In this document: piece by piece, positions 1 to 64,000 of the stretch | Numbering within the stretch: the first letter of the stretch is position 1 | Layout: every line of letters begins with the position of its first letter | Assembly: GCA_013239625.1 (NCBI GenBank) | Contig: MU053431.1 | Location: 2,134,485 to 2,198,484 of the forward strand | Origin: Lama guanicoe | Taxonomy: Eukaryota | Length of the DNA stretch: 64,000 nt | Reading direction: 5' to 3' | Notes under the pieces: model-generated | What the model saw: the letters and a program-made list of their open reading frames with translations, nothing else | What the model was told of the DNA's origin: nothing | Databases searched by the model: none | Program-made: the position numbers and the translations under genes

Positions 1-240
1 CAGTGTCCCCTCTGGCCACACCGGTGCTGTTTCCATCTGCATGCCTCTGCTGAAGCTGGGCGCTCTGCTCCCCTTCCCGAGTCCTGACTCTCCTTCCAGG
101 CACCGCCCAGGCTCCAAGGCCCCCTCTTCCAGGAAGCCTTTTTTGGTGCATCTGCTTCCAGCTGGTGACCACTTGCCCAGCAATGCCCACAGCCCCTCAT
201 CCATCCACCACATCACTTTCCCCAGACATTCACTGAGTCA

Positions 241-6426
<6,186 letters not shown>

Positions 6427-8819
6427 GATGTCTGCCCGGCTCGCGGGCGTCGCCTCTGCCAGTCTGAACCAGGAGCCACCCGCGCGCGGGATGCCCAACG
6501 CCTCGGCCCGCAGCCCTCGCAGCGCAGCTCCCCCAGTTCCTGTCCCCAGCCTCCGGCCCCTCCCCGCAGCGCAGCCCCCCGCCCGCCCTGGCCCCTCGGC
6601 CCCGCCCCACCCTGCAGACCATCCCCATTCCCGGCCCTGCCGGCTCTGCCCTAGATCCCTGGTCCCTTCAGTCCCTGGCGGCCCCCGACCCCGCCCCATA
6701 GATTTGAGACCGCCTCTGGCCAGGTCGCACCAGGCACACCCCTCCGTCCCCCCGTCCTCCCCTCGCCGGCCCTTGGCCCTGGGCCAGTGCCGGCTAGCCC
6801 CCTCCTCGGGCTGCCCTCGGCCCAGCTCCGCCCCTCGGAATAACAGCTGCGCCTCGTCTTTCTCCCACAACCCAGGACTGGACTGGAAGCCTCCGAGGGG
6901 CTTCTCGCCAGCTGGGGAGGGGGCGAGGAACCCTTTCTTAAAGGGGCGATGGCACGACTCCTCAGGCTGTGTGGAGCAATGAGGGGCAGCCTGTGGCCCA
7001 GAGACAGACCCAAAGCTGCTGCAAAGCCACTCCGCAGAGTCCAGGAAAACCCCATGACACTCTCCTGCCAGGCACCTCCTGTGCTTGCCCTGGGTCTTCG
7101 AGTGACCTACCCAATCAGCCTCCTTCCTGGTGGGGCTCAGGCACACCGCATTCCTGAGGCCTCCTGGACCAGCTAAGATGTCCCCCTCCTGGGGGTGAGG
7201 ACCCAGGAGTAGGAGGAGGGGTGAGCTGGCCTACCAGGAGTTCACCTGCCCAGGCAATGTGGGGGGACCTGCAGGCCAGGTCTGCTCTTTGAGGGGCCAG
7301 GCCAGGGTCAGGCCTGAGGGGAAGAGAGGGACCTGGGAGACCTTGGGTTGCAGGCAGCCCTGGGGCAATGGTCCTGCATTTAGTGGGGGGAGGACTGGGC
7401 CAGGACCCCAATGTGCAAAGGTGCAGAGGTGGGACTGACAAGGTGTGGGGCAGATGGTGAGAGGGGAGGCAGGTAGGGTGGGGCCCAGCAGTTTGCGCAG
7501 ACTAGCTTGGACTTTATTCTGTTGGTCATAGGGAGCCACTGGGGTCTAGATCAGGGTAGGCCGTGACCAAGTGACTCTTGTGCTGGGAGGCAGGACGTGG
7601 TCCTGGCCAGGACCTAACAGAGTGGCAGTGGGTGGGGGGAGAGGGCGCAGAGCATTGCATTTCAGCTTTGGGCCATTGTTCTTGGCTCCAGGGGTCCAGG
7701 GCCAGGTCCCAGCCCTGCAGTGAAGATGGGCACTGGACATCGGGTCCTTGGAGATCTGGCTGCCCCGCTATCAGCTACCCCCTTCACGCAGGAGGGACCT
7801 GAGACCAGTTTCCCATGGCAAGCTCAGTTCCTGACCTCGCTCATGTGATTTCACAGACTAGCCAGAGTTTTCCCATGCGAGGTTTTGGCTGACTGTCCTG
7901 CAGTCCCTGGAAGCGGGAGAAGCCAAGTTCATTGGTACATTTGATGGAGGAGCAAGGTCAAGTCCTCCTAAGGTCTTCAGCGAATTGGGGATGAAGCCGC
8001 ACCAGATGCCTAACCCAGGCTCTACTTAGGGGGGCAGCTCCCAGACCCTGGCAAACAGAAGGGGTGGGAGGAAAGGTCTGGTGAGCTGGGAGGGGGTCCT
8101 CAGGCTGTTTGTCGATGGAAGGGAACAGGACGCCCGTGGGGCACGAGGAGGGCCCCGGAGACCACTCAGGACAGCCATAGTGGGGCTGGGCCAGGGGAGC
8201 AGGAGGGGCCTCTGAAGCCCCCCAGAGTGACATCCAGTCCCTGGCATGATGACTCAGCAGGCCTGAAGAGACCCCCCTCCTGGGAAAAACTTGGACTCAC
8301 TGCCCAAGGTCTTTGACCTTCCTTGCACGTCTTGACCTTCACAGTGAGCTGAGTGAAAGTGGCAGGACTCCCCAGGAGGGTGTTCATGAGAAATGACTCA
8401 GTGAAGGAGCAGATGGCAAGGGGATCTCTTTAACGGCAGCATCGTGAGGTGTGGGCCTGTGACTGCTGTGGGGGAGGGGGTCTGGCCGCAGCCCTGGGCT
8501 CTTCCCACCAGACGCCAGCCCCGCGACACTCCTGCCAGTCATGACGGTCAAAGACGTATCCAGAGAAGGACGAACTTCCCTTGGGACCGCCCTCACTCTT
8601 GTCCAGGTGGCCTCGATTTTATAGAAAGCCCTGCACCTGCTCCGAATGGCATAGATCAAGGGGGCGGGACGGGGATCGCGTCGCCAACTGACAGTCCTGG
8701 AGTGGAGCAGAGTAAACGTCTCCCCTGCACGCATTTGCCCACCTGTGCTGGGACGCGTGGGCGATGGCTGCCACTGCGCTGTCTGCAGACCGAAGCCAGA
8801 CTGAATGGTTGTAGTTTCC

Positions 8820-9320
8820 AACAAGCGCCAGAAAAGAGGAGTGCCGTTCAAAACCGCGAGAGACCACTTCACACCCACTAGGACGGTTGGAACCCACAGA
8901 CAGACACAGCAAGCCTTGGCCAGGACTCAGAGACACCAGAACCCTCACACCCTGCTAGAGAGGGCGCAAGACAGCGCGGCCGCGGTGGAAAACCGCCCGG
9001 CGGACCCTCAGAGGTTAAATGCGAGGTTACCGTAGGACCCAGCACTTCTATTCCTGGATATTTTCCCGAAAGAAGCTGAAATTCCATCATAAAACCGTGT
9101 GCACAAGCGTTTCAGCACCAGCGTTTCTGATAGCCCAAAGCGGAAACAACCCAAGTGTCCCCAACTGGGTGGATACACCTAAAATGTGGTCCAGCCGCTA
9201 AGGGACTGTCCCTTGGCTCCAAGAAGGAATCAAGCTTCGGATATGCGCTGTGCCTCGGCCGAACACTGAAAACGCCAAGCGAAAGGAGTCATCGTGGGCC
9301 ATCCACTCCTGAAAACTGAT
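8820..9320 (+). mobile_element. Old L1M (L1MB/MC-like) ORF2 end / 3' UTR fragment, GC-enriched
   Basis: accacttcacacccactagga...gacccagcacttctattcctgg...ggaaacaacccaagtgtcc...aaaatgtggt follow the L1 3' region in order. Confidence 0.75.
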
Positions 9321-10139
9321 GCCAGGGGAGGGGGGAGCCCCGCTAGCCTCCCCTTCTGGCACCTCCTGGCGGCCTCCTGAGCGTCACCTGTTCCAGAAGT
9401 ACACGTCCTGGTGGAGGGGTCAGGGATCAATCAGAGCAGCTCGGACACTGACCTCTCACATGTGGGGCTCTGCGTGGGGTCGATGGTGTCCATATACCCG
9501 GGGCAGGCAAGCTGCTGTGGACGGGACGAGGGGTTCCCCCCTACTCCTGCCCCGGAGTGCAGAGTTGCCCACTTTACGGACAGCAAGTCTATGGCTGGGT
9601 CATCCCTGGGCTGTAGGGTTTTACATAACACCTCATTTCACATTCCTTCTTGCTGAGTGTTAATGGTTCCTGAGAGCTGAATGGTGCCAAATCCGCATTT
9701 GACGTAGACTCCCAGACAGGAAGTCACTGATCAGAGGTACCCACACCCGCCTCCGGATTCAGGACAGCAGAAACGGCAATGCTGTGAGTCAAGACCAGAG
9801 AACAGGGGTGGGCTCTCTCCAGGCCCCCAACAGAACGTCCAAGGGGCTGGGGGACGGATGGCAGCCTGACACCAGGCAACAATGCCAAGTCAGCAAGGCG
9901 AGGTCAGGAGTGCTCGCACCACCCGCGTCTGAGCACCGACAGCAAGTCGGGAGGAATCCCTGCTCTGGGGTCTGCGGACCGAACCGGCACAGTCAGGGGA
10001 AAGTGTCCCTGGTTTCCAGACAGTGAAAACGGGCACTCCGAGTATGGGACTGTTTCCCCCTAGGTTGGAGGGGTCTTTCCCAGGGAAGGCCTCCAGGCAG
10101 GGCTGCAGGGCAGGGCTCTGTGTGTGCTTCCTTAATGCA

Positions 10140-10587
10140 CCCAGTCATTCATTTGCTGTGGCAGCCATAACAGTTCACTACAAACTGGGGGCAGGGGGAG
10201 GGCTTAAATCATCAGAAATGTTTTCTCTGAGGTTCTGGAGGCCAGAGACCAAAATCAAGGTGTCTGCAGGCAGGGTCACCTCCTTCCAGAGGCTCCAGAC
10301 CATCCTCGACTTCCAGCTCTGGGGACTCCAGGCGTCCCTGGGCTTGTGGCCACATCACGCCCATCTCTGCCTCCATCTTCACGTGGCCCCTTTCTCTGTC
10401 TGTCCTCTGCTGTCTCTTGTAAGACACGGGTGATGGCCTTTAGGGCTGACCCAGGTAATCCGGGACAGTCTCACTCGAGGCCCTTAACCCAGTCACAACT
10501 GCGAAGACCCTTTTCCTAAACAAGTTTCTGTTCACAGATTCCAGGCATTAGGAGCGTGTCCTCTGGAGGCCACCACTCGACACTACA
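10140..10587 (-). mobile_element. MLT1 (ERVL-MaLR) solo LTR
   Basis: ggcttaaa...gttctggaggccagag...aaaatcaaggtgtctgcagg...tctctgcctccatcttcacgtggc...gcgaagacccttttcctaaacaag are MLT1 motifs. Confidence 0.8.
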
Positions 10588-11399
10588 CTTGGAGAGGCCA
10601 GGCTGAGTTTTGGGGGGCTCCCTGCCGCCACCTCCACCCACCCTCCCTGTGGCAAAAAAACAGGCAAAGACCCCGATCCCTGGTCTGTGCAGGGTCAGCT
10701 CACAGCGGCTGGAGGAACCTCCGCTCCGTCCAGACCTCTCGACATCCCTGTGCACCAGGAGAGACAGGAACTGCCATGTGCACAAATGTTTTCGGATGAG
10801 ACTGAGAGAAGTTTCCAACTATCCACAAACATTCCTGGAAGAACAGAAGCCTTGACCCCTGGAACCGCACAGAGGGGGCCGCCGGAGCCCTTGCTCCGGA
10901 CCAGGAGGCAGCCCAGCTGCAGGCCTTGTCAATTCTGTTCTTCCCTTGGAAGAAGATGCACTGGGCCGCCTCCAGTGCACAGCAGAAAAGCAAAGAGGAG
11001 GAGCCCCTTTGTGGAGGAGCCAGCACCCACACCTCCATCCTGAAAGGCCAGTCCCCCTCAGCAACAGCCTCAGGGCGCCTTTCTTGTGTGGAAGAGCTTG
11101 TGCATCTGAACCTCAGGGAGCCCAGGACACCTGGCCTATGATTTCCCGGAGGCAGTGCCTCCACGTTTCCCGGGACCAGAGATTCTGGTTTCCTGGTCCT
11201 TCAGAGTGGACAGAGTGGATGCAGTCATGCCCTGCTGAACTGCAGACCCTTGAAATCCTGGCTCCATTGCGACCCATCCTGGGGAACTCGCCTCCCCTTG
11301 AGCTCCAGGGCTGGAGCCCAGGGCTGAGATGCCACAGGTCAGCGCATCCCCTGCCCCTGTTGGCCTAGAAGTGGACACATGACCCAGGCTGGTGACTCT

Positions 11400-11703
11400 C
11401 TGGCGTTTGGCAGGGATGCTGAAGCAAAGCCACTTCCTGCCGCTGCATGCAGACCAGGGAGCATACAGCTTTGGAGCTGCATGTTGGGATGTTAGCATGA
11501 AAACGAAACAGCAGAGCAAAGGTATGATGAGAAACCTGGTTCTCCGCAACATCGCTGAGCCGCTGGATCAAGCGTCACCTGAAAGCCTGGACTTCTGGAC
11601 TTTTCACCACAAGAGACCATAATTTCCTTTTGTTTTTTAAGCCAGTTGGGGTTGGGTTTTCTGTCTCTAATGACTAGAATCCGGAAAGATTCCTGACTAA
11701 GAT
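11400..11703 (+). mobile_element. MLT1J/K-like LTR 3' part
   Basis: gagccgctggatcaagc...cctgaa...ctggacttttca...ttaagccagttggggttgggttttctgtc...cctgactaa. Confidence 0.65.
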
Positions 11704-12239
11704 GGGTGTGGGAGGGCTAAGGCAGGGGCTGTGTGGATCTTACTGTCATAGCCCAGGATCTGAGCCCTCAGGCCTGCAGTGTGAAAAGCTGGCCCTGTCT
11801 CAACACATTCTTGGCTGGGACGCCCTAGCTGTGTGGGCAAGTGTTGGCAGCTTCTAGTTCCTGGGTTGTTTTAGGGTGGGGCGACGGCTCAGGATTCCTG
11901 AACCGCTGTGCTCTGTCACGATGCACAGCCCACAGAAGGTGGGGCCATGTTCTGACATTTCTTCCATCTCCTTCATCCCGGGGCCCAGTTCTTCCTGAGC
12001 ATCACCTGGGGCAGCAGCAGGATCAGATGGGGCCGGGGCCACCCAGGCCCTTCTCCCCATGGGGCCACATCCCCCCACCCAACAGGCCAGAGCCTGGGCA
12101 GGCCTGAGCCAACCCTACGCCCTTTCCTTGGGTGCAGGATGGAGCCACTTCAGGAAGGCACTGGCGGTGGAAGGTAGTCAATGGAGGACAGAAACATGGA
12201 GGGAACGACATGGGGGGACGTCCACATATGCCCAGCTCC

Positions 12240-12590
12240 ACCACTGTTAACGAAATGAAAACCACAGTCACAGTGGCACCAAGGAGCCGCTGGTAACACT
12301 GAGCCCCGAGGGGTCGTGAGAAATGCGGCGCCCACATCAGGGCATCTGGTCCAGAGGCTGTGGAAACGACCTGACAGAATCCACCAGAGTTTACCCAGCA
12401 CCTCCGCTGCCAGGCGTCTACACCACGGAAACGCTCACGTGAGCGCGGAGAGCTGGCTGTACACAGATGTCCGGTCTGACTGAGACGGCACAGCAAAATC
12501 CTGGCAATGATGAGGATAGCGGTGACAGCAGGCGCCAGGCAGGGAACCCGTAATATGACCCTGCAGCTGGGAAGAGTGTCTGCAATAAAG
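12240..12590 (+). mobile_element. Degenerate L1ME-like 3' fragment, GC-enriched
   Basis: ttacccagcacctccgctgccagg...tgtacacagatgtcc...agcaaaatcctgg resembles the L1ME 3' region. Confidence 0.45.
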
Positions 12591-13454
12591 ACAGGTGAGG
12601 AGAAGGTGCCCAGGGAGCCAGCTGCCTGCCGAGCAAGGGCCAGGGAAAGTGCTGATGAGGAGGCTGGTCTCGGCAGGTCGTCCCGAGCTGCTAGCCACGG
12701 TCCCCTCTGGAGGGGCCTGCCCTGGACCCAAGGGCTGCGCACCACGTCCTGGGGCATTAGGCTGTGTCCGTCCGGCTGCGTGAGGCCCTGCAGGGGATGT
12801 CTGTCCACACGCGGCCCGTTCTCACCCATCCTGGCTGGAGCCTGCTGGGGTCTTGGTGGCAAAGCAGGACCGGGCAGCTGGGCCGCAGGAATCTACCCTG
12901 AGCTGCTCTGTGTGAGACCCTGCGGGGCACACTCAGTGACTGGAGAGGTCAAGGCCGTGGGCAGGACCTTCAGCAATTCCCAGGCCACAGGGCAGGGCAG
13001 TGCAGGCTGGGCTGCAGGGAGGTGGACCCTGAGGAATGAGCAGGATTTCCACAAGGAAAGGAGAGCAGAGAACACCGGGTTGGGAGGGCCTGAGTGCCGG
13101 GGTTGGGGCAGGGCAGAGCCCAGACCAGAACCCACACACAGAGGTGAACACTTACACAAGTGTACACACATGGCCCTCACCTGCCCTGTGTAGCCTCAGC
13201 TGCTTCTTTAGGCTCTGCCACCCCTGCTGGCAGCTGGCTGAACCCTGGGACCCAGCTGACCAGGTTGTGAGGCCCAGACAGGACCACTGATGACCGGTGC
13301 TCACAGACTTACCCAATTTGTCCATTACTTCCACATGTTGGGAATGAACCTGACCTCTGAGACTGGGGCTGGGTCAGATCAGAGACACCATTGCCCATCC
13401 CTGGCCTTCACACCCCCAGCTCCCCACACCCTCCTTCTACTCTGAAGAGGATGG

Positions 13455-13560
13455 TACAGAAGCTGGGTGCAAACCTCAGCTCCATACTCACTGCCTTTCT
13501 GACCTTGGGGAAATTACTTAACTGCTCTGGGCCTTTGTTTCTTCATCTGAACGATGGGTT
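13455..13560 (+). mobile_element. MIR SINE
   Basis: ctgggtgcaaacctcagctcc...tgaccttggggaaattacttaac...tttcttcatctg. Confidence 0.7.
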
Positions 13561-14679
13561 CATATCAGAAAGACCGTGCTTTGTTGTGCAGTTTAGACAA
13601 GATCTTCCTAATTGGGCCCAGGGCCCGACTTCTCCCAGGGGGCAGGAGGCGAGGTCCCTGGCCTGAAAAGGGGGATCAGAGCCCTCCTTTCACAGATAGG
13701 GAAACTGAGTCCAGGAAACAGGCCTATGGCTACCCTGCAGATGAGCTTGTGTGGCCTGGGCCGGCACCAGGAGCCACCCAGCCCCTCAGAGTCATTGACT
13801 CAGGTTTTCACTTTGCTGTCCTCATAGTCTCTTTGGTTTTATTCACATGGAGAACTGCAGAAGCCCCAGGGAGGTAACCACAAAGATGATCACATTACTG
13901 TAACTGGAAATTAATGGACTGCTGGTGGTTCTAAAAGAAAACAAATTATCTAAATATTTTAGATGGGGTAATAAAACGTTTTCAATTTGCAGCTACATGT
14001 TCTGCCATTCACCACTTCATTGCCCAGATTCTGCTGCTGTCAGTGAGCATTTTATCCTCTGCTGTTTGCTCACTGTACGAGCCATGAGATGTCAGAGGGA
14101 GGCAGGGGTGCTGCAGAGGCTGTGAGTTGGCAGCTTGCCCTGTCCTTGGAAGGGCCACCCCCCTGCTCTTGTCTTTGGGGACCTGGGCCTCACTCTGGAG
14201 GTGAACCTAGCCCCATGTGTCCCAGAGCCAGGGGTGGAGTGGGGGTTGACCTTTTAGCTTTATGATCAGAAAACTGAAAATTCAGCCTCAACTTGTTGCT
14301 TGCTCTAGCTAGTGCCAAATGTTGGCTACCGCTCTGCCCTGCCCTTTCAACATCTCATCCTTCACAGCCCACCTCCTCCAGGGAGCCTACTGGAAGGAAC
14401 CCAGCACAGGGCTCTCACTCTCTGAACTTGTGGAGCCTACATAGTCCCAAGCACAGGATCTTATGCTGAAACGACACTGTCTCACGTTGCCCCTGCGTGG
14501 ACCCTGTTGGTGCCCTGTCCACATCACTTCTGCCCTCATTTCTGGGAATGCCAGCGGCTTCTGGCTGCAAGAACTGCTGACTCCTTCCTGAGGGTTTCCC
14601 CAGGCTGCAGGAGGGTGCACATGGTGAGCTGGGCACAGTGCTGGGAAACTAAGATGAGCACCCAGGGCAGCTTTCAACC

Positions 14680-15340
14680 AACAATGAAGGGAAATGCCAA
14701 TGAAACTGCAATGAGATACCATGTTGTTCCCGCTAGACTGGCTGCAACAAAAAGACTGACAATGCCAAGTGTTGACAAAGACTTGGAGCAATTGGAACTC
14801 CCACACTGCTGGTGGATATAAAATGGTACAATCATTATGAAGATTGTTTGGCAATTTCTTAGTTCAACACAAACCCCATCACCCAGCAATTACTTCTAGG
14901 CAATTATGCAAGAGAAATAAAAAGTATGCTCATAAAAAGGCTTGCACGTGAATTTCAGGGCAGTTTTATGCACAATGGCTGAGATTCAGAAACAACTCCA
15001 GTGTCTAGCATGTGACTGTAGAAACAAAGCGCTATACTCACTTAATGGAATACTATTCAGCAATAAGAAAGAACGAAATGCTGGTACACGCTTGATGAAT
15101 GTGGATGGATGAACCTTGAAAATATTATGCAAAGTGAAAGAAGTCCTTTGAAACATTACTTATTGCATAAATCTATTTATATGCAGTTCTAGAACAGGCA
15201 AACTGAGATATGGGGATAAAAATCAGAACAGTGGTTGCCTCTGATGGACGTGTTCTATACTCGATCATGGTGGAGGTTACCTTGGGGTAGGCATTTGTCA
15301 AAATTCGTTGAATGAAAATTACTGAATGTAAATGATACCT
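14680..15340 (+). mobile_element. Old L1M (L1MC/MD-like) ORF2 end / 3' UTR fragment, AT-rich
   Basis: caatgagataccat...aatgccaagtgttgac...cccagcaattacttctagg...aatggaatactattcagcaataag...atggatgaaccttgaaaatattatgc. Confidence 0.85.
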
Positions 15341-16199
15341 CGGGAAACATGGTTATACTTGATCACTCCAAAAGTTACACAGATCAATGAAGAATATGTG
15401 AAATACATGGAAAAGCCCGAAGTAAAAACAAAACCCAGATCACTTGCGATTATATCCCCAGAGGTCACTGCTCTCGGCAGTTCTCTTTCTACCGCCGAAT
15501 TCCGCCTATCAGGGATTCTGGTGCTCGCCCTGCTTTGCAGCCTGCTTGCATCATCTGCATTACGTGATGCTCTCGCTCCACCAGTCCAGCCACCCTCCGT
15601 GTCCACTCCCTACCCTTCTCCGCCTCGGACTGCACCGATGGGCTTGGCCAGTGGGAGAAAAATCGGGAGATGAGAGTCTGAGAGGCCACAGAGACCGGCA
15701 TTTACCCCTATGGCTTCCTCTGCTCGGTCACCTTGGGCTGGCCATGCCCTCAACCAAAGATGACAGCTCCTCTGGGTGGCGGTCCTGAGGACTCTTTCCT
15801 TCCAGAGTCCGGGAACCTCGCCTCCCCCTTTTCTTTGGAGCGTGTTGACGTCACAGCTGTGCTCCTCCAGCCCTGGGCTCTCGCAGAATTCCTGTGACGT
15901 CTCTAAACCCGCCCACACCCTCCTAATCAGCGCCTTTGTAAATGATCCCCCATGAATCGTCCTAATCTGATCAGGCCGTCAGTCTCCCGTCCGGATCCTG
16001 ACGGTACACCCCAGTGAGCATGGCTGGCGGTGTCCAGACCATCGCGGTCCCCGCTTGACAACCAGCTCTGACACAGCAGCCCAAAGGAGGACGCGTCCCC
16101 ATGGCAACGGGGGCGGGGCCTCACTTCCGGCCCTGCGGGCGGGCGGAAGTCCCTCCCCCGCCGGCCCGCCCCGGCTTCCCGTCAAGCCTTGCGAGGTGC

Positions 16200-16316
16200 T
16201 ACGTAGCCGGAAGCGGGTGGCGTCGAGGTGGGCGGTCGGCCCGCGTCCTCGGTGCAGTTCGGGGCGCTGCCGACCCCGCCCGGACCCCGGCGCGCAGGAG
16301 CGAGCCCACCTGCCCG
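16200..16316 (+). other. ARFGAP1: ARFGAP1 non-coding exon 1 (5' end approximate)
   Basis: Within the CpG island, ends at donor ccg|gtaagc; next exon has only 4 nt of UTR before ATG. Confidence 0.65.
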
Positions 16317-16403
16317 GTAAGCGCGCCGCCGAGGCCCCGCGGCCTCGGCTCCCCCCGGGGCTAGTCCACCGCCCCGCCCGGCGGCCGCCCCCGCCCGGAC
16401 CCC

Positions 16404-16536
16404 NNNNNNNNNNNNNNNNNNNNNNNNNNNNNNNNNNNNNNNNNNNNNNNNNNNNNNNNNNNNNNNNNNNNNNNNNNNNNNNNNNNNNNNNNNNNNNNNN
16501 NNNNNNNNNNNNNNNNNNNNNNNNNNNNNNNNNNNN
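16404..16536. other. Assembly gap (133 N)
   Basis: N run in CpG island. Confidence 1.
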
Positions 16537-19102
16537 CCGCCCGCCCGCACCTACTCTAGGGGGAAGAGCCGGTCCTGACGCCTGTCCCCTCCCTGGGACC
16601 CAGGACCTGGTGTGGACACAGGTTCAGTCAGATCCGGTCTGAGTTCTCAGGGGGCTTCCATTGAAGGGTTGTGCCCGCCGGTGCCCTAGAGGCTAGTCTA
16701 ATCAGAATCGACAGCCTCCGCGGCCTTAAGTCTTTTTCCTCCTCACCCTCTGCCGCGGGTGGTCGTCTTGGCAGAGGGAGGGGAAACCAGGAAGGGATTT
16801 TAAAATTCCCCTTCAGCTTAGGTGCATTCAGGTAGGAGAACCAGGCTCCCTGTCTGCCCTGTTAAACGGCTTCGTTGCCCACCAGCCATGTGAGTTGGCT
16901 GTGCTCACTCAGCGCAGGCCTCATCTCGCGGTGCTGTGTGTGATCCGGCAAAGCGGGGCTGTGATACTGGCCCGGGGAGAATTAGCATTTCACTTTGCTT
17001 TGGTGTGCCCTCCATGACCTGCCTTGCTGAAGTTCAGAAGTACCCGTGCTTTAGAATGAGAAAGGGTTGTTCGTAAACACAGGTGCTTTGAGTGCTTCAG
17101 GTGGTTTCTGAGAAAGACGGGTGTGATTTCTGCCCGTGGCCTGTGTGACAGCCCTGGGGACTGAGCAGTGTCCTGAAGTTATCGCTTTTAATCTCAGACG
17201 TTGAGGAAGTCCCAGCTTAACAAGCAGTGTTCTGCAGTCTGACAAGTGGCTTCCTTCGTGAACTGAGAAAAAGTCCTCATTTGGTTCAATGTTTATTGAA
17301 ATCACGCCTGCTTTCAGAAAGCTCTGTTTTACCATCTGGGTTTCAAGCATTAAAACAGAAGTTCTTGGGTTATTTTTCAAGATGAACTATGGTTTTGAAA
17401 GTTAAGTGTTTGTTCTTATGTCTTAAGTTTAGCATTTCCCAGAACTAAAGGATTCTCATATCCAAAACCAGTCACCTAGGGGAGTCCTTTGAGATCTGAA
17501 CCAAGTCATTTATTTTTCACATATTTCCCATAGTAGTTCTGCAGACACTCACTCTGCCTTACTTTGCACTATTAGAAATTCAGGGCAGGCTCACCCCTGT
17601 TCGGGCTTTTGTTTGCTTGTGTCCAGTTGGCCAGAATAGGAGCCTTTGGGCAGACACAGTTCCCTGGGAAGAGCACAGGCCCCAGTGTCCACCCGTCTCT
17701 GCCTTTGAGCCAGGGGTGAGTGGAGCTGTATAGGTTGGTCCAGGCACCAAGTCCTGGGCAGGATTTTGCATTTAGATGTTTGCCTTCGAGGTCAGGAGAC
17801 CATCTCGGGCAGCAGAGAAGTACAGAGCAGAAGGGAACCTTGGGTGAACTCTTGGTTTTGTTTCCATTGATAACGGAAAACAGGTGTTTATTTTCAACTT
17901 AAGCTGAAAAGTGGGCCCTTGAGCATCAGGAGTTCTGGAGTTCCAGATTCAGGAAGTGTGGCTGTGTGGACAGGCAGGGTCCCCTTGGAAAGTAACTGAA
18001 GGTGACAGATGGAATACCAGACAGACCTTCTGGGTCTGTGATGCTGCACCTGCACAGAGCTCACTGTACCGTCACAGGGAAGCTGGCCGGAGCCGCCGCC
18101 TCACAGGCGCAGTGGGTAGAGAGCAGCATCCGAGGGTGGGAATGTCCAGCAGCGGTGCATGCGGGTGGCTCTGCCACTTAACGAGGCTCGTGTGTTCTTG
18201 GGAAGACGCGTGCTGCTGTGGGCGGTCAGACAGCTTGCAGGTTCCACTCATGAGCGCAGGACAAGCTGAGGCCCAGGGTCAGTGGTGTGTGCAGGAGAGG
18301 TGGGACGGACTGTGTCCAGCGCCATGCTTGGCCCCCTCCCCTCCCTCTGCTTGAGTCTTACTCTGTCAACTTTCCTGGTCATGGATTAAACGGGCCACCA
18401 GATGAGCTTGAACTTTGTAAAAGCTAGATGATCTATAAAGAAATGAACAGCTTTCCTCTTCAGCCCCAGGACCCGACAGGTTCCCTTTGAGGCATGGTGG
18501 CAGGTCTCCTGGTCCATAGGCCACTGTCCTTGCCCTGCTGTGGGCATGCTGTCTGTCACCTCCTTCCCTCAGATGGCCCCAGGGAGGACCTACCTATGGA
18601 CCCTCCATCTGCCAGCCTCTCCACATGCCACTGCTTCCACCCCAGGCCAAGAGCCTCGCTGCATCAGGCCTGGGAGGTGGAGGGAAGATGTGGCCGCAGA
18701 GAACGCGGCTGCCTGTGTTCGGATGCCGCCAGCCCACGTCTGCCATATTGCCCTGAAAGTGGGAAGTCAGGTTTCATGGACAATCTGAGCACGTCTTGTA
18801 AGGACCACTGCTTGCTGTGAATGTTCCTAGGAGACAGGCCTTCTGTAAATTGTGCAATCTTGACGTCCGTGAGGCTCAGGCAGAGCAGATGCCAGTAATT
18901 ACTCTCGCTCCTAATAACCGTGGCACTGTTGGCCTGGGAGCATCCACACTGCTCTTGACTTAGAGTGTGGAGAACGGACTCCTGCGGCCCGTAGCCCTGT
19001 TACCCTGTAGCTTCTAAGCAGCTTTTTTGCACTGACAGTTGATTTTCTCGTAAAGTGACCTACCTGTGAGTTTTAGGAGTTTGTTCTCTTCTTTGCAGCG
19101 CC

Positions 19103-19162
19103 ATGGCCAGCCCGAGAACCAGGAAAGTCCTTAAAGAAGTCCGGGTGCAAGATGAGAACAAC
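19103..19162 (+). CDS. ARFGAP1: ARFGAP1 exon 2 (first coding)
   Basis: gccATGg, [20 protein letters not shown], donor gtaagc. Confidence 0.95.
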
Positions 19163-22100
19163 GTAAGCGTCTGCTTTTCTCGGGTGGGCCTCACGAACCT
19201 CTCAGAAGTTGCTTGCAGCCTGTCACGCATGGTTGGTCTCTCAGCCAGCCTCCCTCTGTGCCTCTTGGGGCCACCCATCGGGCCCTGCCCTGAGCCACTG
19301 GGTGAGCTGCCTGTGGCTCTCCCTGCAGGTGTGTTTTGAGTGCGGGGCATTCAACCCTCAGTGGGTGAGTGTGACCTACGGCATCTGGATCTGCCTGGAG
19401 TGCTCGGGGAAGCACCGCGGGCTCGGGGTGCACCTCAGGTCAGTGCCCGCCTGCTCCTGCTGCGCCGTGAGCCAGGGCGGGGAGACAGGCCGGGACGGGG
19501 TGATGGGCCAGGGAACGGGCCTGGGTGGGGAGACGGGCCGGGGCGGGCCCCTCACCGGCCAGCTCCACGGGACCACAGTGCACAATTCAAGACTGTTGGG
19601 GGCTCGAGGATGCCCCGTGCTGGTGATGAGGCTGACCCTCTGGTGTGCAGCTTCGTCCGTTCCGTCACTATGGACAAGTGGAAGGACGTGGAGCTGGAGA
19701 AGATGAAAGCCGGTGGGAACGCTAAATTCCGAGAGTTCCTGGAGTCTCAGGAAGACTATGACCCCCGGTGGTCCCTGCAGGAGAAGTACAGCAGCAAGGC
19801 CGCCGCCCTTTTCAGGGACAAGGTGAGGACAGGCCTGCAGGCCCGTCGGCTGCTGCCGCGGTTCTGGGAGTAGAGGCTCCTGACACACCACGGGGGCTGT
19901 GTGCAGCCCCAGGCAGACAGGACCTGCGGCCCCATCTTGTCGCAGCCAGGGGACGCCCATCATTTAGGGGGCAGAGAGTGGGGCCCCAGGCATTTGCGGT
20001 TGGAGCCACACTGACCAAGAACTCACTCGTGCTCTGTCTGTCGTGAGGCCTGGTCTCAGCGTTTAGACTGGGTGGGCCCCTAGCCCGTGGCTGAGCCAAA
20101 GTGGCTGCGTGAGGGGCACGGGGGCGCTAGAGCAGGTGCGCCCACGGCTGCCCCGACGGTTCCCGCGTCCCCTTGGCAGGTGGCCACCCTGGCCGAAGGT
20201 AGAGAATGGTCTCTGGAGTCATCGCCTGCCCAGAACTGGACCCCACCTCAGCCCAGGGCACTGCTGTCCACTGCCCACCGGTAACTTCTCTGGCCTGCTG
20301 GCTGGAGGGTGCTGCTGTCAGCCTGGCCCTGACCCTGACTGTGGCTCAGGGTCCCCGTGCTATTGTGGCAACGATTCGATTGTCAGCTGTTCTAAAGGCA
20401 GAGGGAAAACCAACTTTTTAAGTTCCATATTTAAACTTCCAGTAAAAACTCAACCATTAAGGGCATGTTCAAGGTAGAGCATACCGTCCCCGGTTCCTCA
20501 GCGTAGAGTCTCCAGGTTTGTGCCCACGACACTCAGCAGCTCTGGAGGAATCTGCCTGGCTGGTGGTCTGGTCTGAGGCTTGCCCACCTCCCCAGGGCAC
20601 AGGAACGCAGGGCGGGCTGACCCCATGGAGGTGTCTCGGGTCCTCTGGCACATAGGAGACTCGTGTTCTGGGGGGTTGGCATCAGGAGAGGCTCCCTGTT
20701 TACACCAGGGTTGCCCTGCAGTCCTCCTCCTGTGGCAGGAGTCCCGTCGGGATGTCTCCAGACCACTGCCAATGTGCTTCCTTTGGCCTCGGTCCCTCTG
20801 GCCTCCCTGTGGACGCAGGCAGGCGTGGAGCCGCTGGGGAGCCTGCCCGCCAGGCTGCCTCAACCTCCTCTTGCTCCTTGCCTCCTCTGCTCAGAGGTGG
20901 AGGCCAGCTCAGCCCAGGTGCTAGTGCTTCAGAGGAGCTGGGTGTCATCAGGTGGGCGTGGCAGCACCTCCACGACCATAGCTCCTGCCACGTGTGCCTG
21001 CCCTGTTGGTCTCACCGACTTCTGACTCCGTTTCAGAGCCCCTGGCCAGCCGCAGAGCTCCACCGCTGCCTCCGACAAGGCTTCCGAAGACTGGCTGAGC
21101 GACGGCTCCTGTCGAGGGTCAGGCCTCGGGGGGCGCTGGGGGGCTGGGGGCCTGCATGGACCCAGCTGTGGAGGGTTTGGTCCCTCGGGGCAACGCTGCC
21201 CTGGTGAGGGTGGGCACTGCTGCTGCTTCACAGGTGCGGAGTCGGCAGGCCTCACTGGCCAGCCTGGGTTCGAGTAGGGGCTTGAGTGGAGAGAAACCCC
21301 TTAGAGACGATCACTTCTAGGAACACTTAAGAGGAACAAATGAAAGTAGGTCCCCAGAGCTGTCGGGTTGAGCCACTGTGACGCTCCCTGCGGTCGCTGG
21401 CCGTCAGCTCCGGGTCTCGCTGAGATTCTCAGGCCAAGTGCAGCAGGGGGGCCCCGTCCCCGAGCGCAGGAAAGCCTGACCCCCACGCGGAGGGCCGTGG
21501 GCGCACCTGCACGCCCTCCAGGGGCTCCGTCGGGTCCGGGCGCCCCCACCCCACGGCTCTCGGGAGCATCACGGCTGCTGCTTGTGCCCCCTCCAGGGCC
21601 CAGGAGACCCGCTATGTGGGCTTTGGGAACACCGCGCCACCTCAGAAGAGAGAGGACGACTTCCTCAACAGCGCCATGTCGTCCCTGTACTCGGTGAGGA
21701 CGCTGTGCTGCCCCGTGCCACCCGTGTGCGCCCGGGGGGCCTCCCGCAGCGGGCGCGGCTCCCGTCCCCTTCGGGCCCCTCCCCCTTTCCTCCGCTGACG
21801 CTTCCTGGAGCGCGGCTTGCTCAGTTCCGTTACTCCAGCTGCAAGACACGTAGTTTGGATTTAATGAGGTGCGTTTCCTCCAGAGAATTAATGCCCCGTG
21901 TGGAGAGCCTCCCTGGGCCACTTTGGTTCTGGGTGTCACTCTGTGGCTCTGTCGGTGGCAGAGGTGACAAGCTCAGCCGCACAGGCTGGGCCACCGTCTG
22001 GAGGTGGCTCCTGGTCACACGTGTGCCTTCCCCCCACCCTCGGCCACTCTAGGTCACACCATAATTTTCCAGAGAAACTTCCTTTTTAAAACACGTTCTA

Positions 22101-25100
22101 TTTGTCACAACCTGGTCTACAACGCCGGTAACTGCAGCCCTCCCAAGCGTCTCTGGACGCTGTGCACAGAAAGACGGACGTGCTCTGTGTGCTGAGAGGA
22201 TGGGGTTGAGGGCTGGGGGGCCTGTAGGGGACTGGAGGCTGGGCTGGTCCCAGGCTGTGTGAGCACAGAGCCTCTGGACGGAGCCCAAGGATGGGGTCCA
22301 GACTTGGGCCATGGGAGGTCGCCATCACCACTGCGTACGCTCCTTGAACCACATGTGTCTGTCCCCCAAATGAACGGGCATCTCACTCAGAAAATATTTA
22401 AGCCCCATTTGCCCCTGAAGCGCCTGTAGCTGGATCTGGGGGCTCCTGGGGGAGCGCTGGGGCCCCCAGCGTTGCTCTCCCGGGCGCTCTTTGTGGGTTG
22501 TTGGCCTGAAGCCTGCTGTGAGGAGATTGTCTTCTGGAAACACCCTCCCAGGACCGCAGTGTATTTGTGTCTCCCATCAGAGGGGCCGGTGGGCCAGGCA
22601 GTGGGAGGAGCCGGCTCACCTCAGTGGTGGGGGCTCCACCCTGGGGCCCCGCCCTCCAGCCCTCCTGGTCCAGCCACGTGTGGGGTGGGGACGGTCCCAC
22701 AGCGTCCAGCTGTGTGCGAGGCAGGTGGTGTGGGTCAGAAGAGCACCTTCCATGTTGCTTCCTCTCAGGGCTGGAGCAGTTTCACCACCGGAGCCAGCAG
22801 GTTCGCCTCGGCAGCTAAGGAGGGTGTAAGTAGCCTGTCCCACAACACAGCCACGCGGGCTGGAGGGCTGGGGAGGACGGAGGGTCCTGAAGGGGCTCGG
22901 GCCGCACATCTGTCTGCCCCAGGAAGCCTGGTGAGTGGCCCCTGCCCTGCCCTTGGCTGGTGCCCTGAGACTGGGCGGGTCCTCAAGGCCCCGCGGAGCT
23001 TCTTTGCTGTAATAGTGGGTCTTGTGCTGGCTGCAGAGGAGTCGCTGGCAGGGCCTGGTTGGTTCCAGGAGAAAGAGGTGACAGGGTGGCCTCCACTCGC
23101 CCCGGTGAAGCAGTATTGGCCCTGCAACCCCCCGAGTGTCAGCTCCCGGGTCTCCAGTGCAGTGTAGGCAGTCCGAGTTTCCACTCCCAGCCTTGCCTGC
23201 TCCTTGGCCTAAGGCGAGGGATGACTGGGGATTTTGTCAGGACAGATGAGTGGACACTGGGCAGTGACCTGGGCGAGAGCCGGGCGGGAAGGATCAGGCC
23301 AGAAACCTGTACGAGGATGTCATCCTGGAGGGGAGACTGCAGCCAGCATGGCGTGGTGGTGACAGGAGGGGTGCGAGGAGGGGAGCGCGGAGCAGGGATA
23401 GAAGGCTGCCTGGCAGGCTGACCCAGGGCACACGGGCCCAAGGGAGCCCAGGACAGGAGTTTCTGAAGGCCAGAGCACAGCTGCCCAGCCAGCCAGTGGG
23501 AACCCTGGGGTTGGAGTAGAGTCTGGGGCACATCTCGGGTGTGCCCCAGGGGCCACTGTGCCCGGCGTCGGGCAGCGCCACCCATGCTCCTGAGTCACCT
23601 CTGCCTGTTTTCTCTGAGGTCTTGTCTCCCAAGGGCGCTGCGGTGGGGGGTCCAGGCCTGCTTGTTTTGAGAGTGGCCCGGGTGCCGGGCCAAGGTGAGA
23701 GGCCTGAGTGGACTGGGCTTGTGGGAGGCCTGTGGGCCCCTGCATCCTGGACTGGGGAGGTCAGCGTTAGCCCTGCTCCCTCACACCGGGTGCTGCACGG
23801 GCCCCCCTGCCCTGATGGCCTCCTGGGGGGAGCTGAAATCGTGTGCATCTCTGAGGGCCCCATAGCGCTGCTGTGGGGTGAGCACAGGGCCTCGTGGCCG
23901 TCGGGAGACAGGCCTGGGACTGATCACCTGTCTGTACCCCAGGGAGCGGCAGCCCCAGTGGTCAGCATCAGGACAGTAGACCAGACACCAGGCGTCTCTC
24001 TGTTTTCTTTCAGGCTACGAAATTCGGATCCCACGCAAGTCAGAAGGTAACGAGGGAGGCCTCCATGTTGGTGTGTGAGGCTCCCGGCCGGCCTGCCCTC
24101 CCTGTATGCTCGGGGCCGGGACACTCCTGCAGGCAGCTCGGGCAGGCCCACACATGTGGACTTGTCTCCCAAGCTCCCATGTCACAGGGGTCTCTTCAGG
24201 TGCCTGCGGGTTTAGCAGGTGGAGTAAGGCTGTACCTGCTTAGGGTCTGTGGGGCCAAAGTCGTCACCTGTACCTGGCAGCTGTGGGCCTCTGTACCGTT
24301 TGCCTCATAGGGAGGGAGCAGGCGGTGGCCCCGGGATGGGGAGAGAAGGCTCAGTGTGGCTGAGGCTCTGCTGTGTCTGGGCAGCCCCAGGCGGGGTGAC
24401 CCGGGGCCTCCTGTAGGACACTGGGGCTGAGTCCCGCAGAGACAGGTCCTTGTCCCCAGTTAGCACCCTCTCTTCTTGTGGATGGTGTCTTGGGTCCTGG
24501 TGTTCATCTTTCCAAATCTTGGTGTGCAGCCCCCATGGTCCACATGTGGTGCCAGGCTCAGGCCGGCCCGTCCTCCGGCACTGGGGGTCAGGACTCAGGA
24601 GGGGCAGCCACAGAGGCTGTCCCAGGAGCCCAGGGCCACATGGGCCCCTCGCACCCTGAGGAGGGGTCCCAGCCCCCGCCTGGGAACCTTCTCTGAGCCC
24701 CTACCTCGGGCTCCTGAACCACCCACTTGCGTGGCCCTGGACTTGCAGAGCCAGGACTGGGGGCTCCATGGGGCCCTGCCAGGGTGCGTCCTCTTGTTGC
24801 CAACGCTGCTGCCACCGCCTTGCTCTCTCTCTCTCTCCGTCGTCTCCGCGTGCTGCCTGGGTAAAGTTCTGGGGTTCCAAGCAGCAGCCCGAGCTGGTAA
24901 GGCCGTCCGTACCGCTGCATGCCCCCATCCACGTGGCACGAGCTCTGCTCCCCAACGTCCGCGCTGTGGCCCGTGTCGGTGCTTCCGTGTGCTTGCGCTC
25001 TGATCTGCTGCCGATTTCCGCCTGATCTGTCCGCGGCGCTCGGGCACCCGTGTCGTGGGCAGGAGACATGAGACCGACCCAGGACTTGGGGCTGCTGCTG

Positions 25101-28100
25101 CTGCCGGGGCTGAGGGGCCCGGGTGCTTGGAGCTTCTTGGCGAGATTTTCACTTTGTGGTTTAATTATTTTCAGCGAAATTATCCAAAGGAGTCCTGTCC
25201 AAGTGGCCAGGGCCCCACACTGTGTTGCCTCCCCCAGTCCTGCCCACCCCGACCTGAGCTGCCGGCCGGGCTCATTCCCCCCACCCCCTTTTCTCCAGGC
25301 TCCGGCAGGGCCCTGGAGGGCAGGTGGGCTCGGGACCTGCCCGTCTGTGTCCCGGTGGGGGGTCGTTGTCGGCACACGGGCTGTTCTCACGGGATGGGTC
25401 ACGTGGGCTCCAACGGGGAGACCCTGGAGGTGGCTGCTGGATGGTGTAGGCTCCCAGGGGCTCGCCGCCGTCCCGGCCCCTTGCCAGAGCAGGTGGGCCA
25501 AGGGCGGCAGCCTCTGGCCTGCGCGCATCTGCCCAGGCGCCACCCGCCGTGAGAGCCTGGTGCGTCGTGTGCTGCCGGGCTGCTCGCTGGCCGCTGCTTC
25601 CTATCTGTGCGCAGAGCTCGCAGTGACCGTGCTGCTGTGTCCCAGGATGGACCTGCCGCCAAGCTCACTTGATCTAATGAAGTCTTTTCTTCTGACAGGC
25701 GTCGGAGTTGGGGCATAGTCTGAACGACAGTGTCCTCAAACCCGCCCAGGAGAAGGTAATGCCACGACCCACGGTGCTCCGCCACGTGCTCCTTGCAGCT
25801 CCTGTGGGCTTTTTGGGGGTGGCTGGTGCGGGGGCTTTGCTCCGGGGTGTGGACTCCTGAGGGTGCCCCGTGTTCCCGGCGCCCTGTACTTGTGGGTTCA
25901 TCCCCAGCATTAGCAGCGCCTGGCCTTGCCCTCTGCTGCTGGGTCGGGGAGAGCCCTGTCCCGTGTGGCTGGGTGTGCCCCCTGGCTTCTCGTCCTGGCC
26001 AAAGTGCTCAGAGGAGACCCGGATGGGCTGAGAGAGGCTTTGGGGGGCTGGGACTTAGGGGACAGGGCCAGCTTGTCCTCAGAAGGTTGTGGGTGGCGTC
26101 GAGACCACCCGGGGAAAGTCCGAGTTAGACCAGCCTGGGCTGTGGCCTGGCAGCCCCACTTCCTCTCACTTCTGGGGAGGAGCAGCGTGGCGTGGAGGCA
26201 AGTTCCGTGAGCAGGCGCCAGCGGGCGTGTCCTCTGTCAGGGGCGGGCAGCGGGCCTCTGCCCCTCGGCTGACGGCGCTGTTTCAATCCACCAGGTGAAG
26301 GAGGGAAAGATTTTTGATGATGTGTCCAGTGGGTTCTCTCAGTTGGCATCCAAGGTAGGGCAGCCCCGCCTGACACTTGGGCATAGCTGGAAGCCAGTCT
26401 CCATATTCCAGGGTGCCGGGAACCGCGAGCAGGAAGGGCCCGGGCGCTTCTTGCCCCGGATGGTGTCTGCGGCCTGCGTGGCCTCTGGGACACGAGGAAG
26501 GTCAGGTAGATGCTCCGGTGCCGGTGGCTCGAGGAATCTGGAAACAGCTGGACGGGCACCTGTTACAGCCACTAACCTGTTGCTTCCTTTCTTTCTGTCC
26601 TTGTCTTGCTGCTGCCGACCTCTCCCCGGTGAGTGTGCCGGGGCGGCCTGCCCACCTTCTCTGCCTTAGAGCCACAGTGGGCAGCGCGTCTGTCTGCTTC
26701 CCAGCACGAGGCTCTGCGTGGGGCGGCCGTCCGCCCAGGGAGCCTCGCAGCCACCTGCTGGGGCCACAGCCTCTCGCTGTGCACACGGCGGGCGTCCCGC
26801 CTGCCCCGGGAGACTCCATCCCGGGTGAATGGGCGCGAATTCCAGGTCTTTAGACACTGTGCTCTCGGCGCCAGAGCCGTGGCTGAGCTGCCCCATGTCT
26901 CCTTACAGGTCCAGGGGGTTGGCACTAGGGGATGGCGGGACGTCACCACCTTTTTTTCTGGGAAAGTGGAGGACGCCTCGGACAGGTATGCCGGGCCTCT
27001 CGTCCTGATGTAAGCCCCCCTTTTCTGGTATTCTTCCTTGGGGTCTCTGGGAGGCAGATGTGTCACCCCCAGGGATTCAGAGGTCACAGGGCAGAGGCCC
27101 CCCAAGCCCTTGACCTCTTACTCTGAAGCTCTTCCTTGGACCTGGCAGGAGCTGCCGCTGCCCAGGGCTGGAGAGGGAGGGAGGGTCTCAGGCGGGGAAC
27201 TGGGTGTGGAGACGAGGGGCGGCTGGGCTCTGATCCCACCTCCTGGGGTCTGGAGCGCTCACTGGCCCGCTCGAGGCTGTGCCCGGGCCTTCCTGCTGGA
27301 ATCCCAGTCTGCCTGGCTTTCTGGTTCTCTGACCCCAGGGGGAGCCTGGGATCTGATGGGGGAGATGGCCAGGGGCTGGGCCAGAGCCGTGGCCGCAACT
27401 GCCGTGGCGGTGCCGACGGCCTGCCCTGGGGCCGAGGAGCGTCCCCCTTGCCAGCAGGCAGGGTGCCGCAGTGCTTGCTTGGTCGCCCGCTGTGGGACCG
27501 TGCAGCTGCAGTTCTGGTGAGGGGTTTTCCATCCGGAGCTGACCCTTCACGATGCCGAGGCCAGGTCTCTGGGTTTTCTTTTGCCCTTAATCATCGCAGA
27601 AAACCAAGATCTGCGTGTTTCCCGGATTTCAGCTCTGTAGCTGGGTCTCCTCTGCTTTGGAGCGAGAACAACAGCTCCACGACCCCGCCTGGTGGTGGCC
27701 GAGCATCCTGGGTGGGATCTCAGACTCGGCCTTGAGCCGTCTCTGGGGAGAAGTGGGGAGAAAGCCAGGCGGCTCAGGGCCCCTGCAGCAGCTTTTCTGC
27801 TTTTGTGAGAGCCACTCAGAGGCCCCTTCTCTGTCACAGACTCCCGGAGGGCCAGAGCTACCAGAACAGCGGTGGGGACAACTCCCAGAACACCATTGAT
27901 CAGAGCTTCTGGGAGGCCTTTGGGACCGCTGACCCCGCCAAGGCACACCGGTCCCCGAGCAGCGACAGCTGGACATGCGCGGACGCCTCAGCCGACAAGA
28001 GGAGCTCGGACAGTTGGGACGTGTGGGGCTCGGGCTCCGCGTCCAACAACAAGAACAGCGACAGTGGCGATGGCTGGGAGGCCTGGTGGGGCGGCGGGGA

Positions 28101-28173
28101 GGGCGCAGCCAAGGCCACCAGGAAGGCTGCGCCACCCACGGCGGACGAGGTCTGGGACAACCAGGACTGGTAG
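19103..28173 (+). CDS. ARFGAP1: ADP-ribosylation factor GTPase-activating protein 1, complete, ~412 aa (+10 with microexon)
   Basis: 12 GT-AG exons total 1239 nt in frame; [14 protein letters not shown] start, ArfGAP zinc finger CFEC-x16-CLEC..HR, ALPS amphipathic regions, Trp-rich tail ending WDNQDW*. Confidence 0.97.
19329..19438 (+). CDS. ARFGAP1: ARFGAP1 exon 3 (zinc finger)
   Basis: [36 protein letters not shown]. Confidence 0.96.
19651..19822 (+). CDS. ARFGAP1: ARFGAP1 exon 4
   Basis: [12 protein letters not shown]...AAALFRDK. Confidence 0.96.
20180..20280 (+). CDS. ARFGAP1: ARFGAP1 exon 5
   Basis: [25 protein letters not shown]. Confidence 0.95.
21037..21117 (+). CDS. ARFGAP1: ARFGAP1 exon 6
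   Basis: [26 protein letters not shown], phase 2-2. Confidence 0.88.
21597..21693 (+). CDS. ARFGAP1: ARFGAP1 exon 7
   Basis: [32 protein letters not shown] (start of ALPS1). Confidence 0.95.
22769..22825 (+). CDS. ARFGAP1: ARFGAP1 exon 8
   Basis: [19 protein letters not shown]. Confidence 0.95.
24014..24046 (+). CDS. ARFGAP1: ARFGAP1 exon 9
   Basis: [11 protein letters not shown], 33 nt, cag|...|gtaacg. Confidence 0.92.
24867..24896 (+). CDS. ARFGAP1: ARFGAP1 alternative 30-nt microexon (brain-type isoform)
   Basis: aag|[10 protein letters not shown]|gtaagg, phase 0-0; resembles the 10-residue insert of tissue-specific ArfGAP1 isoforms. Confidence 0.85.
25699..25755 (+). CDS. ARFGAP1: ARFGAP1 exon 10
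   Basis: [19 protein letters not shown]. Confidence 0.95.
26295..26354 (+). CDS. ARFGAP1: ARFGAP1 exon 11
   Basis: [20 protein letters not shown] (ALPS2). Confidence 0.95.
26909..26985 (+). CDS. ARFGAP1: ARFGAP1 exon 12
   Basis: [25 protein letters not shown]; alternative acceptor at 26915. Confidence 0.93.
27840..28173 (+). CDS. ARFGAP1: ARFGAP1 last coding exon
   Basis: [10 protein letters not shown]...SFWEAFG...SWDVWG...WDNQDW*. Confidence 0.95.
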
Positions 28174-28370
28174 GCCCCAGCCCTGCAGCCAGTGCTGTGG
28201 AAGGCAGCCTCGGGCGGGCCCCTGGGCCGTGCCTGCCGGTCGTGTGTCCCTGTGCCCACCCTCCTGGATTCTTGGCAGCCCTGGGCACCTGGGCTGGGCA
28301 CTGTTGAGGACAGGGGTCCATGCTGCTGCGGGGAGCCGGCCGCACCCTGCCGTCGCCCCACGCGCTCAGT

Positions 28371-28376
28371 AATAAA
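28371..28376 (+). terminator. Polyadenylation signal AATAAA (ARFGAP1)
   Basis: Canonical hexamer ~200 nt after the stop, with GT-rich sequence downstream. Confidence 0.7.
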
Positions 28377-31300
28377 CATCCTTCCTGGTGGCACGTGTGG
28401 CCACGCGTCAGTGGCTGAGGCTTGTCTCCCCCGACGCATCCTGGCTTTCTGTTGGTGCTGGCTTTTTTCCTCCTGAGGACGCTCTGGAGCTGCCATCACT
28501 CCTCTCCTGCACTCCACTCCTAAGTCCTGTCTGGGTGCGGCCTGTGCCTCGCGGGCCAGGGTCTGCACTGCCGCCCACCTGCCGTCAGCCCTCCACTAGT
28601 GTCCGCTTGCCAGGCCTCAGCGCCGGGACTTGGCGCCCACAGGGAGGCCCGTGGGCATCCAGGGTGCTCTGGGGCGGGGCGCATCGGTACTTCGAAGCAC
28701 CGGCCGGTCTGGTGGTGCTCTTGGGCCTCAGCCTTCCTCGCAGCCCCAGCCCTGCTGGCGTTGGCTGCGCCTGAGATGCCGGACCCCTGCCCCCCGACTG
28801 TCTCCTCCACAGTTTGGATCTCTGTCGGCCTAGGGCCCAGCTGACTTTGGCCCCTGCGTGTCGGCCCCCTGTTCTTGGGGCCTGGCACTGACAGGTGCCT
28901 GGTCCACCCATCAGCTCTGATGACCTCGGGAGGCATGAGGCTGTGGTCGGTGCCCTGTCCCACACCTGCCTCTGCTGACCCTCCCGTCTGTGAGCCGGGC
29001 TTTGACCTGGTGCTGCGCAGACCTGAGTCCTTTGGGATTTGTGCAGGGCGTCCCCATCCCTGCCCCACTCTGGTGGCCACGGCCCTGCCCAGTGGGCCCC
29101 TCTCCCGCGTGAGGGCTTGTGTGTCAGGCCTGCAGTATGTCCCTGAGGTGGGGGCTGACAGAGGGGCCAGGGTGGGACAGCCCTGCCGTCCATAGCGCTC
29201 CCTTCAGGATGTCCACGCGTGCCTCTGGCTGACTCTGAGGGTCTCAGTCACTGAGCCAGTAGTTGACCCGGATCTGAGGTCAGAGGTCAGGCTCAGGCTG
29301 ACGAGAAGACCCAGGTCAGGCCAAAAGCCAGGGCCGCATTTGGCCAGTTGGGCCCAGAGCTGGGGAGCTCAGGGGAGCCAGGCGCAAGGTGAGCATCCCC
29401 ATCGGGCTGACGTGGTGCCACTGTGGCGTCCCTCGCGTCAGCGCCTGTTCTGGTGGGGGGGTGTGGCCCATCCCGCTGCAGGCTTCAGGGGCATTTGTTC
29501 TGTTGGTTCTGGTCCAGGAGGCCCTGCCCCAGAGTCCACGTTAAGCTGGGAGTGAGCTGCCCTCTGCCCTGGGGCCCTCTTCACCACCAAGTGCAGGGAC
29601 TGGGGCAGAGTGGGAATCTCTGCTCCCCAGGCCCACTTCAGGAGTGCTGGGATGTGGTGGTTTGACTGTCCAGTCCCCCCCCAACCCCGCACAGAGGCGC
29701 TGACGTCACCATAAAAACACCCAGGAACACAGAGTGGTCTGGCTGAACTCCCAACAAAGGTGCAGGCAGGGACCAGGCCAGGTGTGCGGGTTAGAGACCG
29801 CTGGAGGTTCTGGACCTGAGGCTGTGTCTCCGGGTCGGTCTTCCGTGTTGTCCTGTCCGGGGCAGCACTTTGGGGCAGGTGGGCCCAGACTGAACAGGTG
29901 AAGGTGGTTGGGTCTGGGTGCGGAGGCCGGTCTGGGCTGGGTGTGGTTCTGGGTGGGACAGTGCTGGAACCTGTTCTTGGCTGATCCCAGTCACCACCCC
30001 CACCCCACCTGGCTTGTACAGGCCAGGCTGGCCTCCATCTCTCCAGGCAGCTCACCCATCAGCCGTGGAGCTGCCCTCGGCCCCCGAGCTGTGTGTGCTG
30101 CCCACCCAGACTGGGCCTCCTGGCCAGTCTCCACTCCCTGTTTGCCCCAGACTTGGCCAAGGCACCAGGACTGATCAGCAGACACTTCAGGGCAGCCCCT
30201 GGTCAGCTTAGGTCCCTTGTCCAGAACTTTCATGCAACCAGGGACGACCTGTTTTTCCTGGCTGCCCCCTTTACATGTGTCCACTTTCGCTGCCACCCTG
30301 TCCAAAAGTTCCTCCCAGCCAGGTAGCCCTGCCCCGTGGGCCCTATGCCTGTAAGTGCAGATGCTGGCAGCCCTCCTGGGGCCCCACGCCCTGAGCCAGC
30401 CCTGCAGGAAGACGGGGAGCAGAGCTTCCTGGGGACCGTGTGGGTTGGGATTCCTGGGTGGTGGGCGCCCCACCCTCTGCACCTACTCCGGTCCCACCAG
30501 CCGTGCTGCGTGCTGACCCCAGCCGCCAGGTTGCACGGGGTGGGGCTGGCGGCAGCTGCACTGAGGCACGGCTCAGTACTGAGGGTTGGCTGCCCAGGCG
30601 CTCAGAACTGGAGCTCCTGGGGTCCCTCCCCACCGCTGGGGCTGGGGGAAGTGGGGCCTCTGCTCGGGGTTCCCACCTGGACGCTGGGATGAGGGCCATG
30701 ATGGGAGACTTTCACCAGCCAGGACGCCACGGCTGTGCCACTTCCAGAACTCCCAGCGAGGGGCCTGCCTGGCTCTAACCTGTCCTTTCTCAGCTGTGAC
30801 CCAGGGCAGCTCACGCCCTGGCCGAGCCCTGACCCCGCTAGGTCGGCTGCAAGGCCTCGGGTGCTCGCGGGCACAGAGCACCTGTCGGGTTCAGAGACTC
30901 CTGGGCGGGCACATGGGTGGGGGACCAGATGGGGTCCAGCCAAGGGCACTTGCTGACTGGCTCACGTGAGTGGAGGGCAGTTCCTTGGAGCGTGTGGACA
31001 TGCACATGAGTGTCCTGCGTGCCTGTGAGCCATGGACGTGGATTGATGGTGTTAGTTGTAGCCGCTAGACCAGGTGCCCTCTGCTGGCTTCTGCTTGGGT
31101 CTGCAGGGCCCACCTATGTGTCAGGGTGTGGGTCCCAGGACCCCAGCACCCAGCACCCAGTGCAAGGCATCCACCAGCACTGCGGCATCCATAGCATCCA
31201 GCCATGAGTTCACAGGCTTGGGCAGCTCTCGGGCCACAAGTCTCAGACCTCCCTTACTTGAGATGCTCAGGTCAGGAGCATTGACCGCCAGGCAGGATGA

Positions 31301-32269
31301 CAGGGCAGGGCTGGGGCGGGACACAGGACACCTGGTGCAAGGCTGTGGAGCTGACTGGGTCCTGCAGCCCCACCTGGTTGCTAGGGGTCTGGGGGAGGAG
31401 CAAAAGTGCCCACCCCTCCGGCAGCATCCAGCCCCGACCTTTACCCACGACCCCTCACAGTCTCCAGCGAATATCACGTCCCCGACTGTCCTGTGCATCC
31501 TGAGTGTCCTGTGCCGGACCCGTCTCCCCCAGAGCATCTCTGCCCCCAGAAGCTGAACCCAGAGCAGGGTCAGAGTGGCCCTGGCAGCCTCGGCACACAG
31601 CGCTCAGCACCCCCCGACACACACTGGCTACCCGAGAGAGGGGGCCTGTCAGGTCCAGGTTCGGGTAGAGTGGGTCTGGTCAGGGCAGGCCCTGGGGCCC
31701 AGCTGGGCACCCCCTAGCACTGGTCACCGGTCCCAGCCTGGGGCTGTCCGGGCAGGTGGGGAGGCTTGGGGAGAGGCCTTGCTTGGCAGGCCCTCGCAGA
31801 CTGGGGAGGGGCTTGTGGAGAAGTGGCCAGTGCAGAGGAGGCTTCCTGGGGGCCAGTGTGGGCTGGGTCATCGGAGAGACCTACGTGTGGCTCTGGTTTG
31901 GGGTCCTGGGTCCTGGAGGCGATGATGGGTGAGTGGGGGGGTTGGGGTCTAGTTTGACTCCCAGGGTCCAGGTGCTGCTCCAGGCCGCCCCCCAGGCTGC
32001 CAGAGACCCCAGGCCCATCTCCCACAGTGTGCTGCATGGGGCCACTTGTGGTGCCCTTGTCCATGAGGCGCCTCCCCTGTGAGCCTCTTTAGGACAGACC
32101 CTGTGGCGTGAGGGTTGAAGGTGTTGACCCCTTGCTGCCTTGCGTCCCTGCCCTGCAGCGTCACGGGGTTCTTCTCCCTGGGGCGCCCATGCCCCCAGCT
32201 CAGGGGAACGTCCTGGCCAGCAGATGGGAAGAGTGGAGAGTGGGGGAGGGGTGGGCCGGGGGTGGGCCA

Positions 32270-32391
32270 GGCAGTGACGTCGGTGGGCAAGGGCCTCATA
32301 AGCTGCAGCCTCCCTGTGGCTGCAGCAGGACCTGGCTGGACGGGAGTGCGCGAGACTGAGGGCTCTCGGACGGGAGCAGGTTGGTGACTCA
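32270..32391 (+). promoter_or_regulatory. COL20A1: Probable COL20A1 promoter and non-coding exon 1 (~32298-32379)
   Basis: CRE-like tgacgtcg, cataag, donor cag|gttggt at 32379/80, AP-1 tgactca 32385-32391; resembles the human COL20A1 5' UTR as recalled. Confidence 0.55.
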
Positions 32392-33290
32392 TCTGGGGGC
32401 CGGGGCCACCGGGGATGTGCCCAGGTCTGTGATCTGAGGATGACCTTGACCTCCTAGAAAGGTTAGGGGGGAGTGGAGCTCCTGGGGAGGGGGCATCAGG
32501 ACCAGAGGCACAGTCAGAGTGGGGCTGGGGTCTGACCCCCGGGCTACGGGGCAGAGAGGAGTCCTGCTCCCAGCACTGGCCTCCGTGTCCCTGGAAGGGG
32601 TCTCACCGGGTTTCTGGGGAGAGGAGGGGTCTGGCTTCAGAATGTGAATCAGGAGGGCCAAGGACCTGGGGTGCCCAGAGAGCCCCTCCACAGCCCTAAG
32701 GACCCCCACAACCTTGGCTGCCCTGGGGGTGTCCGGGGCCCTGAGAGCCTGCGCTGCGTGTCCCTTCTGCTGTCAGCAGAGGCGCAGAGGCCCTGAGGTC
32801 CCAACCCCGCTTCAGGGCTTCTCCCCACCACTCGCTGGTAGGCCGGCTCTGGGGCCAGCAGAGGGGCGGCACGCTGGGGGTCCTGCTCAAACTGGTTCCC
32901 AGTCCCTGCCTCGGTTTCCTCCCCAGATCCCCAACCCTGACAGTGGCCACCGTAGTCTGGTCTAATGACAATTAAGTGACCAGAGCGGCAACCAGGGCCC
33001 CTTGTTGGCCCGTAGAGAACGTCCCAGGGCACGACACAGAAACTGACTGGGCTGCCCTGTCTCGGGGGGCAGGAGGGCAGCTGACCTCTCAATCCAGGAA
33101 GCTCCTGCCCAGGTGGACAGCAGGGCTGGTGGCTGCAGGCCCTGAGGCATGGGCTGAGCCTCCCTGCCCACAGGGCCGCAGGTGAAGATACTCTGGCTTC
33201 AAGGTCAGGAGGCGATGGACAGATGGGTGGACAAATGGAGGGACCAACGGATAGCTGAGCAGCCTTTCTTCTTCCCGCAGGCCACGCACC

Positions 33291-33372
33291 ATGAGTGACT
33301 GTGTGCACCCCTCCCTCGGGGTCAGCCTCTGGCTGTTGCTGGGGGCTGCCATGGGACTTGGCCAGGGTCAAG
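33291..33372 (+). CDS. COL20A1: COL20A1 exon 2 (signal peptide)
   Basis: acc[30 protein letters not shown], donor gtaagg. Confidence 0.88.
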
Positions 33373-36300
33373 GTAAGGACACGGGCAGGGGGCTTCCTGG
33401 GACTGTGGACCCCACCAGACACCCACCTGCCCGCCCAGCCCCCCACCCCAGCTGACCCGCAGGGCGCTCCTGCTCTGGGCGGAGGCCCCACAGTGGGACT
33501 GGCTTCCCTCTGTCCTGAGTCCCTGGCAGGGACAGGCGCCCTGCGAGCAGAGCCAGGAGGCAGGACGGCCCCTCTGCCCACAGCCCCACCCTCAGCTGTG
33601 GCTTGACCTTTGGCTTGGGGCTTTTTTGTGTTTTCCGTTTTGTTTTTTAACAGTTATCAACACGCTGTGCATTTAATGCCCTCTTACATGTATTTTTTTT
33701 TGGAAAGTCATTCCACAGACATGTTTTCAAAGTGAGATTTTCAAACATTAGAATTTAGAGTAAAAAGTGACCCCCAGCCCCGAGGGGAGCCCTGAGATGC
33801 TGGCTGCCACCATCACCCCAGATCCCCGTACCCCTTGTGCGGCTGCACCACATCCAGCAAGGGGTGCTTCAATCTGACCACTCCCTCTTGGGTGTCCTTT
33901 TGGGGTAACGGGCATTGCAGTGTCGTTTGTAACTCCCCGAACCCGAGGAGGAAGGCTGCTTGGACTGACTCTGGGAGGTGGCGTCCAAGGCTCCGGTCAC
34001 TCAGGGAGCCTCCTCCGCCCCGCTGGCCGCGTCCCTGGCGTGCGCCTGGCTCCCACGGGCGACGAGGGTGGGGGACCACGCCCCTTGCCGATGCAGCTGT
34101 GCTTCGTGGATGCGGCTCAAGCGGCCTCGCGAGGGCGGCAGGGGGCATCACGCAGCCACCAGCCTGGAGCCCAGGGTCTGCCAGCCCCCTCTTCCTGGTG
34201 GCCTGTCTTCCTGTTTTTGCTTTTGCAGGCAGGTTGGTGATGGCTGAGTGGGTGGGGCCCTGGGTCCTCAGGACTCTGACAGGGTCTCCCAGGGGGCTAA
34301 GCCACTAAGGGGCCTCACAGACGCTTGAGTCCAGACAGCACGCGGTCCCCCGGGCTCTGGGTGAGCTGGGGGGGCGGGGGGTGCAGGCTCCATGTCCAGG
34401 CTGCCCTTCCCTGAGGGTGGTGGGGGAGGAGCTCCTGGGTGGGTGCCTCCCACTGCCAGCCCCCCGGCTGTCTCCCCAGTGCCCCACCAAGGCCCCGACC
34501 TGTGGACCCAGAGGGCAGCCTGGAAAGCCTCCCCCAAGACGTGAGGGGCGCAACGAGACAGAGGCTCCTCATGAGCTGGGCTCCCTGCTCACAAGTGACT
34601 TTTCAAAGCTCCCACCCCCGAGACATTCCTGCCTTTCAGCCCGTGCTCCAGGGAGCAGAGGCCCATCCGGAGACCCATCCGGAGACCAGCTCAGCTGCCT
34701 CCAGCTCTGAAGCCCTCATTGTGCCTCTGTGGGCTCCCGCCAGCCCTGCGCTTCCCCTGTGCCCCCGACTTCAGAGGGGCAGCCGGAAGAAGCCTGTCTC
34801 TCCCCGTTTTCCAAAAATAGCACCCCCACCAACGAGCTCCCGGAAGCGTCCCCTGGAGGTCAGGCTGTGCCTGGGGCCCCAGGCCTCCACTGCCCCTTCC
34901 TCCTCCTAGGACGGCCAGGGCACCCCGCCCAGTGCACCCACCAGAGTGCAGCCCCACACTCAGGGCTCTCCACGCCCAGGGCGCCCCCTCCAGGGCACCC
35001 ACCAGAGTGCACCCCCACACTCAGGGCTCTCCACACCCAGGGCGCCCCCCCCCAGCGCACCCACCAGAGTGCACCCCCACACTCAGGGCTCTCCACACCC
35101 AGGGCGCCCACCCCAGGGCACCCACCAGAGTGCACCCCCACACTCAGGGCTCTCCACACCCAGGGCGCCCACCCCAGGGCACCCACCAGAGTGCACCCCC
35201 ACACTCAGGGCTCTCCACACCCAGGGCGCCCACCCCAGGGCACCGTACCCTCATGGGCTGTGTAACCCAACCGTGACCTTGGCAGCTGGGATCTGTGGTC
35301 GCACAGCTGCTCCTCCCACTGCCAGGCTCAGGCAGGGGAACCCGGGTGGGGAGGCAGCTGCTGTGTTGGCTCAGCGCCTGCATCTCCGGGGGCAGTTACT
35401 GCCACTCCCAGATGCTAACCTGAGCCTCTCTCTAGGGGCTGGGGGGACACCCCTAGGGGAAGGCGGGGGCCTCCTCGGAAGGAGCAGTCTCCCCTCCCTG
35501 GAGCTGCCAGGTGGCCCCAGTGCCTCAGAGCCCTCAGAAGCCGGGTCCCCCTTCAGCCCCAGGTGGGGCCTCCTCTTGCCCAGCCCCACCCAACTGAGCC
35601 CTCCGTGGGGCCACAGCCTCCGCAGACGGTCAGGACGGGCCCCTCACACCTCTCCCAGCTCCCCACAGCTGGTTGGTGTGGGCCCCAGAGATCATCCTGG
35701 CCGCCCTGTCCTGTTTCCCCAGTGAGCGGCCGCCTGAAGCTGGTGGTGCTGCCTGAGGACCGGCTACAGATGACGTGGAGGGAGTCGGAGGGGCGCAGCC
35801 TTGGCTTCCTGGTGCGGGTGAAGCCCATGGCAGGTAGGGCCTGTGCCTCCCCTCCGTGCAGACCACAGCGGTCACCATGGGGGCTGCAGTGGCTGGCTCC
35901 TCTGTGAGTCTGCCCTCCCTCCTGTCCATCTTCCCTGCTAACTGGGGGAAATCATGGCAGGAGGACAGGGCCTAGGGAGTCCCCATAGCTGTGTCCCCAC
36001 ACCTGGCACATGCAGGGGCATTCGGTCAAGGACCCTGCTCCAGCTTAGAGCTGCCAGGACTCTGCCAGTGCCCAGCGCGAGCGGCCCACGTCTTATAGGA
36101 CGGCAGCAGAGACGCCTGGTGGCTCAGCACAGACCTCCAGACAGGGTGAGGGCTGCGAGTATTAAACCCTTTCCAAAACTGAGGTGTGACACCTGCAGGC
36201 GAGCCCCCAGTCACGGGCGTGTGGCCGCCGCGTTGGCCAGATGCACGATGCGAACCTGCGCTCAGTCCCCGGGGGGAGAGGCCCCGCCGGGCTCACTGGC

Positions 36301-39300
36301 CTGGCGCTGCCCCGAGAAGAGCCCCAGCCTGACCTGGCTGTGGTTTCCCTAGCATTTTAGCTAAGCCACCTTTGTTTATTTTTCTTGTCTTTTACATTGT
36401 TACTGATGTTTTGCGTATGTATCTACTTACCCATCAATTGCTGTGAGAAGTATTTTAAATCCCCAGCGTGACTGTAGATACGCCTTCCTCGGGCGTCTCA
36501 CTAATCTTCCTTACGTGTCGAAGCTCTGTTATTAGGTGCATACAAATGTAGAACGGTCGTGCCTTCCTAGTAGACTGAACCTCTTCTGTGACAAGGTACT
36601 CCTCATTACCTCCCTGCGGCCATTTTTTCTTACGTTCTGCTTTCCGTAAGGTCAGTATTGCTCCAGCAGGAAGCGTTTGCACTGGATGCCGTGCCCCGTT
36701 CCTCTCCTTGACCTTCCTCCAGTCTTTCACTTCAGACACTGCTTCTCAGAAGCACAGAATTACTGTTGTTTTTATCCAGTGATACAGTCTTTCCCTTTTT
36801 GTCGAAACATTTCCCCATTTACATTTAATGACATTTCTGATACATTTGGATTTAAATCTACTATCTTTCTATTTGTTTTGTTTTTGTTCCACTAGTTATA
36901 ACTTCTTCCTCTCCTGTCTTCTTTGGAACTGAATTTTTCTAGAACAATTTTAAAACACGCAGAAGAAGAGAGTTCAGTGTGATGCAGCCTCGTGCGCCCG
37001 GGATTAAGCTCCAACAGCTGCCAGCTCGCGGCGGGGCCGCGCTGTGCCTCTCCCCCAGCACCTTCCTTAGGTTGTGTTATCTTGAGCAAGTCCCAGACAG
37101 CACATACTTCTGCCTATAAACATTTCAGTTTGTTTCTCTAAAAAAAGAAGGGATGAAAAATAACTCCAGTACTGCTAGCATGCCTGAAGAATGAAAATAC
37201 TTCAAGACTATCATTAAATATTCTGTGTGTTAAAAATCATCCAGCTTGCCAGGTAAATGTCTTTTACAATTGACTTCCTTGCACGGGGGTCCCTGCAGGG
37301 CCCTCGCACTGTGCCTCACACTGTACTGGTTCCCACGTCTCAGGTAATGTTCCATCCAGAACAGTGTCCTCTCCCCTCCTTTTCCTCAGCACTTGTTTGT
37401 GGAAAAAAAAAGATCATTCATCCTGGAGGACTTGCACATCCTACGTCTTGCTGACGGCATCCCCGTGGTGCCTTTTAAATTGCTCCTGTCCCCCGTTCTG
37501 CCCCGTAGATTGGCAGTTAGGTCCCGGAGTTTGATCAGATCCGGGTTTGATTGTATTCTGTGGACAGGAATCGTTTGTGAGTGGTTCCTGTCCCACTGCG
37601 CCCTTGCTGGAGGTGCACGGTGTCTGTTGCCTCTTTTCTCGTGTGGAGTTACCACGGATTGGCAGCTGTGAGAGGAGTGGGCACTTTCCGCATTCCGTGT
37701 CCCCTTTGCTCGTGTGGCGGACAGGGGCCGCAGCACCGCCCTCGGTTTATTAGCATGTAGCATCATGACAGCTCCGTAGCTGTCCCTGCACAGACGCCGC
37801 ACAGCGGTGCCCGCCCTGTCTCATGCGTGCTCCTCCGTAACCTACAGCAAATCTCATAAAGCATTTCCATTTTTTCAGTTGCTCAATTTGATGTTAATTC
37901 AGACCAGCTCGTGTATTTACCCCTTCGTTGCCCTTTGTTCCTTCCAGTGCCTCTCCTTCTGGGGCTGTCTTCTTTCTGCCTGAAACGTTTCCTTGAGTAA
38001 GGGTCTCCTGGCTGCAGGTTCTGTGTTTTGGGGGGTTTGTTTTTTTCCTAAGTGTCTGTATTCCACCTTCGTTCTTGAAGGATGTCGTTGCTGGGTATAG
38101 AATTTTGATTGGAACTTCCCTTCAGCACCTTGAAGACCCCTTTTATTGTCTTTCGGTTCCTACCGTTCCTCTTGAGAATTCGGTTGCCAGCCCAGTTGCT
38201 GCCCCCTTAGATGAGATGTCTTGCTTCCTCTTTTCCCTAATCCCTGCCTTTAAGACTTTTCCCTCTGCTGCAGTTTCCAGCACATTTAGTCTGGTGTGCG
38301 TGCGTGTGCGTGTCTCTCATCTTGCTTCAGACCCGTCGGACTTCCGGGACCCAGGTCTGACGCCCTGCAGTTCTGGAAACCTCCTTAGCTGATCTCCTCA
38401 AGCTGTGCTTGCTCCCACTCTCCCCGTCTCCCCGTGGGGCTACACGATGGGGGTCTTGTCACTGCATCGGTGCCCCTTACGCCTTCTCCAGTATTTTCAG
38501 TTCCTTTCTCTCTCCAGCCTTACTTTTTTGTCTCACTCTGAAACGCCTTCCCCTGCTTGCCCCCTCATTTGTTTGTAACAAGCTGTTAAGTCATTCTCAG
38601 AATTTCTAGCTTCAGTTTTTGTGTTTCTCCATTCTAGAATTCCCATTTGGAAATTTGCACTTGGTTTTTCCACTCCAGAATTTCTTTTCCATTGGTTTGT
38701 TTTCGTAGTTTGATATCCAAATTCATAGGCTTGGTCATTTTGAAGTCTCGTAACTCCATTATCTGGGAAATCTGCGGGTCCCTTTCTCTTGTCTAAGGTT
38801 CCTTTTAACTTTCAACCATGCCGTCGTGCTCCCTTGTACACCTGGTTATTTGTTGTTGCAGACACTGTGAAAACCTATAGGAATAGTGTATGGCCTCGTA
38901 TGACATTGTCTTCCTTCAGAAACAATTTGTGGTTGTTTCTGACAGATGACAACCTGGGTCATCTTCACTCCATCTTAGAAGTTAAGATTGTTTGAAGCTG
39001 GGGTCCAGTCCCTTCAAGACCCAATCTGTCCTCACGAATCCTAGCTCCTGGGTGTAGCTCTTCAGTGTCTCTACCCAAAGAATTGGGGGGTGGGGTGGGC
39101 ATGGGCCAAGGATTCACACCCTCAGAGGGCCCCAGGCCCTTCTTGCCCCTTAAGCCTCCAAGCCCGTCAAGGCCGCTGGCCCGGGGCTCTCTCCCAGACA
39201 CCCTGTCTTCACCTGTTCAGGCTCTCCAACAAGGGACTACAGGCTGCAGTTGCAACAAGTTGAATGACATTGGTTTCCCGCCATCCAGGAGGCTGGACGC

Positions 39301-42300
39301 CCGAGGCCCGGGCGCCAGCGCAGCCGGGTTCTTGGAGGGCTCTCCTCCTGGTTCACAGACGGTGCTCTCCTCGCTCTCTCCTTGTGCGGCAGAAGCAGCG
39401 AGGGAGCTCTCGGGGGCCCCTCTCATCAGGGCGCTGGCCGCCTCGTGAGGGCTCCACCCTCATGACCTCATCCCCTCCCGGGGGCTACCTCCTGACGGGT
39501 TGCCTTGGGGGTTAGGATGTCAGCCTGTGAACCTGGCGGATGCAAATGTTCAGTCCACAGCCCACCCTGGCGTGCACGGGGGCCGGGGGTGGGGCTGGCC
39601 TCTGTGCTCCGAATCGCCACCCGGTTAGCGCGCTCGGCCTTCAAGGGATTCTGTGCAGAAACGCCACCTAGTTTCCCGACTCTCAGCAAGAGGGGGTGTT
39701 GCCGGCGCCAGAGCGGAAGCCCAGCCCAGACCTCGCGTGTCCTCCAGGTGCTGGCCCTGGCGGGTGGGGGCCCAGCTCCTCCAGCCATCGGCCTCTCTCC
39801 CTGTGCAGCCTGCATCGTCACACCTTCGTGGTGGCCCCAGGACTGTTGCGCTGGGGCATCTGGAGGGCTTATGGGTGCTCGCAGTGGGTAAATCCCTCTG
39901 GGGAGGCTTGGTAAAGGACACACTACTTTGCTGCTGCAGATGCATTCTTCCTCAGTTAATTGCCCAGGAGTGCTGCTCCCTCCCATCAGGTCCTAGGGGA
40001 GGAGCTGGGGTGGGGGGAGCCAGGAGGACTTCACCACTCCCCGACAGGCACACACACGTGCACACAGACTGTCCGGCTCGGCGGCCTTGACAGCTCTCCC
40101 CACCCCCACCCCAGGGGACCCAGAGCAGGAGGTGATGCTGACAACCAAGACCCCCAAGGCCACGGTGGGGGGCCTGAGCCCCTCCAAAGGCTACAGCGTG
40201 CAAATCTTCGAGCTCACCGGCTCAGGGAACACCCTGCTGGCTCGGAGGGAGTTTGTGAGTAAGTCCGTCCTCTGGGGGTGCACGTGTTTGGGCAGAGGAG
40301 GGGGCGGAGCTGAGCCCTGGCAGCACCTCTGGGCTGGGAGCCCCCAGGCTGGGGCTTGAGTCCTGGCAGCCGCCCAGGAGCCAGGACAAGCCCTTGCGGG
40401 GTGTGCTGTGGGTGCCGTCCCCAGGCCTCTGTTCCCTCCCTGGGTGGTGGGGTCCTGACAGACCCTCGCATCTTTCTGCAGTTGAAGATTTGAAGAGTAA
40501 CTCCATGAGCAGGAGCGGCAGGAGGCCAGCGGGGGCAGCCCTGGAGCCCACCCCCTCCCACGTGGGGAGCCTAGACCTGGAACCCTGGTTGGCCTTGGCC
40601 CCAAGCCAAGATCTGCCCACATTTGGTGAGTCGAAGTTGAATGAGGACAGGTGGGCCAGCTTCTCGGGGTTTCTCTCCATGTGGCCAGGAAGTTCTTCCT
40701 CCCTCTGACCTCACGCTTTCTTGCTTTACTTAAGCTCACCTCCAACCTCCTGGGTTCACTAGCCCACTGAGGCAGGCCATCTGCTGGAGGAGTCCCTGGG
40801 GCCTCAGTGCCTGGTCCCCACCCTCACCCCCTTAGGTGTCCCCCAGCTTGGGTGTGGCAGGTGAGAGGCGATGCAGCTGTTATCCATCCCCCCAGGAGTG
40901 CCTGGAGAAGGGCAGCACCCACCCAGGAGCCCCGCTGGAAAGGCCCCTGCTCAGCCCCTACCAGACCCGGAAGGGCAGAACTACGCCAGGGCCTCAGCTG
41001 GAGGGAGAGAGAAGCCAGGTAAGACAGCCAGGGTGCCGGCCTCCGCGGGACTGCGGGCAGGCAGGTGGCGTTCCCATGAGGCCCTGCAGGCAGTGCTGTG
41101 CCTCCCCCTCCAGAACTGAGATGTCTCCGATTTTGTCTCCCCATCAGATTTGAAATGGACGAAGGCACCTCCTTCCTTAGACGGGCACATTCCTCCTCAG
41201 GTGGGGACCCCCGCTGTCTCCCAGTGGACTTTGGGTCTGCCAGGATGGGCTCCCCTGCAGTGCAGCACCTTAAGGCTAGGGCCTGCCTCCCCGATTAGAT
41301 GGGGGTCTCACCACACGTACCTTACCCAGGAGCTCCAGGCGGGGTCTGACCTGACTCTGGGGCTCAGCCTGGAAGCACCATCTGCAAAACTCAGGGACCC
41401 CCAGGTCAAGAGGTGTGGCTCTGTGTCCAAGGAGCTCCTGGTCGTCAGGACAGGCCCCAACCCCAGACAGTGAGGCCTCAGCCCAGAGCTGGTAGAATGG
41501 ACAGCCCCCAGCCCTGCCTGGAGCTGTCCACGGTGCTGACCCCGTCCACCTCATTTGGCACCCCCTTGGGCAGCCTCTGCCAGCTGGACCTGGGTGTCGG
41601 CTGGGTGAGGAAGGTGGACCCCTGCATTGACATCCACACAGTGAACAGCATGGAGGCCAGAGGTGCCAGGGCAACTGGGTGACCCACTAGCCATCTTTAG
41701 GGGGCTTGGACGGGCTGAGATGATGGGCTGTGGTTCATGTGGGCTCTTCTGAGTCTGGAGAGACCTTAGGTCCTCTCCCCCAACACTCAGCTGCCCACCT
41801 CATTTGAGGCCAATGCCCCTCCACCCACCGCAGAGAAGGAGCTCCCAGGGGCTAGAGACCAGCCCGGAGCTGTTCCAGGTCCTGTAGCTGCAACAGCCTT
41901 GCCCAGCACCTCACCTCCCTCCGCTCCCACCCCAGCTGGTGCCCGGTTCCGCTGCACACCCCCCATGCCCGCGGACATGATCTTCCTGGTGGATGGGTCC
42001 TGGAGTATCGGCCACAGTCACTTCCAGCAGGTCAAAGACTTCCTGGCCAGTGTCATCGAGCCCTTTGAAATCGGGCTGGACAAAGTCCAAGTAGGTGGGT
42101 CTCAGCCCTGCCCTGTGGCCCACCCAGAGGTGGTCCTCACAGTTCCCCACCAGCCCCAGCCCCCAGCACAGGCGATGCCTCGGAGAAGGAGTGAGAAGTG
42201 GGAGAGGAGATGCAGCCTCTGGGAGCCAAGGCTAAGTTCCCCCACCAGCCAGGCAGGGAGGGCTCTCCACGTGCACCGGCAGGACAGCTGGCTTCCGGGG

Positions 42301-45300
42301 GGACACTGCTGTGTGAAAGATGGGGCTTTGCAAATGTGCCCTCCCTGGTGACCTGGCGAAGCTGTGTGCCAGCAGACCGCGCTGGACCTCCCCTCGCACG
42401 CAGCCTGACAGTGCCGCTGGGACCCTCCCCTCCCAGGCCTGACTCAGTACAGCGGAGCCCCCTGGACCGAGTGGGACTTGAACACCTTTGGCACCAAGGA
42501 GAAGGTCCTGGCGGCCGTCCACAGTCTCCGATACAGAGGGGGAAACACGTTCACAGGTCTGCCTGGCCCGGCCCCGCCCTGGGGTCCGCACGGGTCTTTG
42601 TCCTCAAGCCCCTCGTGGGCTGGCAGTCACCCTTCCTCGCTCCCCTCCCAGATTTGGAAACAGGTGTGAACTGGGCTCAAGCTCCTATTCACGCCTTCCC
42701 TAAGGGCAAATCCACCCTCATTTATCCCTGGTGAACGTAGGTGCTGGGCAGTCCTGCTGAAACTGAGTGGCTCCTCTGATCGGCAGAGGCTCCTGGGGGC
42801 AGCCACCAGTGGTTTGCGGGTGGCCTGCTGAAAGCAGCCCCTCCCTGTCCCGGTCCTGGGGCCTCGCTGCTCTGGGACTGATGCCGGCTGGTCAAGCAGC
42901 AGGTGCAGGCACTGCTCCTGGGCCTCGTGGCTCCCATGACAGAAGGAGAGGCGGTGTCCCTGCCCTCCAGGTCCCAGCAGCCTGGAGGGGCCAGGACTAA
43001 CATGGGGCGAGGGGGCGGGCACGGGGACCACTGGCTGGTGCAGACGCCACAGACAGGCAAGGAGGGCACTTGGAGCCACCCCCACGTTGTTCTCACTGCA
43101 CCCAAGGCCTGGCCCTGACCCACGTGCTGGAGCAGAACCTGCAGCCCGCAGCAGGTCTCCGTCCAGAGGTGGTCAAGCTGGTGATTCTGGTGACGGATGG
43201 CAAGTCCCAGGATGACGCCCGCACTGCTGGCCACGTCCTCAAGGGCCTGGGTGTTGACGTCTTTGCTGTGGGTGAGCAGCCCCCGGGCTCCGCGGGAGTT
43301 CGCCCAGGGGGTGGCTTTGGGGCTGTGGGTCTTGTGGCCTCTGAGCCTCAGCCTCAGCCTTGGGTCTGCAAATGGGGAGGGCGAGTCCCTGCCCTGAGGG
43401 CCTGATCCCTGGGCGCTGGGACGGCAGCCCCAGAAGCTGGCGTGGGCAGCATGGCTGTTCCCGATGAGGCAGCCAGTTGGCAGCATCTTCTGTAGATGTC
43501 TCCGCACCCCACCCATCCACATGGGCCCCCCTCGCTGCTCCGTAGGTGCCTAGCACCCCTCGGGGACCTCATGCTACTCCCTTTACCGGCCAGTTGTTAA
43601 CTCTGTCCCTTGAGAAGGGAACTCCAGACTCAAGGGCGGGGATTCCTGGGAGCAGCGACCCTCCCCAGTGCCCCTGTGCTGGGCCCCCAGGAAAGCACAC
43701 TGGCCTCCCTCCTGGCCCCAAACCCCACGGAGACCCCTGTGGGCACGGCACAGCCTGTGAGGGGCCTTCTGGGTCGAGCCCACGTTTGCACTTGCCTCTC
43801 TCACCAGGACACCCCCGGGCGACCCAGTTCTGGGCCCTGTGGGGTCTGGGGTCTGTGGCTCGGGAAGGAGCCCTGGCCCACTGGGTGGCCGGGCAGGGTC
43901 CAGTGATCCCACTGCACCCTGGATAAGGGCGCTGAGTGGGCTCACCCCACCCCCACCCCGTGGCAGGTGTGAAGAACGCCGATGAGGCTGAGCTGAGGCT
44001 CCTGGCATCCCCGCCGCTGGACATCACTGTCCACAATGTGCAGGACTTTCCCCAGCTCGGCACGCTGGCCGGCCTGCTCAGCCGGCTGATCTGCCAAAAA
44101 ATCCAGGGCAGGAGCCCGCGCAGGGGGTCCGGTGAGCGCGGGGGCTCAGATAAGCAGGAGGGTGGTGCGGGGGCAGGGTCACCCCCACTGGCTGCAGCCG
44201 CCCGGGCCCTGCCAGGCTGCTCGGGGCAGAGGGACGGGGGACTGCAGCTCCTGTAAGGAACTCCGAGCCCTCCTGCTGGCTCTCCCATCTCTCACCACCC
44301 AGGGACAACTGTCCTTCCTGGAAGTGGCCGCCAGAGGGAGCAGGCAGAGCCACAATGCCTGCTGCCCACTGGCGGCCTTGCCAATACCTCCCCTCCCACA
44401 GTTACACCAGCAGCAGCCACTCTGGCCCTGGACCCCCTTTCCACTCCCACCAGCCTGGTCCTGACCCAGGTGACCTCCTCCAGCGTCCACCTGTCCTGGA
44501 CCCCAGCCCCACAGCCACCCCTCAAGTATCTGATTGTGTGGCAGCCTTCCATGGGCGGCACCCCCAGGGAGGTGAGAGGTGGCCCTGCACAGACAGGGCT
44601 GGAGGGAGGCCCACACGTGACAAAGCCAACGTGGAGGAGGAAGGGGGGGCTACCAAACTGGTTCCATGAGCCCCCAGATGGTGGGAGTGGGGTGAGTGCT
44701 CACGCCTGTGTCACGTCTGTGTCCAGGAGGAGCCAGGGACACAGCCCTGCAGGGAGCGAGGACTGATCCAGCCCTGCCCGAGCCTGCACCCCTGCACCCC
44801 TCCCTGCCCACCCACTGCGACTCCTGTTCTAGGTGGTGGTGGAGGGGCCCGCCTTGTCCACAGAGCTGCACAACCTGACCTCCAGCACAGAGTACCTGGT
44901 CTCCGTGCTCCCTGTCTACAAGGCCGGAGTCGGCGAGGGCCTGCAGGGCCTGGTGACCACAGGTGGGGAGGAACAGACCCGGGCTCAGCAGTGCCCCCTA
45001 CCTGCAGCCTCCCTCGGAGCCTGGCACCAGCAAGGGCGGTCTTAACCCTGGGGTGGGGGCACCACCCCCTGCTTGCTGTGTGACCGAGGCTGAGTCCCTG
45101 TGCCTCTCTGACCCTCTGTCTCCTCTTCTGAGCACAAGTGATGTCGTTTTTGTCATCACCCCAACCACAGCTGGGACCCATCACTGTTGCTTCTCACACT
45201 GTTGGTGGAGCTTCCGCCCGGCCCGGTCTGCAGGCGCCCAGGGGACTGCCATGAGCCCCACCGCCCCCCACTTAGCAGCTTTACTGAGACACACAGCCCA

Positions 45301-48300
45301 CAGCTCACCCGTTTAAAGTGTCCAAGTCAGTGGTTTTCCATACATTCACAGCATTGTGCTCCTATCTCCACAGTCCCCTTTGACTTCCGTCACCTTAAAC
45401 AGAAACCCTGCACCCTTAGTGGTCACCCTCGGTCCTCCCCCTCCCCCACAGCCCCTGTCAGCCCCCAGCTGCTTTCTGTCGCTGGAGATTTGCCACGTCT
45501 GGGCCTTCCGAGGAAATGGGATCATACAGTGTGTGGCCTTCAGTGTCTGGCTTCTCCCCGGCTGTCCAACCCCTAGAGGCCACAGCCCTCCTTCCCACCC
45601 TCAGGGCACGTGGCTTAACAGAAACCCACAAGGTGGCCTGTGTCCCCAGAGCTGGGAGCCGGAAGCTGGCCCGGTGCGAACCTGGGACAGGGACTTACAG
45701 CATCTGTGTGCACCCTGACCCCCACCCCCGGCTCTGCGTCTGCATCAAGACACACCTGGCCGGTGTTTCCTGAGCTCCTTTGTCCTGCTGGTTCATGGGT
45801 CTGCTTTCTGCCTCTCCCCCAGCGCCCCTGCCCCCACCCCGGGCACTGACCCTTGCTGCAGTGACGCCCAGAACCGTCCGCCTCGCCTGGCAGCCCTCGG
45901 CTGGGGCCGCCCAGTACCTAGTGCGCTGCTCGCCTGCCTCCCCCAAGGGTGAGGAGGAGGCAAGAGAGGTGCGAGGCAGAGGGGCTGGGGAGGCGGGAGA
46001 GCAGGGCTGGGCAGCCGGGTTGGGGGAGCACAGGGAGGGCCAGCATGAGTGCCCATCCCTGCAGGTGCGGGTGGGGCAGCCGGGGGTGCTTCTGGACGGC
46101 CTGGACCCGGGCAGGGACTATGACATCTGGGTGCAGAGCCTGCGAGGGGCAGAGACCAGTGAGGCCCAGGGCATCCGCGCCAGGACTCGTGAGTGCCCCG
46201 CCCTTGCAGGCTGAGGCCGCGTTCTGGTTCCCCACCCTTGAACCTGCTGCGGGGTGGGGTCCCCCAAGCCCTCTGGTAGCCCCAGCAGCCCTGGCCATCG
46301 CCCGCCCTTCCCCATATGCCTGGGGAGGTCCCTGAGGCCTCATGTGCTCTGCAGCCACCCTGGGCGCCCCAAGACACCTGGACTTCTCGGATGTGAGCCA
46401 CGACTCGGCCCGCGTGTCCTGGGAAGGCATCCAGAGACCTGTGCGCCTGTTCAGGGTCAGCTATGTCTCCAGCAAGGGTGGCCACTCAGGACAGGTGAGA
46501 GTGGGCCCTGCTGGGAGCCTGCTGTCCTGCAGTGCCGGGGGTGGGGGATGAAGTGGCCGTGGGGGCCCAGTGCCCCCAGCCTCCCGGCCCCCCTCCTTGC
46601 ATTCAGGGTCAGTGGGTGTGGCTGCACCTCCGCAGGCCCAGCCTCGGCCCGGGGCAGGGGGCATGGGGGTAGGGTGACACCACCCGGCCCTGGTGGGCCT
46701 CAGCCTTGGAGGGAGGGTGGGGACAGGCGTGAAGCAAGGAATCGTACAGATACTCGCAGGTGACAGCTGTGACAGGCGTGCGGGGGCGCATGGCGTCGTG
46801 AGAGCTGAAAATGCCAGCTTGTGGGGCTGAGAGTGGGCGGGCAGGTGGCCACGTGGCAGTCCAGGCCAGCAGGTCCCAGGCCTGGGTCTCCCTCTGGCAG
46901 GGGCTGCCCCGCCCCAGCTGCCCATGTCCCTAACCCCTTGTAGACGGAGGTCCCTGGGAACGCCACCTGGGCCACTCTGGGCCCGCTCTCCTCCTCTACC
47001 ACCTACACGGTCCGCGTCACCTGCCTCTACCCCAGGGGCAGCTCCTCCACACTGACCGGCCACCTGACCACACGTGAGTGGCAGAGGTGGGGATGGGGTC
47101 TCCAGGCCACCTCCCTCCACTCCCATGGACATTTCAAATCAGCACTTATGCTTGGTGTCTGCTCTGCGTAGGGCTGAGCCAGGTACCCCGACAGGTGCGA
47201 CGATTGGGTGCAGGGTCCCCAGGGCACCTCCGGGGAGCAGGGCCAGTGCCCACCCGGCAGCCTGTCCTGGGAAAGGAGGGACGTGGGCACGGCCTCATGG
47301 GGACAGGCGGTCTCCCTTGCCTCCTCCCTCTTCCAGGGAAAGTCCCCAGCCCAAGCCAGCTGTCGGTGACCGAGCTCCCTGGGGACAAAGTCCGGCTGGA
47401 GTGGGCGGCCGCAGCGGCATCTGGCGTGCTGGTCTACCAGATCAAGTGGACGCCCCTGGGAGATGGGAAGGCCCATGAGGTGTGGGGGGAAACCCTCCCC
47501 CACCAGCTCAGACCCCAGTGCTGCACCCATGGGACATCTGCCCACCCCTGGCCTGTGGGCCAGGCCCCAGTGTGAGGACCAGTCCCCAGGGTGGACCCCT
47601 GGTCTCTCCTCTCCACAGATCTCTGTCCCAGGGAACCTGGCCACAGCCGTCCTGCCTGGCCTGGGGAGGCACTCGGAGTATGAGATCACCCTCCTGGCCT
47701 ACTACAGGGACGGGGCCCGCAGCGACCCTGTGTCCCTCCGCTACAGCCCCCGTAAGTGACCCCTGCTCTGCTGAGATACCCTGCCCTGTGGGCCCAGGAC
47801 CGCCGACAGGCAGTTCCCCAGTCCCTGACCCTATGGCCTTACTGCTTGGGTCATGGGGCTTTCCTGAGCCCTCCAGACAGGCATCCCTGGAGTGGCCGAG
47901 GGTCCAAGTCACCAGAGGTGACACAGGGCCCAAGACGGTCCCAGAGCTGGCGTGGTGGCCCTGCCTGTGCCAAGGCCACGGGGCAGCATGGTGTGTCTGG
48001 CATGGCGTGGCTGGCATGGCAGGGGCTTTGGAGTGGGAGGATGGTGGGTGAGGTGCAGAGCAGTGGGGAGCATGTTGCCGTCTGAGGCCCCACCCTGTGC
48101 TCTCCCCTAGTCAGCCAGAGCCCGCCCTCTGACCTGGCCCTGGCCTCTGAGTCGCCCAACAGCCTGCGAGTCAGCTGGACGCCCCCGAGCAGCCACGTTC
48201 TCCACTACCGGCTCACCTACACACTAGCCTCAGGCTCAGGACCAGAGAAATCGGTGGGTCTGGGTAGAGCCCAGAAGCCAACGCCCCCACAGGCCCCCAG

Positions 48301-51300
48301 GGCCTGGGCCATGGGGGAGACACGTCCCACCCTCTCTGTTGAGGGGCCACCCTCCCATGGCAGGACACACGGACGGGGAGCCGAGATGCCCAAATGAGCA
48401 AAGTCGCTCGGGAGGAGCAGCTAGGGTGACCGTGACCCCCCCCCAGATCTCTGTTCCAGGACCCAGGAGCCAGGTGACGCTTCCCGACCTGCTGGCAGCC
48501 ACCAAGTACAGGGTCCTGGTCTCGGCCATCTATGGAGCCGGGGAGAGTGTGGCAGTGTCTGCCGTGGGCCGGACAGGTGGGTGGGCACCAAGACCCCAGG
48601 CCCCGGCAGACCCCAGCCAGGTCTGAGACCCTGGCAGGCCCCCAGGAGCCCGAACCCACAGGGCCACTCAGCAGGACACATGGGCCTATCTCTCCCCGCA
48701 CACAGGCCAGCGCTGCAGAGCTTAGGGGAGGAGAGTCAGGGTTTTCACGCAAGACCCTGCCCACAAGTAGAATGCCAATGCCAACCCCAGGGCTGAGGTC
48801 ACAGCGGGCCAACCGGGCGCCCCCAAGGGGCCTCAGCTGCAGCCTGGCCTACAGATGCCCGAAGCTGGGGACAGGCCGGAGTTCCCCTGGATCTGTGTCC
48901 AGAAAGAGTGGGGCAGACGCCCAGCCTCAGGAGCTGGGAGGCCGGGTGCAGATCACAGACTGGCCGCAGCGGAGCCCAGGGCCCTCGGTGTTAAAGGTCA
49001 TCCCTGGGGTCCTGCCACCCGCGTGCCAGGACCCAGCTTAGAGGGAACTTGGCTTTTGTTTTGTTGTTCATGCTGGTTTTCCTGGACAATCAGACCCTCA
49101 GAGCAGAGGATCCTCACAGGCCGGCTGATCAGCCTGACCGCCCCAGCTTCCCTCTGAGTCTCCTGCGTGCGGTCGCCTAGCTTTGGCTTGAATGCCTCTG
49201 GGGATGGGGGCCTCACTACCCAGAGGACAGCTGTCAAGGCTCAGCACCCTTCTTGTCCAAGGGCAGAGCTGCTTCCCGCTCCGAGGGCCCCGGTCCCTGC
49301 CCTCACTTGCCCACGAACCTTCCGAGCGCCCACCTGCTGCCTGCCAGTGGAGCAAGCCAGCTAGCCACGCCAGCCCCAGGGCAGCGGTGCACAGTCGGCA
49401 CGTCCCCACACCCCGGCATCTCTCTGGCCCTGCCGCATGGGGCGCATCAGGGTGGCTGGTACTCTCCCGGGGTTCAGTGCCCTGTGGGACTGCCCCAGCC
49501 AGGTGCTGTCTCCCGGGAGTAGAACCTGAGACAGCAGGACCCATCTCTGTCCCTTCCCGGTCCCTGAGCTGTGGAACAACAGGCCTGCAAGTGGGTGCCG
49601 ACAGGGAACATCTCCAACCCACCTGCAGCCAGAGGCAGGGCGCCCAGCCACAAGGGGCCCCTCCCCAGGTGGAGGCCGAGGCCCGGTCCACTGACCCTGA
49701 CTACCGCCCCTCTCAGCAGCCTGCCCGGCCCTCCACCCTGACGGCTCCCTCCCAGGTAGGTCCTGCCCTTTACGATGGCTGCTCTCCAGCCCCGACCCGT
49801 TCTTCCTCCCCCGGGTCCTTGTTGGGGAGGATGGCCTGGGAGAGGGGCTGGGGGATCATGAGAGGGCGGCAGGCAGGCGGGGCTGACACTTTTCCAGGAA
49901 GGCCCCTTGAGGTTGGCTGGTGCCTTTATTCCTGCTTCACAGTGGAGGTGACTGGGGCCTGTCCAGGGTCACTTGTCCAAGGTCACAGCCTGGATGTGGA
50001 GGGCAGAGGCCGCGCTCGGGGCTCCAGGTCCAGGGTGGCCTCCGTGAGCGTCTGAGGACCAGGGGCTTGGCGGGGCGAGGGGCGAAGCCTGGGGTCACAG
50101 AGCGTCTTTAGTGCCTGCGGGCCAGAGGCCCTCCCCAGAGAGAAGGCTGACGTGTGCGCCCCTGCGCTGTCAGGGAGATTGGCTGGGGGCAAGGGTGGGC
50201 TGCAGGGAGGGCGGCCCAGCTCGAGGGCTGCATCTCCCGCGGGACCTCCAGCGAGTGATAGGGCTGCAGCTGCTCAGACCAGGCCGCAGGGCAGGGCCTG
50301 CTCGAGGCTGGGCAGCAGGGTAGGTGAGGTCGTCCACGCCTGCCTGCTCAGGGCCTTGGCCACTGAGCCAGTAACAGGAGATTCCATGTCGCCAAAGTCA
50401 TGGCCACTTTGGCCCGCTAAGTCGCAGTGGGTGCTGGACTTAGCTCTGCTGTGGCTGTGACTCTGCCGGGTCGGGGGGGTCTGGACACTGAGGGTTGTGG
50501 GGAGGCCGAGGCCGGGGCAACCTAAGGGGCAGGACGGTGCTGCCTGTGTGTCCTTCCCCAGGTCAGGGTGGAGAGGGTGGGAGACCAGGCCCCTGAGGTC
50601 CCTACTGCCCCCCGCCCCGCACCGGAGGGCCCCTCTGCTCCCTCGCATCTTCCTCTTGCTGCTGCTCCCGCTGTCTCCTCTCACCCACACCTGGGCTCTT
50701 GCCTCCGGCCCCCCAACTCCCTGTCTCTGACTGTCCCTCGGGAACACCGGCTCCCCCAGGCTTTGACCTGATGGCGGCCTTCGGCCTAGTGGAGAAGGAA
50801 TACGCCTCCATCCGCGGTCTGGCCATGGAGCCCTCGGCGTTTGGCTCGACCAGGACCTTCACGCTCTTCAAGGACGCTCAGCTGACTCGCCGGGCCAGGT
50901 GGGGTGGCGGGGGTGGGGNNNNNNNNNNNNNNNNNNNNNNNNNNNNNNNNNNNNNNNNNNNNNNNNNNNNNNNNNNNNNNNNNNNNNNNNNNNNNNNNNN
51001 NNNNNNNNNNNNNNNNNNNNNNNNNNNNNNNNNNNNNNNNNNNNNNNNNNNNNNNNNNNNTGGGGTGGCGGGGGTGGGGGTGGGGGGCTGTGACTGGAGC
51101 AGCTGGGGAGGGCACCCTCCTGGGGGTTTGTGGGAGAGGGAGCCCCAGGCCCAGCAGCTCCGCCCCCAGAGCCAGCCAGGCAGACTCTCCTGGCACAGGG
51201 GAACCTGAGTCCCACAAATGAATCAATCTCACGTGGGCAGAATGAGGCCACAGGGGTCCTTTTCCCCATGTGGCCCGGGGATTGATCAGACCTGCAGACT

Positions 51301-54300
51301 TCTGGGCGGGGGCCACCAGCTCTGTCTCTTGTGAGACCTCCTACCTCCTGTGTGCTTTAGTTTGATTCCACAAACCTGCAAATAGCCTGAGTCACTGTGC
51401 TCAGTGACGAACCACCAGAAAGGCTTGTTTGACGACCCCGCATCTAAGAGCCACCCCACTCTGTGTACAGAGAGGCGTCTTTAATCACAGATTGGAACTT
51501 CCACATGCACAGCATAATTTTTCCCTAAGTTAAGATGTTTGAAGTTGCAAAGGTAAATCACATGCTTTAAAATAGAAATTTGAAAAGTGAGAAACATGTA
51601 AGTCTACAGAGCCCACCCCACACGACTAAGACTCAGGGCGGTTCATGCAGCCGGCTGCCTCCCCACGGACGCGGCGTGACACAGTGTGGCAGGTGTGGCC
51701 CAGGCTGGCGTCCTGTTCCTTTGCCCGAGCTTTGCTGCGAGTGTTCCCCACAATCTGCTCCCGTTCTGATTTCCTTTTAGGCTGGTTTGCAAGGTTTACT
51801 TTTTGTGCAGGGGCCTGAGGCCTGCCTCTTCCTCGGTGGCCCCTCCTCCCTCCCAAGCCTCGGTCTGGGGTCTTTGCCCGGGTGGGTCGCTCTGATTGCC
51901 AGGAACCCTGAGGTTTTGCTTCCGCGGCCTCTGCCCCTGGCCTGGCTCCACCCTCGCAGCAGACCCTGCGCGCTCGTTAAACGCTGCAGAGACTCTCCGC
52001 GATCGTCCCTCTCCTGTGAGTGGGGGTCTCCCAGGGCCTCACAGTGCTCATGGGTGCTTCCTGTTTGTCTTTGCGGAGTTCACAGCTCCAGAGGTGGGCA
52101 CTGACAGTCCTGCAGGTGTGTCACCCCGCACAGGAGTACCCCCATCACGATACCTGCCGCGAATGCAACCTGGGGCTGCTAAGAGTAGGAGGGTCCCTCC
52201 CTGGGTCAGGAAGGCTCCCCAGGAGGTGGCAGAGGGTAGGAGCCACTAGAGAGAGAATGGGGGAGGGGAGGGCACTCGGGTAAAGCAGCAACATGTGCCA
52301 AGGCCCTGGGGTCTGTTTGCTTAAAAAATTTCAAGATCGCTTCTGTGCTGGGTTTTGCAGGCTCTTAATTATCCCAGGAGCAAAGCAGGGAGGCTGTAGG
52401 CCTTTAGGAACAATTTTTTGGGGTGACTCCAATGACCCGGGGGGCGCATGGCACCAGCACAGACCCCCACCACTCACCCAGTGAGCTGCTCTCAAGGGCT
52501 TGTGCACTCCTGACCCCCGGGAGACAGGCTCAGAGACCTCCGGCTCCAGACCCCTTGACCTGCACCTGCCCCACCCACTGAAGGATAGATTGTCGTGGAT
52601 GCTGGCTGTGGTGGGACGGCCTCCCATCCCTCCTGGGGCTCGGGGCTTAGGGCTGCGTGCCACCCCAGGGTTCCCGACAGCCCCGGGAGGGGAGCTCTGA
52701 CCCTTGCGCTCCCCGCGTTGCTCCCGGGGAAGCGGAGGCAGGAGAGGCCCAGCCTGGCCCTGAGGACCCGCTCGGCAGCCCCGAGGGTCCGGCCTCCTCT
52801 TGGGCCTGCAGCTGCCCCTCCCTGTGCCCCGACAGTGACATCCACCCGGCCGCCCTCCCCCCGGAGCACACGGTGGTCTTCCTTCTGCGCCTGCTCCCCG
52901 AGACGCCCCGAGAGGCCTTCGCGTTGTGGCAGGTGGCGGCCGAGGACTTCCAGCCCGTCCTGGGGGTCCTGCTGGATGGTCAGTTGGGAGGGGGAGCAGT
53001 GGACCCAGGTCGCCCCAGAAAGCAGGGGCTGCTTCCTCAGCGTGGCCTCTGAGGTTTGGGGCATGCGAGGCTTTGCACGCCCTTCGTGGGGCCGTAACCC
53101 CCTCACCCTGTTCCACTCTGGGCAGGCCTGGAAGGGTCCCCCCCACCTTCTACCCAGGGGTCTCACGTGTTCTTTGCCCCTCCTCAGCCGGCAGAAAGTC
53201 GCTGACCTACTTCAACCGTGACCCCAGGGCCACCTTGCAGGAGGTCACCTTCGACCTGCCCGAAGTGAGAAGAATATTCTTTGGGAGCTTCCACAAGGTC
53301 CTGGAAGTTCCCAGAAGAACCACAGCACGTCCCTCCCCGGCCTAAGACCCTCTCGGCTCCCACATTCTGGGACAGACCCCCACCCCATGGCTCTGCAGGA
53401 CACAGGCTGCCCCTGTCACCATGGCTCACCCAGAATGATAGAACTCTCCTTGAGAGCCTCTGCCCCTGCAGTCCACTCTGCCCTGGACATCCTCACCTTA
53501 ATCAGGGTCAAAGAGCATCCACTCCTCTTCCTGGGTCCCTTGAGTCCCTGGGAGGGGTCTGTGGTGGGTGTCATTTGGTCCATTTTACAGAGGGGAAACC
53601 GAAGCCCAGCAAGGGGGTCCCACAAGACGGGGTGCAGTCAGGATCCTGACCCTAGGCCCCAGGATGGTCATGTCCCTCCTCCCAGCCACGGCGCTGGCCT
53701 TGTGGGCACGGAGGGGAGCCTGTCCTGCCGGGGCAGCGGGGGACCTACCGTGGTATCTCCCAGGTGCACGTGGCCGTGGGCCACTCGAAGGTCAGGCTCT
53801 ACGTGGACTGCCAGAAGGTGGCTGAGAGGCCCATCGGGGAGGCCGGCAGCCTGCCCGCTGCCGGCTTCGTCACACTGGGGAGGCTGGCCAAGGCCCGGGG
53901 ACCCCGGAGCAGCTCAGCCTCGGTGAGCCTGGGCCCCGTCCCGCCGAGCCGAGTCAGTCGGGGGCCGGGGAGCCCCCTCCACTCACTGCCCGGCTGACCC
54001 TGCCCTTTCTCTCTCCGTAGTTCCAGCTCCAGTTGCTGCAGATTGTGTGCAGCGACTCCTGGGCGGAGGAGGACAGGTGCTGCGAGCTCCCAGCTTCGGT
54101 AGGCGAGGAAGTGGCCACTGAGGACAAAAAAGTCTGGGGGTAGAAGGACCATCCAGGTCATTGCAGCTCTGGGAGAAATCAGGGCAGGCTTCCTGGAGGA
54201 GATGGCCCCTGGCCTGGTGCCTAAGCTAGCGTGGCTGGATGGGTATCCTGGGGCCAGGAAGCCCCCAGCTGCGGGAGCGGCCACTGCCATGTACTCAGGC

Positions 54301-57300
54301 CCACTGACCGTTTCTGTGGGCACAGGTGTGGGCACGAGTCCTCACTGACTCCCCCATGTGCTCACACTGGGCTTGGCCACGCTAGGGGCCTACGAGGGAG
54401 TGAGAGAGGGAGTCCTGTCCAGGGCCTGTGCCAGGCAGCCTGGGGGCGGGCACCCAGGGCCTTGTTCCCACCCCTCACCCCAGCCTCCCAGGGGTGGGTT
54501 TGGAGATCCCTTGGTCCCCGGTGTCTGTGGATACCCTAGAGCTCAGGGTTGTACAAAAGCCCAGGGGAGGGGTCTGTTTGATGGCAGGGGTCTCTTTCTT
54601 CCAGAAGGATGGAGAGTCCTGCCCCGCCTTTCCTTCTGCTTGCACCTGTTCCTTGCAGACCCCTGGGCCCCCGGGCCCCCAGGGACCTCCGGTGAGTTCA
54701 CAGCTCCTGTCCCGGGGTGACCAGGGTCTCCTGGCAACATCGGGCAGCTGATAGTGATGAGGGTGGCCCCCTCCCACGTCTCCTGGCCATCTTGTCCACC
54801 CCGGCCCACAGCTCCCCTCCTGGCTAACCCCCTCCTTCCCACTGGCCTCCCTCTCCCCAGCCGGGCCCTCTCTGCTGTTTGAGCCCACGTCTCCCCACTG
54901 GGAAGGCCCAGCGGTCTGTAGCACCGCACTGGTCCTGGGCTGGCCAGGAGTCACAGCCACTCAGGCAGCCTCTGTTCTGGCGCTCTGGGCTGTGGGGCAG
55001 GTCCAGACCCTCTGACAACCCTGAGGCTTCCACTCGTGATTGACAGACCTCACCAGAGAGGGGCCAGGGCAGGAACCCAGACCTGCCCAGGCCGGAGCAT
55101 GTGCCGTGACCAGCCACTGTGGGTAGTGGGGGGACCAGGAAACCCTCACCCCGAACCCCCTGCCTCTTCTCCACCTAAAGGTGGGGGCTGGAGTCCAGGG
55201 CATTGCTGGGGGGGCTGATGTGCACCCTGGTCTTGGGCGGGGGGTGCTGGGCTCAGCCCTGCTTGTACACCTGCAGGGCCTCCCCGGGAGGAATGGAGCC
55301 CCAGGAGAGCAGGGCTTCCCAGGGCCCAGGGTAAGTCATGGGGGTCCTGGGGGCCTGGATGCAGGAGTGGGGCCCCACGCAGCCCAACCCCAGGCGGGAT
55401 GCGGTGCCCCCTGCACGGCCCCACCCTGCGAATCGTGTGTGGGCGGGCTGGCCGTGATGGGCATCCTCTGCCTTCGCCCGTTTCTCCGTCCAGCAGCTCC
55501 AGCCTCTTTGATGGCTGCTGCCACTCTCTTGCTGGACATGCGTCCTCCACCCCCTGCTCGCTGGGTTGCTTTCCTATTCATTTGTGGGGAGCTGTACGTT
55601 TCGTGGAAATATCTGTGCCCTGAGTCGTGGCTGCATTTACCCTGTTGCCCTCTGACCTGGTTTACCACGTGTGTCTCCGTGCGGACTTTAAAACCGCCTT
55701 CTTTGCTCAGTGCGTGGTCTATTCCTAAGGCTTTTGGCTTTTGCACCATTATAAAAGGTCTCTCTTAGTCTGAGGGTGTGCACCTCCTTGTGGTTTCTCC
55801 TCTTGTTTCTAGAACCTTCAAACACAGCAATGTGGGTTCAGCTAAATTTATTGTGTTTAAGGTGCCGAGGACAACCCCACCCTCCAGCCTCCCCAGACCA
55901 CTGCCCCGCCATCCGTCCCACTTACTCACAGCGCCCCCGCCCCCCCATTTCCAACGCAGTCTTCCACGCGGCGCGCTTTCCGCAGACCGCCGCGTCCGCA
56001 CAGACGGGCCAGGTTCTGCCCGCCGGCTGTTGTCAGCGTGGGAGGCGGTTCCTGGCGTCCGGCTCCGCCATCTTCTGCCCTAAAGCCTCGTTCTCTCTGT
56101 GTATTGTTTCTGTGCCCCAGCTTCTTGTTCAATTATCTTACTTGCAATAGTTTTTTATTTTCAGGTGGTTTTCTGGGAATTTCCTGGTTCAAATTTACAT
56201 CACCTGCAAAACATCACTTCACTGTCTCCTTTCCAATTTTTACTACTCCCGTTCATTTTTCTGGTGTTGCTGACACTCCAGAGTCTTGTCAAAGAACCGC
56301 GGTCACAGTGGATGTGCTCACCTTGACTTCATGGAAATGCTCTAGGGCTTGCCGGTGGAGCGTGGTACCGGGAGGCAGACACATTATCCATGGTCAAGTC
56401 CCGGTCTTACCTGATTAGGAGATTCACAAATGCAAGAACGGATATTAGATCAGACTTCTTGCCTCCTCAACTGCTGGGACGTGACCAAATCACTTCTCTC
56501 CTGGAGCTGTTAGTCTGGTGACTGAGCTCAGGGCCTCCCGGGTGCTGAGCCACTCATGCTCCAGCAGAAGCCAGCGCGGCCCTCGAGCGCCTCCCGCCGC
56601 CGAGCGGGCTGCAGGCTTCCCGCGCTCACGCCTTGCGTAGGGCTTCCGCACGGACAGTCACCGCCGGGAAAGCCTGTGGTTGTCCTCGTAGGATCAGGTT
56701 CACCTATACGCTTAATTCACAGCAATTATTTGAAAGCACTTTTTTTCTAACCCGCAAATCAAGCAGTGTGTTTTTTGGGCGGTGGTTATTAGGTTTATTT
56801 ATTTATTTTTAATTTATTTTTTAATGGAGGCACTGGGATCGAACCCAGGACCTCGTGTATGTTAAGCACACGCTCCACCACTGGGCTATACCCTCCCCCT
56901 CGAGCAGTTTAAATGGCATTCGTGTTATCTGTCCCTTAGAAGTTTGGCAGAATGTTCTGGTGTCTATAAATACAGAGCGGGGTCGTAGCAGGACCTCTCC
57001 TGGGGTGGCCAGCGAGGGTGAAGGCCCCTGGGTGGCCTCGGGCCTCAGGCTGGTAGGGCTTCGACTGGCAGGATCAAAAGAGGGGCTGCAGGAGGGGCCA
57101 CGTGCCTTCTCAGCCCCAGCCCCACCCCCACCCCACCTCCAGGGAGATCCCGGGCCACCTGGACAGATGGGACCTGAGGGTCCTGGAGGTCAGCAGGGGT
57201 CACCAGGCACCCAGGGCCGAACCATCCAGGGACCCATGGTAGGTGTGGCCTACCCCCAGCCCCCTCCCCACTCTTCTCCCGTCCTCTTGCTGCCCAGTCC

Positions 57301-58666
57301 ATCTTCCCCTCCAGGGTCCACCAGGGGTCAAAGGAGAAAAGGGGGACCATGGACTCCCCGGCTTGCAGGTAGTGGGTCAGACCAGGCTCGGGGCATGTGG
57401 GCCGTGTGCTCGGGACCCAGGTCTGGGGACAGGGCCTCCTCCTCTGCTGACCTTGGCCCCAGCCTGGCTGGCCACCTCTGTTCTATTCCAGGGCCACCCC
57501 GGCCTCCAGGGCACCCCCGGGAAGGTTGGCATCCAGGGACCAAAGGTGGGAGATGGTCTCGGGACAGAGGCTGTGGGGATCTTCCTCCTCTGCCCCTCAC
57601 CCGACTCACTCCCCGTCCTGCCCCCGCAGTGGCCTGGCCAGGGGAAGGGAGCGCCGCCCAGGTGGACTGGGGCCAGGGGTGGCCCCGCCCGAGGGAGGGG
57701 CTGGCCCTGAGATGGGCCGGCCTCTTCTGTTCTCAGATCTAGGCACAAGTGTGTACCCCTCCCAGGTGTGGGTCGGGGGGGTCACCGTGGGAGGGGTGCG
57801 CAGGCTACATGCCCCCACCCAGCCTGTCCCTTCCTTTGCCCTCAGGGAATGAGAGGCCTGGAGGGGACATCTGGCCTGCCTGGACCCCCTGGCCCTAGGG
57901 TAGGCTCTGCCTCCTCTGTGAACCCGCCCACCCCACCCACATCCCCCAGGGTTCTTTGGGGCTGAACGGAGAGCAGCGACCCAGGGCGGCCTCTCTATCT
58001 CGCGGGCTGGGGTCTTCTTGGGCTCTGCTGGGCATGGGAGTGTCCTGTGCCCGGCAGCACAGCAGCCGCTGCCCCGCGCTGGGGCGGGCTGGTGCAGCCC
58101 CTGGTCATGCCTGCACCCCACTTCCCCGCGGCAGGAAGGTGCCTGGGCTCCCAGTTGGGCCTGGGCAGGGTGGGCAGGGCAGACAAGTGAGTCTGGCTGC
58201 CGGACGTGGCCTGGGCCCCCTTCTCCCTCCAGACACCCACCGGCAGCCTAGGGCCCCCCTGCTGGAGGGCTGTGGGCACTGCCCCCGTTCAGAAGCACCT
58301 TGCCTCCAAGGCCTGCGTCCCTGATATGCTGAGCTCAGTCCCCGGGAGCTGCTCTGAGCGGGGGCCCAGGACCAGCAGCCCAGACCCAGAAGAGACCTCT
58401 GGGCATTGGCCTCTGGGTACTGGGGGGCTGGGCTGCCCCTCCTGCCAGAGGCCACCTGGGGCCTGAGCTTCAGTCACACCTGGACAGCTGGGGTAGAGCC
58501 GGCAGTCAGGACATTTCAGTGGAGAATCAGCGCCAGTGGGTGGGCGGGCGGGGGGAGCCCTGGGCACAGNNNNNNNNNNNNNNNNNNNNNNNNNNNNNNN
58601 NNNNNNNNNNNNNNNNNNNNNNNNNNNNNNNNNNNNNNNNNNNNNNNNNNNNNNNNNNNNGGGGAA

Positions 58667-58699
<33 letters not shown>

Positions 58700-59847
58700 G
58701 CCCTGGGCACAGGGTGGGGAGCACAGGGCCTGCTGGGTGGGTATGGGGCACAGCCTGGGGAGGCTGGGGACAAGCTAAGGGGTCTGCTCTGGGTCCAGGG
58801 CTGGGGGTACGTAGAGGGAGGGGGCGAGACTCGGGGCTGCAGCCAAGCCCTACACCCATCTCTGCAGGGTCTCCCAGGCACGGCGGGGGCCAGGGGCAGC
58901 GGTGGGGAGCGAGGCCCCCCTGGGGCCGTGGGGCCCACGGTAAGTCCCCTCTCTACCCAGCCAGCCAGCCAGCTGGAAGTGGGGGACAAACGTGTGCGGA
59001 CTTGTCCCCACTGACCCCTTGGGGACCTCCCATGGCCAGCAGCTTTGAAACCAGGACGGGCAGAAAGCTCAGGGCAGAGAGAGCCCAGGGCTGCCCCCTG
59101 CCAGGCCCAGGACAGGCAAGGTCCGGCAGGAGTGGAGCTTGGGCCTGGGGGGCTTGGGGGCAGGCCTGGGCCTGCAGGCTGCGGGGAGGGGGCCTGCAGC
59201 AGGTGGAGGAAGGCGGGGCCCGGGGAGCAGGGAAGCCGGAACAGGCCTGGCTGCCTCCTTCTGGAAGCAGGAGAGGTGGGTCCTCTGCCCACTGAGGAGT
59301 CCCTGGATTAGTTCTGGCACGAGGCCTTCACCCGGCCCAGACAGAGCTGGGCATGAGGTCTGGTGGGGGGCGGCAGTGGGGTCCAGGCATTTCTCCTTTT
59401 CTCCCACTCAGGGGCTGCCGGGGCCCAAGGGCGAGCGAGGAGAGAAGGTGAGTGTGGGGTGTCTGGGGCCCAGGCCCAGGGAGGCACTGACCCCCATGGT
59501 GGCTGAGACCTCGCCATGCGGTCCGTCTTCCCTTGCAGGGCGAGCCACAGTCCCTGGCCACCATCTACCAGCTCGTGGGCCAGGCCTGCGAGTCTGCCAT
59601 CCAGAGTGAGTGCCCCAGCCTCCTCATGGGGACCCCAGAGCCTCCCATGCCCCCCACCCCTGCCAGCTCCGTCCTCCCTGGCACCTGGTCATGCGCATAC
59701 CCAGCCTCACGAAGCCATTCTGGGCCATGTGCCAGAGAGGGAGGGAGGGTCTCCCCGCCTCCTGCTGACCGCCTTCCCCCACCAGCACAGGTGCTGAAGC
59801 TCCACTCCCACATCCACAAGGGCGCCAGGCCCCCCGTGCTCGCATAG
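33291..59847 (+). CDS. COL20A1: Collagen alpha-1(XX) chain (FACIT): signal peptide, FN3, vWA, 5xFN3, TSPN, COL2 helix, NC2; ~1259 aa, C-terminus shortened
   Basis: 34 phase-compatible GT-AG exons total 3780 nt; MIDAS DGSWS..T..TDG, FN3 repeats, TSPN, 36/54/72/96-nt Gly-X-Y exons. Confidence 0.95.
34914..35244. repeat. 61-bp minisatellite, ~5.3 copies, COL20A1 intron 2
   Basis: cagagtgc recurs at 34942, 35003, 35065, 35126, 35187. Confidence 0.95.
35723..35833 (+). CDS. COL20A1: COL20A1 exon 3 (FN3-1)
   Basis: [23 protein letters not shown]...VKPMA. Confidence 0.94.
36370..39060 (-). mobile_element. Cluster of old L1M fragments
   Basis: T-rich block with L1 motifs (gaagctctgttattaggtgcataca, ttcttgaaggat...ctgggtatagaatttt); internal boundaries not resolved. 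Confidence 0.7.
39240..39560 (-). mobile_element. MLT1A-like LTR
   Basis: gagggctccaccctcatgacctcat...ttgggggttaggatgtcagc...aaatgttcagtcca. Confidence 0.7.
40115..40258 (+). CDS. COL20A1: COL20A1 exon 4 (FN3-1)
   Basis: [26 protein letters not shown]...ARREFV. Confidence 0.95.
40482..40625 (+). CDS. COL20A1: COL20A1 exon 5 (linker)
   Basis: [12 protein letters not shown]...SQDLPTF, donor gtgagt. Confidence 0.88.
41936..42094 (+). CDS. COL20A1: COL20A1 exon 6 (vWA)
   Basis: [25 protein letters not shown]. Confidence 0.95.
42437..42556 (+). CDS. COL20A1: COL20A1 exon 7 (vWA)
   Basis: LTQYSG...[10 protein letters not shown]. Confidence 0.95.
43107..43271 (+). CDS. COL20A1: COL20A1 exon 8 (vWA)
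   Basis: [11 protein letters not shown]...[11 protein letters not shown]...VFAV; AAG acceptor. Confidence 0.95.
43967..44131 (+). CDS. COL20A1: COL20A1 exon 9 (vWA)
   Basis: [14 protein letters not shown]...RLICQKIQG. Confidence 0.95.
44402..44571 (+). CDS. COL20A1: COL20A1 exon 10 (FN3-2; start ambiguous 44402/44411/44414/44417)
   Basis: [20 protein letters not shown]...GGTPRE. Confidence 0.88.
44833..44962 (+). CDS. COL20A1: COL20A1 exon 11 (FN3-2)
   Basis: VVVEGP...[11 protein letters not shown]...GLVTT. Confidence 0.95.
45276..45560 (-). mobile_element. L1MB-like 3' end
   Basis: cagctttactgaga...tttaaagtgtccaagtcagtggtttt...agaaaccctgcaccc...aaatgggatcatacagtgtgtggcctt. Confidence 0.75.
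45823..45968 (+). CDS. COL20A1: COL20A1 exon 12 (FN3-3)
   Basis: [24 protein letters not shown]...EEEARE. Confidence 0.95.
46065..46188 (+). CDS. COL20A1: COL20A1 exon 13 (FN3-3)
   Basis: [23 protein letters not shown]. Confidence 0.95.
46355..46494 (+). CDS. COL20A1: COL20A1 exon 14 (FN3-4)
   Basis: [23 protein letters not shown]. Confidence 0.95.
46944..47073 (+). CDS. COL20A1: COL20A1 exon 15 (FN3-4)
   Basis: [29 protein letters not shown]. Confidence 0.95.
47337..47479 (+). CDS. COL20A1: COL20A1 exon 16 (FN3-5)
   Basis: [16 protein letters not shown]...GDGKAHE. Confidence 0.95.
47619..47751 (+). CDS. COL20A1: COL20A1 exon 17 (FN3-5)
   Basis: [29 protein letters not shown]. Confidence 0.95.
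48111..48253 (+). CDS. COL20A1: COL20A1 exon 18 (FN3-6)
   Basis: [25 protein letters not shown]...GPEKS. Confidence 0.92.
48447..48576 (+). CDS. COL20A1: COL20A1 exon 19 (FN3-6)
   Basis: [29 protein letters not shown]. Confidence 0.95.
49720..49755 (+). CDS. COL20A1: COL20A1 exon 20 (36 nt; alternative start 49717)
   Basis: [11 protein letters not shown], cagcag acceptor, donor gtaggt. Confidence 0.88.
49925..50030 (-). mobile_element. MIR fragment
   Basis: ttcacagtggagg...tcacttgtccaaggtcacagc. Confidence 0.5.
50760..50898 (+). CDS. COL20A1: COL20A1 exon 21 (TSPN)
   Basis: [19 protein letters not shown]...DAQLTRRA. Confidence 0.95.
50919..51060. other. Assembly gap (142 N)
   Basis: N run flanked by G-rich repeats. 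Confidence 1.
52836..52978 (+). CDS. COL20A1: COL20A1 exon 22 (TSPN)
   Basis: [24 protein letters not shown]...GVLLD. Confidence 0.95.
53188..53297 (+). CDS. COL20A1: COL20A1 exon 23 (TSPN)
   Basis: [11 protein letters not shown]...IFFGSFHK. Confidence 0.95.
53764..53922 (+). CDS. COL20A1: COL20A1 exon 24 (TSPN)
   Basis: [19 protein letters not shown]...RSSSAS. Confidence 0.95.
54021..54098 (+). CDS. COL20A1: COL20A1 exon 25
   Basis: [26 protein letters not shown]. Confidence 0.95.
54605..54691 (+). CDS. COL20A1: COL20A1 exon 26 (NC3/COL2 junction)
   Basis: [29 protein letters not shown]. Confidence 0.95.
55277..55330 (+). CDS. COL20A1: COL20A1 exon 27 (54-nt Gly-X-Y)
   Basis: [18 protein letters not shown]. 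Confidence 0.95.
55480..57010 (-). mobile_element. Degenerate L1M ORF2 fragments
   Basis: T-rich block with antisense L1 ORF2-like motifs (tttacatcacctgcaaa...cttcactgtctcctttccaatt); interrupted by a SINE. Confidence 0.55.
56771..56898 (-). mobile_element. tRNA-derived SINE (camelid vic-1 type) with ~9-bp target-site duplication
   Basis: Minus strand ggggagggtatagcccagtggtggagcg...ggttcgatcccagtgcctcca (A and B boxes), then (taaa)n tail; flanks tcaagcagt 56759-56767 and tcgagcagt 56900-56908. Confidence 0.85.
57143..57238 (+). CDS. COL20A1: COL20A1 exon 28 (96 nt, helix interruption)
   Basis: [32 protein letters not shown]. Confidence 0.9.
57315..57368 (+). CDS. COL20A1: COL20A1 exon 29
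   Basis: [18 protein letters not shown]. Confidence 0.95.
57492..57545 (+). CDS. COL20A1: COL20A1 exon 30
   Basis: [18 protein letters not shown]. Confidence 0.95.
57846..57899 (+). CDS. COL20A1: COL20A1 exon 31
   Basis: [18 protein letters not shown]. Confidence 0.95.
58570..58660. other. Assembly gap (91 N) followed by a poly-G run
   Basis: N run, then ~30 G. Confidence 1.
58868..58939 (+). CDS. COL20A1: COL20A1 exon 32
   Basis: [24 protein letters not shown]. Confidence 0.95.
59412..59447 (+). CDS. COL20A1: COL20A1 exon 33
   Basis: [12 protein letters not shown]. Confidence 0.95.
59539..59605 (+). CDS. COL20A1: COL20A1 exon 34 (COL2/NC2)
   Basis: [22 protein letters not shown], donor gtgagt. 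Confidence 0.9.
59786..59847 (+). CDS. COL20A1: COL20A1 exon 35 coding part, ending at an early TAG
   Basis: [19 protein letters not shown], phase 1 acceptor ccag. Confidence 0.75.
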
Positions 59848-60735
59848 TGAGGCCCAGCTCCCTGAGGACAGAGGTGCTGGCCCCCTGGGGAGGGGTCTGC
59901 GGGGACTGCTGCCCTTCCCCCAGTCCAGGGGCTGGCTGCTCGGTGTGGCCCAAGGCAGCCCCTGCACCAGGCCTCCTGCCCTCCCAGGCTCCAGGTGGGG
60001 AGACAGGCCCATGAGCCCACACGGAGCCGGAGCTGCCTGGCTTCCTGGGGTCCTCAAAGTGGCCCCTTCTCCTGGGAAGCCTGGGCTAGGGACACTACCC
60101 CGCCCAGTCCGCCCCTGCCTTCCCTGCTCCGCCCCCCTCCTTGGCTGGGATGACCAGTGACCTTGTCCTGAGTCCATCCGTCTGAGTAGGGCTGCGGTGC
60201 TGCTCACAGCTCGGAAGCTGAGGTGGATGGAGAGGCCGATTAGGGGAGACGGGCCTCGTGGCCTCGATGGGGGAGAAAGGAGATGGGTTGGAGTGGGACT
60301 GTGGCAGGCTGGCCAGGAGGACAGCTCCGCATGGAGGGCCGGGATGGGGTGAGGATGGGGGTGGGGGGCAGCAGGGGAGATTCGAGGGCCCCCTCTTGCC
60401 CTGCCGGGGGCTGTGCCTCTGTGGGGAGAGGGTCCCCATCCATCAGCGCCCGCCAGCGTCCTGCAGATACTGCCTTTGCCAGAACCGCCCCCTCGCTGTG
60501 CCCAGGTGCTATCGTGGCACCCACATAGCCCCCTCTCCTGCCCCCCACCTCCAAGACAATGACTGATGCCTATTTGAGGCCAGAGACCCCTGTCCCCTAG
60601 CTTTCAGCCCCGACCCGAAGGCTGGCCCTAGGAGGTTCAGGACCCATCTTCCCCTGGGATCAGAACAGGGCCCCTGAGAGAGGAAACCTTGGTCACCTGC
60701 ACCGTGGGTCCTAGCACATCCCTCCTTCCCCTTGG

Positions 60736-60799
60736 CTGAGCCTGGAGCCGTCGGTCAGATGGGCTGGGAGTGAGCCTCAGGGACCCCCGGCAGGAATGG
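60736..60799 (+). pseudogene. COL20A1: Decayed former terminal coding exon of COL20A1
   Basis: EPGAVGQMGWE* after a pyrimidine tract ending ttgg rather than ttag. Confidence 0.65.
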
Positions 60800-60917
60800 G
60801 TGAGCCCCGCCTGCAGGAGGAGTGAGGGGGGTTGCTCAGTAAGGACAGACGGTGCCGGTTCGGACAAAGCAGCGGGGGTTGGGGCAGCAGCGGGGCGTGT
60901 GAGGCTCATGGCCTCAG

Positions 60918-61050
60918 GGGAGCCCGGCAGGACTCCAGTTGGGTCCAAGAGGCTGAGCTGGCCCAGTGGGAACCCAGGGAGGCCCTGATCGGGGGTCAGC
61001 ACAGTAGGGAGGGTGCAGCAGGTGTGCACCACAGCAGACACCTGGCCCAG
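60918..61050 (+). pseudogene. COL20A1: Fossil Gly-X-Y exon (lost COL1 domain of collagen XX)
   Basis: Gly or one-substitution-from-Gly codons at every third position, with one stop and one frameshift. Confidence 0.6.
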
Positions 61051-62899
61051 GCTGGTGTGCGGACCTGGGCGGGGGGCATGAGGGGGCGGTTCCCTGAGGG
61101 GACATTTCATGTGGACACGCCTGGGTCTGGTCCACCATGCTGGGCAGGTGCGTCCTGACAATGTCAGCTGTCCACTGCCTCCCCCAGACCTGTCCACCCT
61201 TTTCTCCTGACAGGATGGACCCTGTGCTGTCCGAAGTGAGCCCGCACTTCCCCCTGGATCAGGGACACCAAGAGCGGCTGGAGAAACCTGGAGGGGAGGG
61301 AGAGGAGACCTTCGCTCTGTGCAGTTTCCTGTTCAGATAAACCAGAATGCTTGTCACGGGCAGCGGCTGCGCATTCCTGGGCCCCACATCCATTCGTCCC
61401 TGTCCCAGGCTCCCCGCCGTCGTCGCTCAGGAGCCGCTCTGTCCTGCACGGCCTCCCTGTTACCTTAGGGCTCACCCCCTTCCTGTGAGGCCCCGGGTCG
61501 TGCTGCCTGGTCCCTCCGGAGCTCCGACCCTGCTCAGGGGTCCTTGGCCTCTTTGCGTCACCTGGGTAGGAGTGGGCTTTGAGGACGTGCCCGACCCACC
61601 CTCAGAGGCTGACGTGACCATCGTGGGCGGCCCCTCCCCTAGCGTCGTGGCATCCGGCTCTCCCCCCAGTGCTCAGGCTCACGGGGACCCCCGACCACCT
61701 GGCCCCGCCCTCCACCCGCCCACCAGCCCGGTGCCACAGTTGGTGCAGTGACCACTGCCCTTGGCCAGCCGGTCCCCCTGGGAGTCTCGCCAGCTCTGGG
61801 CCCTGGGGCGGCACCTGCTGTGGCCAATTCAACGTCGAGTCGTTTTCTAAACACTAGAATTTGGTGCGGGGGCGCCTTCAAACACAGTGGCCAATGAAGG
61901 CCCTGAGGTGACTGTGGTGCAGAGAAGGAACAGAGTGGGGGACCATGGGACGTTCTGGGCAGGGCCGGGCTGGGAGGACGGAGGAAGCCGAGCGCAGGCT
62001 GGGGACGGGGGCAGCCCGCTGGAGCTTGGGGTGGGCCTGTGATGGGGGGGTCTGGGTTTTGTCCTCAGAGCGACTGGAAGCCCCTGCCCGGGTTCCGAGC
62101 AGGGGCTGCTGTGTCCTGGCATCTGTTGAAACAGCCTGTAGAACAGACCACAGGATGCCGGGGAGTGGGACCTCGTCTAGCGTCCACTGAGAGGGAGGGA
62201 GCTGGACTGGGGAGACGACGGCTTGGAAGGGGCGGGCGGGGCCAAGCCCTGGCAAGGTGAGGGGACAGCAGGTCCAGGTGCCCTCGATCAGCCAGGCAGT
62301 GCAGGGGAGGGGCCAGGTGTGCTGGCGAGTGTGGGGTTCACACGGCAGACATGTGGGGGCCACCCTCTCAGAGGTGAGTGGATGCTGCGGTGCTGGTGCC
62401 CCTAGGAGGGAAACAGGCTGGGGTCATCCCAGGACTGAGCCCCGTGCGTCTCCAAGGCCAAGCGGGGCCGCTGAGGGTGGCAGCAGGAGGGCATGGACCC
62501 TGCTGAGACCCCCTGTCCGGATGCTCCAGCGAGGGGCCGATGAGACGGCGCAGGAGCTGGGGAGTGTCTGGTACAGGCGGCAGGTGACACCTGTCCCAAG
62601 AGCCGCCGTTGTGGGAAGGGAGACAGGCAGGAGCGGGCACTGGCTCCCAACGCCCTGCCCAGCAGCCCGGCCTGGGGGCTCAGGGTGGTGGAGAGAGACC
62701 CCCCGGGCCCTGGCCCTTTACAGTCTGACCTGCGCCCTCAGCTGCCTGCACAGCTGTCTACAGGAAGCCCTTACAGGACAGTAAACGTCCCTCCCGAATC
62801 TCTCCTCACATGCACACACACGCGTGCATCTCCCTGTGCGTGCACACACGGCGCCACACATCCACACGCACAGCACATCCTGGTGTTGGGAGATGAGTC

Positions 62900-63600
62900 A
62901 ACAGGGGAAAATGAGACAGACGCCCGGCACAACAGGACGCCGGAGAGAGAGGAGGGTGCAGGCTCCTTTGGTCCGTTAACTTAAAAATCACAATATCCTC
63001 ACGGAGGAAGGATGGAGGGTGAGAACACGAAGCCGAAATGGACAGGTGGGAGGAGACACGGCAGGAAAACGGGAGCGGGTCAAGGAGGCAGGCTCAGTGC
63101 TCACGGGCTCAGCCTCGGCCGGGCTGTCGGATAAGGTGGGAGAAGCCCCCGGAGGCTCGGGGAAGGCTAAACATAGAAACGGAAGCCTTGCCTCCGAACA
63201 AGGGGCTCAGAGCAGACAGAAACAGTCGACGAAGGGGTCAGCACGTTGAAATGAGAGCTTTTCCAAGATCAGAGACTTAGAGAAATATTTAAGATCCCCG
63301 ACTGAAGGGCTCAGAGAGCCAGGTGGGACCGGCTTTTAGAACGAACCCTTAGAGTCACTGACGCGAAACGAGCGAAGTCAATGGGGAGATTCTTTAAAAC
63401 CTTGTCCACAGAAGAGCAAGACCCTCGACGTCGGAGGACGGGAGGACATGACCCCAGTGTTGGGGGAAAGAGCTCAAATTTTACACCCGGCAGAACTGCT
63501 TCTGAAACGGACGCGGTGGGAATGGGATCTGAGGCCCCGGAAGTCTGAGAAGGCCAGTCACGCAGCACCCAGGATCCTCTTAGAAAGGAGGGGGGGTTTT
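62900..63600 (+). mobile_element. Possible very old L1/HAL1 ORF1-region remnant
   Basis: Purine/A-rich strand bias with weak L1 ORF1-like motifs. Confidence 0.35.
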
Positions 63601-64000
63601 CTGCAGAAAGGGGGAATGATGTGCAGTTCTCTGAAGGGCCGGGGCGGGGGCGGAGGCAGTGACGGGGGGCCCAGGCCAGAGCCTCTCCTGGGGTTCCTGA
63701 GGAGAGGCAGTGCTGAGCTGGGGGCAGCCCGGGACTGGCTAGTGGGGGTCATTCCAGGAGGCCTTGGGGTGCAGGGGCTGCTCCTCGCTGCCTGGCACCT
63801 GGCCCTGGGTGATCAGGACAGGAAATGCGGGCTTGGCATGAGAGTAAGGGAGTCTGGAAGGCCTCCCGGAGGTCGAGGCACCACAAGGAGCAGAAATGAA
63901 ACATGGTCAACGCAGAGAAACGAGAAGGCCCACGGAGACCTGCGTGCAGCGGCTCGGGTCAGAGTGACCGGACAGAGGCCAGCACAGGCGACAGACAGAC

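Follow-up and report, generated by a model that had tools for sequence, protein, structure and literature searches.

Near the 3' end of the collagen XX gene of the guanaco, an intronic stretch had been predicted, from its letters alone, to be a molecular fossil of the last COL1/NC1 exon, which raises the question of whether an exon that the protein no longer contains can still be recognised at its old place, and of when it was lost. The window analysed in this study is a stretch of 64,000 nucleotides. The gene had been named correctly: COL20A1, which holds the stretch, occupies positions 33291-61239 of the window, with ARFGAP1 exons upstream (19103-26986) and, on the minus strand downstream, a nicotinic receptor subunit gene, presumably CHRNA4 by synteny. 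The vWA exon showed 100% identity to an alpaca model and 96-98% identity to camel models, and the 401-nt region around the stretch had a single genome match, which was its own locus. ARFGAP1 and COL20A1 were fused as one protein in ibex, sheep and one rodent model (P0018, P0498, P0501, P0110), which is either an annotation artefact or read-through.

COL20A1 models were gathered by homologue and representative searches and cluster look-ups, with the best 120 or 150 matches taken per search, and those that reached 700 aa and contained an NC2 motif were counted (225/263 placental, 13/16 marsupial and 132/137 non-mammal models listed). The counted models include many isoforms and are thus not independent species, and they comprise a single, truncated elephant model for Afrotheria and no model from Xenarthra. 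In non-mammals, the tail runs in the order NC2, exon A, exon B, exon C and a short last exon, and exon C encodes one triplet, a five-residue interruption, ten triplets, GxCxxxxC and about six residues. The boundaries of exons A to C were inferred from exon-skipping and read-through isoforms, and the exon architecture and phase 1-1 were confirmed by the COL12A1 and COL14A1 exons of the guanaco's own genome (171 and 156 nt). A passage of PMC10381214 describes GXCXXXXC as characteristic of FACITs and as needed for trimerisation. Among the listed models, this motif was present in 122 of 132 from non-mammals, in the single platypus model, in 8 of 13 from marsupials and in none of the 225 from placentals, so the absence of the exon from placental models was anticipated rightly, and its expected place is the gap that holds the stretch. 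One macaque model carried an unrelated CxxxxC.

The glycine counts followed the same division of clades. At the platypus glycine positions of exon C, chicken, turtle, lizard and frog kept 13/13, marsupials 7-9/13 and placentals 0-1/13; of the 12 glycines of exon A, these non-mammals kept 11-12, marsupials 8-11, placentals 4-6 and camelids none, while the COL2 glycines stood at 35-46/46 in all 24 models examined. Exon C was intact in frog, sauropsid and platypus models, and CxxxxC was kept in 12 of the 13 listed marsupial models, from seven species; the marsupial models P0407, P0408, P0426, P0428, P0432, P0434 and P0437 keep it in the form C-E-P-x-G-C. The marsupial COL1 thus appears, at the level of these models, to be an intermediate stage, with the cysteine pair surviving longer than the helix. 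The loss had been proposed to be pan-mammalian, a proposal contradicted by the intact platypus exon and by the 12/13 listed marsupial models that keep the exon and both cysteines; because domain content differs clade by clade, the loss is better described as staged and placental. Moreover, many placental models still include exons A and B as coding sequence, with their glycines degraded, which indicates that COL1 was not lost in one step. Primate and rodent models have a stop in exon B, ruminant, whale and pig models skip it, and camelids have a stop in exon A. The human end in exon B fits the C-terminal peptide used in PMC9032593, as given in an excerpt of that paper. The case that the gene models make for a staged loss of COL1/NC1 in therian collagen XX is stronger than the case for the fossil.

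In the guanaco, all features of the tail lie on the plus strand. The NC2 exon (59539..59605) is intact, matches the camelid models P0002 and P0004 exactly and is conserved across placental and outgroup models. Exon A, encoding the end of NC2 and the start of COL1, was placed at 59786..59873 by frameshift-aware alignment, and camelids carry two deletions in it, of about 29 and about 30 nt, relative to warthog and bat. A TAG stop at 59845-59847, where the dromedary model P0004 terminates, is the second, upstream truncation that had been foreseen. Camelid models either end at this stop or splice from NC2 to the terminal exon, and camelid collagen XX would therefore be without any COL1 residues. 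Exon B, the middle of COL1, is dead at 60736..60799, where it was located by matches to human, cat and bat exon B: its acceptor reads GG, it has a 14-nt deletion, and its donor GT is intact at 60800. It scored 29 bits with human and 26 with cat, compared with shuffle maxima of 15 and 17, and 16 bits with bat compared with 14.5. The 14-nt gap recurred in alignments to cat, bat and fur seal, and the remnant was matched by 34 of 157 placental tails. The skipping of exon B in ruminant, whale and pig models as well suggests its loss in artiodactyls.

The terminal exon has its coding part, which includes a stop and a Cys-Cys pair, at 61214..61239, as placed from placental models, and forms the end of models P0002, P0003, P0005 and P0006. 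Its acceptor, at 13.2 bits, is the strongest within the gap. Compared with the outgroup last exon by codon profiles, it gave p 0.14-0.23 on sequences that are short, and it is either a shifted frame of that exon or new. A weak polyadenylation-like hexamer, GATAAA, follows at 61336, and neither AATAAA nor ATTAAA occurs on the plus strand up to 75000. The terminal exon ends 90 of the 225 listed placental models, mostly with Cys-Cys (of the G-x-x-P-C-C-x-E type), and its users include bats, carnivores, horse, pig, ruminants, whales and tarsier; the Cys-Cys pair could serve as a substitute disulfide site. The gap from the exon B remnant to the terminal exon is 414 nt and contains the stretch, and a 156-nt exon within it would leave 110 and 150 nt on its two sides, in a gene whose introns measure 76-1812 nt.

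Read in triplets from 60941, the stretch has the first codons GGG, AGG, TGG, GGG, GGG and TGA and, after an 8-nt step, GGT, AGT, GGT and GGT; the six Gly codons and the four codons one first-base change from Gly that had been reported are all there, with the preceding cag at 60915-60917. If reading starts one base later, at 60942, true Gly codons open five triplets in a row, and once a single -2 gap is allowed, eight of ten triplets start with Gly (p 0.026-0.068). This periodic core (60942..61029) contains a TGA stop at 60954-60956, the -2 gap near 60988 and GVH at 61021-61029 in the position of GxC. Since a shift by one base gives true Gly codons, the four near-Gly codons are partly a frame effect, and the frame and the -1 lesion of the original prediction are not supported, the best profile frame lying one base off. 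In that earlier frame the length did not match either, with nine triplets compared with ten in the COL12A1 and COL14A1 exons of the same genome. A resemblance, noticed by eye, of that frame without its shift to marsupial exon C was considered and rejected (p 0.33-0.37).

The periodicity proved borderline when set against chance. The reported pattern appeared in 3.2%, 6.0% and 6.6% of mono-, di- and trinucleotide shuffles (500 each) of the interval 60801-61214, which is one base off the true gap, and in 2.8% and 1.4% when only a -1 shift was allowed; the shuffle test that had been proposed for the Gly periodicity thus returned the pattern in 1.4-6.6% of shuffles. It was also present in 7 of 228 real non-exonic tiles, which overlap by half; where the G content was at least 0.38 (19 tiles), 4 tiles had it.

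Nucleotide profiles built from 41 outgroup tails were aligned to the window with gaps, and the exon A profiles, used as the control, ranked first to third in the window. With the sauropsid and the pooled non-mammal exon C profiles, the best fit in the gap was 60910..61063, with a single 2-nt gap, so that the candidate remnant of the last COL1 triplets and the NC1 cysteine motif spans 154 of the expected 156 nt, holds ten triplets and places GVH on GxC. The core gave p 0.014 (non-mammal), 0.018 (mix) and 0.042 (sauropsid), and across all 18 tests a family-wise p of 0.118 and a combined p of 0.054. Its score was equalled by 5 of 265 real tiles and by 1 of 64 G-rich ones. When the true triplet order was compared with permuted orders, the two pooled profiles gave p 0.0125 and 0.0225, and such specificity was absent with the marsupial, platypus and sauropsid profiles (p 0.60, 0.21 and 0.07). 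In simulations of decayed exons, likelihood ratios were 1.5-7.7 for the core score and 0.1-2.1 for the whole exon.

Several other comparisons gave no signal at the stretch. Profiles of the closest outgroups, marsupial-only and platypus-only, gave p 0.19-0.64; neither the cysteine tail nor the 5' head of exon C gave a signal alone with the profiles; and chance profile scores elsewhere in the window reached 12-20 bits, compared with at most 7.2 at the stretch. Protein-level alignment gave p 0.05-0.45, COL12A1 and COL14A1 exon DNA from the same genome aligned to the stretch no better than shuffles (p 0.46 and 0.93), a Pfam search of the stretch in two frames returned no match, and in a tblastn search of the window with the bullfrog C-terminus, Gly/Pro noise obscured any signal. 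Of ten aligned tails, five were uninformative on the stretch or at shuffle level, including those of a titi monkey (P0091) and fruit bats (P0098, P0518). Read-through models from goat and muntjac could be aligned over the stretch with gaps of tens of bases, which, as far as such alignments go, establishes the presence of orthologous non-coding DNA but no more than that. Genome matches to platypus (n=56) and marsupial (n=5) exon C included none in or beside the window. About 263 kb upstream, a collagen exon with a 50% match to platypus exon C (G000:C866:1871056-1871193) probably belongs to another FACIT gene, presumably COL9A3 by synteny. The expectation that non-mammalian COL20A1 exon C would fit here is therefore borne out in part: the best fit does put GVH on GxC, as proposed, but the family-wise p is 0.12, and the cysteine tail taken alone gave p 0.67-0.88. 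Because of that family-wise value, and because the platypus-only and marsupial-only profiles gave no signal, the stretch is a candidate fossil rather than a proven one.

The borders of the candidate exon were also examined. The cag ending at 60917 scored -2.4 bits as an acceptor, compared with 5.9-16.8 bits for 27 real acceptors; the profile start at 60910 is preceded by CAT (60907-60909), and a donor GT at 61064, at the end of the profile fit, is absent. Faded splice sites are expected in an old fossil. Furthermore, the supposed start of exon C is overlapped by a segment (60911..60932) that repeats 22 nt of exon B (60774-60795) in direct orientation at 86% identity. This repeat had p 0.035-0.045 in shuffles and was found in 7.5% of 93 real tiles, and it may reflect chance, collagen-codon similarity or a small duplication.

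Taken together, the comparisons point to the stretch as probably a neutrally decaying remnant of exon C in a camelid COL20A1 intron, a judgement that also takes in our own estimate of about one half for the prior chance of a skipped exon leaving a remnant. A doubtful but serious alternative is that it is ordinary G-rich intron from which exon C was deleted or in which it decayed, with GG and GGG runs in 41% G, helped by the exon B repeat, making up the pattern. The frequency of that pattern in G-rich tiles (4/19) and in shuffles (1.4-6.6%), the family-wise p of 0.12, the lack of both a pyrimidine tract and a donor at the stretch, the closest outgroups without signal and the repeat spanning the supposed exon start are all as this explanation would have them. 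However, it leaves to coincidence an exact exon length with one gap, GVH on GxC, triplet-order specificity at p 0.0125-0.0225, likelihood ratios mostly above 1 and the location of the stretch at the expected position.

Exon C might instead lie elsewhere, either downstream, for example at 62520-62677, with the Cys-Cys exon newly recruited, or with its 3' end as the terminal exon itself. Marsupial-weighted profiles give the segment 62520-62677 a score of 14-15.5 bits, higher than in the gap, but this is the level of the chance maxima (12-20 bits) and its alignment is without cysteines; the 24 kb scanned downstream gave chance-level matches only. The unproven descent of the terminal exon from the outgroup last exon (p 0.14-0.23) and the resemblance of the terminal S-P-C-C-L-E to marsupial S-G-C-L-L-E speak for a displaced exon, whereas profiles ending at 61230-61250 score -7 to -20, on which an exon C ending at the terminal exon was rejected, and the C-tail compared with the terminal exon gave p 0.52. 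We consider a position elsewhere improbable. Least credible of all is a rarely used alternative exon that encodes a non-collagenous C-terminus. It could draw on the AG at 60917, a GT at 61055, a 110-codon open frame (60826-61155) and the goat and muntjac models that read through the region, but the acceptor is far below all 27 real ones, the goat and muntjac frames differ, large gaps separate both from the camelid sequence, and the camelid stop in exon A lies upstream whenever exon A is used. A search for sequencing runs listed 19, and the five recorded as RNA, with word shares of 0.05-0.11, carry no weight as evidence.

If the stretch is the remnant of exon C, the following course of events may be proposed. 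Selection on the COL1 helix would have been relaxed in therians, and NC2 would have made the COL1 rod dispensable once the role of the rod had lapsed. Splicing of exon C would then have stopped on the placental stem, a step that leaves the reading frame unharmed, since each of exons A, B and C is of phase 1-1 and so dispensable in splicing, and the DNA of exon C would have stayed in place and gathered substitutions and indels. Exon C would have been dead first, and exons B and A later in some lineages, the later cuts of the tail differing between a stop in exon B, skipping of exon B and a stop in exon A. The resulting chains are predicted to trimerise via NC2 and to fold COL2, with neither the COL1 rod nor the disulfide knot, and placental chains would not bind fibrils as collagen XII does. 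We tentatively extend this to a wider and rather speculative claim, namely that placental collagen XX, including that of human, may no longer be a fibril-associated FACIT: its COL1 rod would have decayed in therians, its cysteine-knot exon would have died on the placental stem and left this fossil, a new Cys-Cys terminal exon would have taken its place in many orders, camelids would be without COL1, and a row of dead exons would stand as the record.

The role of NC2 in this scheme agrees with excerpts of previous studies, in which NC2 is reported to drive the trimerisation of collagens XIX and IX (PMC7034273, PMC12562938). A review, in the portion consulted, gives collagen XX two triple-helical domains (PMC11945623), and by the gene models this description fits chicken and platypus, not placentals. 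The function of collagen XX has been inferred, in a passage of PMC9032593, from the C-terminal structure that it has in common with collagen XII, which is the fibril-binding part of FACITs, and an excerpt of PMC13467375 calls that function poorly understood. If the proposed loss is true, chick-based inferences on human collagen XX need revising, and COL20A1 would be a natural test of whether a FACIT that has lost the COL1/NC1 knot can trimerise by NC2 alone, marsupials providing the intermediate. The fossil exon itself would carry little functional weight; it would date and explain the loss. A full-text search, with the chick cloning paper, the NC2 papers and supplements outside its scope, listed no paper on a truncation of mammalian COL20A1; since the chick cloning and NC2 papers lay outside that search, specialists may know that human collagen XX is without COL1, and its short tail is plain in public protein records.

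Compared with known systems, the stretch is closest to exon C of COL20A1 in platypus, birds, reptiles and amphibians (P0379, P0331, P0264), with which it shares the gene, the place in the exon order, the 156-nt length with one 2-nt gap and eight of ten glycines in register. Unlike that exon, it has no usable splice sites, a stop, a frameshift, no cysteine codons and interruption residues that are unmatched. In marsupials (opossum, devil, tammar, Dromiciops, possum, antechinus and dunnart), the same exon already has reduced helix glycines, but it is coding and has both cysteines, and its profile matches the stretch no better than shuffles. The last COL1 exons of COL12A1 and COL14A1 in the same genome (L002, L003) have the exon C architecture and phase 1-1, whereas they are intact and coding, and their DNA does not align with the stretch. 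As a FACIT, camelid and placental collagen XX retains FN3 and vWA (Pfam), COL2 (glycines 39-46/46) and then NC2, and is without GxCxxxxC at the COL1/NC1 junction (0/225 listed placental models) and, by glycine counts, without a C-terminal COL1 triple helix with interruptions. Dead exons in live genes are known as pseudoexonised exons, in which a frame-symmetric exon is skipped and decays while the gene stays intact, and the neighbouring exon B is a clear case. A dead exon in a live gene is thus known; unlike other such exons, the one considered here carried the motif described as characteristic of its family, and what is new is a FACIT losing that motif in steps.
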